Notes under the pieces: generated by a model | What the model was told of the DNA's origin: nothing | Seen by the model: the letters and a program-made list of their open reading frames with translations, nothing else | The model's database searches: none | NCBI RefSeq assembly: GCF_003334315.1 | Contig: NZ_QOWR01000044.1 | From: Escherichia coli | GTDB taxonomy: Bacteria; Pseudomonadota; Gammaproteobacteria; Enterobacterales; Enterobacteriaceae | Direction: 5' to 3' (one strand) | Length of the DNA stretch: 41,657 bases | Shown here: one piece after another, positions 1 through 41,657 of the stretch | Position numbering within the stretch: the first letter of the stretch is position 1 | How the letters are laid out: each line of letters starts with the position of its first letter | Made by a program: the position numbers and the translations under genes

Positions 1-258
1 CTTGTCGCGTCTTATCATGCCTACAGGTTTGTGCCGAACCGTAGGCCGGATAAGGCGTTCACGCCGCATCCGGCAGTTGGCGCACAATGCCTGATGCGAC
101 GCTTGACGCGTCTTATCATGCCTACAAGTCTGTGCCGAACCGTAGGCCGGATAAGGCGTTCACGCCGCATCCGGCAGTCGGCGCATAATGCCTGATGCGA
201 CGCTTGTCGCGTCTTATCATGCCTACAAGTCTGTGCCGAACCGTAGGCCGTATCCGGC
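1..258. repeat. REP/BIME cluster, three tandem units of about 100 bp
   Basis: Near-identical units repeated at about 1, 100 and 200, each containing the imperfect palindromes gcctgatgcgacgct...gcgtcttatcaggcctac and gtaggccggataaggcgttcacgccgcatccggca, typical enterobacterial REP sequences. Confidence 0.85.
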
Positions 259-261
259 ATG

Positions 262-1125
262 TCACAAATAGAGCGCCGGAAATATCAACCGGCTCACCCC
301 GCGCACCTTTAACGCATCAGCCAACGGCTCAACGTCTTCCGGCGTGGCGCTCGCCCAGCTTTGCGCCTCGCCATACACGCCGTGGGCATGAAACGCGTTC
401 AGGCGTACCGGAACATCGCCAAGTCCCTTGATAAACACCGCCAGTTCTTCGATGTGTTGCAAATAATCCACCTGGCCAGGGATTACCAGCAAACGCAGTT
501 CCGCCAGCTTACCGCGCTCTGCCAGCAAACAGATGCTGCGCTTAATCTGCTGATTATCGCGTCCGGTTAATTGTTGATGACATTCGCTCCCCCACGCTTT
601 GAGATCGAGCATTGCGCCGTCACACACCGGGAGTAATTTTTCCCAGCCGGTTTCGCTCAACATACCGTTACTGTCCACCAGACAGGTGAGATGGCGCAGT
701 TGCGGATCGTTTTTGATAGCAGTAAACAGCGCCACTACAAACGGCAGTTGGGTCGTGGCTTCGCCGCCGCTTACCGTTATCCCTTCAATAAACAGCACCG
801 CTTTGCGGACATGGCTAAGCACTTCGTCCACGCTCATGGATTGCGCCATCGGCGTGGCATGTTGCGGACACCTCTTCAGGCAGGTATCACACTGCTCGCA
901 GACCGCAGCGTTCCACACCACTTTGCCGTCAACAATCTGCAACGCCTGATGCGGACACTGTGGCACGCACTCTCCGCAATGATTACAGCGCCCCATCGTC
1001 CACGGATTGTGACAGTTTTTGCAGCGCAGATTGCAGCCCTGCAAAAACAGAGCCAGACGACTGCCTGGCCCGTCAACGCAGGAGAAGGGGATAATCTTAC
1101 TGACTAAAGCGCATCTGCTGTTCAT
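262..1125 (-). CDS. yjjW: Glycyl-radical enzyme activating enzyme (radical SAM, PflA-like with ferredoxin-like insert)
   Basis: 287-aa ORF; N-terminal CNLRCKNC (CxxxCxxC radical SAM motif) plus two CxxCxxCxxxCP ferredoxin-like clusters ([24 protein letters not shown]); matches E. coli YjjW in length and position next to yjjI. Confidence 0.9.
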
Positions 1126-2647
1126 GGCTTATCACGCGCGGCTGGCGTTCCAGAATACGAGTGTTGCGTGCGGCTTCTTCGCCCAGCCAGGTGGTGTTGG
1201 TGCGTGAACCTTCGGCGCGATATTTTTCTAAATCCGACAAACGCACCATATAACCGGTAACGCGAACCAGATCGTTACCGCTGACATTGGCGGTAAATTC
1301 ACGCATTCCGGCTTTAAAGGCACCGAGGCAAAGCTGTACCAGCGCCTGCGGATTACGTTTGATGGTTTCGTCGAGCGTCAGAATGTCGCTGATGCCGGAA
1401 TAATAATAAGCATGATGCGGGGCGACAGTTTGCAGATGGGTGATCGGATCTGGCTCATCGCCATAGGGTAAACGCGCGCCCGGCGTGGTGCCGATATCGG
1501 AACTGATCCCCGACTGTGCGTGTAACATGGCGCGTTTTTGCCAGCCATATTTCACGGGGGTATTGGCGACAAACTCCGCCAGTTGCGCGCTGATGCGATA
1601 ACCCACTTCATTTGCGGCGGCTTCTTTACCGTAGCGCGCGGCAATCCCTTCTTTCTCACACAGCAAGTTAACCGCTTCCGCCAGCCCATACATGCCAAAC
1701 ATTGGCACAAAACGTTCAGGGTTAATCAGCCCTTCTTTCACCAGGAAGCTATTCTCAAAGAAGTGTGATTGTTGATAGAGGAATTCACACCGCGCATCGA
1801 TGATGGCGATCTGCTGCTGGCAGTAGTGCGGTAGAGTGCGCGTAAAGAAGTCATCCAGCGATTCGCTGCGCTCGGCAATGGCTTTCAGGTTAAGGCGTAC
1901 CAGCGTGCTGCCACCACCCGCCAGCGGCAGTGAGTTGTAACAGCTCACAATCCCGTAGCCCCCTTTTGTGAAAATTTTATCATGCACCGGACCGTTGGCG
2001 ATGTGCGGTTTGCTACATTCACAGATGTTCTTCGCCACTTCCAGCAGCAGGTCATCAGGGGTGATTTCTGGATCGTAGATAAAGGTCAGGTTCGGTGAAA
2101 CCTGCTTCAACTCTGCATCTGCACGTAATATCGCACGGGTGATGGGCGAATCAGACGGGCCGATATTGGCGTGCATAAAGGCGTCTGGCAGGGTTCTGTC
2201 GAGGTAACGCCAGAAACGTTTTATTCGAATATCGATCTCGTCTTGTGTTAGAATTCTAACATACGGTTGCAACAACGCATCCAGTTGCCCCAGGTAGACC
2301 GGCATCGATGTGACCGACGGTACGTGGTGGTAAAGAATGGTCAGCAGAGAGAGTGCGTCATCAAGATCTTTCGCGCCTTCCAGCTCCAGCCATTCGGAAC
2401 CGTTCGCCAGAAAACGGGCGTAATCGGGTAAGACATAGCGCGGTTTGTACGGCGCATGACCTTCAAACATATCGCAGATTACACCCTCATCCAGCGCGCG
2501 GCGGGCCTCGGCAGGCAGCTGCGGATAAGGCAGATTGTTTTCTGCTTCCAGTGCCAGAAAATGGCGCTTCTGCTCCGGGCTAAGCACTGGGCTGGTGACA
2601 ATTTGCTGGCAACGTTGTTGCAGTGCATTTTCATGAGAAGTGGGCAT
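1097..2647 (-). CDS. yjjI: PFL-like glycyl radical enzyme family protein, function unknown
   Basis: 516-aa ORF; RVTGY (RVxGY glycyl-radical-like motif) near the C-terminus; overlaps the yjjW start by 29 bp; matches E. coli YjjI in length. Confidence 0.9.
1967..1982. promoter_or_regulatory. Candidate distal DeoR operator (O_E) of the deo operon
   Basis: tgtgaaaattttatca, a degenerate palindrome 279 bp upstream of O1, matching the remembered O_E-O1 spacing; could alternatively be a CRP-like site. Confidence 0.35.
2246..2261. promoter_or_regulatory. DeoR operator O1 (deoP1)
   Basis: Perfect 16-bp palindrome tgttagaattctaaca, exactly 599 bp upstream of the second operator, matching the known P1-P2 spacing. 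Confidence 0.75.
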
Positions 2648-2808
2648 CTTCTTTTCCTTTTATGCCGAAGGTGATGCGCCATTGTAAGAAGTTTCGTGAT
2701 GTTCACTTTGATCCTGATGCGTTTGCCACCACTGACGCATTCATTTGAAAGTGAATTATTTGAACCAGATCGCATTACAGTGATGCAAACTTGTAAGTAG
2801 ATTTCCTT

Positions 2809-2835
2809 AATTGTGATGTATATCGAAGTGTGTTG
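2809..2835 (+). promoter_or_regulatory. CRP/CytR binding region of deoP2
   Basis: tgtga-N6-tcgaa CRP-like site centred about 41 bp upstream of the inferred P2 start; position consistent with the CRP-1 site of deoP2. Confidence 0.4.
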
Positions 2836-2844
2836 CGGAGTAGA

Positions 2845-2860
2845 TGTTAGAATACTAACA
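2845..2860. promoter_or_regulatory. DeoR operator O2 overlapping the deoP2 -10
   Basis: tgttagaatactaaca palindrome containing a tagaat -10-like hexamer, 45 bp upstream of the deoC ATG. Confidence 0.75.
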
Positions 2861-2904
2861 AACTCGCAAGGTGAATTTTATTGGCGACAAGCCAGGAGAA
2901 TGAA

Positions 2905-3684
2905 ATGACTGATCTGAAAGCAAGCAGCCTGCGTGCACTGAAATTAATGGACCTGACCACCCTGAATGACGACGACACCGACGAGAAAGTAATTGCTCTG
3001 TGTCATCAGGCCAAAACCCCGGTCGGCAATACCGCCGCTATCTGTATCTATCCTCGCTTTATCCCGATTGCTCGCAAAACGCTGAAAGAGCAGGGCACCC
3101 CGGAAATCCGAATCGCTACGGTAACCAACTTCCCACACGGTAACGATGACATCGAAATCGCGCTGGCAGAAACCCGTGCGGCAATCGCCTACGGTGCAGA
3201 TGAAGTTGACGTTGTGTTCCCGTACCGCGCGCTGATGGCGGGTAACGAGCAGGTTGGTTTTGACCTGGTGAAAGCCTGTAAAGAGGCTTGCGCGGCAGCG
3301 AATGTACTGCTGAAAGTGATCATCGAAACCGGCGAACTGAAAGACGAAGCGCTGATCCGTAAAGCGTCTGAAATCTCCATCAAAGCGGGTGCGGACTTCA
3401 TCAAAACCTCTACCGGTAAAGTGGCTGTGAACGCGACGCCGGAAAGCGCGCGCATCATGATGGAAGTGATCCGTGATATGGGCGTAGAAAAAACCGTTGG
3501 TTTCAAACCGGCGGGCGGCGTGCGTACTGCGGAAGATGCGCAGAAATATCTCGCCATCGCAGATGAACTGTTCGGTGCTGACTGGGCTGATGCGCGTCAC
3601 TACCGCTTTGGTGCTTCCAGCCTGCTGGCAAGCCTGCTGAAAGCGCTGGGCCACGGCGACGGTAAGAGCGCCAGCAGCTACTAA
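2905..3684 (+). CDS. deoC: Deoxyribose-phosphate aldolase
   Basis: 259 aa from the ATG at 2905 ([29 protein letters not shown]...), preceded by AGGAG; the track ORF begins upstream at a TTG. Confidence 0.95.
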
Positions 3685-3698
3685 GTAAGATGCTTTAC

Positions 3699-3774
3699 GC
3701 CTGATGCGCTGCGCTTATCAGGCCTACGAGACGTATCTACCCGTAGGCCGGATAAGGCGTAGACGCATCCGGCA
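3699..3774. repeat. REP element pair
   Basis: gcctgatgcgctgcgcttatcaggcctac and gtaggccggataaggcgtagacgcatccggca palindromic units between deoC and deoA. Confidence 0.8.
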
Positions 3775-3810
3775 AAAGCCGCCTCATACTCTTTTCCTCG
3801 GGAGGTTACC

Positions 3811-5133
3811 TTGTTTCTCGCACAAGAAATTATTCGTAAAAAACGTGATGGTCATGCGCTAAGCGATGAAGAAATTCGTTTCTTTATCAACGGTATTCGC
3901 GACAACACTATCTCCGAAGGGCAGATTGCCGCCCTCGCGATGACCATTTTCTTCCACGATATGACAATGCCTGAGCGTGTCTCGCTGACCATGGCGATGC
4001 GAGATTCAGGAACCGTTCTCGACTGGAAAAGCCTGCATCTGAATGGCCCGATTGTTGATAAACACTCCACCGGCGGCGTCGGCGATGTGACTTCGCTGAT
4101 GTTGGGGCCGATGGTCGCAGCCTGCGGCGGCTATATTCCGATGATCTCTGGTCGCGGCCTCGGTCATACTGGCGGTACGCTCGACAAACTGGAATCCATC
4201 CCTGGCTTCGACATTTTCCCGGATGACAACCGTTTCCGCGAAATTATTAAAGACGTCGGCGTGGCGATTATCGGCCAGACCAGCTCACTGGCTCCGGCAG
4301 ATAAACGTTTCTACGCGACCCGCGATATTACCGCAACCGTGGACTCCATCCCGCTGATCACTGCCTCGATCCTGGCGAAGAAACTGGCGGAAGGTCTGGA
4401 TGCGCTGGTGATGGACGTGAAAGTGGGTAGCGGCGCGTTTATGCCGACCTACGAACTCTCTGAAGCCCTTGCCGAAGCGATTGTTGGCGTGGCTAACGGC
4501 GCTGGCGTGCGCACCACCGCGCTGCTCACCGACATGAATCAGGTACTGGCCTCCAGTGCAGGTAACGCGGTTGAAGTTCGTGAAGCGGTGCAGTTCCTGA
4601 CGGGTGAATATCGTAACCCGCGTCTGTTTGATGTCACGATGGCGCTGTGCGTGGAGATGCTGATCTCCGGCAAACTGGCGAAAGATGACGCCGAAGCGCG
4701 CGCGAAATTGCAGGCGGTGCTGGACAACGGTAAAGCGGCAGAAGTCTTTGGTCGTATGGTAGCGGCACAAAAAGGCCCGACCGACTTCGTTGAGAACTAC
4801 GCGAAGTATCTGCCGACAGCGATGCTGACGAAAGCAGTCTATGCTGATACCGAAGGTTTTGTCAGTGAAATGGATACCCGCGCGCTGGGGATGGCAGTGG
4901 TTGCAATGGGCGGCGGTCGTCGTCAGGCATCTGACACCATTGATTACAGCGTCGGCTTTACTGATATGGCGCGTTTGGGCGACCAGGTAGACGGTCAGCG
5001 TCCGCTGGCGGTTATCCACGCGAAAGACGAAAACAGCTGGCAGGAAGCGGCGAAAGCGGTGAAAGCGGCAATTAAACTTGCCGATAAAGCACCGGAAAGC
5101 ACACCAACTGTCTATCGCCGTATCAGCGAATAA
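3811..5133 (+). CDS. deoA: Thymidine phosphorylase (TTG start)
   Basis: 440 aa ([25 protein letters not shown]...); TTG start with GGGAGG 5 nt upstream. Confidence 0.95.
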
Positions 5134-5163
5134 CGGTATACTGATCTGATCATTTAAATTTGA

Positions 5164-6408
<1,245 letters not shown>

Positions 6409-6464
6409 TGGATTTGGGCGGAGCGTTGACTCCGCCTTTGTTATGTCACAAAAAGGATAAAACA

Positions 6465-7184
6465 ATGGCTACCCCACACATTAATGCAGAAATGGGCGAT
6501 TTCGCTGACGTAGTTTTGATGCCAGGCGACCCGCTGCGTGCGAAGTATATTGCTGAAACTTTCCTTGAAGATGCCCGTGAAGTGAACAACGTTCGCGGTA
6601 TGCTGGGCTTCACCGGTACTTACAAAGGCCGCAAAATTTCCGTAATGGGTCACGGTATGGGTATCCCGTCCTGCTCCATCTACACCAAAGAACTGATCAC
6701 CGATTTCGGCGTGAAGAAAATTATCCGCGTGGGTTCCTGTGGCGCAGTTCTGCCGCACGTAAAACTACGCGACGTCGTTATCGGTATGGGTGCCTGCACC
6801 GATTCCAAAGTTAACCGCATCCGTTTTAAAGACCATGACTTTGCCGCTATCGCTGACTTTGACATGGTGCGTAACGCGGTAGACGCGGCTAAAGCACTGG
6901 GCGTTGATGCTCGCGTGGGTAACCTGTTCTCCGCTGACCTGTTCTACTCTCCGGACGGCGAAATGTTCGACGTGATGGAAAAATACGGCATCCTCGGCGT
7001 GGAAATGGAAGCGGCTGGTATCTACGGCGTCGCTGCAGAATTTGGCGCGAAAGCCCTGACCATCTGCACCGTGTCTGACCACATCCGCACTCACGAGCAG
7101 ACCACTGCCGCTGAGCGTCAGACCACCTTCAACGACATGATCAAAATCGCACTGGAATCCGTTCTGCTGGGCGATAAAGAGTAA
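6465..7184 (+). CDS. deoD: Purine nucleoside phosphorylase
   Basis: 239 aa from the internal ATG ([28 protein letters not shown]...). Confidence 0.95.
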
Positions 7185-7217
7185 TTGTGTTTCGCTGAAA
7201 GGCGAACGTCGTGTTAA

Positions 7218-7246
7218 GCCGGAGCAGGAGACTGCTCCGGCTTTTT
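7218..7246 (+). terminator. Rho-independent terminator of the deo operon
   Basis: 10-bp stem gccggagcag/ctgctccggc with loop gaga followed by TTTTT. Confidence 0.8.
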
Positions 7247-7348
7247 AGTATCTATTCATCAATAGCAACTGATTTATAGATTTACTATTATTTTTCATAT
7301 GGATAGAAAATAAAATCCATTCAAGTATCTATTCACGAATCTATTCAT
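7247..7348. repeat. AT-rich block with three copies of ATCTATTCA and short palindromes
   Basis: agtatctattca at 7247-7258 and 7324-7335 (exact 12-mer), atctattcat again at 7339-7348; ctattcatcaatag and atggatagaaaataaaatccat are imperfect palindromes. Confidence 0.6.
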
Positions 7349-7608
7349 TTATGTTCAGCCGTCATCCAGGAAGGGCATATCAGCAACTCTGGTGGACAAC
7401 CATAAATTTCTGCCATTTTGCTTTTGATGTTTGAGCTAAGCCGTTCCGTCTTTTCGATCTGTTTTAGAGAATTAATCGAGATACCTAACATTTTACTTAC
7501 TTCAGCAAGCGATAATTTATGCCTGATACGCACGGCGGCTAGCCAGGATATACCCTGGCTTAACATTAAATTGATAATCTCCCGCTCCTGGTTTTCCAGA
7601 TCGATCAT
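7345..7608 (-). CDS. Small XRE/HipB-like helix-turn-helix protein, possibly the N-terminal remnant of yjjJ/hipH
   Basis: 87-aa ORF (MIDLENQEREIINLMLSQGISWLAAVRIRHKLSLAEVSKMLGISINSLKQIEKTERLSSNIK...) with an XRE-type HTH signature (LSLAEVSKMLGISINSLKQIE); AGGAAGG Shine-Dalgarno 5 nt before the ATG; starts 31 bp after the lplA stop on the same strand. Confidence 0.6.
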   Translation of the reverse strand: MIDLENQEREIINLMLSQGISWLAAVRIRHKLSLAEVSKMLGISINSLKQIEKTERLSSNIKSKMAEIYGCPPELLICPSWMTAEHK

Positions 7609-7639
7609 ATTCCCTTCCTTTGGTATTTTAATCAGCGAG

Positions 7640-8656
7640 TTACCTTACCGCCCCCGCTATCCACGTCGACAACTCCCGTAGCTCTTTTTCCTGGTCCGGG
7701 AAGTCAACCAACAGCGCTTCGCACTCTTGTTGCAGCATATCCGCGCGGTACAGGCAGCCTTGCAGTCGCCCGGCGAGGGCTTCCAGCGGCGCGGGGTTGA
7801 GGCTGTCGGTAAACACCTGGGCGCGGGTGATATGGCCTTTTTCAACGTCGAAATGCAGTTCCACGCCGCCCCAGCTAAAGCGTTCATCCAGCAGATGCGA
7901 GAATGCCGGAGCCTGACCGAAGTTCCATTCCCAGCTACTCTGACGGGCAAAGGTTTCGGCGAAGTTTGGCAAGTCTGGCGTTTTGTCCGGGGAGATGATT
8001 TCCGCTTCTACACGCTCGCCATAATGGGCGAAAAAGGCCTTGGTTATGGCCTCGCAAACCTGCTCATGGGTGATCCCCGGCAACAGCTCGGTGAGGTTGG
8101 TCACGCGGGAACGTACCGACGTAATGCCTTTCGCCGCCAGTTTCTTTTTATCCGGATTGAGATAGTTTGCCAGGCGGCTAAGGTCGGCATTGAGCAGCAA
8201 GGTGCCGTGGTGGAAGCCACGATCTTTGGTTTCGCGATAGGCCGATCCTGAGACTTTGCGGTCGCCTTCGACTGTTTTCACCACCAGATCGTTACGCCCG
8301 GACGCTTCGGCGCTGACGCCGAGCGCGTTCAGCGCATTGAGCACAATCGACGTAGAGATGGTTTTATCGTACTCCGGCTTGCCAGCCATAAAGGTAAAGC
8401 AGGTATTGCCGAGATCGTGGAACACCGCGCCGCCACCGCTACTGCGCCGCGCCAGGCGGACGTTATCTTCTTCCATCCGCCGGGTATTACACTCTTTCCA
8501 CGGGTTCTGCGCGCGACCAATCACTACCGTGTCGGCATTGCGCCAGAGAAACAGAACGCGCTGCGTGGCGGGCATTTGGCGAAAAATACACTCTTCCACC
8601 GCCAGGTTAAACCACGGGTCGTAAGAGTCAGAGATGAGCAGGCGTAATATGGACAT
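7640..8656 (-). CDS. lplA: Lipoate-protein ligase A
   Basis: 338 aa ([29 protein letters not shown]...). Confidence 0.95.
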
Positions 8657-8683
8657 AACGATTTCCTTTCTTGTAGTAATGGG

Positions 8684-9328
8684 TCACTCTTTTTTCTCGC
8701 TTTCTTCCTCTTCCGGCACCGGTTTGCTGGCGGTTAACAGGAAGGGCGATTGCTGCCAGCGGGTGCGTTTACCCTGTAGCAGCGTGCGGGTCAGCACTAC
8801 GCCGATTGCCAGTGAGAGCAGCAACATCAGGCGTAAAATGTTAGTGGTGTTATCCACCTGTTGGGCTTCGGTGGCGAGCGTATGGGTGTCGAGTGTCAGG
8901 CGCAGATAGCCGAGCGGTCCGTTTTTACCCGCAATTGGCTCGACAATCTGCTGGTTAAAATAGCCGCCTGCTTTTTTACCGTCGAGCGCCAGCCGGTCGC
9001 GCACTTCGACGCTTTCGCCTGAACGGGCGATAAGATCGCCTTGTTCGTCATACACACCCGCGTCGAGGATGCGGCTTTCATCCGTTAACTGATCGAGGAT
9101 CGCCTGAATGCGTTTTTCATCTGGTGAGTCGGTACGCATCAGCGGTGCAACGTTCAGCGTTACCTGACGCGCCAGGGTGCGGGCCAGTTCTTCCAGCTGT
9201 GGATTACGTTGTCGCTGGTGGTTTTGACTAAACCATGACGCTCCCTGCATCAGCGCCACTAACAAGGCAAGACAGAACAGGACAATCACTGCCCGATGCA
9301 GCCGGAATTTCAGTTTTGTGCGAGCCAT
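8684..9328 (-). CDS. ytjB: Inner membrane protein YtjB (Smp)
   Basis: 214 aa (MARTKLKFRLHRAVIVLFCLALLVALMQG...); N-terminal transmembrane segment. Confidence 0.9.
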   Translation of the reverse strand: MARTKLKFRLHRAVIVLFCLALLVALMQGASWFSQNHQRQRNPQLEELARTLARQVTLNVAPLMRTDSPDEKRIQAILDQLTDESRILDAGVYDEQGDLIARSGESVEVRDRLALDGKKAGGYFNQQIVEPIAGKNGPLGYLRLTLDTHTLATEAQQVDNTTNILRLMLLLSLAIGVVLTRTLLQGKRTRWQQSPFLLTASKPVPEEEESEKKE

Positions 9329-9433
9329 CTTCCACCCTTTGAAAATTTGAGACTTAATGTTGCCAGAAGCAATGGATACAAGGTAGCCTCATGCGTTATT
9401 TTCCCTGCTTCGAACGATTTTACAGGAGCCTTA

Positions 9434-10402
9434 ATGCCTAACATTACCTGGTGCGACCTGCCTGAAGATGTCTCTTTATGGCCGGGTCTGCCTCTTTCAT
9501 TAAGTGGTGATGAAGTGATGCCACTGGATTACCACGCAGGTCGTAGCGGCTGGCTGCTGTATGGTCGTGGGCTGGATAAACAACGCCTGACCCAATACCA
9601 GAGCAAACTGGGCGCGGCGATGGTGATTGTTGCCGCCTGGTGCGTGGAAGATTATCAGGTGATTCGTCTGGCAGGTTCACTCACCGCGCGCGCTACGCGC
9701 CTGGCCCATGAAGCGCAACTGGATGTCGCGCCGCTGGGGAAAATCCCGCACCTGCGCACGCCGGGTTTGCTGGTGATGGACATGGATTCCACCGCCATCC
9801 AGATTGAATGTATTGATGAAATTGCCAAACTGGCCGGAACGGGCGAGATGGTGGCGGAGGTAACCGAACGGGCGATGCGCGGCGAACTCGATTTTACCGC
9901 CAGCCTGCGCAGCCGCGTGGCGACGCTGAAAGGCGCTGATGCCAATATTCTGCAACAGGTGCGTGAAAATCTGCCGCTGATGCCAGGCTTAACGCAGCTG
10001 GTGCTCAAGCTGGAAACGCTGGGCTGGAAAGTGGCGATTGCCTCCGGCGGCTTTACTTTCTTTGCTGAATACCTGCGCGACAAGCTGCGCCTGACCGCCG
10101 TGGTAGCCAATGAACTGGAGATCATGGACGGTAAATTTACCGGCAATGTGATCGGCGACATCGTTGACGCGCAGTACAAAGCGAAAACTCTGACCCGCCT
10201 CGCGCAGGAGTATGAAATCCCGCTGGCGCAGACCGTGGCGATTGGCGATGGAGCCAATGACCTGCCGATGATCAAAGCGGCAGGGCTGGGGATTGCCTAC
10301 CATGCCAAGCCAAAAGTGAATGAAAAGACGGAAGTCACCATCCGTCACGCTGACCTGATGGGGGTATTCTGCATCCTCTCTGGCAGCCTGAATCAGAAGT
10401 AA
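9434..10402 (+). CDS. serB: Phosphoserine phosphatase
   Basis: 322 aa from the ATG at 9434 (MPNITWCDLPEDVSLWPGLPLSLSG...), HAD motif DMDSTAI; AGGAG SD. Confidence 0.95.
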   Translation: MPNITWCDLPEDVSLWPGLPLSLSGDEVMPLDYHAGRSGWLLYGRGLDKQRLTQYQSKLGAAMVIVAAWCVEDYQVIRLAGSLTARATRLAHEAQLDVAPLGKIPHLRTPGLLVMDMDSTAIQIECIDEIAKLAGTGEMVAEVTERAMRGELDFTASLRSRVATLKGADANILQQVRENLPLMPGLTQLVLKLETLGWKVAIASGGFTFFAEYLRDKLRLTAVVANELEIMDGKFTGNVIGDIVDAQYKAKTLTRLAQEYEIPLAQTVAIGDGANDLPMIKAAGLGIAYHAKPKVNEKTEVTIRHADLMGVFCILSGSLNQK

Positions 10403-10450
10403 TTGCCTGCCCGTCATCCTGCGGGCGGCACAGCATTAACGAGGTACACC

Positions 10451-11833
10451 GTGGCAAAAGCTCCAAAACGCGCCTTTGTTTGTAATGAATGCGGGGCCGA
10501 TTATCCGCGCTGGCAGGGGCAGTGCAGTGCCTGTCATGCCTGGAACACCATCACCGAGGTGCGTCTTGCTGCGTCGCCAACGGTGGCGCGTAACGAGCGT
10601 CTCAGTGGCTATGCCGGTAGCGCCGGGGTGGCAAAAGTCCAGAAACTCTCCGACATCAGCCTTGAAGAGCTGCCGCGTTTTTCCACCGGATTTAAAGAGT
10701 TCGACCGCGTATTAGGCGGCGGCGTGGTACCGGGAAGTGCCATTCTGATTGGCGGTAACCCAGGCGCGGGGAAATCCACGCTGTTGCTGCAAACGCTGTG
10801 CAAACTGGCCCAGCAGATGAAAACGCTGTATGTCACCGGCGAAGAGTCGCTGCAACAGGTGGCAATGCGCGCTCATCGCCTTGGCCTGCCGACTGACAAT
10901 CTCAATATGTTGTCGGAAACCAGCATCGAGCAGATCTGCCTGATTGCTGAAGAAGAGCAACCGAAGCTGATGGTAATTGACTCCATCCAGGTGATGCATA
11001 TGGCGGATGTACAGTCATCGCCTGGTAGCGTGGCGCAGGTGCGTGAAACGGCGGCTTATTTGACACGCTTCGCCAAAACGCGCGGTGTGGCGATTGTCAT
11101 GGTTGGACACGTAACCAAAGATGGCTCGCTGGCGGGCCCTAAAGTGCTGGAACACTGTATCGACTGTTCGGTGCTTTTGGATGGCGATGCCGACTCCCGT
11201 TTTCGCACCTTGCGCAGCCATAAAAACCGCTTCGGCGCGGTGAATGAGCTGGGCGTCTTCGCGATGACCGAACAGGGGCTGCGTGAAGTCAGCAACCCTT
11301 CGGCAATTTTCTTAAGTCGCGGAGATGAAGTGACCTCCGGCAGCTCCGTGATGGTGGTGTGGGAAGGAACGCGTCCGTTGCTGGTGGAGATTCAGGCGCT
11401 GGTCGATCACTCGATGATGGCGAATCCGCGCCGCGTGGCGGTAGGTCTGGAGCAAAACCGTCTGGCAATCCTGCTGGCTGTCTTGCACCGTCACGGTGGT
11501 CTGCAAATGGCCGATCAGGATGTATTTGTGAACGTGGTCGGTGGTGTGAAGGTAACCGAAACCAGTGCCGACTTAGCGTTACTGCTGGCGATGGTTTCCA
11601 GCCTGCGTGACAGACCGCTACCGCAGGATCTGGTGGTGTTTGGTGAAGTCGGGCTGGCAGGGGAGATCCGCCCGGTGCCCAGCGGTCAGGAGCGAATCTC
11701 TGAAGCGGCGAAACACGGTTTTCGCCGGGCGATTGTTCCGGCGGCTAACGTGCCGAAAAAAGCGCCGGAAGGGATGCAGATTTTTGGCGTTAAAAAACTC
11801 TCCGACGCGCTTAGCGTGTTCGACGACTTATAA
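10451..11833 (+). CDS. radA: DNA repair protein RadA/Sms (GTG start)
   Basis: 460 aa from the GTG at 10451 (VAKAPKRAFVCNECGADYPRWQGQCSACHAW...); Walker A GNPGAGKST. Confidence 0.95.
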   Translation: MAKAPKRAFVCNECGADYPRWQGQCSACHAWNTITEVRLAASPTVARNERLSGYAGSAGVAKVQKLSDISLEELPRFSTGFKEFDRVLGGGVVPGSAILIGGNPGAGKSTLLLQTLCKLAQQMKTLYVTGEESLQQVAMRAHRLGLPTDNLNMLSETSIEQICLIAEEEQPKLMVIDSIQVMHMADVQSSPGSVAQVRETAAYLTRFAKTRGVAIVMVGHVTKDGSLAGPKVLEHCIDCSVLLDGDADSRFRTLRSHKNRFGAVNELGVFAMTEQGLREVSNPSAIFLSRGDEVTSGSSVMVVWEGTRPLLVEIQALVDHSMMANPRRVAVGLEQNRLAILLAVLHRHGGLQMADQDVFVNVVGGVKVTETSADLALLLAMVSSLRDRPLPQDLVVFGEVGLAGEIRPVPSGQERISEAAKHGFRRAIVPAANVPKKAPEGMQIFGVKKLSDALSVFDDL

Positions 11834-11853
11834 TGAGAGATACGGAGGGAGAT

Positions 11854-13086
11854 ATGTCGTCATTTGATTACCTGAAAACTGCCATCAAGCAACAGGGCTG
11901 CACGTTACAGCAGGTAGCTGATGCCAGCGGTATGACCAAAGGGTATTTAAGCCAGTTACTGAATGCCAAAATTAAAAGCCCCAGCGCGCAAAAGCTGGAG
12001 GCGTTGCACCGTTTTTTGGGGCTTGAATTTCCCCGGCAGAAGAAAACCATTGGTGTCGTATTCGGTAAGTTCTACCCGCTGCATACCGGACATATCTACC
12101 TTATCCAGCGCGCCTGTAGCCAGGTTGACGAGCTGCATATCATTATGGGTTTTGACGATACCCGCGACCGCGCGTTGTTTGAAGACAGCGCCATGTCGCA
12201 GCAGCCCACGGTGCCGGATCGTCTGCGCTGGTTATTGCAAACTTTTAAATATCAGAAAAATATTCGCATTCATGCTTTCAACGAAGAGGGCATGGAGCCG
12301 TATCCGCATGGCTGGGATGTGTGGAGCAACGGCATCAAAAAGTTTATGGCTGAAAAGGGGATCCAGCCGGACCTGATCTACACCTCGGAAGAAGCCGATG
12401 CGCCACAGTATATGGAACATCTGGGGATCGAGACGGTACTGGTCGATCCGAAACGTACCTTTATGAGTATCAGCGGTGCGCAGATCCGCGAAAACCCGTT
12501 CCGCTACTGGGAATATATTCCTACGGAAGTGAAGCCGTTCTTTGTGCGTACCGTGGCGATCCTTGGCGGCGAGTCGAGCGGTAAATCCACCCTGGTAAAC
12601 AAACTTGCCAATATCTTCAATACCACCAGTGCGTGGGAATATGGTCGCGATTATGTCTTTTCACACCTCGGCGGTGATGAGATCGCATTGCAGTATTCCG
12701 ACTACGATAAAATCGCGCTGGGCCACGCACAATACATTGATTTTGCAGTGAAATACGCCAATAAAGTGGCGTTTATTGACACTGATTTTGTCACTACCCA
12801 GGCGTTCTGCAAAAAGTACGAAGGGCGTGAGCATCCGTTCGTGCAGGCGTTGATTGATGAATACCGTTTCGATCTGGTGATCCTGCTGGAGAACAACACG
12901 CCGTGGGTGGCGGATGGTTTACGCAGCCTCGGCAGTTCGGTGGATCGCAAAGAGTTCCAGAACTTGCTGGTGGAGATGCTGGAAGAGAACAATATCGAAT
13001 TCGTGCGGGTTGAAGAGGACGATTATGACAGCCGTTTCCTGCGCTGCGTGGAGCTGGTGCGGGAGATGATGGGGGAGCAGAGATAA
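11854..13086 (+). CDS. nadR: Trifunctional NAD biosynthesis regulator / NMN adenylyltransferase / ribosylnicotinamide kinase
   Basis: 410 aa from the ATG at 11854 (MSSFDYLKTAIKQQGCTLQQVADASGMTKGYLSQLL...); N-terminal HTH, Walker A GGESSGKST. Confidence 0.95.
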   Translation: MSSFDYLKTAIKQQGCTLQQVADASGMTKGYLSQLLNAKIKSPSAQKLEALHRFLGLEFPRQKKTIGVVFGKFYPLHTGHIYLIQRACSQVDELHIIMGFDDTRDRALFEDSAMSQQPTVPDRLRWLLQTFKYQKNIRIHAFNEEGMEPYPHGWDVWSNGIKKFMAEKGIQPDLIYTSEEADAPQYMEHLGIETVLVDPKRTFMSISGAQIRENPFRYWEYIPTEVKPFFVRTVAILGGESSGKSTLVNKLANIFNTTSAWEYGRDYVFSHLGGDEIALQYSDYDKIALGHAQYIDFAVKYANKVAFIDTDFVTTQAFCKKYEGREHPFVQALIDEYRFDLVILLENNTPWVADGLRSLGSSVDRKEFQNLLVEMLEENNIEFVRVEEDDYDSRFLRCVELVREMMGEQR

Positions 13087-13230
13087 CCGCGATGAAACGG
13101 CTCAAAGGCGAGGTATAAAATAAGTTTTTTGATGAGTTGAAAACCTTTCTGGAAGAGGCTGTCGAGATTAAACAAGGTTTGAAAAAACCTGCACGGGTGA
13201 CCCGCTACGAAATTGCGGATACTAAGGCTG

Positions 13231-13384
13231 TTGTAGGCCGGAAAAGGCGTTCACGCCGTATCCGGCATTCGGTGCTCAATGCCTGATGCGACGCTTACCG
13301 CGTCTTATCAGGCCTGGAGATTCACAACGTATTGAAATTTCTTGGTTTGTAGGCCGGATAAGGCGTTCACGCCGCATCCGGCAT
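13231..13384. repeat. REP/BIME cluster
   Basis: gtaggccgg...gcatccggca and gcctgatgcgacgct...cttatcaggcc units between the convergent nadR and ettA. Confidence 0.8.
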
Positions 13385-13392
13385 TTTACGCA

Positions 13393-15060
13393 TTACTTCG
13401 CAATACGCTTGTACTTGATACGCTTCGGCTCCAGTGCGTCTGCGCCCAGCGTGCGTTTCTTGTACTCTTCGTACTCAGTAAAGTTACCTTCGAAGAACTC
13501 AACTTTACCTTCATCCTGGTAGTCCAGGATGTGCGTGGCGATACGGTCGAGGAACCAACGGTCGTGCGAGATAACCATCGCACAGCCCGGGAACTCCAGC
13601 AGGGCGTTTTCCAGCGCGCGCAGGGTTTCGATATCCAGGTCGTTGGTTGGTTCGTCGAGCAGCAGCATGTTGCCGCCAACCTGCAGCAGCTTCGCCAGAT
13701 GCAGACGACCGCGCTCACCACCGGAAAGTTCACCAACGCGTTTACCCTGATCAACCCCTTTAAAGTTAAAGCGGCCAACGTAGGCGCGGCTTGGCATCTC
13801 GGTGTTGCCGATCTTCATAATATCCAGCCCGCCGGAAACTTCTTCCCAAACGGTTTTGCTGTTATCCATTGAGTCACGGAACTGATCAACCGATGCCAGT
13901 TTCACCGTTTCACCTAAAGTGATGGTGCCGCTGTCCGGCTGTTCCTGACCAGAGATCATACGGAACAGGGTCGATTTACCCGCGCCGTTCGGACCGATGA
14001 TCCCGACGATTGCCCCTTTCGGGATCGAGAAGCTCAGGTCATCAATCAGCAGGCGATCACCGTAGGATTTACGCAGGTTGCTGACTTCCAGCACTTTATC
14101 GCCCAGACGCGGTCCAGGTGGAATAAACAGTTCGTTGGTTTCGTTACGTTTCTGATATTCGGTGCTGTTCAGCTCTTCAAAGCGTGCCAGACGTGCTTTA
14201 CCTTTCGACTGGCGGCCTTTAGTTCCCTGACGTACCCACTCCAGCTCTTTCTCGATCGACTTACGACGCGCCGCTTCTTGTGAAGCTTCCTGCGCCAGGC
14301 GCTGATCTTTCTGCTCCAGCCAGGAGGAGTAGTTGCCTTCCCACGGAATACCTTCACCGCGGTCAAGTTCGAGGATCCAGCCTGCAACGTTATCGAGGAA
14401 GTAACGGTCGTGGGTAATCGCCACCACGGTGCCCTCGAAGTCGTGCAGGAAGCGTTCCAGCCAGGCCACGGATTCGGCATCCAGGTGGTTGGTCGGTTCG
14501 TCGAGCAGCAGCATGTCTGGTTTTTCCAGCAGCAGGCGGCACAACGCTACGCGACGACGCTCACCACCGGAGAGGTTAGCGATTTTCGCGTCCCAGTCCG
14601 GCAGACGTAGCGCATCCGCCGCACGCTCCAGCTGTACGTTCAGGTTATGACCGTCGTGAGCCTGAATGATCTCTTCCAGACGGCCTTGTTCAGCGGCCAG
14701 CTTGTCAAAATCGGCATCCGGATCGGCGTACAGCGCATACACTTCATCCAGGCGTTTCAGGGCGTTAACCACTTCAGAAACCGCTTCTTCAATGGACTCA
14801 CGCACGGTGTGTTCCGGGTTCAGCTGCGGTTCCTGCGGCAGGTAACCAATCTTGATGTCTGGCTGCGGACGCGCTTCACCTTCGATGTCTTTATCAATGC
14901 CCGCCATAATGCGCAGCAGGGTAGACTTACCCGCGCCGTTCAGACCCAGGACACCAATTTTTGCCCCAGGGAAGAAACTCAGAGAGATGTTTTTCAAAAT
15001 ATGACGTTTCGGCGGAACAACTTTGCCGACACGATGCATGGTATAAACGAATTGAGCCAC
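13393..15060 (-). CDS. ettA: Energy-dependent translational throttle protein (ABC-F ATPase)
   Basis: 555 aa (MAQFVYTMHRVGKVVPPKRHILKNISLSFFPGAKIGVLGLNGAGKSTLLRIMAG...); two ABC ATPase domains. Confidence 0.95.
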   Translation of the reverse strand: MAQFVYTMHRVGKVVPPKRHILKNISLSFFPGAKIGVLGLNGAGKSTLLRIMAGIDKDIEGEARPQPDIKIGYLPQEPQLNPEHTVRESIEEAVSEVVNALKRLDEVYALYADPDADFDKLAAEQGRLEEIIQAHDGHNLNVQLERAADALRLPDWDAKIANLSGGERRRVALCRLLLEKPDMLLLDEPTNHLDAESVAWLERFLHDFEGTVVAITHDRYFLDNVAGWILELDRGEGIPWEGNYSSWLEQKDQRLAQEASQEAARRKSIEKELEWVRQGTKGRQSKGKARLARFEELNSTEYQKRNETNELFIPPGPRLGDKVLEVSNLRKSYGDRLLIDDLSFSIPKGAIVGIIGPNGAGKSTLFRMISGQEQPDSGTITLGETVKLASVDQFRDSMDNSKTVWEEVSGGLDIMKIGNTEMPSRAYVGRFNFKGVDQGKRVGELSGGERGRLHLAKLLQVGGNMLLLDEPTNDLDIETLRALENALLEFPGCAMVISHDRWFLDRIATHILDYQDEGKVEFFEGNFTEYEEYKKRTLGADALEPKRIKYKRIAK

Positions 15061-15270
15061 GTTGGACTTCGCCTCTATGTTTATCGTGATGATGAGTTTT
15101 CAAAGGCGAAGTGTAGCCTTTTTCCCCGCCTAATCCCAGTTGGTCGATCACCTTCGCAGTAAAAGTAAAAAAGTGTCCGTAACGTGGCGTAAACGGCAAT
15201 GACTGGTTAGCATAAATCTATTACGCGGCATGACGCTGCATTGATGTATTTACACTTAGAGGATGCGCTT

Positions 15271-17208
15271 GTGGAAAAAGCCAAACAAGTTACCTGGCGG
15301 CTGTTGGCTGCCGGTGTCTGTCTGCTGACGGTCAGCAGCGTGGCGCGAGCCGACTCACTGGATGAGCAGCGTAGCCGTTACGCGCAAATCAAGCAGGCCT
15401 GGGATAATCGACAAATGGATGTGGTCGAACAAATGATGCCTGGACTGAAGGATTATCCGCTTTATCCCTACCTGGAATACCGCCAGATCACCGATGATCT
15501 GATGAATCAACCGGCGGTGACGGTCACTAACTTTGTTCGCGCTAACCCCACGCTTCCTCCCGCTCGCACGCTGCAATCTCGTTTCGTCAATGAACTGGCG
15601 CGGCGTGAAGACTGGCGTGGCTTGTTAGCCTTTAGCCCGGAAAAGCCCGGAACTACCGAAGCGCAATGTAATTACTACTATGCGAAATGGAACACCGGGC
15701 AGAGTGAAGAAGCCTGGCAAGGGGCGAAAGAGCTGTGGCTAACCGGCAAGAGCCAGCCTAACGCCTGTGACAAGTTATTTAGCGTCTGGCGTGCGTCAGG
15801 TAAACAAGATCCGCTGGCTTATTTAGAGCGTATCCGTCTGGCGATGAAAGCGGGTAACACTGGCCTGGTAACAGTGCTGGCAGGGCAGATGCCTGCCGAT
15901 TACCAGACTATCGCCTCGGCAATCATTTCACTGGCGAACAACCCTAATACGGTACTGACCTTCGCGCGTACAACCGGAGCGACCGATTTTACCCGTCAAA
16001 TGGCGGCGGTGGCGTTTGCCAGTGTGGCGCGGCAGGATGCTGAAAATGCACGGCTGATGATCCCGTCGCTTGCCCAGGCGCAGCAGCTTAATGAAGATCA
16101 GATTCAGGAGCTGCGCGATATCGTCGCCTGGCGTTTGATGGGCAACGATGTCACCGACGAGCAGGCGAAATGGCGCGATGACGCCATTATGCGCTCGCAA
16201 TCCACGTCGTTGATTGAACGCCGTGTGCGAATGGCACTTGGCACCGGCGATCGTCGCGGCCTGAATACCTGGCTGGCGCGTCTGCCGATGGAAGCAAAAG
16301 AGAAAGATGAATGGCGTTACTGGCAGGCGGATTTATTGCTGGAACGCGGACGTGAAGCTGAAGCGAAAGAGATTTTGCATCAACTCATGCAACAGCGTGG
16401 TTTCTACCCGATGGTTGCAGCACAACGCATCGGAGAAGAGTATGAGCTGAAGATTGATAAAGCGCCGCAGAATGTTGACAGCGCCCTGACTCAGGGGCCG
16501 GAGATGGCGCGCGTGCGCGAGTTGATGTACTGGAATCTCGATAACACCGCGCGTAGCGAGTGGGCCAATCTGGTGAAGAGCAAGTCAAAAACAGAGCAGG
16601 CTCAACTGGCTCGGTATGCTTTCAATAACCAATGGTGGGATCTTAGCGTTCAGGCAACGATCGCCGGGAAGCTTTGGGATCATCTGGAAGAGCGATTCCC
16701 GCTGGCTTACAACGATCTTTTCAAACGTTACACCAGTGGGAAAGAGATCCCGCAAAGCTATGCGATGGCGATTGCCCGTCAGGAGAGCGCCTGGAATCCG
16801 AAAGTGAAATCACCGGTAGGGGCCAGCGGCCTGATGCAGATTATGCCTGGTACAGCGACCCATACGGTGAAGATGTTCTCTATTCCTGGTTATAGCAGCC
16901 CTGGGCAATTGCTGGATCCGGAAACGAATATCAACATTGGCACCAGTTACCTGCAATATGTTTATCAGCAGTTTGGCAATAACCGTATTTTCTCCTCAGC
17001 AGCTTATAACGCCGGACCTGGACGGGTGCGAACCTGGCTTGGCAACAGCGCCGGGCGTATCGACGCTGTGGCATTTGTCGAGAGTATTCCGTTCTCCGAG
17101 ACGCGCGGTTATGTGAAGAACGTGCTGGCTTATGACGCTTACTACCGCTATTTCATGGGGGATAAACCGACGTTGATGAGCGCCACGGAATGGGGACGTC
17201 GTTACTGA
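15271..17208 (+). CDS. slt: Soluble lytic murein transglycosylase Slt70 (GTG start)
   Basis: 645 aa from the GTG at 15271 (MEKAKQVTWRLLAAGVCLLTVSSVARA... signal peptide); the track ORF starts 10 codons upstream at a TTG. Confidence 0.95.
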   Translation: MEKAKQVTWRLLAAGVCLLTVSSVARADSLDEQRSRYAQIKQAWDNRQMDVVEQMMPGLKDYPLYPYLEYRQITDDLMNQPAVTVTNFVRANPTLPPARTLQSRFVNELARREDWRGLLAFSPEKPGTTEAQCNYYYAKWNTGQSEEAWQGAKELWLTGKSQPNACDKLFSVWRASGKQDPLAYLERIRLAMKAGNTGLVTVLAGQMPADYQTIASAIISLANNPNTVLTFARTTGATDFTRQMAAVAFASVARQDAENARLMIPSLAQAQQLNEDQIQELRDIVAWRLMGNDVTDEQAKWRDDAIMRSQSTSLIERRVRMALGTGDRRGLNTWLARLPMEAKEKDEWRYWQADLLLERGREAEAKEILHQLMQQRGFYPMVAAQRIGEEYELKIDKAPQNVDSALTQGPEMARVRELMYWNLDNTARSEWANLVKSKSKTEQAQLARYAFNNQWWDLSVQATIAGKLWDHLEERFPLAYNDLFKRYTSGKEIPQSYAMAIARQESAWNPKVKSPVGASGLMQIMPGTATHTVKMFSIPGYSSPGQLLDPETNINIGTSYLQYVYQQFGNNRIFSSAAYNAGPGRVRTWLGNSAGRIDAVAFVESIPFSETRGYVKNVLAYDAYYRYFMGDKPTLMSATEWGRRY

Positions 17209-17232
17209 TCCGCACGTTTATGATATGCTATC

Positions 17233-17250
17233 GTACTCTTTAGCGAGTAC
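17233..17250. promoter_or_regulatory. TrpR operator in the trpR promoter (autoregulation)
   Basis: gtactctttagcgagtac: GTACTC/GAGTAC inverted repeat about 50 bp upstream of the trpR ATG, matching the Trp repressor operator half-site. Confidence 0.7.
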
Positions 17251-17282
17251 AACCGGGGGAGGCATTTTGCTTCCCCCGCTAA

Positions 17283-17624
<342 letters not shown>

Positions 17625-17627
17625 TTT

Positions 17628-17776
17628 TGTAGGCCTGATAAGACGCGGCAGCGTCGCATCAGGCATCGTGCACCGAATGCCGGATGCGGCGTGAACGCCT
17701 TATCCGTCCTACAAATACCCGTAATTTCAATATGTTTGGTAGGCATGATAAGACGCGGCAGCGTCGCATCAGGCGC
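17628..17776. repeat. REP/BIME cluster
   Basis: Two copies of aggc(c/a)tgataagacgcggcagcgtcgcatcaggc and an intervening gccggatgcggcgtgaacgccttatccg unit between trpR and yjjX. Confidence 0.8.
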
Positions 17777-18301
<525 letters not shown>

Positions 18302-18340
18302 TCAGAAAATTAACGTTACAGCAGTATACGGAAAAAAAGC

Positions 18341-18988
18341 ATGTTACAGGTATACCTAGTCCGCCACGGTGAAACGCAGTGGAACGCCGAGCGACGTATT
18401 CAGGGCCAGTCTGACAGCCCGCTGACCGCCAAAGGTGAGCAACAGGCGATGCAGGTGGCAACCCGTGCCAAAGAGCTTGGCATTACGCATATTATCAGTA
18501 GCGATTTAGGACGCACCCGGCGTACGGCGGAAATCATCGCCCAGGCCTGCGGCTGTGACATCATCTTTGATTCTCGCCTGCGTGAATTAAACATGGGTGT
18601 GCTGGAAAAAAGACATATCGATTCTCTGACCGAAGAAGAAGAGAACTGGCGTCGGCAGCTGGTCAATGGCACCGTTGACGGGCGTATTCCTGAAGGCGAG
18701 TCAATGCAGGAGCTCAGCGATCGCGTCAATGCGGCACTGGAATCTTGCCGGGACTTACCGCAGGGAAGCCGACCGCTGCTGGTGAGCCATGGTATTGCAC
18801 TGGGATGTCTGGTGAGTACGATTCTCGGATTACCAGCATGGGCAGAGCGCCGCTTACGTCTGCGTAACTGTTCTATTTCGCGCGTGGATTATCAGGAAAG
18901 CCTGTGGCTGGCGTCTGGCTGGGTCGTTGAAACCGCAGGGGACATCTCGCATCTGGACGCCCCTGCATTAGATGAGCTGCAGCGTTAA
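18341..18988 (+). CDS. ytjC: Probable phosphoglycerate mutase GpmB (histidine phosphatase family)
   Basis: 215 aa (MLQVYLVRHGETQWNAERRIQGQSDSPLTAKG...), RHG catalytic motif. Confidence 0.95.
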   Translation: MLQVYLVRHGETQWNAERRIQGQSDSPLTAKGEQQAMQVATRAKELGITHIISSDLGRTRRTAEIIAQACGCDIIFDSRLRELNMGVLEKRHIDSLTEEEENWRRQLVNGTVDGRIPEGESMQELSDRVNAALESCRDLPQGSRPLLVSHGIALGCLVSTILGLPAWAERRLRLRNCSISRVDYQESLWLASGWVVETAGDISHLDAPALDELQR

Positions 18989-19854
18989 CGGCGGATAGGA
19001 ATCAGCAGTTCACAGCGCAGATTAATTGGGCGATCTCCCGCTTTGGCGTCTTCTGCCGGGTAGTATCGCTCAATATCCTGACCTTTACGGCGCGTCAGAT
19101 TGAGCATTGGCATGCACGTTCCGTATACCGTCAGGATAAACTCCTGCACGCCGGTTCCCAGACCTTCATAGGTAAACATCACATATTCGCCGCCCTGCAG
19201 CATCACCGGATGCCCCGTCAGTACATAGCCATCTGCCTGATCCTGGGCTAACGCGGTGGTATAGAATACCTCTTGTTCGTCGTCTTTATCCTGACTCGGA
19301 CGCGTTTCATTCAGGCCGTAGAGCACTGGCGGAATGGTCGGCGCGTTGCCGAGAAAATCGTGCCAGAACTGATAACGCATTTCATGGCGGAAATCAGAGA
19401 TTTGCTCCAGCGAACAGGAGTAGCTCTGGGTAACACCAATCAGCGGCGTATCTTCCAGGGTGACAAATTTATGCTCTGGCATAGTGAATTCACCCAGACG
19501 CAGCGGCGGGCGAATACCAAAGGCGCTCCATTCAGGAGAACGGCGGTAAAGTGCAGGAGTCTGGGCAAACTGCTTCTTGAATGCGCGGGTAAATGTCTGT
19601 TGAGAGTCGAAGCGGTATTGCAGCGCGATGTCCAGAATCGGACGCGCAGTCAGGCGTAGTGCGACCGCCGATTTCGACAAACGACGAGCACGAATATACG
19701 CGCCAATAGCATGGCCAGTGACATCTTTAAACATTCTCTGTAAGTGCCACTTGGAATAACCTGCTTTCGCCGCTACATTGTCGAGCGACAGGGGCTGATC
19801 CAGATGACCTTCCAGCCAGATTAAAAGGTCGCGAATAATGCCGGCCTGATCCAT
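18985..19854 (-). CDS. rob: AraC/XylS-family transcriptional regulator Rob (right origin-binding protein)
   Basis: 289 aa (MDQAGIIRDLLIWLEGHLDQPLSLDNVAAKAGYSKWHLQRMFKDVTGH...); 4-bp convergent overlap with ytjC. Confidence 0.95.
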   Translation of the reverse strand: MDQAGIIRDLLIWLEGHLDQPLSLDNVAAKAGYSKWHLQRMFKDVTGHAIGAYIRARRLSKSAVALRLTARPILDIALQYRFDSQQTFTRAFKKQFAQTPALYRRSPEWSAFGIRPPLRLGEFTMPEHKFVTLEDTPLIGVTQSYSCSLEQISDFRHEMRYQFWHDFLGNAPTIPPVLYGLNETRPSQDKDDEQEVFYTTALAQDQADGYVLTGHPVMLQGGEYVMFTYEGLGTGVQEFILTVYGTCMPMLNLTRRKGQDIERYYPAEDAKAGDRPINLRCELLIPIRR

Positions 19855-20064
19855 AAAATATCCTCATCCTTTCAACAACGAGCACCTGACATCAGGTAAT
19901 TGGATAATAGCATTTTTTGCTGTTTTAGCATTCAGTGTTTTTTTCTTAGTAGAGTATGTTTTAGGTCTTGACGGAAATAAAAGTATTGAGATTTTGTTCT
20001 TAATCAATATGTTATTTACCGTGACGAACTAATTGCTCGTGTAATAGATAAAAATGGTAACAAT

Positions 20065-20538
20065 ATGAAATACAAGCATTTGATCCTGTCTTTAAGCCTG
20101 ATAATGCTGGGGCCATTGGCTCATGCAGAAGAGATTGGTTCGGTCGACACCGTATTTAAAATGATCGGCCCGGATCACAAAATTGTTGTGGAAGCCTTTG
20201 ACGATCCCGATGTGAAAAATGTCACCTGTTATGTGAGCCGGGCGAAAACAGGTGGTATTAAAGGGGGATTGGGTCTGGCGGAAGATACCTCCGATGCGGC
20301 TATTTCTTGTCAGCAAGTCGGGCCGATTGAACTGTCGGATCGTATTAAAAACGGCAAAGCTCAGGGCGAGGTAGTATTCAAAAAACGCACGTCCCTGGTC
20401 TTTAAGTCGTTACAGGTCGTGCGCTTTTATGACGCCAAACGCAACGCGCTCGCTTATCTGGCTTACTCCGACAAAGTTGTAGAAGGTTCGCCGAAAAACG
20501 CGATTAGCGCGGTTCCTGTCATGCCGTGGCGGCAATAA
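20065..20538 (+). CDS. creA: CreA family periplasmic protein
   Basis: 157 aa with signal peptide ([21 protein letters not shown]...). Confidence 0.9.
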
Positions 20539-20550
20539 CAGAGGCGATTT

Positions 20551-21240
20551 ATGCAACGGGAAACGGTCTGGTTAGTGGAAGATGAGCAAGGGATAGCCGA
20601 CACGCTGGTCTACATGTTGCAGCAGGAAGGTTTTGCCGTCGAGGTCTTTGAGCGAGGCTTGCCGGTGCTGGATAAAGCTCGCCAGCAGGTTCCCGACGTC
20701 ATGATTCTCGATGTTGGTTTGCCTGATATCAGCGGCTTTGAATTGTGCCGCCAGTTACTGGCGCTCCATCCGGCGTTACCTGTACTGTTCCTGACGGCCC
20801 GAAGTGAAGAGGTCGATCGCCTGCTTGGGCTGGAAATTGGCGCTGACGACTATGTGGCTAAACCGTTTTCACCCCGCGAAGTGTGCGCCAGGGTGCGCAC
20901 CTTACTGCGTCGGGTGAAGAAGTTCTCGACGCCGTCTCCCGTCATCCGTATTGGTCATTTTGAATTGAATGAACCCGCGGCGCAGATCAGCTGGTTTGAC
21001 ACGCCATTAACGCTGACGCGGTATGAGTTTTTATTGCTGAAGACGTTACTCAAGTCGCCAGGCCGCGTCTGGTCCCGCCAGCAACTGATGGATAGCGTGT
21101 GGGAAGATGCGCAGGACACCTACGATCGCACCGTCGATACCCACATTAAAACGTTGCGTGCCAAGCTGCGCGCCATCAACCCCGATCTTTCACCGATTAA
21201 TACTCATCGCGGCATGGGATATAGCCTGAGGGGCCTGTAA
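20551..21240 (+). CDS. creB: Two-component response regulator CreB (OmpR family)
   Basis: 229 aa (MQRETVWLVEDEQGIADTLVYMLQQEGF...); receiver plus winged-helix domain. Confidence 0.95.
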   Translation: MQRETVWLVEDEQGIADTLVYMLQQEGFAVEVFERGLPVLDKARQQVPDVMILDVGLPDISGFELCRQLLALHPALPVLFLTARSEEVDRLLGLEIGADDYVAKPFSPREVCARVRTLLRRVKKFSTPSPVIRIGHFELNEPAAQISWFDTPLTLTRYEFLLLKTLLKSPGRVWSRQQLMDSVWEDAQDTYDRTVDTHIKTLRAKLRAINPDLSPINTHRGMGYSLRGL

Positions 21241-22664
21241 TGCGTATCGGCATGCGGTTGCTGCTGGGCTATTTTTTACTGGTGGCGGTGGCGGCCTGGT
21301 TCGTACTGGCTATTTTTGTCAAAGAAGTTAAACCGGGCGTGCGAAGAGCAACGGAGGGGACGTTAATCGATACCGCAACGTTGCTGGCGGAGCTGGCGCG
21401 TCCCGATTTGCTCTCTGGGGACCCAACGCATGGGCAACTGGCGCAGGCGTTTAATCAGCTACAACATCGCCCGTTTCGCGCCAATATCGGTGGCATTAAC
21501 AAAGTGCGCAATGAATATCATGTCTATATGACCGATTCGCAGGGTAAAGTATTGTTCGATTCGGCAAATAAAGCCGTTGGGCAGGATTATTCGCGCTGGA
21601 ATGACGTCTGGCTAACGTTGCGTGGTCAGTATGGTGCGCGCAGCACGTTGCAAAATCCTGCCGATCCCGAAAGTTCGGTGATGTATGTTGCCGCGCCGAT
21701 TATGGACGGCTCGCGGCTTATTGGCGTTTTGAGCGTAGGCAAACCGAACGCGGCGATGGCTCCGGTCATTAAGCGTAGCGAGCGGCGAATTTTATGGGCC
21801 AGCGCCATTTTGCTGGGGATTGCACTGGTGATTGGCGCAGGCATGGTTTGGTGGATCAACCGCTCCATTGCCCGGCTCACTCGCTATGCCGATTCCGTCA
21901 CTGACAATAAGCCCGTTCCTCTTCCTGAACTCGGCAGTAGCGAGTTGCGTAAGCTTGCGCAGGCGCTGGAAAGTATGCGCGTGAAGCTGGAAGGGAAAAA
22001 CTATATTGAGCAGTATGTTTATGCGTTAACCCATGAGCTAAAAAGCCCACTGGCGGCGATTCGTGGCGCGGCGGAAATTTTACGCGAAGGTCCGCCACCG
22101 GAAGTGGTGGCTCGTTTTACCGACAACATTCTGACGCAAAATGCGCGTATGCAGGCATTGGTAGAAACGTTACTACGCCAGGCAAGACTGGAGAATCGTC
22201 AGGAAGTCGTTCTGACTGTTGTTGATGTGGCGGCATTATTTCGCCGCGTCAGCGAAGCGCGCACCGTGCAGTTGGCAGAAAAAAACATCACTCTACATGT
22301 TATGCCCACTGAGGTTAATGTTGCTGCTGAACCGGCGTTACTGGAGCAGGCGCTGGGGAATTTACTGGATAACGCCATCGATTTTACCCCCGAGAGCGGT
22401 CGCATAACGCTAAGCGCCGAAGTGGATCAGGAACACGTCGCCCTTAAGGTGCTGGATACCGGTAGTGGTATTCCTGACTACGCGCTGTCACGTATTTTTG
22501 AACGCTTTTACTCTTTGCCGCGTGCAAATGGGCAAAAAAGCAGCGGTCTGGGGTTGGCGTTCGTCAGTGAGGTCGCCCGTTTGTTTAACGGCGAAGTCAC
22601 GCTGCGCAACGTGCAGGAAGGTGGCGTGCTGGCCTCGCTTCGACTTCACCGTCACTTCACATAG
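21240..22664 (+). CDS. creC: Sensor histidine kinase CreC
   Basis: 474 aa; H-box LTHELKSPLAAIRG; start overlaps the creB stop by 1 nt (taATG), suggesting translational coupling. Confidence 0.95.
   Translation: MRIGMRLLLGYFLLVAVAAWFVLAIFVKEVKPGVRRATEGTLIDTATLLAELARPDLLSGDPTHGQLAQAFNQLQHRPFRANIGGINKVRNEYHVYMTDSQGKVLFDSANKAVGQDYSRWNDVWLTLRGQYGARSTLQNPADPESSVMYVAAPIMDGSRLIGVLSVGKPNAAMAPVIKRSERRILWASAILLGIALVIGAGMVWWINRSIARLTRYADSVTDNKPVPLPELGSSELRKLAQALESMRVKLEGKNYIEQYVYALTHELKSPLAAIRGAAEILREGPPPEVVARFTDNILTQNARMQALVETLLRQARLENRQEVVLTVVDVAALFRRVSEARTVQLAEKNITLHVMPTEVNVAAEPALLEQALGNLLDNAIDFTPESGRITLSAEVDQEHVALKVLDTGSGIPDYALSRIFERFYSLPRANGQKSSGLGLAFVSEVARLFNGEVTLRNVQEGGVLASLRLHRHFT
22645..22660 (+). 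promoter_or_regulatory. cre tag (candidate CreB binding site) upstream of creD
   Basis: Perfect TTCAC-N6-TTCAC direct repeat (ttcaccgtcacttcac) inside the last codons of creC, 62 bp upstream of the creD ATG. Confidence 0.55.
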
Positions 22665-22721
22665 CTTCAAATTCTTCCCACATAGCCTTCGTATCCTGCT
22701 GCCATTGCAAAGGAGAAGACT

Positions 22722-24074
22722 ATGTTGAAATCCCCCCTGTTCTGGAAAATGACCACCTTGTTTGGTGCAGTATTGCTGTTGTTGATTCCGATAATGCTGA
22801 TTCGGCAAGTGATTGTCGAACGTGCCGATTACCGTAGCGATGTGGAAGATGCGATTCGCCAAAGTACCAGCGGGCCGCAAAAACTCGTTGGGCCGCTTAT
22901 CGCTATTCCTGTGACCGAGCTTTATACGGTGCAGGAAGAGGATAAAACCGTGGAGCGGAAACGAAGTTTTATCCATTTTTGGTTACCTGAGTCATTGATG
23001 GTTGATGGCAATCAGAACGTGGAAGAACGCAAGATAGGGATTTATACCGGTCAGGTCTGGCACAGTGATTTAACGCTAAAAGCCGATTTCGATGTTTCGC
23101 GTCTTAGCGAGCTCAACGCGCCAAATATCATCTTAGGCAAGCCCTTTATTGTGATTAGCGTCGGGGATGCGCGTGGTATTGGTGTGGTGAAAGCGCCTGA
23201 AGTTAACGGAACGGCGCTGACCATTGAACCCGGCACCGGGTTAGAGCAAGGCGGGCAGGGCGTGCATATCCCTTTACCCGAAGGGGACTGGCGGAAGCAG
23301 AACCTGAAGCTGAATATGGCCCTGAATTTAAGCGGTACCGGCGATCTTTCTGTGGTGCCTGCCGGGCGTAATAGCGAAATGACCTTAACCAGCAACTGGC
23401 CGCATCCCAGTTTTTTAGGTGATTTTTTGCCAGCCAAACGGGAAGTTAGCGAGTCAGGTTTTCAGGCGCAATGGCAAAGCAGCTGGTTTGCTAATAATCT
23501 CGGTGAGCGTTTTGCTTCAGGCAATGATACCGGCTGGGAAAACTTCCCCGCGTTTAGCGTCGCAGTGACGACGCCAGCCGATCAATACCAATTAACTGAC
23601 CGGGCGACTAAGTACGCTATTCTGCTGATTGCGCTGACTTTTATGGCGTTCTTTGTTTTTGAAACGCTCACCGCGCAACGTTTACACCCAATGCAATATT
23701 TACTGGTGGGGCTTTCATTAGTGATGTTTTATTTGCTCTTGCTGGCGCTTTCTGAACATACCGGTTTTACCGGGGCATGGATAATCGCCAGTCTGATTGG
23801 GGCGTTAATGAACGGTATTTATTTGCAGGCGGTATTGAAAGGCTGGCGCAACAGCATGTTGTTTACCCTCGCGCTGTTGTTGCTGGATGGTGTGATGTGG
23901 GGACTACTCAACTCTGCCGATAGCGCGCTGTTGTTGGGAACCAGTGTGCTGGTGGTGGCGCTGGCCGGAATGATGTTTGTGACCCGTAATATCGACTGGT
24001 ATGCGTTTTCACTGCCGAAAATGAAAGCCAATAAAGAAGTTACAACGGACGATGAATTACGTATCTGGAAATAA
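22722..24074 (+). CDS. creD: Inner membrane protein CreD
   Basis: 450 aa (MLKSPLFWKMTTLFGAVLLLLIPIMLIRQV...); multiple transmembrane segments. Confidence 0.95.
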   Translation: MLKSPLFWKMTTLFGAVLLLLIPIMLIRQVIVERADYRSDVEDAIRQSTSGPQKLVGPLIAIPVTELYTVQEEDKTVERKRSFIHFWLPESLMVDGNQNVEERKIGIYTGQVWHSDLTLKADFDVSRLSELNAPNIILGKPFIVISVGDARGIGVVKAPEVNGTALTIEPGTGLEQGGQGVHIPLPEGDWRKQNLKLNMALNLSGTGDLSVVPAGRNSEMTLTSNWPHPSFLGDFLPAKREVSESGFQAQWQSSWFANNLGERFASGNDTGWENFPAFSVAVTTPADQYQLTDRATKYAILLIALTFMAFFVFETLTAQRLHPMQYLLVGLSLVMFYLLLLALSEHTGFTGAWIIASLIGALMNGIYLQAVLKGWRNSMLFTLALLLLDGVMWGLLNSADSALLLGTSVLVVALAGMMFVTRNIDWYAFSLPKMKANKEVTTDDELRIWK

Positions 24075-24079
24075 GGTTG

Positions 24080-24114
24080 AAAAAAAAACGGCGCTAAAAA
24101 GCGCCATTTTTTTT
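24080..24114. terminator. Bidirectional rho-independent terminator between creD and arcA
   Basis: ggcgct/agcgcc stem flanked by an A-run upstream and a T-run downstream (aaaaaaaaacggcgctaaaaagcgccatttttttt). Confidence 0.75.
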
Positions 24115-24131
24115 GACGGTGGTAACGCCGA

Positions 24132-24848
24132 TTAATCTTCCAGATCACCGCAGAAGCGATAACCTTCACCGTGAATGGTGGCGATGATTTCCGGCGTATC
24201 CGGCGTAGATTCGAAATGTTTACGAATACGGCGGATCGTCACGTCTACAGTACGGTCGTGCGGTTTCAGCTCACGGCCGGTCATTTTCTTCAGCAGTTCA
24301 GCACGAGACTGAATTTTGCCTGGGTTTTCACAGAAGTGAAGCATGGCGCGGAACTCGCTGCGCGGCAGCTTGTACTGCTCGCCATCAGGGCCGATCAACG
24401 AACGGCTGTTGATGTCCAGTTCCCAACCATTGAACTTGTAGCTTTCAACGCTACGACGTTCTTCGCTGACAGTACCCAGATTCATGGTACGGGACAGCAG
24501 GTTGCGTGCACGAATCGTCAGTTCACGCGGGTTGAACGGTTTGGTGATGTAGTCATCTGCACCGATTTCGAGGCCGAGAATTTTATCGACTTCGTTGTCA
24601 CGGCCAGTCAGGAACATCAACGCAACATTCGCCTGCTCGCGCAGTTCACGCGCTAACAGAAGACCGTTCTTACCCGGCAGATTGATATCCATGATCACCA
24701 GGTTGATGTCATATTCAGAGAGGATCTGATGCATTTCCGCGCCATCTGTCGCTTCGAAAACATCATAGCCTTCCGCTTCGAAAATACTTTTCAACGTGTT
24801 GCGTGTTACCAACTCGTCTTCAACGATAAGAATGTGCGGGGTCTGCAT
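24132..24848 (-). CDS. arcA: Aerobic respiration control response regulator ArcA
   Basis: 238 aa ([70 protein letters not shown]...). Confidence 0.97.
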
Positions 24849-24943
24849 GTTTGCTACCTAAATTGCCAACTAAATCGAAACAGGAAGTACAAAAGTCCCT
24901 GACCTGCCTGATGCATGCTGCAAATTAACATGATCGGCGTAAC

Positions 24944-25084
24944 ATGACTAAAGTACGTAATTGCGTTCTTGATGCACTTTCCATCAACGTCAACAACATC
25001 ATTAGCTTGGTCGTGGGTACTTTCCCTCAGGACCCGACAGTGTCAAAAACGGCTGTCATCCTAACCATTTTAACAGCAACATAA
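24944..25084 (+). CDS. yjjY: Small hypothetical protein YjjY (46 aa)
   Basis: ATG at 24944 to TAA ending at 25084 (MTKVRNCVLDALSINVNNIISLVVGTFPQDPTVSKTAVILTILTAT); too short for the ORF track; position matches the annotated K-12 yjjY; its expression is not something the sequence can show. Confidence 0.5.
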   Translation: MTKVRNCVLDALSINVNNIISLVVGTFPQDPTVSKTAVILTILTAT

Positions 25085-25163
25085 CAGGCTAAGAGGGGCC
25101 GGACACCCAATAAAACTACGCTTCGTTGACATATATCAAGTTCAATTGTAGCACGTTAACAGT

Positions 25164-25177
25164 TTGATGAAATCATC
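25164..25177. promoter_or_regulatory. FNR/CRP-like palindrome in the arcA upstream region
   Basis: ttgatgaaatcatc (TTGAT-N4-ATCAT), close to the FNR consensus TTGAT-N4-ATCAA; arcA is known to have multiple promoters, some anaerobically regulated. Confidence 0.35.
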
Positions 25178-25483
25178 GTATCTAAATGCTAGCTTTCGTC
25201 ACATTATTTTAATAATCCAACTAGTTGCATCATACAACTAATAAACGTGGTGAATCCAATTGTCGAGATTTATTTTTTATAAAATTATCCTAAGTAAACA
25301 GAAGGATATGTAGCATTTTTTAACAATTCAACCGTTAGTACAGTCAGGAAATAGTTTAGCCTTTTTTAAGCTAAGTAAAGGGCTTTTTCTGCGACTTACG
25401 TTAAGGATTTGTAAATTCGCACCGCGTAATAAGTTGACAGTGATCACCCTGTTCGCGGTCATTTGGTCAAGAAGAGTGGCAAT

Positions 25484-26170
25484 ATGCGTATAACGATTAT
25501 TCTGGTCGCACCCGCCAGAGCAGAAAATATTGGGGCAGCGGCGCGGGCAATGAAAACGATGGGGTTTAGCGAACTGCGGATTGTCGATAGTCAGGCACAT
25601 CTGGAGCCAGCCACTCGCTGGGTCGCACATGGATCTGGTGATATTATTGATAATATTAAAGTTTTCCCGACACTGGTTGAATCGTTACACGATGTCGATT
25701 TCACTGTCGCCACCACTGCGCGCAGTCGGGCGAAATATCATTACTACGCAACGCCAGTAGAACTGGTGCCGCTGTTAGAGGAAAAATCTTCATGGATGAG
25801 CCATGCCGCGCTGGTGTTTGGTCGCGAAGATTCCGGGCTGACTAACGAAGAGTTAGCGTTGGCTGACGTTCTTACTGGTGTGCCGATGGTGGCGGATTAT
25901 CCTTCGCTCAATCTGGGGCAGGCAGTGATGGTCTATTGCTATCAATTAGCAACATTAATACAACAACCGACGAAAAGTGACACAACGGCAGACCAACATC
26001 AACTGCAAGCTTTACGCGAACGAGTCATGGCATTGCTGACGACTCTGGCAGTGGCAGATGACATAAAACTGGTCGACTGGTTACAGCAACGCCTGGGGCT
26101 TTTAGAGCAACGAGACACGGCAATGTTGCACCGTTTGCTGCATGATATTGAAAAAAATATCACCAAATAA
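25484..26170 (+). CDS. lasT: tRNA/rRNA methyltransferase LasT (SpoU family)
   Basis: 228 aa from the internal ATG (MRITIILVAPARAENIGAAARAMKTMGF...). Confidence 0.9.
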   Translation: MRITIILVAPARAENIGAAARAMKTMGFSELRIVDSQAHLEPATRWVAHGSGDIIDNIKVFPTLVESLHDVDFTVATTARSRAKYHYYATPVELVPLLEEKSSWMSHAALVFGREDSGLTNEELALADVLTGVPMVADYPSLNLGQAVMVYCYQLATLIQQPTKSDTTADQHQLQALRERVMALLTTLAVADDIKLVDWLQQRLGLLEQRDTAMLHRLLHDIEKNITK

Positions 26171-26380
26171 AAAACGCCTTAGTAAGTATTTTTCAGCTTT
26201 TCATTCTGACTGCAACGGGCAATATGTCTCTGTGTGGATTAAAAAAAGAGTGTCTGATAGCAGCTTCTGAACTGGTTACCTGCCGTGAGTAAATTAAAAT
26301 TTTATTGACTTAGGTCACTAAATACTTTAACCAATATAGGCATAGCGCACAGACAGATAAAAATTACAGAGTACACAACA

Positions 26381-26449
<69 letters not shown>

Positions 26450-26470
26450 CGCGTACAGGAAACACAGAAA

Positions 26471-26503
26471 AAAGCCCGCACCTGACAGTGCGGGCTTTTT
26501 TTT
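26471..26503 (+). terminator. thr operon attenuator (rho-independent terminator)
   Basis: gcccgca/tgcgggc stem followed by 8 consecutive T. Confidence 0.9.
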
Positions 26504-26529
26504 CGACCAAAGGTAACGAGGTAACAACC

Positions 26530-28992
26530 ATGCGAGTGTTGAAGTTCGGCGGTACATCAGTGGCAAATGCAGAACGTTTTCTGCGGGTTGCCGATATTCT
26601 GGAAAGCAATGCCAGGCAGGGGCAGGTGGCCACCGTCCTCTCTGCCCCCGCCAAAATCACCAACCACCTGGTGGCGATGATTGAAAAAACCATTAGCGGC
26701 CAGGATGCTTTACCCAATATCAGCGATGCTGAACGTATTTTTGCCGAACTTCTGACGGGACTCGCCGCCGCCCAGCCGGGATTCCCGCTGGCGCAATTGA
26801 AAACTTTCGTCGACCAGGAATTTGCTCAAATAAAACATGTCCTGCATGGCATTAGTTTGTTAGGGCAGTGCCCGGATAGCATCAACGCTGCGCTGATTTG
26901 CCGTGGCGAGAAAATGTCGATCGCCATTATGGCCGGCGTGTTAGAAGCGCGTGGTCACAACGTTACCGTTATCGATCCGGTCGAAAAACTACTGGCAGTG
27001 GGGCATTACCTCGAATCTACCGTCGATATTGCTGAGTCCACCCGCCGTATTGCGGCAAGTCGTATTCCGGCTGATCACATGGTGCTGATGGCAGGTTTCA
27101 CCGCCGGTAATGAAAAAGGCGAACTGGTGGTGCTTGGACGTAACGGTTCCGACTACTCCGCTGCGGTGCTGGCTGCCTGTTTACGCGCCGATTGTTGCGA
27201 GATTTGGACGGACGTTGACGGGGTTTATACCTGCGACCCGCGTCAGGTGCCCGATGCGAGGTTGTTGAAGTCGATGTCCTACCAGGAAGCGATGGAGCTT
27301 TCCTACTTCGGCGCTAAAGTTCTTCACCCCCGCACCATTACCCCCATCGCCCAGTTCCAGATCCCTTGCCTGATTAAAAATACCGGAAATCCTCAAGCAC
27401 CAGGTACGCTCATTGGTGCCAGCCGTGATGAAGACGAATTACCGGTCAAGGGCATTTCCAATCTGAATAACATGGCAATGTTCAGCGTTTCCGGCCCGGG
27501 GATGAAAGGAATGGTCGGCATGGCGGCGCGCGTCTTTGCTGCAATGTCACGCGCCCGTATTTCCGTGGTGCTGATTACGCAATCATCTTCCGAATACAGT
27601 ATCAGTTTCTGCGTTCCGCAAAGCGACTGTGTGCGAGCTGAACGGGCAATGCAGGAAGAGTTCTACCTGGAACTGAAAGAAGGCTTACTGGAGCCGCTGG
27701 CGGTGACGGAACGGCTGGCCATTATCTCGGTGGTAGGTGATGGTATGCGCACCTTGCGTGGGATCTCGGCGAAATTCTTTGCCGCGCTGGCCCGCGCCAA
27801 TATCAACATTGTCGCCATTGCTCAGGGATCTTCTGAACGCTCAATCTCTGTCGTGGTAAATAACGATGATGCGACCACTGGCGTGCGCGTTACTCATCAG
27901 ATGCTGTTCAATACCGATCAGGTTATCGAAGTGTTTGTGATTGGCGTCGGTGGCGTTGGCGGTGCGCTGCTGGAGCAACTGAAGCGTCAACAAAGCTGGC
28001 TGAAGAATAAACATATCGACTTACGTGTCTGCGGCGTTGCCAACTCGAAGGCTCTGCTTACCAATGTGCATGGCCTAAACCTGGAAAACTGGCAGGAAGA
28101 ACTGGCGCAAGCCAAAGAGCCGTTTAATCTCGGGCGCTTAATTCGCCTCGTGAAAGAATATCATCTGCTAAACCCGGTCATTGTTGACTGCACCTCCAGC
28201 CAGGCAGTGGCGGATCAATATGCCGACTTCTTGCGCGAAGGTTTCCACGTTGTCACGCCGAACAAAAAGGCCAACACCTCGTCGATGGATTACTACCATC
28301 TGTTGCGTCATGCGGCGGAAAAATCGCGGCGTAAATTCCTCTATGACACCAACGTTGGGGCTGGATTACCGGTTATTGAGAACCTGCAAAATCTGCTCAA
28401 TGCTGGTGATGAATTGATGAAGTTCTCCGGCATTCTTTCAGGTTCGCTTTCTTATATCTTCGGCAAGTTAGACGAAGGCATGAGTTTCTCCGAGGCGACT
28501 ACTCTGGCGCGGGAAATGGGTTATACCGAACCGGATCCGCGAGATGATCTTTCTGGTATGGATGTAGCGCGTAAGCTATTGATTCTCGCTCGTGAAACGG
28601 GACGTGAACTGGAGCTGGTGGATATTGAAATTGAACCTGTGCTGCCCGCAGAGTTTAACGCTGAGGGTGATGTTGCCGCTTTTATGGCGAATCTGTCACA
28701 GCTCGACGATCTCTTTGCCGCGCGCGTGGCGAAGGCCCGTGATGAAGGAAAAGTTTTGCGCTATGTTGGCAATATTGATGAAGATGGTGCCTGCCGCGTG
28801 AAGATTGCCGAAGTGGATGGTAATGATCCGCTGTTCAAAGTGAAAAATGGCGAAAACGCCCTGGCCTTTTATAGCCACTATTATCAGCCGCTGCCGTTGG
28901 TCCTGCGCGGATACGGTGCGGGTAATGACGTTACAGCTGCCGGTGTCTTTGCCGATCTGCTACGCACCCTCTCATGGAAGTTAGGAGTCTAA
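26530..28992 (+). CDS. thrA: Bifunctional aspartokinase I / homoserine dehydrogenase I
   Basis: 820 aa from the ATG at 26530 ([48 protein letters not shown]...). Confidence 0.97.
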
Positions 28993-28993
28993 A

Positions 28994-29926
28994 ATGGTTA
29001 AGGTTTATGCCCCGGCTTCCAGTGCCAATATGAGCGTCGGGTTTGATGTGCTCGGGGCGGCGGTGACACCCGTTGATGGTGCATTGCTCGGAGATGTAGT
29101 CACGGTTGAGGCGGCAGAGACATTCAGTCTCAACAACCTCGGACGCTTTGCCGATAAGCTGCCGTCAGAACCACGGGAAAATATCGTTTATCAGTGCTGG
29201 GAGCGTTTTTGCCAGGAGCTGGGCAAGCAAATTCCAGTGGCGATGACTCTGGAAAAGAATATGCCGATCGGCTCGGGCTTAGGCTCCAGCGCCTGTTCGG
29301 TGGTCGCGGCGCTGATGGCGATGAATGAACACTGCGGCAAGCCACTTAATGACACCCGTTTGCTGGCTTTGATGGGCGAGCTGGAAGGGCGTATCTCCGG
29401 CAGCATTCATTACGACAACGTGGCGCCGTGTTTTCTTGGTGGTATGCAGTTGATGATCGAAGAAAACGACATCATCAGCCAGCAAGTGCCAGGGTTTGAT
29501 GAGTGGCTGTGGGTGCTGGCGTATCCGGGGATTAAAGTCTCGACGGCAGAAGCCAGGGCTATTTTACCGGCGCAGTATCGCCGCCAGGATTGCATTGCGC
29601 ACGGGCGACATCTGGCTGGCTTCATTCACGCCTGCTATTCCCGTCAGCCTGAGCTTGCCGCGAAGCTGATGAAAGATGTTATCGCTGAACCCTACCGTGA
29701 ACGGTTACTGCCTGGCTTCCGGCAGGCGCGGCAGGCGGTTGCGGAAATCGGCGCGGTAGCGAGCGGTATCTCCGGCTCCGGCCCGACCTTGTTCGCTCTG
29801 TGTGACAAGCCGGATACCGCCCAGCGCGTTGCCGACTGGTTGGGTAAGAACTACCTGCAAAATCAGGAAGGTTTTGTTCATATTTGCCGGCTGGATACGG
29901 CGGGCGCACGAGTACTGGAAAACTAA
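28994..29926 (+). CDS. thrB: Homoserine kinase
   Basis: 310 aa ([29 protein letters not shown]...); GHMP kinase motif [10 protein letters not shown]. Confidence 0.97.
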
Positions 29927-31213
29927 ATGAAACTCTACAATCTGAAAGATCACAATGAGCAGGTCAGCTTTGCGCAAGCCGTAACCCAGGGGTTGGGCAA
30001 AAATCAGGGGCTGTTTTTTCCGCACGACCTGCCGGAATTCAGCCTGACTGAAATTGATGAGATGCTGAAGCTGGATTTTGTCACCCGCAGTGCGAAGATC
30101 CTCTCGGCGTTTATTGGTGATGAAATCCCGCAGGAAATCCTGGAAGAGCGCGTGCGCGCGGCGTTTGCCTTCCCGGCTCCGGTCGCCAATGTTGAAAGCG
30201 ATGTCGGTTGTCTGGAATTGTTCCACGGGCCAACGCTGGCATTTAAAGATTTCGGCGGTCGCTTTATGGCACAAATGCTGACCCATATTGCGGGCGATAA
30301 GCCAGTGACCATTCTGACCGCGACCTCCGGTGATACCGGAGCGGCAGTGGCTCATGCTTTCTACGGTTTACCGAATGTGAAAGTGGTTATCCTCTATCCA
30401 CGAGGCAAAATCAGTCCACTGCAAGAAAAACTGTTCTGTACATTGGGCGGCAATATCGAAACTGTTGCCATCGACGGCGATTTCGATGCCTGTCAGGCGC
30501 TGGTGAAGCAGGCGTTTGATGATGAAGAGCTGAAAGTGGCGCTGGGGTTAAACTCAGCTAACTCGATTAACATCAGCCGTTTGCTGGCGCAGATTTGCTA
30601 CTACTTTGAAGCAGTTGCGCAGCTGCCGCAGGAAGCGCGCAACCAGCTGGTTGTCTCGGTGCCAAGCGGAAACTTCGGCGATTTGACGGCGGGTCTGCTG
30701 GCGAAGTCACTCGGTCTGCCGGTGAAACGTTTTATTGCTGCGACCAACGTGAACGATACCGTGCCACGTTTCCTGCACGACGGTCAGTGGTCACCCAAAG
30801 CGACTCAGGCGACGTTATCCAACGCGATGGACGTGAGTCAGCCGAACAACTGGCCGCGTGTGGAAGAGTTGTTCCGCCGCAAAATCTGGCAACTGAAAGA
30901 GCTGGGTTATGCAGCCGTGGATGATGAAACCACGCAACAGACAATGCGTGAGTTAAAAGAACTGGGCTACACCTCGGAGCCGCACGCTGCCGTAGCGTAT
31001 CGTGCGCTGCGTGACCAGTTGAATCCAGGCGAATATGGCTTGTTCCTCGGCACCGCGCATCCGGCGAAATTTAAAGAGAGCGTGGAAGCGATTCTCGGTG
31101 AAACGTTGGATCTGCCAAAAGAGCTGGCAGAACGTGCTGATTTACCCTTGCTTTCACATAATCTGCCCGCCGATTTTGCTGCGTTGCGTAAATTGATGAT
31201 GAATCATCAGTAA
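29927..31213 (+). CDS. thrC: Threonine synthase
   Basis: 428 aa (MKLYNLKDHNEQVSFAQAVTQGLGKNQGLFFPHDLPEF...); abuts the thrB stop. Confidence 0.97.
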   Translation: MKLYNLKDHNEQVSFAQAVTQGLGKNQGLFFPHDLPEFSLTEIDEMLKLDFVTRSAKILSAFIGDEIPQEILEERVRAAFAFPAPVANVESDVGCLELFHGPTLAFKDFGGRFMAQMLTHIAGDKPVTILTATSGDTGAAVAHAFYGLPNVKVVILYPRGKISPLQEKLFCTLGGNIETVAIDGDFDACQALVKQAFDDEELKVALGLNSANSINISRLLAQICYYFEAVAQLPQEARNQLVVSVPSGNFGDLTAGLLAKSLGLPVKRFIAATNVNDTVPRFLHDGQWSPKATQATLSNAMDVSQPNNWPRVEELFRRKIWQLKELGYAAVDDETTQQTMRELKELGYTSEPHAAVAYRALRDQLNPGEYGLFLGTAHPAKFKESVEAILGETLDLPKELAERADLPLLSHNLPADFAALRKLMMNHQ

Positions 31214-31235
31214 AATCTATTCATTATCTCAATCA

Positions 31236-31269
31236 GGCCGGGTTTGCTTTTATGCAGCCCGGCTTTTTT
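31236..31269 (+). terminator. thr operon rho-independent terminator
   Basis: gccggg...cccggc stem followed by TTTTTT. Confidence 0.75.
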
Positions 31270-31426
31270 GTGAAGAAAATATGGAGAGAAACGACAGGGA
31301 AAAAGGAGAAATTCTCAATAAATGCGGTAACTTAGAGATTAGGATTGCGGAGAATAACAACCGCCGTTCTCATCGCGTAATCTCCGGATATCGACCCATA
31401 ACGGGCAATGATAAAAGGAGTAACCT

Positions 31427-31723
31427 GTGAAAAAGATGCAATCTATCGTACTCGCACTTTCCCTGGTTCTGGTCGCTCCCATGGCAGCACAGGCTGCGGA
31501 AATTACGTTAGTCCCGTCAGTAAAATTACAGATAGGCGATCGTGATAATCGTGGCTATTACTGGGATGGAGGTCACTGGCGCGACCACGGCTGGTGGAAA
31601 CAACATTATGAATGGCGAGGCAATCGCTGGCACCCACACGGACCGCCGCCACCGCCGCGCCACCATAAGAAAGCTCCTCATGATCATCACGGCGGTCATG
31701 GTCCAGGCAAACATCACCGCTAA
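31427..31723 (+). CDS. yaaX: DUF2502 secreted protein YaaX
   Basis: 98 aa with signal peptide ([23 protein letters not shown]), Trp/His/Gly/Pro-rich C-terminus. Confidence 0.85.
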
Positions 31724-31744
31724 ATGACAAATGCCGGGTAACAA

Positions 31745-31866
31745 TCCGGCATTCAGCGCCTGATGCGACGCTGGCGCGTCTTATCAGGCCTACGTGAATT
31801 CTGCAATATATTGAATCTGCATGCTTTTGTAGGCCGGATAAGGCGTTCACGCCGCATCCGGCATTG
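31745..31866. repeat. REP/BIME pair
   Basis: gcctgatgcgacgctggcgcgtcttatcaggcctac and gtaggccggataaggcgttcacgccgcatccggca between the convergent yaaX and yaaA. Confidence 0.8.
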
Positions 31867-31875
31867 ACTGCAAAC

Positions 31876-32652
31876 TTAACGCTGCTCGTAGCGTTTAAAC
31901 ACCAGTTCGCCATTGCTGGAGGAAGCTTCATCAAAGAAGTAACCTTCGCTATTAAAACCAGTCAGTTGCTCTGGTTTGGTCAGCCGATTTTCAATAATAA
32001 AACGACTCATCAGACCGCGTGCTTTCTTAGCGTAGAAGCTGATTATCTTAAATTTGCCGTTCTTCTCATCGAGGAACACCGGCTTGATAATCTCGGCATT
32101 CAATTTCTTCGGCTTCACCGATTTAAAATACTCATCTGACGCCAGATTAATCACCACATTATCGCCTTGTGCTGCGAGCGCCTCGTTCAGCTTGTTGGTG
32201 ATGATATCTCCCCAGAATTGATACAGATCTTTCCCTCGGGCATTCTCAAGACGGATCCCCATTTCCAGACGATAAGGCTGCATTAAATCGAGCGGGCGCA
32301 GTACGCCATACAAGCCGGAAAGCATTCGCAAATGCTGTTGGGCAAAATCGAAATCGTCTTCGCTGAAGGTTTCGGCCTGCAAGCCGGTGTAGACATCACC
32401 TTTAAACGCCAGAATCGCCTGGCGGGCATTCTCCGGCGTGAAATCTGGCTGCCAGTCATGAAAGCGAGCGGCGTTGATACCCGCCAGTTTGTCGCTGATG
32501 CGCATCAGCGTGCTAATCTGCGGAGGCGTCAGTTTCCGCGCTTCATGGATCAACTGCTGGGAATTGTCTAACAGCTCCGGCAGCGTATAGCGCGTGGTGG
32601 TCAACGGGCTTTGGTAATCAAGCGTTTTCGCAGGTGAAATAAGAATCAGCAT
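31876..32652 (-). CDS. yaaA: Peroxide stress resistance protein YaaA (DUF328)
   Basis: 258 aa ([41 protein letters not shown]...). Confidence 0.92.
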
Positions 32653-32721
32653 ATCCAGTCCTTGCAGGAAATTTATGCCGACTTTAGCAAAAAAAGAGAA
32701 TGAGTTGATCGATAGTTGTGA

Positions 32722-34152
32722 TTACTCCTGCGAAACATCATCCCACGCGTCCGGAGAAAGCTGGCGACCGATATCCGGATAACGCAACGGATCAAACACC
32801 GGGCGCACGCCGAGTTTACGCTGGCGTAGATAATCACTGGCAATGGTATGAACCACAGGCGAGAGCAGTAAAATGGCGGTCAAATTGGTAATAGCCATGC
32901 AGGCCATTATGATATCTGCCAGTTGCCACATCAGCGGAAGACTTAGCAAGGTGCCGCCGATGACCGTTGCGAAGGTGCAGATCCGCAAACACCAGATCGC
33001 TTTAGGGTTGTTCAGGCGTAAAAAGAAGAGATTGTTTTCGGCGTAAATGTAGTTGGCAACGATGGAGCTGAAGGCAAACAGAATAACCACGAGGGTAACA
33101 AACTCAGCACCCCAGGAACCCATTAGCACCCGCATCGCCTTCTGGATAAGCTGAATACCTTCCAGCGGCATGTAGGTTGTGCCGTTACCCGCCAGTAATA
33201 TCAGCATGGCGCTTGCCGTACAGATGACCAGGGTGTCGATAAAAATGCCAATCATCTGGACAATCCCTTGCGCTGCCGGATGCGGAGGCCAGGACGCCGC
33301 TGCCGCTGCCGCGTTTGGCGTCGACCCCATTCCCGCCTCATTGGAAAACATACTGCGCTGAAAACCGTTAGTAATCGCCTGGCTTAAGGTATATCCCGCC
33401 GCGCCGCCTGCCGCTTCCTGCCAGCCAAAAGCACTCTCAAAAATAGACCAAATGACGTGGGGAAGTTGCCCGATATTCATTACGCAAATCACCAGGCTGG
33501 TCAGTACCCAGATTATCGCCATCAACGGGACAAACCCCTGCATGAGCCGGGCGACGCCATGAAGACCGCGAGTGATCGCCAGCAGAGCAAAGACAGCGAG
33601 AATAATACCTGTCACCAGCGGGGGAAAATCAAAAGAAAAACTCAGGGCTCGCGCAACGGCGTTCGCCTGAATTCCGCTGAAAATTATGCCGTAGGCGATG
33701 AGCAAAAAGACGGCGAACAGAACGCCCATCCAGCGCATCCCCAGCCCGCGCGCCATATACCATGCCGGTCCGCCACGAAACTGCCCATTGGCATCACGTT
33801 CTTTATAAAGCTGTGCGAGGGAACATTCGGCAAACGAGGTCGCCATGCCGATAAACGCGGCAACCCACATCCAGAAGACGGCTCCAGGTCCACCGGCGGT
33901 AATTGCCAGCGCAACGCCGGCCAGGTTGCCGCTACCCACGCGCGCCGCAAGACTGGTACACAATGACTGAAATGAGGTTAAACCGCCTGGCTGTGGATGA
34001 ATGCTATTTTTAAGACTTTTGCCAAACTGGCGGATGTAGCGAAACTGCACAAATCCGGTGCGAAAAGTGAACCAACAACCTGCGCCGAAGAGCAGGTAAA
34101 TCATTACCGATCCCCAAAGGACGCTGTTAATAAAGGAGAAAAAATCTGGCAT
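32722..34152 (-). CDS. yaaJ: Sodium:alanine symporter family transporter
   Basis: 476 aa polytopic membrane protein (MPDFFSFINSVLWGSVMIYLLFGAGCWFTF...). Confidence 0.92.
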   Translation of the reverse strand: MPDFFSFINSVLWGSVMIYLLFGAGCWFTFRTGFVQFRYIRQFGKSLKNSIHPQPGGLTSFQSLCTSLAARVGSGNLAGVALAITAGGPGAVFWMWVAAFIGMATSFAECSLAQLYKERDANGQFRGGPAWYMARGLGMRWMGVLFAVFLLIAYGIIFSGIQANAVARALSFSFDFPPLVTGIILAVFALLAITRGLHGVARLMQGFVPLMAIIWVLTSLVICVMNIGQLPHVIWSIFESAFGWQEAAGGAAGYTLSQAITNGFQRSMFSNEAGMGSTPNAAAAAASWPPHPAAQGIVQMIGIFIDTLVICTASAMLILLAGNGTTYMPLEGIQLIQKAMRVLMGSWGAEFVTLVVILFAFSSIVANYIYAENNLFFLRLNNPKAIWCLRICTFATVIGGTLLSLPLMWQLADIIMACMAITNLTAILLLSPVVHTIASDYLRQRKLGVRPVFDPLRYPDIGRQLSPDAWDDVSQE

Positions 34153-34430
34153 GCATATCCCTCTTATTGCCGGTCGCGATGACTTTCTTGTGTAAACGTT
34201 ACCAATTGTTTAAGAAGTAAATACGCTACGAGGTACTTGATAACTTCTGCGTAGCATACATGAGGTTTTGTATAAAAATGGCGGGCGATATCAACGCAGT
34301 GTCAGAAATCCGAAACAGTCTCGCCTGGCGATAACCGTCTTGTCGGCGGTTGCGCTGACGTTGCGTCGTGATATCATCAGGGCAGACCGGTTACATCCCC
34401 CTAACAAGCTGTTTAAAGAGAAATACTATC

Positions 34431-35384
34431 ATGACGGACAAATTGACCTCCCTTCGTCAGTACACCACCGTAGTGGCCGACACTGGGGACATCGCGGCAA
34501 TGAAGCTGTATCAACCGCAGGATGCCACAACCAACCCTTCTCTCATTCTTAACGCAGCGCAGATTCCGGAATACCGTAAGTTGATTGATGATGCTGTCGC
34601 CTGGGCGAAACAGCAGAGCAACGATCGCGCGCAGCAGATCGTGGACGCGACCGACAAACTGGCAGTAAATATTGGTCTGGAAATCCTGAAACTGGTTCCG
34701 GGCCGTATCTCAACTGAAGTTGATGCGCGTCTTTCCTATGACACCGAAGCGTCAATTGCGAAAGCAAAACGCCTGATCAAACTCTACAACGATGCTGGTA
34801 TTAGCAACGATCGTATTCTGATCAAACTGGCTTCTACCTGGCAGGGTATCCGTGCTGCAGAACAGCTGGAAAAAGAAGGCATCAACTGTAACCTGACCCT
34901 GCTGTTCTCCTTCGCTCAGGCTCGTGCTTGTGCGGAAGCGGGCGTGTTCCTGATCTCGCCGTTTGTTGGCCGTATTCTTGACTGGTACAAAGCGAATACC
35001 GATAAGAAAGAGTACGCTCCGGCAGAAGATCCGGGCGTGGTTTCTGTATCTGAAATCTACCAGTACTACAAAGAGCACGGTTATGAAACCGTGGTTATGG
35101 GCGCAAGCTTCCGTAACATCGGCGAAATTCTGGAACTGGCAGGCTGCGACCGTCTTACCATCGCACCTACACTGCTGAAAGAGCTGGCTGAGAGCGAAGG
35201 GGCTATCGAACGTAAACTGTCTTACACCGGCGAAGTGAAAGCGCGTCCGGCGCGTATCACTGAGTCCGAGTTCCTGTGGCAGCACAACCAGGATCCAATG
35301 GCAGTAGATAAACTGGCGGAAGGTATCCGTAAGTTTGCTATTGACCAGGAAAAACTGGAAAAAATGATCGGCGATCTGCTGTAA
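34431..35384 (+). CDS. talB: Transaldolase B
   Basis: 317 aa from the ATG at 34431 ([44 protein letters not shown]...). Confidence 0.97.
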
Positions 35385-35392
35385 TCATTCTT

Positions 35393-35418
35393 AGCGTGAC
35401 CGGGAAGTCGGTCACGCT
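35393..35418 (+). terminator. Perfect stem-loop after talB (probable terminator or mRNA stabiliser)
   Basis: agcgtgaccg/cggtcacgct 10-bp stem with loop ggaagt, 9 bp after the talB stop; no downstream T-run. Confidence 0.5.
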
Positions 35419-35498
35419 ACCTCTTCTGAAGCCTGTCTGTCACTCCCTTCGCAGTGTATCATTCTGTTTAACGAGACTGTTTAAACGGAAAAATCTTG

Positions 35499-36086
35499 AT
35501 GAATACTTTACGTATTGGCTTAGTTTCCATCTCTGATCGCGCATCCAGCGGCGTTTATCAGGATAAAGGCATCCCTGCGCTGGAAGAATGGCTGACATCG
35601 GCGCTAACCACGCCGTTTGAACTGGAAACCCGCTTAATCCCCGATGAGCAGGCGATCATCGAGCAAACGTTGTGTGAGCTAGTGGATGAAATGAGTTGCC
35701 ATCTGGTGCTCACCACGGGCGGAACTGGCCCGGCGCGTCGTGACGTAACGCCCGATGCGACGCTGGCAGTAGCGGACCGCGAGATGCCTGGCTTTGGTGA
35801 ACAGATGCGCCAGATAAGCCTGCATTTTGTACCAACTGCGATCCTTTCGCGTCAGGTTGGTGTGATTCGCAAACAGGCGCTGATCCTTAACTTACCCGGT
35901 CAGCCGAAGTCTATTAAAGAGACGCTGGAAGGTGTGAAGGACGCTGCGGGTAACGTTGTGGTACACGGTATTTTTGCCAGCGTACCGTACTGCATTCAGT
36001 TGCTGGAAGGGCCATACGTTGAAACGGCACCAGAAGTGGTTGCTGCATTCAGACCGAAGAGTGCAAGACGCGACGTTAGCGAATAA
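35499..36086 (+). CDS. mog: Molybdopterin adenylyltransferase
   Basis: 195 aa (MNTLRIGLVSISDRASSGVYQDKGIPALEEWL...). Confidence 0.95.
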   Translation: MNTLRIGLVSISDRASSGVYQDKGIPALEEWLTSALTTPFELETRLIPDEQAIIEQTLCELVDEMSCHLVLTTGGTGPARRDVTPDATLAVADREMPGFGEQMRQISLHFVPTAILSRQVGVIRKQALILNLPGQPKSIKETLEGVKDAAGNVVVHGIFASVPYCIQLLEGPYVETAPEVVAAFRPKSARRDVSE

Positions 36087-36116
36087 AAAAATCCCCCCGA
36101 GCGGGGGGATCTCAAA
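36085..36116. terminator. Stem-loop terminator between the convergent mog and satP
   Basis: atcccccc/ggggggat stem with loop gagc preceded by an A-run (a U-run on the satP strand). Confidence 0.7.
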
Positions 36117-36120
36117 ACAA

Positions 36121-36687
36121 TTAGTGGGATTCACCAATCGGCAGAACGGTGCGACCAAACTGCTCGTTCAGTACTTCACCCATCGCCAGATAGATTGCAC
36201 TGGCACCACAGATCAGACCAATCCAGCCGGCAAAGTGGATGATTGCGGCGTTACCGGCAATGTTACCGATCGCCAGCAGGGCAAACAGCACAGTCAGGCT
36301 AAAGAAAACGAATTGCAGAACGCGTGCGCCTTTCAGCGTGCCGAAGAACATAAACAGCGTAAATACGCCCCACAGACCCAGGTAGACACCAAGGAACTGT
36401 GCATTTGGCGCATCGGTCAGACCCAGTTTCGGCATCAGCAGAATCGCAACCAACGTCAGCCAGAAAGAACCGTAAGAGGTGAATGCGGTTAAACCGAAAG
36501 TGTTGCCTTTTTTGTACTCCAGCAGACCGGCAAAAATTTGCGCGATGCCGCCGTAGAAAATGCCCATGGCAAGAATAATACCGTCCAGAGCGAAATAACC
36601 CACGTTGTGCAGGTTAAGCAGAATGGTGGTCATGCCGAAGCCCATCAGGCCCAGCGGTGCCGGATTAGCCAACTTAGTGTTGCCCAT
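36121..36687 (-). CDS. satP: Succinate-acetate/proton symporter
   Basis: 188 aa (MGNTKLANPAPLGLMGFGMTTILLNLHNVGYFALDGIILAMGIFYGG...). Confidence 0.95.
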   Translation of the reverse strand: MGNTKLANPAPLGLMGFGMTTILLNLHNVGYFALDGIILAMGIFYGGIAQIFAGLLEYKKGNTFGLTAFTSYGSFWLTLVAILLMPKLGLTDAPNAQFLGVYLGLWGVFTLFMFFGTLKGARVLQFVFFSLTVLFALLAIGNIAGNAAIIHFAGWIGLICGASAIYLAMGEVLNEQFGRTVLPIGESH

Positions 36688-36802
36688 AATTCCTCAAAAA
36701 TCATCATCGAATGAATGGTGAAATAATTTCCCTGAATAACAGTAGTGTTTTCAGGGCGCGGCATAATAATCAGCCAGTGGGGCAGTGTCTACGATCTTTT
36801 GA

Positions 36803-36824
36803 GGGGAAAATGAAAATTTTCCCC
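36803..36824. other. Stem-loop with GAAA tetraloop just downstream of yaaW
   Basis: ggggaaaat gaaa attttcccc: 9-bp perfect stem, 12 bp past the yaaW stop; no T-run on either side. Confidence 0.4.
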
Positions 36825-36835
36825 GGTTTACGGTG

Positions 36836-37549
36836 TCAGACCTGAGTGGCGCTAACCATCCGGCGCAGGCAGGCGATTTGCAGTACGGCTGGAATTGTCA
36901 CGCGATAGGCACTGCCGCTGACCGCTTTAACCCCATTTAATGCTGCGCCCACAGGGCCTCCCAGACCCGCGCCGCGCAGCAAACCATGCCCAAGCACGCT
37001 CATTGCTGCGTGGGTGCGTAAAATGCGGGTCAATTGGCTGGAAAGCAAATGCGACACGCCTTTTGCCAATAATTTGTCTTTCATCAGCAGCGGCAGCAGC
37101 TCTTCCAGCTCATTCACCCTGGCATCGATCGCGTGCAGAAACTCCTGCTTATGTTCCTCGTCCATATTCTTCCAGGTGTTACGTAGAAATTGTTCCAGTA
37201 ACTGTTGCTCAATCTCAAACGTAGACATCTCTTTGTCGGCTTTCAGCTTCAATCGTTTTGAAACATCGAGCAAAATGGCCCGATACAATTTACCGTGTCC
37301 GCGCAGTTTGTTGGCGATACTATCGCCACCAAAATGCTGTAATTCTCCAGCAATCAGCTGCCAGTTGCGGCGATGTTGCTCGGGATGCCCTTCCATCGAT
37401 TTAAACAGTTCGTTGCGCATCAGTACGCTGGAGAGGCGAGTTTTGCCTTTTTCATTATGGGTGAGCAATCGGGCGAAATTTGCCAACTGTTCCTCACTGC
37501 AATGCTGGAGAAAATCCAGATCTGAATCATTCAGGTAATTAACATTCAT
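36836..37549 (-). CDS. yaaW: UPF0174 family protein YaaW
   Basis: 237 aa (MNVNYLNDSDLDFLQHCSEEQLANFARLLTHNEKGKTRLSSVLMRNELF...). Confidence 0.9.
   Translation of the reverse strand: MNVNYLNDSDLDFLQHCSEEQLANFARLLTHNEKGKTRLSSVLMRNELFKSMEGHPEQHRRNWQLIAGELQHFGGDSIANKLRGHGKLYRAILLDVSKRLKLKADKEMSTFEIEQQLLEQFLRNTWKNMDEEHKQEFLHAIDARVNELEELLPLLMKDKLLAKGVSHLLSSQLTRILRTHAAMSVLGHGLLRGAGLGGPVGAALNGVKAVSGSAYRVTIPAVLQIACLRRMVSATQV
37023..37538 (+). CDS. mbiA: Questionable ORF antisense to yaaW (the locus annotated as mbiA/htgA in K-12)
   Basis: Open frame entirely inside yaaW on the opposite strand; Ser/Cys-rich, low-complexity translation; boundaries uncertain and possibly non-coding. Confidence 0.25.
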   Translation: MRVNWLESKCDTPFANNLSFISSGSSSSSSFTLASIACRNSCLCSSSIFFQVLRRNCSSNCCSISNVDISLSAFSFNRFETSSKMARYNLPCPRSLLAILSPPKCCNSPAISCQLRRCCSGCPSIDLNSSLRISTLERRVLPFSLWVSNRAKFANCSSLQCWRKSRSESFR

Positions 37550-37574
37550 TTTTTGTGGCTTCTATATTCTGGCG

Positions 37575-37979
37575 TTAGTCGTCGCCGATAATTTTCAGCG
37601 TGGCCATATCCGATGAGTTCACCGTATGACCGGAAAAGGTGATTTTTGAGACGCAGCGTTTATTGTCGTTATCGCTGTTAATGTTGATCCAGTCAGTGGT
37701 TTGCCCTTCTTTTATTTCTGAAGGAATATTCAGGCTCTGACTGGCGCTACGGGCGGCTTTGAAATAAACCGATGCACCGCTTAACTGTAAATCGCCATGG
37801 TCGGCAGAGAGTTGTATGCGTTTAACAATTCGGCAAACAGGAAGTTTCAACGCCAGATCGTTGGTTTCGTTACGCGGCATTGCAATGACGCCGAGGATTT
37901 TATGGTCGTTTGCCTGCGCCGTGCAGCACAGCATCAGACTAATCGCCAGGCTGGCGGAAATCGTAAAAACGGATTTCAT
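37575..37979 (-). CDS. yaaI: DUF2541 secreted protein YaaI
   Basis: 134 aa with signal peptide ([23 protein letters not shown]...). Confidence 0.88.
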
Positions 37980-38202
37980 AAGGATTCTCTTAGTGGGGAG
38001 AGGTAGGGGGATGGATACCCACTAGTTTACTGCTGATAAAGAGAAGATTCAGGTGCGTAATGTTTTCTTTTTATTACAATTTTTTGATGAATGTCTTGGC
38101 TGCGATTCATTCTTTATATGAATAAAATTGCTGTCAGTTTCACGTCTTGTCCTGCTATATCGCGAAATTTCTGCGCAAAAGCACAAAAAATTTTTGCATC
38201 TC

Positions 38203-38234
38203 CCCCTTGATGACGTGGGTTACGACCCCATTTA
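38203..38234 (+). promoter_or_regulatory. dnaK heat-shock promoter P1 (sigma32)
   Basis: -35 cccccttga and -10 ccccattta, matching the sigma32 consensus (CTTGAA / CCCCATnT). Confidence 0.8.
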
Positions 38235-38280
38235 GTAGTCAACCGCAGTGAGTGAGTCTGCAAAAAAATGAAATTGGGCA

Positions 38281-38308
38281 GTTGAAACCAGACGTTTCGC
38301 CCCTATTA
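38281..38308 (+). promoter_or_regulatory. dnaK heat-shock promoter P2 (sigma32)
   Basis: -35 gttgaaa and -10 cccctatta about 50 bp upstream of the dnaK ATG. Confidence 0.7.
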
Positions 38309-38355
38309 CAGACTCACAACCACATGATGACCGAATATATAGTGGAGACGTTTAG

Positions 38356-40272
38356 ATGGGTAAAATAATTGGTATCGACCTGGGTACTACCAACTCTTGT
38401 GTAGCGATTATGGATGGCACCACTCCTCGCGTGCTGGAGAACGCCGAAGGCGATCGCACCACGCCTTCTATCATTGCCTATACCCAGGATGGTGAAACTC
38501 TGGTTGGTCAGCCGGCTAAACGTCAGGCAGTGACGAACCCGCAAAACACCCTGTTTGCGATTAAACGCCTGATTGGCCGCCGCTTCCAGGACGAAGAAGT
38601 ACAGCGTGATGTTTCCATCATGCCGTTCAAAATTATTGCTGCTGATAACGGCGACGCATGGGTCGAAGTTAAAGGCCAGAAAATGGCACCGCCGCAGATC
38701 TCTGCTGAAGTGCTGAAAAAAATGAAGAAAACCGCTGAAGATTACTTGGGTGAACCGGTAACTGAAGCTGTTATCACCGTACCGGCATACTTTAACGATG
38801 CTCAGCGTCAGGCAACCAAAGACGCAGGCCGTATCGCTGGTCTGGAAGTAAAACGTATCATCAACGAACCGACCGCAGCTGCGCTGGCTTACGGTCTGGA
38901 CAAAGGTACTGGCAACCGTACTATCGCGGTTTATGACCTGGGTGGTGGTACTTTCGATATTTCTATTATCGAAATCGACGAAGTTGACGGCGAAAAAACC
39001 TTCGAAGTTCTGGCTACCAACGGTGATACCCACCTGGGTGGTGAAGACTTCGACAGCCGTCTGATCAACTACCTGGTTGAAGAATTCAAGAAAGATCAGG
39101 GCATTGACCTGCGCAACGATCCGCTGGCAATGCAGCGCCTGAAAGAAGCGGCAGAAAAAGCGAAAATCGAACTGTCTTCCGCTCAGCAGACCGACGTTAA
39201 CCTGCCGTACATCACTGCAGATGCGACCGGTCCGAAACACATGAACATCAAAGTGACTCGTGCGAAACTGGAAAGCCTGGTTGAAGATCTGGTAAACCGT
39301 TCCATTGAGCCGCTGAAAGTTGCACTGCAGGACGCTGGCCTGTCCGTATCTGATATCGACGACGTTATCCTCGTTGGTGGTCAGACTCGTATGCCAATGG
39401 TTCAGAAGAAAGTTGCTGAGTTCTTTGGTAAAGAGCCGCGTAAAGACGTTAACCCGGACGAAGCTGTAGCAATCGGTGCTGCTGTTCAGGGTGGTGTTCT
39501 GACTGGTGACGTGAAAGACGTACTGCTGCTGGACGTTACCCCGCTGTCTCTGGGTATCGAAACCATGGGCGGTGTGATGACGACGCTGATCGCGAAAAAC
39601 ACCACTATCCCGACCAAGCACAGCCAGGTGTTCTCTACCGCTGAAGACAACCAGTCTGCGGTAACCATCCATGTGCTGCAGGGTGAACGTAAACGTGCGG
39701 CTGATAACAAATCTCTGGGTCAGTTCAACCTGGATGGTATCAACCCGGCACCGCGCGGCATGCCGCAGATCGAAGTTACCTTCGATATCGATGCTGACGG
39801 TATCCTGCACGTTTCCGCGAAAGATAAAAACAGCGGTAAAGAGCAGAAGATCACCATCAAGGCTTCTTCTGGTCTGAACGAAGATGAAATCCAGAAAATG
39901 GTACGCGACGCAGAAGCTAACGCCGAAGCTGACCGTAAGTTTGAAGAGCTGGTACAGACTCGCAACCAGGGCGACCATCTGCTGCACAGCACCCGTAAGC
40001 AGGTTGAAGAAGCAGGCGACAAACTGCCGGCTGACGACAAAACTGCTATCGAGTCTGCACTGACTGCACTGGAAACTGCTCTGAAAGGTGAAGACAAAGC
40101 CGCTATCGAAGCGAAAATGCAGGAGCTGGCACAGGTTTCCCAGAAACTGATGGAAATCGCCCAGCAGCAACATGCCCAGCAGCAGACTGCCGGTGCTGAT
40201 GCTTCTGCAAACAACGCGAAAGATGACGATGTTGTCGACGCTGAATTTGAAGAAGTCAAAGACAAAAAATAA
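38356..40272 (+). CDS. dnaK: Molecular chaperone DnaK (Hsp70)
   Basis: 638 aa ([77 protein letters not shown]...). Confidence 0.99.
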
Positions 40273-40300
40273 TCGCCCTATAAACGGGTAATTATACTGA

Positions 40301-40333
40301 CACGGGCGAAGGGGAATTTCCTCTCCGCCCGTG
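40301..40333 (+). other. Stem-loop in the dnaK-dnaJ intergenic region
   Basis: cacgggcg...cgcccgtg inverted repeat with a long loop, no T-run; candidate mRNA processing or attenuation element within the dnaKJ transcript. Confidence 0.5.
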
Positions 40334-40360
40334 CATTCATCTAGGGGCAATTTAAAAAAG

Positions 40361-41491
40361 ATGGCTAAGCAAGATTATTACGAGATTTTAGGCGTTTCCA
40401 AAACAGCGGAAGAGCATGAAATCAAAAAGGCCTACAAACGCCTGGCCATGAAATACCACCCGGACCGTAACCAGGGTGACAAAGAGGCCGAGGCGAAATT
40501 TAAAGAGATCAAGGAAGCTTATGAAGTTCTGACCGACTCGCAAAAACGTGCGGCATACGATCAGTATGGTCATGCTGCGTTTGAGCAAGGTGGTATGGGC
40601 GGCGGCGGTTTTGGCGGCGGCGCAGACTTCAGCGATATTTTTGGTGACGTTTTCGGCGATATTTTTGGCGGCGGACGTGGTCGTCAACGTGCGGCGCGCG
40701 GTGCTGATTTACGCTATAACATGGAGCTCACCCTCGAAGAAGCTGTACGTGGCGTGACCAAAGAGATCCGCATTCCGACTCTGGAAGAGTGTGACGTTTG
40801 CCACGGTAGCGGTGCAAAACCAGGTACACAGCCGCAGACCTGTCCGACCTGTCATGGTTCTGGTCAGGTGCAGATGCGTCAGGGATTCTTTGCCGTGCAG
40901 CAGACCTGTCCACACTGTCAGGGCCGCGGTACGCTGATCAAAGATCCGTGCAACAAATGTCATGGTCATGGTCGTGTTGAGCGCAGCAAAACGCTGTCCG
41001 TTAAAATCCCGGCAGGGGTGGACACTGGAGACCGCATCCGTCTTGCGGGCGAAGGTGAAGCGGGCGAGCATGGCGCACCGGCAGGCGATCTGTACGTTCA
41101 GGTTCAGGTTAAACAGCACCCGATTTTCGAGCGTGAAGGCAACAACCTGTATTGCGAAGTCCCGATCAACTTCGCTATGGCGGCGCTGGGTGGCGAAATC
41201 GAAGTACCGACCCTTGATGGTCGCGTCAAACTGAAAGTGCCTGGCGAAACCCAGACCGGTAAGCTATTCCGTATGCGCGGTAAAGGCGTCAAGTCTGTCC
41301 GCGGTGGCGCACAAGGTGATTTGCTGTGCCGCGTTGTCGTCGAAACACCGGTAGGCCTGAACGAGAAGCAGAAACAGCTGCTGCAAGAGCTGCAAGAAAG
41401 CTTCGGTGGCCCAACCGGCGAGCACAACAGCCCGCGCTCAAAGAGCTTCTTTGATGGTGTGAAGAAGTTTTTTGACGACCTGACCCGCTAA
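40361..41491 (+). CDS. dnaJ: Co-chaperone DnaJ (Hsp40)
   Basis: 376 aa from the ATG at 40361 ([59 protein letters not shown]...), HPD motif, Gly/Phe-rich linker, four CxxCxGxG zinc-finger repeats. Confidence 0.99.
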
Positions 41492-41502
41492 CCTCCGCAA
41501 AA

Positions 41503-41520
41503 GCCTGCCCGTGGGCAGGC
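41503..41520 (+). terminator. Stem-loop after dnaJ (probable terminator)
   Basis: gcctgcc/ggcaggc stem with loop cgtg, 12 bp after the dnaJ stop; weak T-tract. Confidence 0.5.
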
Positions 41521-41582
41521 CTGGGTAAAACCAGGGTGCGTTGAAGATATGCGAGCACCTGAAAAGTGGCGGGGATCACTCC

Positions 41583-41657
41583 CATAAGCGCTAACTTAAG
41601 GGTTGTGGTATTACGCCTGATATGATTTAACGTGCCGATGAATTACTCTCACGATAA
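41583..41657 (+). mobile_element. IS186 left end (terminal inverted repeat plus start of transposase), truncated by the window edge
   Basis: cataagcgctaacttaagggttg matches the IS186 terminal inverted repeat; the flanking ggggatcactccc fits the G-run/C-run IS186 target preference. Confidence 0.8.
41638..41657 (+). CDS. insL: IS186 transposase InsL, 5' fragment only
   Basis: atgaattactctcacgataa = MNYSHDN, the N-terminus of the IS4-family IS186 transposase; continues beyond the window. Confidence 0.7.

Follow-up and report, generated by a model that had tools for sequence, protein, structure and literature searches.

The yjjI-yjjW gene pair of Escherichia coli, located at positions 262 to 2,647 of the 41,657-nucleotide stretch analyzed here (the window), is best explained as a whole as a self-contained, presumably oxygen-sensitive glycyl radical system, induced by FNR, that on balance probably belongs to anaerobic nucleoside or pentose catabolism. 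The preliminary description of this DNA had seen here a short enzyme of the glycyl radical type, paired with an activase of its own, a reading now supported by the predicted fold of YjjI, by its residues C236 and G465 and by the adjoining YjjW. Among the glycyl radical systems known in E. coli, the pair appears to be one of the last without an assigned reaction.

Organization and distribution of the yjjI-yjjW pair

The two genes and their overlap are located as follows:

1097..2647, minus strand: yjjI coding sequence, 516 aa, predicted minimal glycyl radical enzyme barrel (open reading frame and identical RefSeq coordinates)
262..1125, minus strand: yjjW coding sequence, 287 aa, predicted radical SAM activase with a two-cluster ferredoxin-like insert (open reading frame and identical RefSeq coordinates, TIGR04041, Pfam Radical_SAM and Fer4)
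1097..1125, minus strand: 29-bp stretch shared by the 3' end of yjjI and the 5' end of yjjW (open reading frames and RefSeq coordinates)

The 29-bp overlap was already claimed in the preliminary description, and both the list of open reading frames and the RefSeq coordinates agree with it. An overlap of this kind suggests translational coupling; in distant lineages, overlaps of 4-11 bp occur. Both proteins match their family models over the full length, with 788.2 bits for YjjI against TIGR04040 (cut-off 498.3; PF11230, E 2.4e-220) and 397.9 bits for YjjW against TIGR04041 (cut-off 250.2). Since these scores lie far above the cut-offs, the motif matches described below are not due to chance. 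The YjjI family (TIGR04040, PF11230) is small and already catalogued. Both TIGR models are labelled "hypoth_equivalog" in NCBIfam release 20.0 and no functional study of yjjI-yjjW was found in the searchable literature, in line with the earlier statement that no function had been assigned. The unusual shortness of YjjI was also rightly noted, as the protein is 250-350 residues below the enzymes of the pyruvate formate-lyase (PFL) type. This is a family trait, since all full-length relatives among 1.84 billion representatives measure 490-532 aa.

The pair belongs to the core genome of E. coli, being intact in 5423 out of 5426 complete genomes, and detection of the YjjI protein in this species is on record. 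Across Enterobacterales, Gilliamella and Aliivibrio, YjjI and YjjW share 63-99% identity and retain the catalytic residues. The pair was also found in bacteria from the gut and from anaerobic habitats, and in some archaea.

Predicted fold and active site of YjjI

Three conserved stretches of YjjI are encoded at these positions:

1250..1264, minus strand: codons of RVTGY (R462-V-T-G465-Y466), putative glycyl radical loop at a hairpin tip between strands 460-463 and 466-469 (DSSP of the model)
1934..1945, minus strand: codons of S235-C236-Y237-N238, putative Cys finger loop at the tip of hairpin 231-234/238-241 (DSSP of the model)
2435..2443, minus strand: codons of P69-R70-Y71, within APYRPRY(I/V)LPDY, the most conserved YjjI motif; invariant in alignments A2 and A3

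The preliminary description had made its reading depend on the presence of both catalytic loops, and in the confident AlphaFold model of YjjI (pLDDT 91.8) both are present: the ten-stranded barrel is complete and bears a pair of hairpin fingers, one carrying the Cys and the other the Gly. The alpha/beta barrel of two five-stranded halves expected for the superfamily is seen in this model. The RVTGY motif, likened earlier to a glycyl radical loop, was indeed found at residues 462-466, where it fits the superfamily pattern R-V-x-G-[FWY] on the C-terminal hairpin finger and is matched, with the family profile, to the Prevotella copri NrdD segment LQRITGYLV. In the family alignment, R462 and G465 are almost invariant, and C236 is the only invariant cysteine. 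The family profile places C236 opposite the Cys that stands second in the Cys-Cys pair of PFL chain 38lb, corresponding to C419 in E. coli PflB numbering, and opposite the Cys of IGCIET in YbiW; hhalign aligned it, with low probability, to C290 of T4 NrdD. A PDB sequence search with the single YjjI protein returned nothing meaningful, while the family profile gave weak but sensible matches to PFL, YbiW and NrdD. Taken together with the model, membership of YjjI in the glycyl radical enzyme superfamily is supported.

Iron-sulfur motifs of the activase YjjW

The cysteine motifs of YjjW are encoded as follows:

1012..1035, minus strand: C31-x3-C35-x2-C38, radical SAM cluster motif (translation and PF04055 match)
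865..987, minus strand: paired CxxCxxCxxxCP motifs, residues 47-58 and 76-87, two putative auxiliary 4Fe-4S sites (Fer4_9 and Fer4_7 over residues 46-90)
952-987, minus strand: C47-x2-C50-x2-C53-x3-C57-P58 (translation)
865-900, minus strand: C76-x2-C79-x2-C82-x3-C86-P87 (translation)

The CxxxCxxC motif and the two ferredoxin-like clusters that had been attributed to YjjW are therefore all present in its translation. YjjW adjoins YjjI on the same strand in 50 of the 55 lineage groups.

Regulation of yjjI within the deo region

Four regulatory elements were located in or upstream of yjjI:

2681..2686, minus strand: candidate -10 hexamer (TACAAT) for yjjI, from the phylogenetic footprint
2706..2721, minus strand: candidate FNR site, with half-site ATCAA (2708-2712) in the invariant GGATCAAA(A)G; 21 nt separate it from the downstream -10 hexamer (class II spacing)
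2246..2261, no strand assigned: deoO1, perfect DeoR operator palindrome TGTTAGAATTCTAACA, within the yjjI coding sequence (codons 129-134, V-R-I-L-T)
2845..2860, no strand assigned: deoO2, DeoR operator with one mismatch, in the yjjI-deoC intergenic region, conserved in footprint A4

A -10 hexamer reading TACAAT, TACACT or TACATT is kept in the eight genera out of eight compared in footprint A4; the yjjI promoter was not among the calls of a generic sigma-70 scan. The promoter-proximal half of the candidate FNR site is conserved and the upstream half is weak, with no full FNR palindrome at the yjjI promoter. For yjjI, a ChIP peak of FNR and direct activation under anaerobic conditions have been reported (PMC3688515).

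The deoO1 operator contains 0 mismatches, for a chance expectation of 0.12 per window. All genera with an adjacent deo have it at this position, and it is absent where this adjacency is lacking. With deoO1 inside the yjjI coding sequence and deoO2 599 bp away in the intergenic region, the candidate yjjI promoter is located between both operators. A CRP site, TGTGATGTATATCGAA, adjoins deoO2 in the same intergenic region and corresponds to a ChIP-seq peak (PMC4287617). This puts the promoter of E. coli yjjI and the 5' part of its coding sequence inside the deo regulatory region, physically interleaved with deoO1, deoO2 and the CRP site of the Deo/Cyt regulon. This regulon (deoCABD) is under the control of DeoR and CytR-CRP, whereas the documented regulator of yjjI is FNR. 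No known step of the Deo pathway needs a radical enzyme.

Genomic environment of the pair

The preliminary description called the enzyme an orphan. This stands for the missing functional assignment but not for its context, as the pair has a deoCABD neighborhood in Enterobacteriaceae and lies in nucleoside operons in unrelated lineages. In Enterobacteriaceae, yjjI-yjjW adjoins deoCABD in divergent orientation, an adjacency that could be inherited synteny. Nucleoside transporter or catabolic genes were found within 7 kb of YjjI in 21 of 55 lineages, and in 12 of these 21 in one apparent operon with YjjI, an enrichment judged against an assumed background of 4-12% and not a measured control; about 60% of lineage groups have no nucleoside gene nearby. 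Operons shared by YjjI with DeoD, DeoB, DeoC, Add, Cdd and nucleoside importers occur in other phyla. Apart from the activase, the top recurring neighbor clusters are all nucleoside-related. In Proteus, Providencia, Aliivibrio and several metagenome lineages, the pair sits among unrelated genes. The scan of genome contigs yielded close relatives only (Enterobacterales, Gilliamella, Aliivibrio), and the distant contexts come from encoding contigs and from a metagenome scan seeded with distant members, the gene calls at metagenome loci being crude greedy open reading frames. Judged from gene order, the deoCABD vicinity and the nucleoside operons of unrelated lineages point to nucleoside catabolism.

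No riboswitch was detected upstream of YjjI in an Rfam scan of 16 loci with nucleoside-type YjjI operons, and no dedicated regulator hinting at the YjjI ligand was revealed. The scan returned only FMN, TPP and T-box elements, unrelated to YjjI.

Comparison with known glycyl radical enzymes and alternative functions

The solved structures closest to the YjjI model are class III ribonucleotide reductases. The earlier view of YjjI as a PFL-like enzyme is therefore kept for the glycyl radical fold but not for PflB as the nearest relative. Given this resemblance, YjjI might be a second, cryptic anaerobic ribonucleotide reductase converting NTPs or NDPs to deoxynucleotides: its Gly loop resembles that of NrdD and, although E. 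coli YjjI itself matches the NRDD profile PF13597 at E 0.61 only, the family gives weak to moderate Pfam NRDD matches. We nevertheless consider this very improbable. YjjI shares 13-17% sequence identity with NrdD, which is longer (605-740 aa against 516 aa), and the second catalytic Cys that delivers reducing equivalents in NrdD (Cys79 in T4, Cys175 in E. coli) has no counterpart in the YjjI family. In low-probability hhalign alignments, the conserved Tyr71 of YjjI falls at the position of T4 Cys79, and T4 Asn311 has no equivalent, aligning to a Gly-rich loop; an ambiguity of ~15 residues at the intron junction of T4 nrdD lies far from those compared. The Cys4 zinc site that precedes the Gly loop in NrdD is also absent, with CFTC and CSIC of T4 unmatched and no conserved Cys at YjjI residues 430-465 in family alignment A1. 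According to the model, the ~60 residues before the first barrel strand would leave no room for an ATP cone, a part of most class III reductases, and the barrel-only size would speak against a specificity site as well. YjjW is of the ferredoxin-insert type, with two clusters more than the small NrdG, and scores 47-62 bits against NrdG models (cut-offs 126-131). Gene context links YjjI to nucleoside catabolism instead of dNTP supply. Finally, E. coli nrdD mutants fail to grow under strictly anaerobic conditions, so YjjI is no substitute for NrdD. Membership of YjjI among class III reductases was rejected on the failure of the defining residues.

A less remote, though still rather unlikely, alternative is that YjjI is of the PFL or eliminase type and has as its substrate a small metabolite other than a nucleoside (such as a 2-keto acid, diol, amine or sulfonate), its nucleoside-related neighbors being coincidental. 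The PFL-type enzymes (PflB, PflD, YbiW, CutC, glycerol/propanediol dehydratase, HypD and IslA, with activases of the PflA/PflC/CutD type) have longer chains, and no other pathway theme recurs beside YjjI. The Cys-Cys pair of PFL is replaced by S235-C236, and the G-C-x-E loop of the eliminases (diol dehydratases, CutC, HypD, IslA) by S-C-Y-N, the nearly invariant Asn238 aligning to the general-base Glu of YbiW IGCIET. E. coli YjjI has no Pfam match to PFL-like (PF02901) or Gly_radical (PF01228) at E<=10. The PFL and keto-acid formate-lyase class was rejected for want of a Cys-Cys pair and of a profile match, and the 1,2-eliminase class because C-Y-N replaces C-x-E. Ligand-bound structures of PflD and YbiW are now available in the PDB. 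A role in nitrate, nitrite or nitrogen metabolism, which we regard as highly improbable, has been suggested by a two-species co-expression bicluster with an FNR-like motif in which yjjI is grouped with nar genes, including narG (PMC3228777). FNR control alone explains this shared signal, no nitrogen-oxide or nitrogen-assimilation gene recurs beside YjjI in the 55 lineages, and that study offers neither a biochemical nor a genetic test; this published guess, resting on FNR co-regulation, was rejected. If yjjI-yjjW were in decay in E. coli, or left over without a function, this would fit the lack of any reported phenotype or activity in the searchable literature, but its near-universal intactness in the species, the conservation of its catalytic residues across genera, its FNR regulation and the detection of the protein make this scarcely credible.

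Proposed function of the YjjI-YjjW system

By homology, YjjW would be a radical SAM enzyme with one SAM-binding cluster and a further two 4Fe-4S clusters of the auxiliary kind; it would cleave SAM and take a hydrogen from YjjI Gly465. The resulting glycyl radical would oxidize Cys236 of the finger loop opposite, and the thiyl radical so generated would abstract a hydrogen from the substrate within the minimal ten-stranded barrel. The gene neighborhoods and the ribonucleotide-reductase-like fold suggest that this substrate may be a nucleoside, or a pentose or pentose phosphate freed from one, and that YjjI may serve anaerobic nucleoside catabolism beside Deo-type enzymes and BMP-type nucleoside ABC importers. 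The closest chemical precedent would be hydrogen abstraction at a carbon of the ribosyl moiety, as in the reductases, after which a neighboring C-O substituent is lost. Since the family has no second conserved Cys, a thiol-based reduction would be less likely than a redox-neutral reaction of the elimination or lyase kind, or than a reduction by an external donor such as formate. Ordinary nucleoside catabolism needs no radical chemistry, which counts against the proposed role.

The neighborhoods narrow the candidate substrates to nucleosides, ribose, ribose-1-P and ribose-5-P, each also as the deoxy form, in the presence or absence of formate. If nucleosides are indeed used anaerobically through a radical step, this would be a new reaction in a pathway considered fully known, and would be relevant to the use of nucleic-acid breakdown products by gut bacteria. 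With its predicted fold, the YjjI family stands between ribonucleotide reductases and enzymes of the PFL type, a position of relevance to the diversification of radical barrels. More speculatively, and with a likelihood we judge to be low, YjjI could be a reductase-derived glycyl radical enzyme that cleaves a C-O bond by radical chemistry in a free nucleoside or a ribose phosphate and not in a nucleotide, for example a 2'-deoxygenation or dehydration feeding the DeoB/DeoC branch. If so, this cleavage would be a previously unknown step of anaerobic nucleoside catabolism, and YjjI would represent a third functional lineage of glycyl radical barrels, between NrdD and the PFL-type enzymes.

The yjjI-yjjW pair and its family

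The pair is defined by the following features, taken from the ORF listing and coordinates:

262-1125, minus strand: yjjW ORF, 287 aa
1097-2647, minus strand: yjjI ORF, 516 aa
1097-1125, minus strand: 29-bp overlap of yjjI and yjjW

The preliminary description had presented YjjI as a glycyl-radical-like enzyme with YjjW as its activase. Inspection of ORFs and translations located every motif it relied on, as well as the overlap: RVTGY occupies residues 462-466 of the 516-aa YjjI, and YjjW carries C31-x3-C35-x2-C38 and two CxxCxxCxxxCP motifs (residues 47-58 and 76-87). The pair is flanked by yjjV and a REP-rich spacer on one side and by the divergent deoCABD operon on the other. In 5423 of 5426 complete E. 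coli genomes a single chromosomal place, annotated yjjI, yjjW and deoC, covers at least 80% of the window's first 3 kb. YjjI matches TIGR04040 (788 bits) and Pfam PF11230 (2.4e-220), while YjjW matches TIGR04041 (398 bits) and contains Radical_SAM and Fer4 domains. Both TIGR families are tagged ‘hypoth_equivalog’ in NCBIfam release 20.0, which we read as function not established. Since the family is already catalogued, yjjI-yjjW represents neither a newly found gene nor a system of a new kind, but a variant of glycyl radical enzymes that is structurally distinct and uncharacterised. The spacer between yjjV and the yjjW end (window about 41-176) has a median of 29 copies per E. coli genome and also matches plasmids, so it probably consists of REP/BIME-type repeats; the listed ORFs 21-260 and 195-431 are probably spurious.

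A filter-only HMMER search over 1.84 billion representative proteins returned 541 matches to the YjjI family, mainly fragments. All full-length members measure 490-532 aa, so the shortness of YjjI is a family trait and not a truncation. In an alignment of 22 sequences sharing 26-57% identity with E. coli YjjI, G83, G120, D123, C236, E305 and G418 are invariant, C236 being the sole conserved cysteine. Nearly invariant positions include H159, N238, the Gly-rich loop 243-245, R251, H376, Q378, D384, R392, R462 and G465. The most conserved stretch, APYRPRY(I/V)LPDY, lies around residues 65-76.

Predicted structure and comparison with known enzymes

An AlphaFold2 model built from this 22-sequence alignment reached a pLDDT of 91.8 and a pTM of 0.91. 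Its secondary structure comprises two halves of five strands apiece, each followed by a beta hairpin: a Cys hairpin (231-234/238-241) with C236 at its tip and a Gly hairpin (460-463/466-469) with G465 at its tip. The predicted fold is thus the canonical barrel with two fingers, and the structural check proposed in the preliminary description favours a complete glycyl radical enzyme. The 21 best Foldseek matches of the model were all NrdD (21/21).

Residue mapping compares YjjI with three known classes. In a formate acetyltransferase the Cys-loop stretch of the family profile aligns to YAIACCVSSMVVG, and in YbiW to YAAIGCIET. Against the PFL pair, C236 corresponds to the second Cys and S235 stands in for the first; against the G-C-x-E loop of eliminases, C236 matches the Cys and N238 takes the place of the Glu. 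In the same profile search, LQRITGYLV of Prevotella copri NrdD aligns to LVRVTGYLV of YjjI. The T4 NrdD sequence was rebuilt by intron removal and aligned with the family profile; the match has a low probability (10.7%; E 0.003) but is collinear across 374 columns. In this low-probability alignment Cys290 pairs with C236, Cys79 with Y71 of the PRY motif (P69-R70-Y71), and the NN311 position lands on the Gly-rich loop, whereas the zinc-binding CFTC and CSIC have no counterpart in the profile. The roles assigned to Cys79, Cys290, Asn311 and the Cys4 site of T4 NrdD follow the reductase literature. From this mapping, YjjI retains the Gly-to-Cys radical relay and lacks the defining features of reductase, PFL or eliminase; it forms a separate lineage of the barrel.

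YjjW combines the SAM-cluster motif, a GGE motif and a two-cluster ferredoxin insert. Such an insert is typical of the activases of larger PFL-type enzymes (TIGR02494, 134.8 bits), and YjjW is unlike NrdG. Some lineages have activases of about 250 aa without a Fer4 match. These short forms (about 247-250 aa in loci L090-L092 and L178-L182) come from two settings: an archaeal-looking one, with eIF-1A, NMD3 and RIO1 nearby, and a high-GC lineage of bacteria. Not every member of the YjjW family therefore carries the insert.

Gene neighbourhood across lineages

yjjW follows yjjI in 79 of 80 genomes of Enterobacterales, Gilliamella and Aliivibrio; in the remaining one the locus breaks off where the gene ends. 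The two genes commonly overlap, by 4-29 bp. From Escherichia through Hafnia and Edwardsiella the divergent neighbour is deoCABD. In Gilliamella the pair closes a co-directional cluster of deoB, deoD, nucleoside permease, adenosine deaminase, cytidine deaminase and pyrimidine-nucleoside phosphorylase, joined in some strains only by ushA or cpdB.

We then took 80 metagenome loci seeded with distant YjjI members and called their ORFs. Every locus whose called YjjI ORF reached 300 aa or more was assigned, at 80% YjjI identity, to one of 55 lineage groups, and neighbours within 7 kb were clustered. An activase lies near YjjI in 50 of the 55; the next most common neighbour families are listed here.

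Neighbours of YjjI (number of lineage groups out of 55)
Two-domain sugar-type ABC ATPase: 17
BMP-family permease: 10
BMP-family binding protein: 8
DeoD: 7
Ribokinase: 7
DeoB: 6
Nucleoside hydrolase: 6
DeoC: 4
DeoA/Pdp: 4

At least one such nucleoside-type neighbour was found in 21 of the 55 groups (groups with the ATPase alone left out), and in 12 of the 55 a nucleoside-type gene belongs to the same-strand chain of YjjI with gaps of at most 250 bp. Examples of chains are:

L167: DeoD-SBP-YjjI-YjjW-ATPase-permease-permease-DeoC-Add-DeoB
L107: SBP-YjjI-YjjW-ATPase-permease-permease-ribokinase
L148: YjjI-YjjW-ATPase-permease-permease-Cdd-DeoB

The binomial probability of at least 21 linked groups in 55 is below 1e-6, with a background of 4-12% per locus that is an estimate and lineages that are not fully independent. 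Each of the family's four large sequence clusters includes linked groups, and their hosts range from 30 to 61% GC; this spread speaks against one arrangement having simply been inherited. Many lineages, Proteus, Providencia and Aliivibrio among them, show no nucleoside link at their YjjI loci. Gene order varies: the activase lies 5' of YjjI in L086 and L089 (in the latter, adenosine deaminase, PfkB, activase, YjjI), and in L124 ORFs of 220, 468 and 122 aa lie between the two genes. Riboswitch-type hits (FMN riboswitch, L156 17037-17161; TPP riboswitch, L140 7578-7677; T-box leader, L099 18710-18935) are several kb off in other transcription units, unlinked to the pair.

Anaerobic control and overlap with the deo control region

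Published ChIP data place an FNR peak at yjjI and show that FNR activates the gene directly under anaerobic conditions (PMC3688515); yjjI also belongs to an FNR-activated expression cluster (PMC2634741). It is induced 4.3-fold anaerobically in Yersinia intermedia (PMC3792023), and the protein was found by proteomics (PMC6561319). yjjI-yjjW is a conserved, expressed, FNR-controlled unit. In an eight-genus alignment the upstream region has diverged save for two islands:

2708-2712: candidate FNR half-site ATCAA, within an invariant GGATCAAA(A)G island
2681-2686: TACAAT/TACACT/TACATT island, 21 nt downstream of the half-site island

The upstream half-site is weak; the 21-nt spacing agrees with a class II FNR promoter.

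These candidate promoter elements share the 257-bp spacer between yjjI and deoC with the operator deoO2 and with a CRP site for which a ChIP-seq peak has been published. The deo operators are:

2246-2261: deoO1, perfect 16-bp DeoR palindrome inside yjjI, codons 129-134 (V-R-I-L-T)
2845-2860: deoO2, second DeoR operator, one mismatch, 599 bp from deoO1
1967-1982: third, weaker candidate TGTGAAAATTTTATCA inside yjjI, four mismatches to consensus, exactly 279 bp from deoO1

The protein stretch encoded at deoO1 is a variable, indel-prone loop. The operator keeps its in-gene position in all genera with adjacent deoCABD, Hafnia and Edwardsiella included, and is missing from yjjI of Proteus, Providencia, Gilliamella and Aliivibrio; this stretch is therefore coding sequence and operator at once. 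Given the operator positions, the yjjI promoter and the first 400-680 bp of the gene fall inside DNA known to be looped by DeoR, and the upstream deo promoter transcribes antisense to the start of yjjI. The 279-bp spacing of the third candidate matches that of the upstream deo operator OE. The only sigma-70-like match of a promoter scan (minus strand, 2001-1974) overlaps this third candidate. Published ChIP-seq peaks for CRP fall within yjjI and also, at TGTGATGTATATCGAA, in the spacer that separates it from deoC (PMC4287617). Read as its reverse complement, TGTGACCGACGGTACG (2309-2324, within yjjI) gives the motif reported under the in-gene peak of ETEC H10407 (PMC4287617); it probably belongs to the upstream deo promoter region. 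The mechanical ORF starts deoC at TTG 2881, RefSeq at ATG 2905.

Proposed function and alternatives

The pair has the fold, Gly loop, Cys loop and activase of a glycyl radical system, and YjjI is very probably a functional enzyme of this kind. The earlier observation was confirmed and its interpretation supported. By homology, YjjW would generate the radical on G465 of YjjI, from which it would pass to C236, and C236 would take hydrogen from the substrate. Context and fold suggest that this substrate may be a nucleoside, or a pentose or pentose phosphate derived from one, a link towards which we lean modestly. The family has neither a second redox cysteine nor the eliminase Glu and keeps Tyr71, Asn238, His159, His376, Gln378, Glu305 and several Arg/Lys. 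For this reason we favour either a redox-neutral reaction that would break a C-O or related bond, or a reduction with an external donor; the specific case in which YjjI would cleave the 2'-C-O bond of a free nucleoside or ribose phosphate in reductase-like fashion seems unlikely.

The missing reductase residues and domains contradict a reading of YjjI as a cryptic ribonucleotide reductase. That it acts on some unrelated small molecule, as an enzyme of PFL-like or eliminase type, is less likely than the nucleoside link: it lacks their signature residues, and its neighbours show no other recurring pathway theme. The published guess of a role in nitrogen metabolism (PMC3228777) is explained by FNR co-regulation, and conservation of the pair contradicts a decaying gene. 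The searchable, openly accessible literature reports no function for yjjI and, on glycyl radical enzymes together with nucleosides, holds nothing relevant. As far as we could find, the nucleoside association and the deo control-region overlap were undescribed before; they make the question of function directly testable.

Some operons hint at a natural substrate other than a plain nucleoside, perhaps a riboside that is modified or conjugated. L087 has the order nucleoside hydrolase, ADP-ribosylglycohydrolase, PfkB kinase, PNP, YjjI, YjjW, MFS, Bmp; there and in L084/L085, an ADP-ribosylglycohydrolase-family gene shares an operon with nucleoside hydrolase, ribokinase, PNP and YjjI. The L087 operon also includes a sulfatase or alkaline-phosphatase-superfamily gene (1187-2206 and 3806-5341 in L087 for the two genes). 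In two lineage groups, a 660-677-aa protein with no NCBIfam match is encoded divergently, adjacent to YjjI and beside a nucleoside hydrolase (L153 7802-9835; L171 7902-9884).

Follow-up and report, generated by a model that had tools for sequence, protein, structure and literature searches.

The region between and within the divergent genes yjjI and deoC is very probably the canonical control region of the deoCABD operon, comprising three DeoR operators and two promoters, with two of the operators and the promoter deoP1 located inside the yjjI coding sequence. The operators and promoters are textbook knowledge, and the location of one deoCABD promoter "in an upstream gene, yjjI" was printed by Choe et al. 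2019 (PMC6389913). What our analysis adds is a quantitative dual coding constraint, the lineage-specific origin of the intragenic sites, and a predicted yjjI promoter in the O1-O2 loop.

The deoCABD control region and its neighbor yjjI

The window, i.e., the whole stretch of 41,657 nucleotides that we analyzed, belongs to the E. coli chromosome. Its positions 1000-3700 find a match in 5424 of 5426 complete E. coli genomes, several at 100% identity, and the features annotated under this segment in the matching genomes are yjjW, yjjI and deoC. In the K-12 MG1655 RefSeq annotation, yjjV, yjjW and yjjI on the minus strand are followed by deoC-deoA-deoB-deoD on the plus strand; NC_000913.3 coordinates are obtained by adding 4,614,418 to those of the window. 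Both the RefSeq annotation, of K-12 as well as of the 5424 matching genomes, and a tblastn analysis of 76 genomes place the set of operators and promoters directly upstream of deoC-deoA-deoB-deoD. Given that the yjjI-deoC intergenic region spans just 257 bp, deoP1 with O1, as well as OE, fall inside the divergent yjjI coding sequence.

A reading of the bare letters that preceded this work (hereafter the sequence-only reading) had assigned yjjI to an ORF on the opposite strand, and the 516-aa minus-strand ORF is indeed annotated as yjjI in K-12 and in the 5424 matching genomes. YjjI scores 788 bits against TIGR04040 (cutoff 498), its residues 11-504 covering profile positions 1-497 of 497, and YjjW scores 398 bits against TIGR04041 (cutoff 250). 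The full-length match and the adjacent activase gene place YjjI in the TIGR04040/PF11230 family, which is similar to class III ribonucleotide reductase (NrdD-like), and the yjjI-yjjW pair is retained in every homolog context examined; the product itself is an orphan, uncharacterized glycyl radical enzyme. Since YjjI matches the family model end to end, its start codon is real. For codons 11-128, nucleotide diversity among 75 distinct orthologous genes is 0.12 at the first codon position, 0.085 at the second and 0.50 at the third, a coding periodicity equal to that of the remaining gene. A yjjI start downstream of the palindromes, giving a shorter protein, was the case in which the sequence-only reading would have failed, and the TIGR04040 coverage and the N-terminal periodicity both exclude it. 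In-frame stops appeared in six genera and were discarded as an artefact, as they are located only at the projected codon 1, upstream of the true starts of shorter genes.

DeoR binding at the deo operators is known from the literature, to which the sites in the window are matched by sequence and spacing. According to the secondary literature, O1 and O2 are single operators at two tandem deo promoters, 599 bp apart, and a third DeoR site, OE, lies ~300 bp further upstream of O1; DeoR represses both promoters via DNA looping, loops between all sites were shown by electron microscopy, and O1-O2 looping was measured in vivo using a loopometer assay. In the window, the 16-bp palindrome TGTTAGAA.TTCTAACA is found over the -10 hexamer of each promoter, exact at O1 and with one mismatch at O2, and both operators contain TGT followed by TAGAAT, an extended -10 element (Table 1). 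The start-to-start distance of O1 and O2 is 599 bp, and OE, which shares 12 of 16 bases with O1, is found 279 bp upstream of it, in line with a 599-bp pair plus a weaker third site ~280-300 bp further upstream. The 279-bp spacing and the finding that the operators overlap the -10 regions reportedly go back to Dandanell & Hammer 1985 and Valentin-Hansen et al. 1986, which are said to belong, along with Valentin-Hansen et al. 1982, Dandanell et al. 1987 and Amouyal et al. 1989, to the classical papers on the deo control region. Because 279 equals 93 x 3, O1 and OE are in the same codon phase.

The sequence-only reading had proposed exactly this arrangement, and its coordinates for the two palindromes and their exact 599-bp distance are confirmed. 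The equation of this distance with the known deoP1/deoP2 operator spacing agrees with the published O1-O2 value; the degenerate third site that it had placed 279 bp upstream corresponds to OE, and both O1 and this distal site do lie within yjjI codons (Table 1). When at most three mismatches are allowed, O1 and O2 are the sole sites in 41.6 kb, with 0.12 expected. At up to four mismatches, four sites are found vs. ~1.3 expected, those with exactly four being OE and an unrelated site at 28979. OE by itself is not significant in a single sequence, and it is validated by its cross-genus conservation and by the literature.

Table 1. Features of the deoCABD control region and flanking genes (window coordinates)
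Feature	Position	Strand	Sequence, location or basis
yjjW, YjjW-family activase	262-1125		start overlapped by yjjI over 29 bp
yjjI, YjjI-family glycyl radical enzyme, 516 aa	1097-2647	minus	ORF list, K-12 annotation, TIGR04040
DeoR operator OE	1967-1982	none	TGTGAAAATTTTATCA; yjjI codons 222-227 (H D K I F T)
Conserved A/T-rich block, ~-52 to -33 of deoP1	2209-2228	plus	GCCAGAAACGTTTTATTCGA; yjjI codons ~140-146
DeoR operator O1	2246-2261	none	TGTTAGAATTCTAACA, perfect palindrome; yjjI codons 129-134 (Y V R I L T)
Predicted yjjI promoter	2681-2721	minus	conserved motifs and FNR ChIP; start inferred
Predicted yjjI -10, TACAAT	2686-2681	minus	reads ATTGTA at 2681-2686
FNR half-box	2708-2721		position is that of TTGATCCTGATGCG, which contains the half-box; center 2714.5
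deoP2 CRP/CytR region	2759-2827	plus	CRP ChIP-seq motif, alignment conservation, literature
Distal CRP site of deoP2	2759-2774		TTTGAACCAGATCGCA
Proximal CRP site of deoP2	2812-2827		TGTGATGTATATCGAA; CRP ChIP-seq motif in the yjjI/deoC intergenic region
DeoR operator O2	2845-2860	none	TGTTAGAATACTAACA, one mismatch to palindrome; overlaps deoP2 extended -10
deoC, first gene of deoCABD	2905-3684	plus	ORF list and annotation

The extended -10 element of deoP1, TGT TAGAAT, occupies positions 2246-2254 within O1. In Supplementary Data 5 of Choe et al. 2019 (PMC6389913), the deoC row gives a sigma70 ChIP summit at 4614709, a "RegulonDB" value of 4614642 and a gene start at 4615346; the summit maps to window position 2268, and eMS57, an evolved strain, is the only one in which the peak was called. 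We took the "RegulonDB" column to hold the start site minus 60, which gives 4614702 for deoCp1, and checked this reading on two rows, thrL and galE. The thrL and galE start sites used for the check are values that we assume to be correct. Provided that the column is read in this way, the deoCp1 start site maps to window position 2261 on the plus strand, the final base of O1, and transcription from P1 initiates just downstream of the -10 element in O1. Relative to yjjI, both the start site and the sigma70 summit fall at codon 129 or slightly upstream. The sequence-only reading had located deoP1 inside yjjI, with the reservation that start-site data might put it outside the ORF, and had described P1 transcription as antisense to yjjI and overlapping it; both statements hold, and P1 transcripts cross yjjI codons 1-129, with a leader of 644 nt. 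Upstream of O1, a conserved A/T-rich block (Table 1) may represent the UP-element or the -35 region of deoP1. A generic promoter scan missed both deoP1 and deoP2, which have extended -10 and poor -35 elements, and its sole minus-strand match was at chance level.

The start site of deoP2 lies at ~2860 on the plus strand, and the centers of its two CRP sites are 53 bp apart; we take these to be the sites at -40.5 and -93.5. The literature describes deoP2 as regulated by CRP and CytR. Two plus-strand ORFs in the P1 leader (2353-2583 and 2456-2674) were considered as genes and rejected as non-coding, being open in just 11-12 of 75 genomes. Likewise, a CRP ChIP-seq motif at 2309-2324, from a peak observed within yjjI in ETEC, shows ordinary third-position wobble and was rejected as a conserved DNA element. 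This intragenic peak is 544 bp from the CRP peak of deoP2, which is near the O1-O2 distance; as a matter of speculation, it may arise from loop-mediated cross-linking.

Conservation of the intragenic elements across lineages

We scanned one genome per species and obtained 80 yjjI loci ranging from Escherichia to Proteus, among which 75 distinct yjjI genes adjoining deoC were used for synonymous-site statistics. All deo-adjacent genomes (n = 76) carry O1 at CDS offset 386 (0-2 mismatches) and, at offset 665, an almost unchanged OE. Ranking the third-position diversity of 511 six-codon windows from the lowest, O1 comes first and OE third, the second window being one that overlaps O1. When codons were resampled with matched amino acids, none of 20,000 trials reached the synonymous conservation observed, either for O1 or for OE. 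O1 thereby fixes the rare codons AGA131 and CTA133. The A/T-rich block upstream of deoP1 is conserved at the level of individual bases, third positions included, with the rare codons CGA141 and ATA142 fixed (resampling P = 2e-4). Overall, yjjI displays four troughs of synonymous diversity, namely O1, the P1 upstream block, OE and the overlap with the yjjW start, each of which coincides with an overlapping element.

The conservation extends to the encoded residues. Residue 132 of YjjI is invariably Ile where deoC is adjacent, and N, E, S or D elsewhere, and R, K or G occupies position 131. Both O1 and OE correspond to hypervariable, indel-prone loops between conserved motifs when homologs of 35-57% identity are compared. 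Because the encoded residues vary in the wider family, the protein fails to explain the conservation. Synonymous conservation thus exceeds the gene background and is limited to the lineages that use the sites. Taken together, these results show that purifying selection acts at the DNA level, on top of the protein code, on O1, OE and the block spanning -52 to -33 of P1. The intergenic operator O2 occupies the homologous position in all deo-adjacent genera and, with 1-5 mismatches, is less conserved than O1. The O1-O2 distance ranges from 568 to 612 bp across genera, and the OE-O1 distance is constant at 279 bp because the reading frame fixes it.

The genes deoC-deoA divergently adjoin yjjI in all Enterobacteriaceae sampled, as well as in Hafnia and Edwardsiella, but not in Proteus, where yjjI abuts ytjB-serB-radA, genes that we take to lie just beyond deoCABD in E. 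coli. At the positions equivalent to O1 and OE, Proteus has 6-8 and 11-12 mismatches, respectively. Six further loci, which represent four distinct yjjI genes and have OPT, nupC, pagP or deoB-deoD as neighbors, are also devoid of both sites (7-8 mismatches for O1, 10-15 for OE). Across the 10 loci lacking an adjacent deoC, i.e., Proteus, Providencia, others and a syntenic MAG with deoBD only, mismatches amount to 6-8 for O1 and 10-15 for OE, a loss that is partly confounded with distance, as these outgroups are also the most divergent sequences. The arrangement of O1 and OE is hence confined to the lineages that have deoC as the neighbor of yjjI, namely the Enterobacteriaceae, Hafnia and Edwardsiella. 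In the simplest reading, the operators and P1 would have been written into two tolerant, variable surface loops of a pre-existing yjjI once deoCABD adjoined it, and would now constrain codon choice and protein sequence alike.

Predicted facing promoters and possible coupling of the two units

In the yjjI-proximal half of the intergenic region, an alignment of 22 genera/species reveals two conserved islands, TTTGATCC at 2707-2714, which forms an FNR half-box within TTGATCCTGATGCG, and ATTGTA, the latter being a putative yjjI -10 element on the minus strand (Table 1). An FNR ChIP peak that was attributed to yjjI corresponds to window position ~2740, and the same gene is listed as directly activated by FNR. 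Moreover, a biclustering study reported an FNR motif upstream of yjjI and found that yjjI clusters with FNR/nitrate-regulated genes by expression. The two islands together point to a class II promoter for FNR, whose predicted start site lies at ~2673 on the minus strand. The rightward deoP1 (2261) and this predicted leftward promoter would be convergent and ~410 bp apart; the P1 side of the pair is backed by a start site and a sigma70 summit, and the yjjI side is a prediction from motifs and the FNR ChIP peak. The predicted promoter would furthermore be located within the O1-O2 loop, and O1 and OE within the yjjI transcribed region. Given such a convergent, overlapping layout, interference, pairing of antisense transcripts and a roadblock formed by DeoR are all possible on geometric grounds. 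The potential for transcriptional interference between nucleoside catabolism and the glycyl-radical gene pair, which the sequence-only reading had raised, is sound in its geometry.

According to the literature, DeoR binds the three 16-bp operators, with O1 covering the -10 of deoP1, O2 covering the -10 of deoP2 and OE located upstream, and represses deoP1 and deoP2 by looping. Transcripts from P1 would traverse the first 387 nt of yjjI in antisense orientation and continue over its predicted FNR-dependent promoter, which itself would fire convergently toward P1 from a position within the O1-O2 loop. In this model, yjjI may be subject to interference or to a roadblock by DeoR, but the conservation requires neither.

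We weighed this model against the possibility that the intragenic palindromes are coincidental, that they reflect a constraint on protein or mRNA, or that the 5′ end of yjjI is over-annotated. OE alone, with its four mismatches, would fit such a view, as its match does not exceed chance expectation within one sequence of 41.6 kb. Everything else refutes it, and we consider it virtually eliminated: O1 is an exact 16-mer when 0.12 sites are expected even at up to three mismatches, the synonymous sites of the operators are the most conserved in yjjI while the encoded residues vary in the wider family, the family model extends over the YjjI N terminus, which evolves like a coding region, and a sigma70 peak and a RegulonDB promoter are found at O1. 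A different view accepts the elements and regards the overlap itself as a selected regulatory device, in which the convergent deoP1 and yjjI promoters interfere by polymerase collision, occlusion or antisense RNA, leading to reciprocal expression of P1-driven deoxynucleoside catabolism and anaerobic YjjI/YjjW. The geometry is favorable, as the P1 start faces the predicted yjjI start over ~410 nt of shared transcription, yjjI is both bound and activated by FNR, and the layout is kept across many genera. However, the function of DeoR and P1 for deo alone fully accounts for this conservation, the O1-O2 distance varies between genera (568-612 bp), and the yjjI start site is a prediction; in addition, with P1 normally under DeoR repression and yjjI expression limited to anaerobic conditions, simultaneous firing may be rare. 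Our literature search of main texts also returned no paper connecting yjjI with DeoR. We regard a selected device of this kind as rather unlikely.

The loop could alternatively bring yjjI itself under DeoR, by enclosing the yjjI promoter and by letting DeoR bound at O1 and OE block elongation. In that case, yjjI-yjjW would belong to the DeoR regulon as an unrecognized member, and its anaerobic substrate might derive from a nucleoside or from deoxyribose. The position of the predicted promoter (2673-2721) between O1 and O2, and that of O1 and OE in the transcribed region, are consistent with this idea, as are the NrdD-like similarity of the family and two outgroups, of which one carries a NupC-type nucleoside transporter immediately upstream of yjjI and the other has deoB-deoD divergent from it. 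The latter case, however, merely represents the same syntenic region. No nucleoside genes were found near yjjI in four distant homolog neighborhoods, where a general linkage between yjjI and nucleoside genes is unsupported, nor in Proteus, Providencia and two further loci (L082 and L083), and expression clustering groups yjjI with FNR/nitrate-regulated genes. Repression of yjjI by DeoR is, in our judgment, improbable. A broader form of coupling, in which DeoR looping or roadblock and/or convergent P1 transcription would set anaerobic YjjI expression according to deoxynucleoside availability, making yjjI-yjjW a cryptic member of the DeoR regulon, is put forward as a rather unlikely reading that would, if true, provide a clue to the YjjI substrate. 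In our literature search, nothing was found on yjjI expression in deoR or P1 mutants. The classical control of deoCABD by DeoR looping, with regulatory DNA embedded in yjjI, is the reading that we retain.

Comparison with known systems

Compared with the described E. coli deoCABD region (deoP1/O1, deoP2/O2 and OE, with DeoR looping), the region in the window is identical in its sequences, in its 599- and 279-bp spacings and in its position, and shows no difference. Our analysis therefore re-identifies a classic case of long-range repression by DNA looping and leaves the E. coli map unchanged. Auxiliary operators inside coding sequences are known from other systems, such as lacO2 in lacZ, galOI in galE and the PurR operator in purB. 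They resemble O1 and OE in that a repressor site is placed in codons, for looping or roadblock, and constrains synonymous sites. In these systems, the operator lies in a gene of its own operon and is transcribed in the sense direction, whereas in yjjI a full promoter and two operators are located in a divergent neighbor and give rise to an antisense transcript.

Convergent promoters are likewise known to cause transcriptional interference, as in coliphage 186 pR/pL and other face-to-face promoter pairs. As in the layout predicted for deoP1 and yjjI, coliphage 186 pR/pL comprises facing promoters a few hundred bp apart with overlapping transcripts; interference was measured for the phage pair, whereas for deoP1 and yjjI, where the yjjI start is predicted, it would be a geometric possibility. 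The locus nonetheless provides a clean natural case in which regulatory DNA in the codons of a neighboring gene freezes synonymous sites, forces the rare codons AGA, CTA and ATA, and locks otherwise variable residues. As a result, codon optimization or recoding of yjjI would silently destroy deoP1, O1 and OE.

Operator conservation and spacing between genera

We compared the DeoR operators between genera at loci L002-L077, a set of yjjI loci from other genomes. O1 (2246-2261), which lies within yjjI codons, differs by only 0-2 mismatches and is thus better conserved than the intergenic O2 (2845-2860), which differs by 1-5. The O1-O2 distance ranges from 568 to 612 bp, and that between O1 and the distal operator OE is constant at 279 bp, being locked by the reading frame. 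In Hafnia and Edwardsiella (L072 and L075), the yjjI-deoC intergenic region reaches 458-473 bp, about 200 bp longer than in Enterobacteriaceae, and the additional leader stretch, located between O2 and deoC, is conserved between these two genera (e.g., GGAACCAAGTCCGCTCGCCAACG).

Signals within and upstream of yjjI

A third block of frozen synonymous positions in yjjI lies upstream of deoP1 (see table). This block is A/T-rich (AAACGTTTTATT), harbors the rare codons CGA141 and ATA142, and could correspond to an UP-element or −35 region, or to a site for some other factor. The fourth trough of synonymous diversity covers the final codons of yjjI, about 506-512; yjjI and yjjW, the paired activase gene, have 29 bp in common (1097-1125), and the trough is consistent with a yjjW ribosome-binding site and start embedded in yjjI.

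A CRP ChIP-seq peak has been called within yjjI in ETEC H10407 (PMC4287617). The motif found there was ruled out as a conserved site, given its poor match and third codon positions that show normal variation between genera. Since the 544 bp separating this peak from the CRP peak at deoP2 are close to the O1-O2 spacing, the intragenic signal could instead be indirect, via a DNA loop.

Regarding transcription of yjjI itself, the 2681-2721 region contains a TACAAT (minus strand) and a half-box, TTTGATCC, both conserved. Together, these two elements point to a predicted yjjI promoter of class II that depends on FNR and would initiate near 2673; a published FNR ChIP study enters the yjjI start site as unknown.

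Coordinates of features within yjjI and of gene neighbors in distant yjjI loci (L084, L085)
Feature	Position	Strand	Remarks
Third frozen synonymous block in yjjI	window 2209-2228		codons ~140-146; −52 to −33 of deoP1
CRP motif in yjjI, CGTACCGTCGGTCACA	window 2309-2324	minus	CRP ChIP-seq peak, poor motif
Nucleoside-gene neighbors of yjjI	L084 2681-3931; L085 547-2693		

Distant yjjI neighborhoods and the rest of the deo operon

One distant lineage (L084) has a gene for a nucleoside transporter of the NupC family, which shares the strand of yjjI and lies 70 bp upstream of it. A syntenic MAG (L085) carries yjjI divergent from deoB-deoD, with deoC, deoA and the operators all absent. No nucleoside genes were seen near yjjI in the other distant homolog neighborhoods examined. 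A 574-aa database protein from a 2.9-kb contig (P0004) combines YjjI (PF11230) and DeoC (PF01791) Pfam domains; this fusion almost certainly arose as an artefact, through assembly or gene calling across the divergent yjjI/deoC pair.

Further along the operon, the deoC-deoA intercistronic gap (3690-3790) is filled by REP-like inverted repeats (gcctgatgcg...cttatcaggcctac / gtaggccggataaggcg...catccggca), and deoA starts with a TTG codon at 3811. An internal deoB promoter is marked by a shared sigma70 ChIP peak with its summit at 5152 (PMC6389913 Supplementary Data 5) and by a start site derived from RegulonDB. The latter falls at about 5149, where deoA ends, and precedes the deoB start (5185) by 36 bp.

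Follow-up and report, generated by a model that had tools for sequence, protein, structure and literature searches.

Results

A repeat array between deoD and lplA

The 41,657-nucleotide stretch of Escherichia coli DNA analysed here, which we call the window, contains the E. coli deoABD-lplA-ytjB-serB region. Along the plus strand, deoD ends in an intrinsic terminator hairpin (7216..7243), recovered both by a terminator scan and as an inverted repeat, with a 12-bp stem, a 4-nt loop and a T-run; the hairpin is kept in both E. coli haplotypes described below and in E. albertii. Beyond it lie four plus-strand copies of a 9-mer, which we refer to as boxes, and then an ATG (7351..7353) that aligns with the annotated start codon of yjjJ, also named hipH. 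We call this ATG the relic start codon, as homology to hipH-positive genomes stops here. It is followed by a haplotype-specific segment of 286 bp (7354..7639) and by the conserved flanking gene lplA (7640..8656, minus strand), which encodes lipoate-protein ligase. A minus-strand ORF of 87 amino acids (7345..7608), located downstream of lplA, reaches into the boxes; it is preceded by a strong Shine-Dalgarno sequence and encodes an Xre-type HTH protein (Pfam HTH_3, E=1e-6).

The distal box (7250..7258) is an exact copy of the motif ATCTATTCA and lies 101 nt upstream of the relic ATG. After a 56-bp spacer (7259..7314) that is haplotype-specific, has a GC content of 20% and corresponds to the predicted core-promoter region of hipH in hipH-positive relatives, three proximal boxes follow: box 1 (7315..7323, at -36 from the relic ATG) is the variant ATCCATTCA, with one mismatch, while box 2 (7327..7335, at -24) and box 3 (7339..7347, at -12) again match ATCTATTCA exactly. 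Box 2 is invariant in our alignment of 11 taxa (A4), and the TCA of box 3 is the TGA stop codon of the 87-aa ORF. With starts at 7315, 7327 and 7339, the proximal copies form a tandem array of three same-strand 9-mers phased at exactly 12 bp, and the distance from the distal box to box 1 (7250 to 7315) is 65 bp. The initial annotation had listed the 12-mer AGTATCTATTCA at 7247-7258 and 7324-7335 and a third copy, ATCTATTCAT, at 7339-7348, and had placed the stop codon of the ORF (7345-7347) within the last copy; all of these are present, but the mismatched fourth local copy at 7315-7323 had been overlooked.

The 9-mer is strongly over-represented: the 41.6-kb window has four occurrences of ATCTATTCA where shuffles predict 0.27, and none of 100 shuffles reaches four. 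Three of the four exact copies (7250, 7327 and 7339) fall within 98 bp on the same strand. The fourth, ATCTATTCA(T) at 31215-31223, stands singly, 2 nt past the stop codon of a 428-aa ThrC-like ORF (29927-31213, ending ...MMNHQ) and just ahead of a terminator hairpin, a place that mirrors that of the distal box beside the deoD terminator. This isolated copy at 31215 is probably due to chance.

Two palindromes had also been noted in this stretch. Both exist (CTATT-CATC-AATAG at 7252-7265 and ATGGAT-N10-ATCCAT at 7301-7322), but they are short, both are missing from K-12 and E. albertii, and their arms vary at positions 7252, 7301, 7306, 7317 and 7318 among E. coli strains with the same allele. 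We therefore reject them as operators, being specific to one haplotype and polymorphic within it.

We find no consensus sigma-70 promoter on the plus strand of the window spacer or in the K-12 spacer. The HipB operator sequence TATCC-N8-GGATA is absent from 7185-7353, where the repeats are direct rather than inverted. A search of Rfam 15 gave no match that reaches its gathering score, and we dropped a known RNA family as the identity of the region; the sole hit, to CyaR/RyeE (21 bits against the 47 needed; 7212-7298, minus strand), overlaps the deoD terminator hairpin and most likely reflects that hairpin alone.

hipH has been replaced in most E. coli genomes

In 5426 complete E. coli genomes, the interval between deoD and lplA exists as two alleles. 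The 87-aa HTH gene is found in 4058 (~75%), and the rest, K-12 among them, carry yjjJ/hipH on the plus strand, encoding a HipA-family toxin kinase of 443 aa whose N-terminus carries a fused winged helix; the 5' end of hipH was detected in only 1344 genomes. HipH (YjjJ), a solitary toxin kinase, has been linked to persistence and biofilm tolerance. Loci with the HTH allele also exist in E. marmotae and the cryptic clades.

Comparison of the window with full-length yjjJ loci, a check suggested in the initial annotation, delimits the difference between the two alleles. The terminator, the distal box and a 41-bp block that contains the three tandem boxes are shared with hipH-positive E. coli up to the yjjJ ATG, where the left junction lies; homology then resumes exactly at the lplA stop codon. 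The 286-bp segment thus takes the place of everything between codon 2 and the stop codon of yjjJ, both included, a length of 1329 bp. The intergenic region between deoD and yjjJ in K-12 is orthologous DNA with the same terminator, distal box, three proximal boxes, AGT and CGA linkers, and ATG; the window differs from it by the absence of hipH, by a T-to-C change in box 1, by a T instead of an A at -3 and by a 56-bp spacer that is unrelated in sequence. The similarity of this spacer (7259-7314) to those of K-12 (L002 2563-2618) and E. albertii (L008) is at random level. The lplA stop codon is TAA in the window allele (7640-7642) and TAG in K-12 (L002 3999-4001), where the stop codons of yjjJ and lplA abut.

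A deletion within yjjJ had been proposed as the origin of this allele. The 87-aa ORF runs on the strand opposite to yjjJ and shows no similarity to it by BLASTP, blastn or tblastn, and the window as a whole has no yjjJ similarity by blastn or by tblastn with YjjJ; the event was therefore a replacement rather than a deletion, a reading that the junctions at the hipH ATG and the lplA stop codon also back. On the same grounds we discarded a truncated yjjJ as the identity of the ORF. As to the related proposal that the repeats served as recombination substrate, the left junction lies 3 bp past the last repeat, and the repeats can slip, as one strain has lost a 12-bp unit, but we find no evidence that they mediated the replacement.

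The 87-aa gene is confined to Escherichia and Shigella. Its product aligns only with positions 54-121, the C-terminal 68, of the 122-position family phrog_7241, and shares 36% identity with residues 42-115 of a plasmid protein of 118 aa (relatives, 118-122 aa) encoded behind a RelE/ParE toxin. In about one-third of sampled strains (L004, L005, L021-L024, L121) the gene is annotated as a pseudogene with an internal stop or frameshift. From these comparisons the ORF is best read as an orphan, N-terminally truncated remnant of a HigA-like antitoxin. The operons of its plasmid homologues have TTATAT...ATATAA-type palindromes upstream and no clusters of ATCTATTCA, and in the window the box cluster lies at the 3' end of the 87-aa gene rather than at its promoter.

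The boxes accompany hipH across Enterobacterales

We compared the context of yjjJ in E. albertii, a 69%-identical relative (L009), Klebsiella sp., Citrobacter, Salmonella, Kosakonia, Cedecea, Erwinia and Pantoea; a scan of genome contigs with YjjJ gave E. albertii only, and the other contexts came from protein look-ups. In eight of these taxa, all but Pantoea, yjjJ is syntenic, lying between deoD and lplA or beside ytjB. The same layout is found upstream of hipH in every one of them and in E. coli K-12: one distal box, an unconserved spacer of 55-57 bp and three boxes abutting the ATG, with the three-copy, 12-bp phasing seen in all 10 hipH-positive taxa. Relative to the start codon, the box positions of the window (-101, -36, -24 and -12) are the same in K-12 and E. 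albertii and are shifted by at most 2 nt in Salmonella, Citrobacter, Klebsiella sp., L009, Erwinia, Cedecea and Kosakonia. Nine Enterobacterales hipH loci have the distal box at -99 to -101, and Pantoea has it at -113, always 64-66 bp before proximal box 1. Spacer length stays at 55-57 bp in all 11 taxa of alignment A4, the window included, with sequence similarity at shuffle level; the boxes appear as invariant islands, and the rest of the intergenic region is unalignable. The box 1 variant of the window, ATCCATTCA, also occurs in Salmonella, and E. coli strains with the HTH allele differ from one another in this box (C/T, C/A).

Two kinds of locus separate the boxes from deoD. In Pantoea the boxes are present although the upstream gene is another one and the spacer contains a terminator; and distant HipH genes that lie beside a PIN/Phd toxin-antitoxin pair, RecQ or an integrase carry them as well. 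The boxes therefore travel with hipH, not with deoD. Together with the common layout in every hipH-bearing taxon and the identical positions in the window, this assigns the repeats to hipH rather than to deoD or to the 87-aa gene.

The placement of the hipH promoter can be proposed from Salmonella and L009, whose spacers contain TTGACA-17/18-TTAAAT/TAAATT with the -10 element abutting box 1. If these elements mark the promoter, the proximal boxes would lie over the start site and a short leader, and the distal box upstream of the -35 element. In Enterobacterales, hipH has no recognisable Shine-Dalgarno sequence (L002 2655-2669 and its equivalents in L008-L018), and the gap between box 3 and the ATG is 0-3 nt; in Pantoea (L019) the hipH ATG is preceded by 14 extra nt, including GGTGG. 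In L009, the stretch that separates deoD from the hipH boxes holds about 480 bp of REP/BIME-like tandem repeats and one further ORF, of 163 aa and without a Pfam hit (L009 1356-2323).

Within E. coli the array is unique. Its 37-nt sequence is found in 5281 of the 5426 genomes, at a median of one place per genome, and it is therefore not a regulon site. The idea of a dispersed regulator site or dispersed repeat, for which the initial annotation had proposed a genome-wide search, accordingly fails, the single isolated copy elsewhere in the window being the one extra occurrence that we note there.

The repeat motif changes with the HipH recognition helix

A metagenome scan with an alignment of 43 HipH sequences gave 80 loci, 74 of them analysable, in which start codons were assigned heuristically. 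A three-unit array scoring above all shuffles and with a period of exactly 12 is present in 30 of the 74, and significant arrays with any other period occur in only 2. The recognition helix and wing of HipH are nearly invariant across Enterobacterales; among the metagenomic loci the helix varies, and the repeat motif varies with it. Two or more ATTCA cores at 12-bp phasing occur within 110 nt of the start in 39 of 50 loci whose helix reads SQ[PA]TxSR, against 2 of the 24 loci with another helix (Fisher p = 1.8e-8, a statistic that ignores kinship; 0 of 1480 shuffles).

Other helices come with other motifs. The helix INRSTL[SM]R pairs with T[CT]GTTGCA phased at 12 bp; ISR[AP]TLMR, KSRSTLSR and ISPATLSR pair with 12-bp-phased ATCGTTTCA; VSQTTISR pairs with phased AACTAGTCT; and VSV[PA]T[VL]HR pairs with phased TTATCATAACT. 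Two loci that adjoin an integrase (L037 and L038) have CDRSTVTR in place of SQATFSR and carry TTATTGATGCA at 12-bp phasing. Distant HipH genes at 39-48% identity, to which L037 and L038 also belong, include one with the ATTCA-type motif ATCTATTCA in four tandem units (L032), one with ATCCATTCA (L034) and one with AACCATTCA, ATTTATTCA and ATTAATTCA at 12-bp phasing and abutting the ATG (L036). A distal box at the conserved distance is not generally detectable in distant HipH loci at up to one mismatch, and we claim this feature for Enterobacterales only. Across the divergent-helix loci as a group (L068, L094, L098, L105, L113, L071, L109, L103, L110, L114 and L049), the loci have motifs of their own (TCGTTGCA, ATCGTTTCA, AACTAGTCT, TTATTGATGCA and TTATCATAACT), mostly with 12-bp phasing. 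The occurrence of distinct motifs with distinct helices suggests a helix-to-motif code that may be readable from sequence.

A winged helix at the HipH N-terminus

In an AlphaFold model of HipH residues 1-111 (pLDDT 91.6), residues 1-55 form a winged helix of the ArsR/SmtB type. The best structural matches of these 55 residues are the ArsR/SmtB repressors SqrR, HlyU, CzrA and DNA-bound NolR, at an rmsd of 1.5-2.3 A; sequence identity to ArsR/SmtB structures is only 17-31%, with Foldseek E-values of 0.08 or worse, and a sequence search of the PDB with YjjJ gave no hits.

Winged helices of the ArsR type usually act as dimers on palindromes rather than on repeats in head-to-tail order, which counts against binding of the boxes by HipH. 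So does a ChIP-exo study of tagged YjjJ in K-12, which recovered no binding sites at all (PMC8464067). [quoted passage not shown] The same study found that c-di-GMP induces hipH via its native promoter and binds HipH (PMC11452175), and yjjJ is among the promoters listed in the Reg-Seq preprint. In the literature that we searched there was no description of a HipH operator and nothing relevant on the motif string.

Box variation and probable decay in strains without hipH

In all sampled hipH-positive E. coli the proximal array is perfect, including strains that differ in the first codons of yjjJ. Among genomes with the HTH allele, roughly half have at least one extra mismatch in the array and about half still have it perfect. 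An alignment of 14 HTH-allele strains shows 5 SNP sites in the 39-bp array, a density not significantly different from that of neighbouring sequence (in this sample, with kinship ignored), and one strain with a deletion of a 12-bp unit. In other E. coli strains, three different insertion sequences have entered the region: an IS1A inside proximal box 1 (CT01; L121 1-95), an IS200C between the deoD terminator and the distal box (TB354; L006 1870-2328) and an ISEc60 that cuts the deoD terminator (VL46; L005 1-1183). The SNPs, the unit deletion and the IS1 in the HTH allele, set against perfect arrays in hipH-positive strains, fit the relaxed constraint expected of an orphaned operator.

Two observations count against a pure relic. 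The perfect array in about half of HTH-allele genomes may reflect either residual function or recent loss of hipH, both of which fit; and the array retains the Escherichia-specific AGT and CGA linkers though the neighbouring spacer is as far from K-12 as from other genera.

Discussion

The intergenic region downstream of deoD in E. coli contains a small array of direct repeats whose arrangement is tied to a toxin gene that is absent from the window. We consider it probable that the boxes are cis-regulatory sites of hipH, with autoregulation by HipH as the most likely form of control, and that what the window holds is an orphaned relic of the hipH operator and promoter. The co-variation of motif and recognition helix, the winged-helix model and the single-copy nature of the array together make autoregulation, through binding of HipH to its own boxes, the mechanism with the best support. 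In hipH-positive bacteria, we propose that the ArsR-like winged helix at the HipH N-terminus would bind the boxes, three of which would cover the transcription start and a short leader without a Shine-Dalgarno sequence, with the distal box placed at a fixed distance of about 65 bp on the far side of the core promoter. HipH bound at these sites would be expected to repress its own promoter. In the window, the array ends just before a start codon that has been kept (7351-7353) with no hipH gene behind it, and the array is therefore an orphan; its boxes are most likely an unoccupied relic without function, judging from the gene content of the locus, and the last of them would supply the stop codon of the incoming ORF only incidentally.

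A more elaborate version of this proposal can be drawn up, in which the boxes make up a HipH-specific operator code, autorepression is released by c-di-GMP, and the orphan array is kept in the ~75% of E. coli that lack hipH because it is still active. On this version, one winged helix would occupy each 12-bp unit, head-to-tail on the three proximal boxes; the distal box, about 65 bp away, would allow bridging across the promoter; binding of c-di-GMP to HipH would lift autorepression; and the orphan array would have been retained through a continuing action, for example as an unrepressed antisense promoter or a decoy site. Release by c-di-GMP, if true, would explain the reported promoter-dependent induction of hipH by this messenger. 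We regard it as unlikely that all of these elements hold jointly.

The known system closest in function is the operator set of hipBA in E. coli, O1-O4, which is bound by HipB at TATCC-N8-GGATA and likewise places several copies over the promoter of a HipA-family toxin (PMC8262856). Both arrays are presumed to mediate autorepression via an HTH protein of the same locus. The two differ in build: the hipBA operators are palindromes bound by dimers of HipB, a separate Xre-type protein, whereas the hipH sites are head-to-tail 9-mers at 12 bp, presumably read by an ArsR-like winged helix fused to the kinase. ArsR/SmtB repressors, for their part, are small homodimers that act on inverted repeats, in contrast to the kinase-fused domain of HipH and its candidate direct-repeat sites. 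Head-to-tail sites spaced by about one helical turn, with several near a promoter, are also known from OmpR/PhoB-type regulators (for example the TorR boxes) and from plasmid iterons; response-regulator periods are usually 10-11 bp, however, and those of iterons 17-22 bp, and such sites serve regulons or replication origins, whereas the hipH array has a period of exactly 12 bp, is single-copy per genome and tracks the HipH helix.

This last comparison bears on the principal alternative, namely that another conserved host factor, of the response-regulator type or responsive to c-di-GMP, binds the boxes and controls hipH. Regulators of the OmpR/PhoB type typically use direct repeats spaced by about one helical turn, CTATTCAT may resemble the TorR box, CTGTTCATAT, and the array is retained in E. 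coli strains that have no hipH. The c-di-GMP response of hipH transcription through its native promoter (PMC11452175) and the negative ChIP-exo result for YjjJ (PMC8464067) can be read in the same way. We nevertheless find a host factor improbable: HipH genes have the array even in unrelated genomic surroundings and in distant taxa, at 35-48% protein identity, there is one array per E. coli genome and hence no regulon, and the motif shifts with the recognition helix of HipH while the 12-bp phasing is kept, a form of tracking not expected of a host factor.

Continued activity of the orphan boxes, or of the relic promoter, in hipH-less strains has a slimmer chance still. The region could fire antisense into the 3' end of the HTH gene and lplA, or act as a 3'-UTR element of an lplA-HTH transcript, and several features would suit such a role: the array and its 56-bp spacer are retained in about 4000 genomes, half or so of which have perfect boxes; the spacer has few segregating sites (3 in 52, not statistically significant); and a -10-like hexamer, TAAAAT, lies in the spacer beside box 1. 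Weighing against these are the plus strand, which contains no consensus promoter, the Rfam search, which gave no match at threshold, and the boxes themselves, which gather SNPs, a unit deletion and an IS1 in the HTH allele when sampled hipH-positive arrays are perfect.

We hold it very unlikely that the repeats act as an RNA leader controlling translation of the toxin mRNA instead of as DNA operators. The proximal boxes do fill the whole predicted 5' UTR, and the hipH ATG of Enterobacterales lacks a Shine-Dalgarno sequence; the distal box, though, precedes the promoter position (and in Pantoea a terminator) and so would not be part of the mRNA, and both its fixed distance of 64-66 bp and the way the motif co-varies with a DNA-binding helix indicate that DNA is what is recognised.

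The initial annotation had seen in the boxes a cluster of operator sites for the adjacent HTH protein, and the first half of that reading stands, the cluster being of an operator type; the 87-aa Xre-type protein itself can hardly be the regulator, for although its gene adjoins the boxes and ends within box 3, the boxes are downstream of a gene that itself comes after lplA on the same strand, they are conserved before hipH in nine taxa that lack this Escherichia- and Shigella-confined gene, the gene is a pseudogene in many strains, the toxin-antitoxin operons of its plasmid homologues have TTATAT/ATATAA palindromes in place of a ATCTATTCA cluster, and the motif co-varies with the HipH helix. 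Only adjacency ties the 87-aa gene to the boxes, and in annotation of the window the repeats should not be assigned to it.

On the control of HipH, the literature goes no further than that its HTH 'may bind DNA' and that c-di-GMP acts on the native promoter. As far as the searched literature shows, a family-wide array of direct repeats phased at 12 bp and co-varying with the HipH helix is previously undescribed. The comparative data yield an operator that can be tested, defined by its consensus and 12-bp phasing, by a distal site whose distance is fixed and by the pairs of recognition helix and motif tabulated across the family. Within E. coli, hipH is a presence/absence polymorphism: about one-quarter of complete genomes have the gene, and the other three-quarters or so have in its place an orphan operator beside a decaying antitoxin-like gene. 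Results on hipH from K-12 or from UPEC strains should thus be extrapolated to other strains with care.

Follow-up and report, generated by a model that had tools for sequence, protein, structure and literature searches.

What does a perfect cre tag do when it is written into the last codons of a sensor kinase gene? The DNA analysed here, called the window below, is a stretch of 41,657 nucleotides from Escherichia coli that contains the creABCD-arcA locus (Table 1); over 4.9 kb the sequence matches, at 100% identity, E. coli chromosomes that carry those RefSeq names. The tag lies within the final six sense codons of creC (22644-22661, L-H-R-H-F-T), the CreC tail reading LASLRLHRHFT before the stop; it starts 77 bp 5' of the creD ATG and ends 61-62 nt before it. 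An earlier note on this DNA had pointed to an exact match to the CreB consensus inside the end of creC, with the creC stop and then creD downstream. The open reading frames confirm this arrangement, and the match is the sole perfect one in the window.

Table 1. Features of the cre locus in the window, and cre tags at other genes of K-12.
Feature	Position	Strand	Basis and details
creA	20065-20538		ORF list; RefSeq name from identical E. coli stretch
creB, OmpR/PhoB-family response regulator recognising the tag	20551-21240	+	ORF, RefSeq name
creC, sensor histidine kinase	21240-22664	+	ORF; TAG stop 22662-22664; RefSeq name
Perfect cre tag TTCACCGTCACTTCAC, distal CreB box of the proposed layout	22645-22660	+	half-sites TTCAC 22645-22649, 22656-22660
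Putative proximal degenerate CreB box	22666-22681	+	half-sites TTCAA 22666-22670, CCCAC 22677-22681
Predicted creD -10 hexamer TATCCT	22692-22697	+	conserved TAnnnT; putative start near A22704
creD Shine-Dalgarno AGGAG	22711-22715	+	sequence; kept in enterobacterial alignment
creD, target gene, inner-membrane cell-envelope integrity protein	22722-24074	+	ORF, RefSeq name, Pfam PF06123
arcA	24132-24848	-	ORF; RefSeq name
talA tag (K-12)	276 bp before ATG		
ackA tag (K-12)	335 bp before ATG		
yicR tag (K-12)	upstream of gene		
malE tag (K-12)	27 bp before ATG		fits repression

The 4.9-kb cre stretch was found in 5,425 of 5,426 complete E. coli genomes; for the 111-bp creC-creD junction, 5,341 of 5,424 genomes show an identity of 99% or more. 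Among the E. coli matches to the cre locus, three are to records classed as plasmids. In E. coli NZ_AP027716.1 (hit H20) the junction match ends at query base 95 with no creD annotated beneath, suggesting that the start of creD is disrupted in this genome. Elsewhere in the window, the naRNA4 (CssrE) repeat family is represented by four copies (44-122, 145-223 and 13236-13314 on the + strand, 17632-17709 on the - strand), two of them in tandem at its very beginning. Rfam matches to the threonine operon leader (26385-26504, +), tpke11 (40283-40360, +) and ES036 (31786-31828, -) fit a thr operon region lying downstream of arcA.

The regulator and its site have been described before. According to PMC4689548, which refers to Avison 2001 and Cariss 2008, activated CreB or BlrA binds upstream of creD at a cre/blr tag, TTCACN6TTCAC, that is critical for this binding, and PMC3660660 credits the definition of the tag in E. 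coli to Avison et al. 2001. PMC3962086 states that CreB binds the tag in vitro and that the regulon includes ackA-pta, talA and creD, malE being repressed. In E. coli and P. aeruginosa CreBC regulates creD positively, as does BlrAB in Aeromonas, and creD expression is an indicator of CreBC activation (PMC4689548). In a CreC-activated mutant six genes, creD among them, rise more than 10-fold and require CreB for this rise (bioRxiv 615310). Under colicin M creD is induced together with cbrB, cbrA and cbrC (log2 values of 5.66 for creD, then 5.2, 4.3 and 3.77), and creA, creB and creC are absent from the list of induced genes of that study while creD is up about 50-fold. The site is an already published CreB site at creD, known since 2001, and its finding here is a rediscovery.

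We hold it to be very probable that the site is this published cre tag of the creD promoter, at which bound CreB~P activates a sigma-70 promoter transcribing creD. The proposal of the earlier note that a CreB-dependent promoter with its operator in the last codons of creC drives creD agrees with the literature and with the comparative data below. Its term autoregulation has to be dropped, since creD is a target and not a regulator and no tag precedes creA-creB-creC; upstream of creA (19855-20064) there was none with zero or one mismatch. In S. maltophilia also, creBC is reported as not autoregulated (PMC4689548). Being served by a promoter of its own, creD would be inducible independently of creABC.

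The sign of this regulation might nevertheless be questioned, because CreBC regulates creD negatively in S. maltophilia despite a tag-like sequence (PMC4689548), and the tag is thus no guarantee of activation in every species. In E. coli the tag could then be a CreB-dependent block, that is, a repressor site acting on read-through from the creA promoter into creD. Such read-through is plausible, as no terminator was called between creC and creD, and malE, which has its tag 27 bp upstream of the ATG, is repressed (PMC3962086). This explanation is highly unlikely in view of the more than 10-fold, CreB-requiring rise of creD upon CreC activation in E. coli and of the positive regulation reported in E. 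coli, Aeromonas and P. aeruginosa, both cited above; moreover, a TAnnnT hexamer conserved at a fixed distance downstream of the tag indicates a promoter.

A tag read both as DNA and as codons could be conserved for either reason, and the close relatives allow the two to be separated. A CreD search keeping one genome per species yielded 38 enterobacterial loci with 60-97% CreD identity, from Escherichia, Citrobacter, Klebsiella, Raoultella, Enterobacter, Lelliottia, Leclercia, Trabulsiella, Yokenella, Superficieibacter and Silvania. Exactly one perfect tag was present in all 37 loci that contain the junction, 76-80 bp before the creD ATG and with no other tag, and Salmonella and E. fergusonii had the same single tag before creD. 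The Salmonella creB orthologue (locus L039) encodes a product with both PF00072 and PF00486. Across the 38 aligned sequences together with Salmonella and E. fergusonii (40 loci), the tag was invariant, wobble included.

To place this invariance against its background, the final 540 nt of creC, corresponding to 180 third-codon positions, were aligned. The wobble sites of creC had a mean top-base frequency of 0.58 and 8 of the 180 were invariant; six of these eight belong to the last six codons (22646-22661), compared with 2/174 elsewhere (hypergeometric P = 6.4e-10). In the spacer codons, positions 1 and 2 vary, giving the residues RH, RP, AH, RR, RY and PH, and the third bases T22652 and C22655 stay constant. 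A third base that is fixed while the residue changes is the reverse of what protein-level selection produces, which argues for selection on the DNA. As judged from these alignments, the tag is selected as DNA, beyond coding constraint.

It could be argued that the tag bases are conserved for a C-terminal peptide of CreC, LHxxFT, needed by the kinase, the resemblance to a CreB site being secondary, since all enterobacterial CreC tails share the residues L, H, F and T. The probability of this is very small. Third positions are fixed too (CTT among the six Leu codons, CAC, TTC, ACA) although other creC wobble sites average 0.58, with the P value given above, and the two spacer codons change residue but keep their third base. 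Pfam matches to HAMP, HisKA and HATPase_c were obtained for CreC, and the last of them stops at residue 469 of 474, which places the tag in a short tail beyond the catalytic domain. Furthermore, in distant lineages the kinase gene stops before the tag, or the same motif precedes a creD gene with no kinase gene called next to it on the fetched stretch, as described below.

A plain homologue search listed only close enterobacterial CreD proteins; distant homologues came from a 50%-identity representative search, and ten of their contexts were fetched. A perfect tag was found in five of the six distant loci fetched first and in L050, and only degenerate tags in L047-L049. L050 has the order creA-creB-creC-creD with 58% CreD identity, and its creC stop, a TGA, ends one base before the tag. 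In L041 and L046, distant loci with a response regulator gene, a histidine kinase gene and creD, the tag is intergenic, its start lying 10 and 12 nt, respectively, beyond the kinase stop. In L042, L043 and L044 no two-component genes were called beside creD on the fetched stretch, which for L043 included just 152 bp upstream of creD, and a single perfect tag stands 81-85 bp upstream of each creD ATG (2420-2435, 68-83 and 2418-2433, respectively), followed by the same downstream layout. These three loci suggest that creD stays under CreB-type control even when it is unlinked from creBC. In L045 there was no tag before the distant creD homologue (creD start 2189). The ATG of this creD overlaps the stop of the hexapeptide-repeat gene before it, in a position downstream of rplM-rpsI, so that this creD is probably transcribed together with its neighbour and lacks CreB control.

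Since distant lineages carry an intergenic tag, its position inside creC is specific to core Enterobacteriaceae. The overlap comes from a shift of the creC stop codon, the frame running 18 nt further to a stop within the conserved ATAR after the tag. The overlap with creC is incidental, and the last five CreC residues are translated regulatory DNA.

Counting the motif gives a first impression that is less decisive. On both strands of the window, TTCACN6TTCAC has one perfect match compared with 0.09 expected, and at least one perfect tag arose in 9 of 100 shuffles of the window; by count, a single match in one window is weakly significant. It could accordingly be asked whether these 16 bases match the 10-base consensus by chance, given that about 9 random matches per 4.6-Mb genome are to be expected (2 x 4.64e6 / 4^10). 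The recurrence of the tag at the same position before creD across lineages, with the distant L045 as the locus without it, speaks against this, and so does the larger scan. In 408,650 bases, made up of 74 kb of K-12 plus all loci fetched, there were 52 perfect tags versus a random expectation of 0.78. All 52 precede creD or reported cre-regulon genes, from which we conclude that tag placement is not due to chance, an explanation that is left with a minimal probability. The scan of about 409 kb contained no perfect tag outside regulon promoters, and the earlier note's own counter-argument, that the motif might be equally frequent at random in coding DNA, was not borne out. One-mismatch tags occur at chance frequency, with four in the window including the real tag compared with 2.9 expected; the other three are all on the - strand (3416-3431, 16352-16367 and 16573-16588).

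Conservation extends beyond the tag. In the enterobacterial alignment CTTCAA (22665-22670) is invariant, CCACATAGC (22678-22686) is conserved and its CCAC is nearly invariant. Between the tag and a TAnnnT hexamer there are zero indels in all enterics aligned, indels being found only downstream of TAnnnT. In E. coli four half-sites can be read, TTCAC at 22645, TTCAC at 22656, TTCAA at 22666 and CCCAC at 22677, with spacings of 11, 10 and 11. In ten of ten lineage representatives, NNCAN half-sites stand at offsets 0, 11, 21/22 and 32/33 from the tag start, the register (offset 21 or 22) and the anchors of L047-L049 having been picked by eye and thus post hoc. In all ten the fourth half-site is followed, after exactly 10 bp, by a hexamer with A2 and T6. 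The periodic half-site pattern has a background rate of 1e-4 per position in the same loci, and the four-half-site layout spans E. coli to CreD homologues of 33-46% identity. In the window the proximal pair ends at 22681 and TATCCT begins at 22692, leaving a 10-bp gap. The claim of an operator within creC holds in part: the perfect tag is inside creC, but the putative proximal pair and the predicted -10 hexamer are intergenic.

A generic promoter and terminator scan of 22300-22900 called no + strand promoter, no terminator and no -35/-10 pair. This consensus scan missed TATCCT for want of a -35 hexamer, the absence of which is to be expected where a promoter depends on an activator. Two other hexamers were considered as the -10 of creD and rejected: ATTCTT (22671-22676), 10 bp after the perfect tag, is without the TAnnnT signature and is not conserved, and CATAGC (22681-22686) is likewise without the signature. 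The sequence CACATAGC has two copies 21 bp apart, at 22658-22665 and 22679-22686. After the fourth half-site comes an ATAGC that is kept across Enterobacteriaceae as part of the conserved block 22678-22686, and not in distant lineages. The half-site model leaves this conservation unexplained; it could reflect the site of another factor, or limited divergence.

That the conserved block is an RNA element of the creC-creD transcript (processing, stability or translational coupling) can be set aside as having almost no chance of being right, for although the region would be transcribed in any creABCD read-through mRNA, 22630-22725 is predicted to fold no better than shuffled sequence (z = -0.74), with the tag unpaired, the block has no Rfam match, and direct repeats of 11-bp period are a signature of DNA binding and not of a hairpin.

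Perfect tags before cbrA, cbrB, talA, ackA, yicR/radC and malE in K-12 provide a comparison for the creD promoter. Those directly before cbrA and cbrB are the only two in a K-12 segment of 45 kb, and at these genes the TAnnnT hexamers TAGTCT and TAAATT stand exactly 10 bp after the perfect tag. One perfect tag each was found for talA, ackA, yicR and malE too, at different positions (Table 1). At creD, the proximal pair occupies the place that the perfect tag has at cbrA and cbrB, and the perfect tag is 21 bp, about two helical turns, further upstream. Four of the K-12 tags (9316 and 37444 of L051, 4391 of L053 and 136 of L055) adjoin other genes. The distance is 4 bp from the yieH stop to the start of the cbrB tag, and 6 bp from the cbrA tag to the start codon of yidR; the tags of ackA and talA begin 3 and 13 bp from the starts of yfbV and maeB, respectively. 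The tags assigned to talA and ackA may thus be those of the divergent maeB and yfbV just as much.

Cariss et al. (2008) reportedly found both repeats of the tag to be required in vivo. In the mechanism that we propose, CreB~P, with the winged helix of the OmpR/PhoB family, would bind head-to-tail on the two TTCAC repeats, one helical turn apart, and would activate a sigma-70 promoter that has no -35 element and the predicted -10 hexamer TATCCT. A CreB dimer on the distal, high-affinity pair might help a second dimer onto the degenerate proximal pair. The latter would stand in place of the -35 element, and the dimer there may contact RNA polymerase, with transcription starting near A22704. The tag would then be the distal half of an operator of about 37 bp (22645-22681) for two tandem CreB dimers, with the proximal pair TTCAA-N6-CCCAC in the pho-box position; from the sequence comparisons we put this forward tentatively, at somewhat below even chances. 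Neither the four-half-site layout nor the codon-level analysis was found in the literature to 2026, in which the 16-bp tag only is described, Avison 2001 and Cariss 2008 being outside this search.

The two-box, pho-box-like layout and the lineage-specific creC overlap are the only possibly new elements of this work. If the layout is true, it would account for creD being the regulon member with the strongest induction, and it would supply a rule of geometry by which activating tags could be told from incidental ones: a tag or degenerate pair ending 10 bp before TAnnnT separates the strongly activated creD, cbrA and cbrB from talA, ackA, yicR and malE. The creC overlap adds a clean case of regulatory DNA dictating the final codons of a gene, with codon-position conservation reversed, and one that is lineage-specific and arises from a stop-codon shift. 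The CreBC/BlrAB pathway is linked to beta-lactam tolerance and colicin resistance. Since creD expression is the standard read-out of this pathway in the field, a correct annotation of the creD operator is useful.

Compared with known systems, the site is not an analogue of the cre/blr tag known from the Cre regulon of E. coli (Avison et al. 2001, J Biol Chem 276:26955; Cariss et al. 2008, J Bacteriol 190:3930) but the same site, with identical consensus, gene (creD) and regulator (CreB). In the blrD/creD promoters of Aeromonas, P. aeruginosa and S. maltophilia, beside two-component genes, creD/blrD is preceded at about 65-80 bp by a tag or a sequence resembling one (PMC4689548), and the distant loci fetched in this study have the same layout. 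In those lineages, unlike in the window, the tag is intergenic, in S. maltophilia within an 81-bp spacer (PMC4689548). A further likeness is to the Pho box promoters of PhoB such as pstS, where, as seems to be the case at creD, direct repeats of 11-bp period form a box that lies 10 bp before the -10 and replaces the -35. Pho boxes are bound head-to-tail by a regulator of the OmpR/PhoB family, and pstS has tandem boxes extending upstream; CreC, formerly PhoM, is itself a kinase known for cross-talk to PhoB. The half-sites differ, TTCAC at creD against CTGTCAT as the unit of the Pho box, and at creD the perfect box would be the distal one; CreB at the proximal box may contact sigma-70 region 4 and so recruit RNA polymerase. 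Nevertheless, with repeats about one helical turn apart, a 10-bp gap to the predicted -10 and no -35 consensus, the creD promoter has a pho-box-like geometry.

Follow-up and report, generated by a model that had tools for sequence, protein, structure and literature searches.

IS186 next to dnaJ in a non-K-12 Escherichia coli strain: a known element in the 3' hairpin of the hokC toxin mRNA

IS186 belongs to the IS4 family of insertion sequences; it appears in PGAP annotations as 'IS4-like element IS421 family'. A hot spot for its insertion at the lon promoter is said to have been described by SaiSree et al. in 2001. The target of IS186 is highly specific: In mutation-accumulation work it inserts in the motif GGGG(N6/N7)CCCC, in both orientations, and some of these sites were hit many times (Lee et al. 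2016, PMC5009759). The homologues of the hok/sok toxin-antitoxin system are also associated with insertions, as they adjoin hot spots of mobile elements in E. coli (bioRxiv 10.1101/527788). A fold-back mechanism, based on the tac and fbi (fold-back inhibition) elements of the mRNA, has been described for hok of plasmid R1 (PMC9841398).

Two hok loci of E. coli K-12 contain IS186: gef/hokC, with the IS186A copy, and hokE, with the IS186B copy. The element downstream of gef/hokC is thought to disrupt fbi and the processing of the mRNA; the gef transcript is reportedly still made and still regulated by an antisense RNA (PMC3562002). As for hokE and its IS186, they appear only as deletion end points in PMC4557228.

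We have analyzed the end of a stretch of 41,657 nucleotides of E. coli DNA (the window), which stops 75 bp inside an IS186 element next to dnaJ. It is a known element at a known position, so that the finding is ordinary and already known. Our preferred explanation, which we hold with considerable confidence, is that a full-length IS186 has entered the loop of the 3' hairpin of hokC, severing the mRNA from its fbi element, at a recurrent hot spot, and that the dnaKJ operon is untouched. A previous reading of the window, made from the sequence only, had described this insertion as a mark of K-12-type strains located at the heat-shock locus.

The dnaJ coding sequence is found at 40361-41491 (plus strand), as given by the list of open reading frames, by the annotation of the identical sequence in genomes PI12 and 13C1065T and by comparison with K-12. 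Its TAA stop codon is at 41489-41491. The reading frame is intact, and the insertion has no effect on the coding sequence. IS186 starts at 41583 with its left terminal inverted repeat, 23 bp in length, CATAAGCGCTAACTTAAGGGTTG (41583-41605, plus strand), which is an exact match in all its 23 positions. This start is 92 bp beyond the dnaJ stop and 63 bp beyond the stem-loop which follows the gene. The sequence-only reading had given the same repeat and the same spacings, and all its coordinates are reproduced. Only one copy of the 23-mer exists in the window, also with a tolerance of three mismatches, and none of 100 shuffled sequences contains it.

The first 75 bp of the element (41583-41657, plus strand) are identical, in 75 of 75 positions, to K-12 IS186A and to the copies in E. 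coli B REL606 and PI12. In K-12 MG1655, they are the start of the feature annotated as 'insertion sequence:IS186A'. The gene for the transposase, insL, begins within this region (41638-41657, plus strand), and its translation gives MNYSHD followed by a cut codon. An InsL N-terminus with the sequence MNYSHDN had been suggested: The ATG at 41638 and the first six residues are there, while the seventh codon is incomplete in the window (AA-) and would code for N, as it does in complete genomes.

A GC-rich hairpin, GCCTGCC-CGTG-GGCAGGC (GCCTGCCCGTGGGCAGGC), is located at 41503-41520, between the convergent dnaJ and hokC transcripts. It had been considered as the terminator of dnaJ. The hairpin is indeed found at this place, and it folds on both strands, with -14 kcal/mol on the plus strand and -18.2 on the minus strand, but it is followed by UUUU on the minus (hokC) strand only; the dnaJ strand continues as CUGGGUAAAA. 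It is presumably a hairpin common to the two convergent transcripts, and a role as terminator may be supposed for either strand. Directly past this hairpin there is a smaller one, CUGG-GUAAAA-CCAG (41521-41534), which varies among strains: It is CCTGGGTAAAACCAGG in the window, CCTGGGTAAAAATAGG in K-12, and CTTGGGTAAAATTAGG in REL606. The changes in REL606 are found on both arms, and pairing is kept through G-U pairs on the dnaJ strand, not on the hokC strand.

Some other RNA features of the window may be mentioned here. A scan of the window tail with Rfam gives tpke11 between dnaK and dnaJ. This small RNA family (RF02031, 69.6 bits) is found at 40283-40360, where it fills the dnaK-dnaJ intergenic region. 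The same scan gives no match in 41492-41657, a region to which no Rfam model of the hok 3' tail corresponds, the model of the hok leader falling outside the window. Two REP-type copies (Rfam naRNA4, 44-122 and 145-223) are present at the start of the window and a multi-copy insertion sequence at its end, as would be seen in a short-read contig bounded by repeats. Further matches at the gathering score (13236-13314, 17632-17709, 26385-26504, and 31786-31828) correspond to two more naRNA4/REP copies, the thr operon leader and the ES036 small RNA.

The complete element can be studied in genomes which match the window. In PI12, the window sequence runs on into a full IS186 of 1339 bp, with 100% identity to K-12 IS186A. 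Its inverted repeats, of 23 bp, are perfect, and the 10-bp direct repeat GGATCACTCC is found on both sides. The right inverted repeat is a perfect reverse complement of the left one in 13C1065T, K-12, PI12, and ECCTRSRTH03, and in these four genomes GGATCACTCC appears again next to it. The same arrangement, including the right repeat and the duplication, is found in E. coli B REL606. Beyond the point where the window ends, the DNA of the proxy genomes (PI12, 13C1065T, K-12, and REL606) does continue as IS186, in agreement with the previous assignment of the 75 bp to this element.

The transposase of PI12, which has 370 amino acids, matches the IS4 family transposase model NF033592 of NCBIfam (133.3 bits, with a cut-off of 115) and DDE_Tnp_1 of Pfam (PF01609, E = 3.6e-26). 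The IS186 of 13C1065T has 1338 bp: A deletion of 1 bp (alignment column 1132) causes a frameshift in the transposase, and there is also one SNP. This frameshift might be genuine, the gene being a pseudogene, or it might come from a sequencing error in a homopolymer. As the last 218 bases of the window are found without change in 13C1065T, the window's own copy could be defective as in that genome. Judging from all these identities, the 75 bp at 41583-41657 form the left end of what is probably a full-length IS186, a DDE transposon of the IS4 family. The genome from which the window comes probably carries the whole element, and its right-hand junction would read ...CAACCCTTAAGTTAGCGCTTATG, followed by GGATCACTCCCCGCC.

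The 75 bp might also be a solo end, a truncated remnant of IS186 or an artefact at the edge of the assembly. Nothing is readable past 41657, where the window ends within the element, and the other end of the window adjoins REP-type repeats (the naRNA4 matches in 44-223), as in a contig from short reads which is bounded by repeats. However, when a complete element is present, a contig is expected to break inside such a multi-copy insertion sequence, and a stop 75 bp inside it has the look of a short-read assembly break at a repeat. Furthermore, the element has its full length of 1338-1339 bp in five out of five filled genomes inspected (13C1065T, K-12, PI12, ECCTRSRTH03, and REL606), and the left junction is common to 681 genomes. 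When records with the right junction were sampled (at least 80% coverage), about seven out of nine corresponded to chromosomal hokC, in agreement with complete elements being about as numerous. We consider a remnant or an artefact very unlikely.

The strain is E. coli, but the sequence of the window indicates that it is not K-12. Over its last 25 kb, the window shows 100% identity to a number of complete E. coli chromosomes of animal and human origin, PI12 being the best match. The genes follow the order yjjW-deo-...-creABCD-arcA-thrLABC-...-dnaK-dnaJ. Compared with that of K-12, the DnaJ allele has three changes, R19H and R22K, both in the J-domain, and R336K. PGAP assigns to this protein the accession WP_001118446.1, which is the same in E. 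coli B REL606 and in many animal isolates. There are four SNPs relative to K-12 in the 91-bp spacer which follows dnaJ, and the flanks are about 1.2% divergent. On the other hand, the left end of 75 bp, the insertion point, the orientation and the duplication GGATCACTCC are the same as in K-12 IS186A (insL1, b0016), located between dnaJ and hokC/mokC. The description of the element as a K-12-type copy is thus accurate as far as its placement is concerned; in spite of this coincidence, the copy in the window is probably an independent hit, as discussed below.

An empty allele of the target site is found in Combat13F7: GGCGGGGATCACTCCCCGCC, that is, GGCGGGG-ATCACT-CCCCGCC. The left half of this palindrome, which is also the 3' stem-loop of hokC, is found in the window at 41568-41582 as GGCGGGG-ATCACT-CC(CCGCC). 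It includes one copy of the 10-bp target duplication, GGATCACTCC, at 41573-41582, identified by its second copy, which follows the element on the right in other genomes. When the target is reconstituted, it is a perfect GGGG(N6)CCCC: The window has GGGGATCACTCC at 41571-41582, up to the element, and the empty allele has GGGGATCACTCCCC. It had been noticed that the flank suits the GC-rich target of IS186, and the reconstituted site gives this observation a more precise form, as it is the motif of Lee et al. (PMC5009759). The duplication may be read as 6 bp (ATCACT), 10 bp (GGATCACTCC) or 12 bp (GGGATCACTCCC), depending on the boundary chosen, because the ends of the element (...GGG/CCC...) repeat the G and C runs of the target. 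No other GGGG(N6)CCCC or GGGG(N7)CCCC is found in the 41.6-kb window. The site resembles the hot spots of Lee et al. in its GGGG-N6-CCCC motif, in the use of both orientations and in its repeated independent hits. It differs from those hot spots in its location, as the motif is here part of the 3' UTR of a toxin mRNA, where the DNA encodes an RNA hairpin, and not part of a promoter or of a coding sequence.

The nature of this site becomes clear in Combat13F7, where dnaJ and hokC face each other as convergent genes, with a gap of only 103 bp. The GGCGGGG...CCCCGCC hairpin belongs to the hokC mRNA, in which it forms a stem-loop 22 bp beyond the hokC stop. In every filled genome inspected, mokC/hokC is annotated directly past the element, on the strand opposite to dnaJ. 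The interrupted feature is the 3' hairpin of the mRNA of a convergent type I toxin-antitoxin locus, hokC (gef)/mokC/sokC, not a feature of dnaJ. The interval of 91 bp which separates dnaJ from IS186 would be the severed 3' tail of hokC, which includes fbi, CUUCAACGCACCC, now an orphan at 41534-41546 (minus strand), as located by its predicted pairing.

This pairing can be studied in the complete locus of Combat13F7, which is matched by Rfam RF01794 at 5273-5425, minus strand, with 119.8 bits (gathering score 59). In spite of its name, 'sok', this model falls on the strand of the hok mRNA and covers the hok mRNA leader. It places the 5' end of the hokC mRNA at GGGUGCUUGAGG (tac), which is complementary to the fbi sequence CUUCAACGCACCC. 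The 3' end of the mRNA probably lies past the insertion point, given the UUUU-followed hairpin at 41503-41520 of the minus strand and a total length of 399 nt, similar to that of R1. We have folded this 399-nt mRNA of Combat13F7, from the 5' end placed by RF01794 to the UUUU-followed hairpin adjoining dnaJ. The fold has -166.2 kcal/mol (z = -7.9). In the predicted minimum free energy structure, nucleotides 1-12 pair with positions 41534-41546 of the window (minus strand), with a pairing probability of 0.95-1.0. According to this model, the pairing is the tac/fbi fold-back helix of R1 hok.

We have also folded interrupted transcripts, in which the tail is replaced by 100, 200 or 320 nt of read-through into IS186, in either orientation. 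The tac-fbi helix is then replaced by a local pairing of nucleotides 1-8 with nucleotides 52-58, which is the first helix of the Rfam model, the 'open' form. The local pairing is near-certain with 100-200 nt of read-through in the orientation of the window, and with 100, 200, and 320 nt in the opposite one; it drops to about 0.56-0.68 with 320 nt in the window orientation. A second, weaker partner for the 5' end, rich in G-U pairs, is predicted when the hokC mRNA is cut just before fbi: ACUUUUCAGGUGCUC, directly after the target hairpin (Combat13F7 5080-5095; window 41552-41567, minus strand). It is likewise stranded on the dnaJ side of the element.

A comparison with R1 hok/sok shows several similarities: a leader of the RF01794 type, a predicted tac-fbi helix of 12 bp and a local 5' hairpin once the tail is gone. 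There are also differences. In R1 the tail is slowly removed by exonucleases, whereas here it is lost for good by an insertion in the DNA. Chromosomal hokC also differs in that it reportedly does not give post-segregational killing.

The hokC site is not the only hok locus with IS186. In K-12 hokE, IS186B is found in the homologous hairpin (GCGGGG-AGTAAT-CC/CATAAG...), 21 bp beyond the stop (K-12 607836-609351). In both K-12 loci, as in the window, the element is about 22 bp past the hok stop, in a GGGG-N6-CCCC hairpin, and hok is parted from fbi. The orientation is different: The left end of the element faces hok in hokE, while the right end faces it in hokC, both in K-12 and in the window. 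Plasmids provide a further case. On pB27_2 (NZ_AP027426.1, 1264-2600), an IS186 with 99.85% identity is found in GGCGGGG-ATCTCT-CCCCGCC, with the duplication GGATCTCTCC. This plasmid has phage-type genes, its hok locus is annotated as hokD and the transposase is annotated as frameshifted. A variant fbi (CCUCAAUGCACCC, or GGGTGCATTGAGG on the plus strand) is stranded on the far side of the element, and its predicted pairing is kept.

In order to determine the distribution of the insertion, we compared synthetic junction queries with 5426 complete E. coli genomes. The site between dnaJ and hokC is empty in 3815 genomes (about 70%). IS186 is present in the orientation of the window and K-12 in 681 genomes, and in the opposite orientation in 924 (about 17%). 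These three classes account for 5420 of the 5426 genomes. The figures given refer to the left junction; queries with the right junction give 820 and 939 genomes, compared with 681 and 924. We considered double head-to-head insertions or rearrangements as a cause of this surplus, but the extra records sampled are plasmid hok loci. In fact, the two sampled right-junction records which do not correspond to hokC are plasmid hok genes with IS186 in the homologous hairpin, about 91% identical. Judging from these sampled records, plasmid hok loci probably account for the surplus of about 140 matches.

An example of the opposite orientation is ECCTRSRTH03: The insertion point and the duplication, GGATCACTCC, do not change, and the element is inverted. 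The right flank (3236 bp) is identical in PI12, with the K-12 orientation, in Combat13F7, which is empty, and in ECCTRSRTH03, which is inverted. The 91-bp spacer haplotype of the window is also found in all three states. The comparison of K-12 with PI12 is equally informative: There are no differences in the 1339 bp of the element and 40 in 3462 bp of the flanks, a rate at which about 15.5 should be seen in the element (Poisson P = 2e-7). In K-12 itself, IS186A and IS186B are identical over 1291 comparable bp. These sequence comparisons point to recent and repeated hits of one hot spot, rather than to one 'K-12-type' event which was later inherited. Contrary to what had been suggested, IS186 in this place is not a dependable mark of a K-12-type strain, since it is found here in a strain which is not K-12 and the site may be empty, filled or inverted on identical flanks.

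Nevertheless, some data would also agree with a common origin of this insertion and K-12 IS186A, by descent or by homologous recombination, in which case it would be a true lineage marker. The site, the orientation and the 10-bp duplication are shared with K-12 and with E. coli B REL606, K-12 and PI12 agree fully in the first 227 bp of the right flank, and the close matches of the window have genomes of roughly 4.5-5.0 Mb with a conserved, K-12-like gene order. This explanation has to be compared with the absence of differences in the element next to flanks about 1.2% divergent, with four SNPs inside the 91 bp adjoining its left end, and with the existence of the exact flank haplotype of the window both empty and with an inverted element. 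In addition, the motif is a documented target of multiple hits in both orientations (PMC5009759). Gene conversion among IS186 copies could erase their divergence, so that the common origin is only weakened by these arguments. On the whole, we find a common origin rather unlikely, although it deserves more credit than the other alternatives. Since this recurrent hot spot is used throughout the species, in both orientations, the arrangement found here, similar to that of K-12, has most likely arisen by a separate insertion.

The location of the element, only 92 bp from dnaJ, had led to the suggestion that it might affect the heat-shock operon by outward promoter activity. A consensus scan of the whole element and its flanks in PI12, which is a crude method, finds no sigma-70-like site, when 1.4 would be expected, and no such site is found in 41300-41657 of the window. 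Outward promoter activity is thus not supported, although this is a weak negative result. As to a recombination substrate, which had also been suggested, every copy of an insertion sequence could serve as one. A search of the literature on insL1 and dnaJ found nothing relevant. As regards the heat-shock locus, the element splits the 3' hairpin of the convergent hokC mRNA, while the dnaJ reading frame and the hairpin which follows it are intact. There is no evidence in our data of any effect on dnaKJ.

Some read-through of dnaKJ into IS186, in the sense orientation of insL, is conceivable, as the hairpin after dnaJ has no run of U on the dnaJ strand. Heat-shock transcripts could reach insL in this way, because this gene is co-directional with dnaKJ and is located behind such a hairpin. 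In the other direction, any transcript leaving the element towards the left would run antisense to dnaJ, at its 3' end, and come upon the UUUU-followed hairpin. Moreover, dnaKJ is the same in the roughly 70% of E. coli genomes where the element is absent and in the 17% or so where it is inverted. It is very improbable, in our opinion, that the element matters to the heat-shock operon, either by an outward promoter or by read-through. A broader scheme may also be imagined, in which the GGGG-N6-CCCC hairpins at the 3' end of hok genes are landing pads for IS186, the insertions are selected for disabling the fold-back control of the toxin and the read-through of dnaKJ couples insL to stress; we regard it as highly speculative and improbable. 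The preferred explanation remains an insertion in the hokC hairpin at a recurrent hot spot.

According to this explanation, IS186 has entered the loop of GGCGGGG-ATCACT-CCCCGCC, duplicating GGATCACTCC. The hokC mRNA would be cut off from its last 90 nt, approximately, which would be left stranded between dnaJ and IS186. In the normal situation, the pairing of fbi and tac would keep the full-length mRNA closed, untranslatable and stable. In the folding model, a hokC transcript without fbi would run into IS186 and fold straight into the 'open' 5' hairpin, which by analogy with the R1 hok paradigm would be both the target of Sok and translatable. The regulated pool of latent mRNA would be lost. 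This consequence for the expression of hokC is what the predicted folds suggest. Its effect on the phenotype may be nil, because even an IS-free hokC, from ECOR24, reportedly gives no post-segregational killing (bioRxiv 10.1101/2025.08.07.668861).

In summary, the gene affected by this insertion is the hokC toxin-antitoxin locus and not the chaperone operon, a result which has little weight beyond a correct annotation. IS186 at this site is not suitable as a marker of K-12 or of any lineage, as some 30% of complete E. coli genomes have the site filled, in one orientation or the other. The 91-bp 'spacer' which follows dnaJ would be a stranded part of the hokC mRNA, with its fbi element, and this would explain its conservation.
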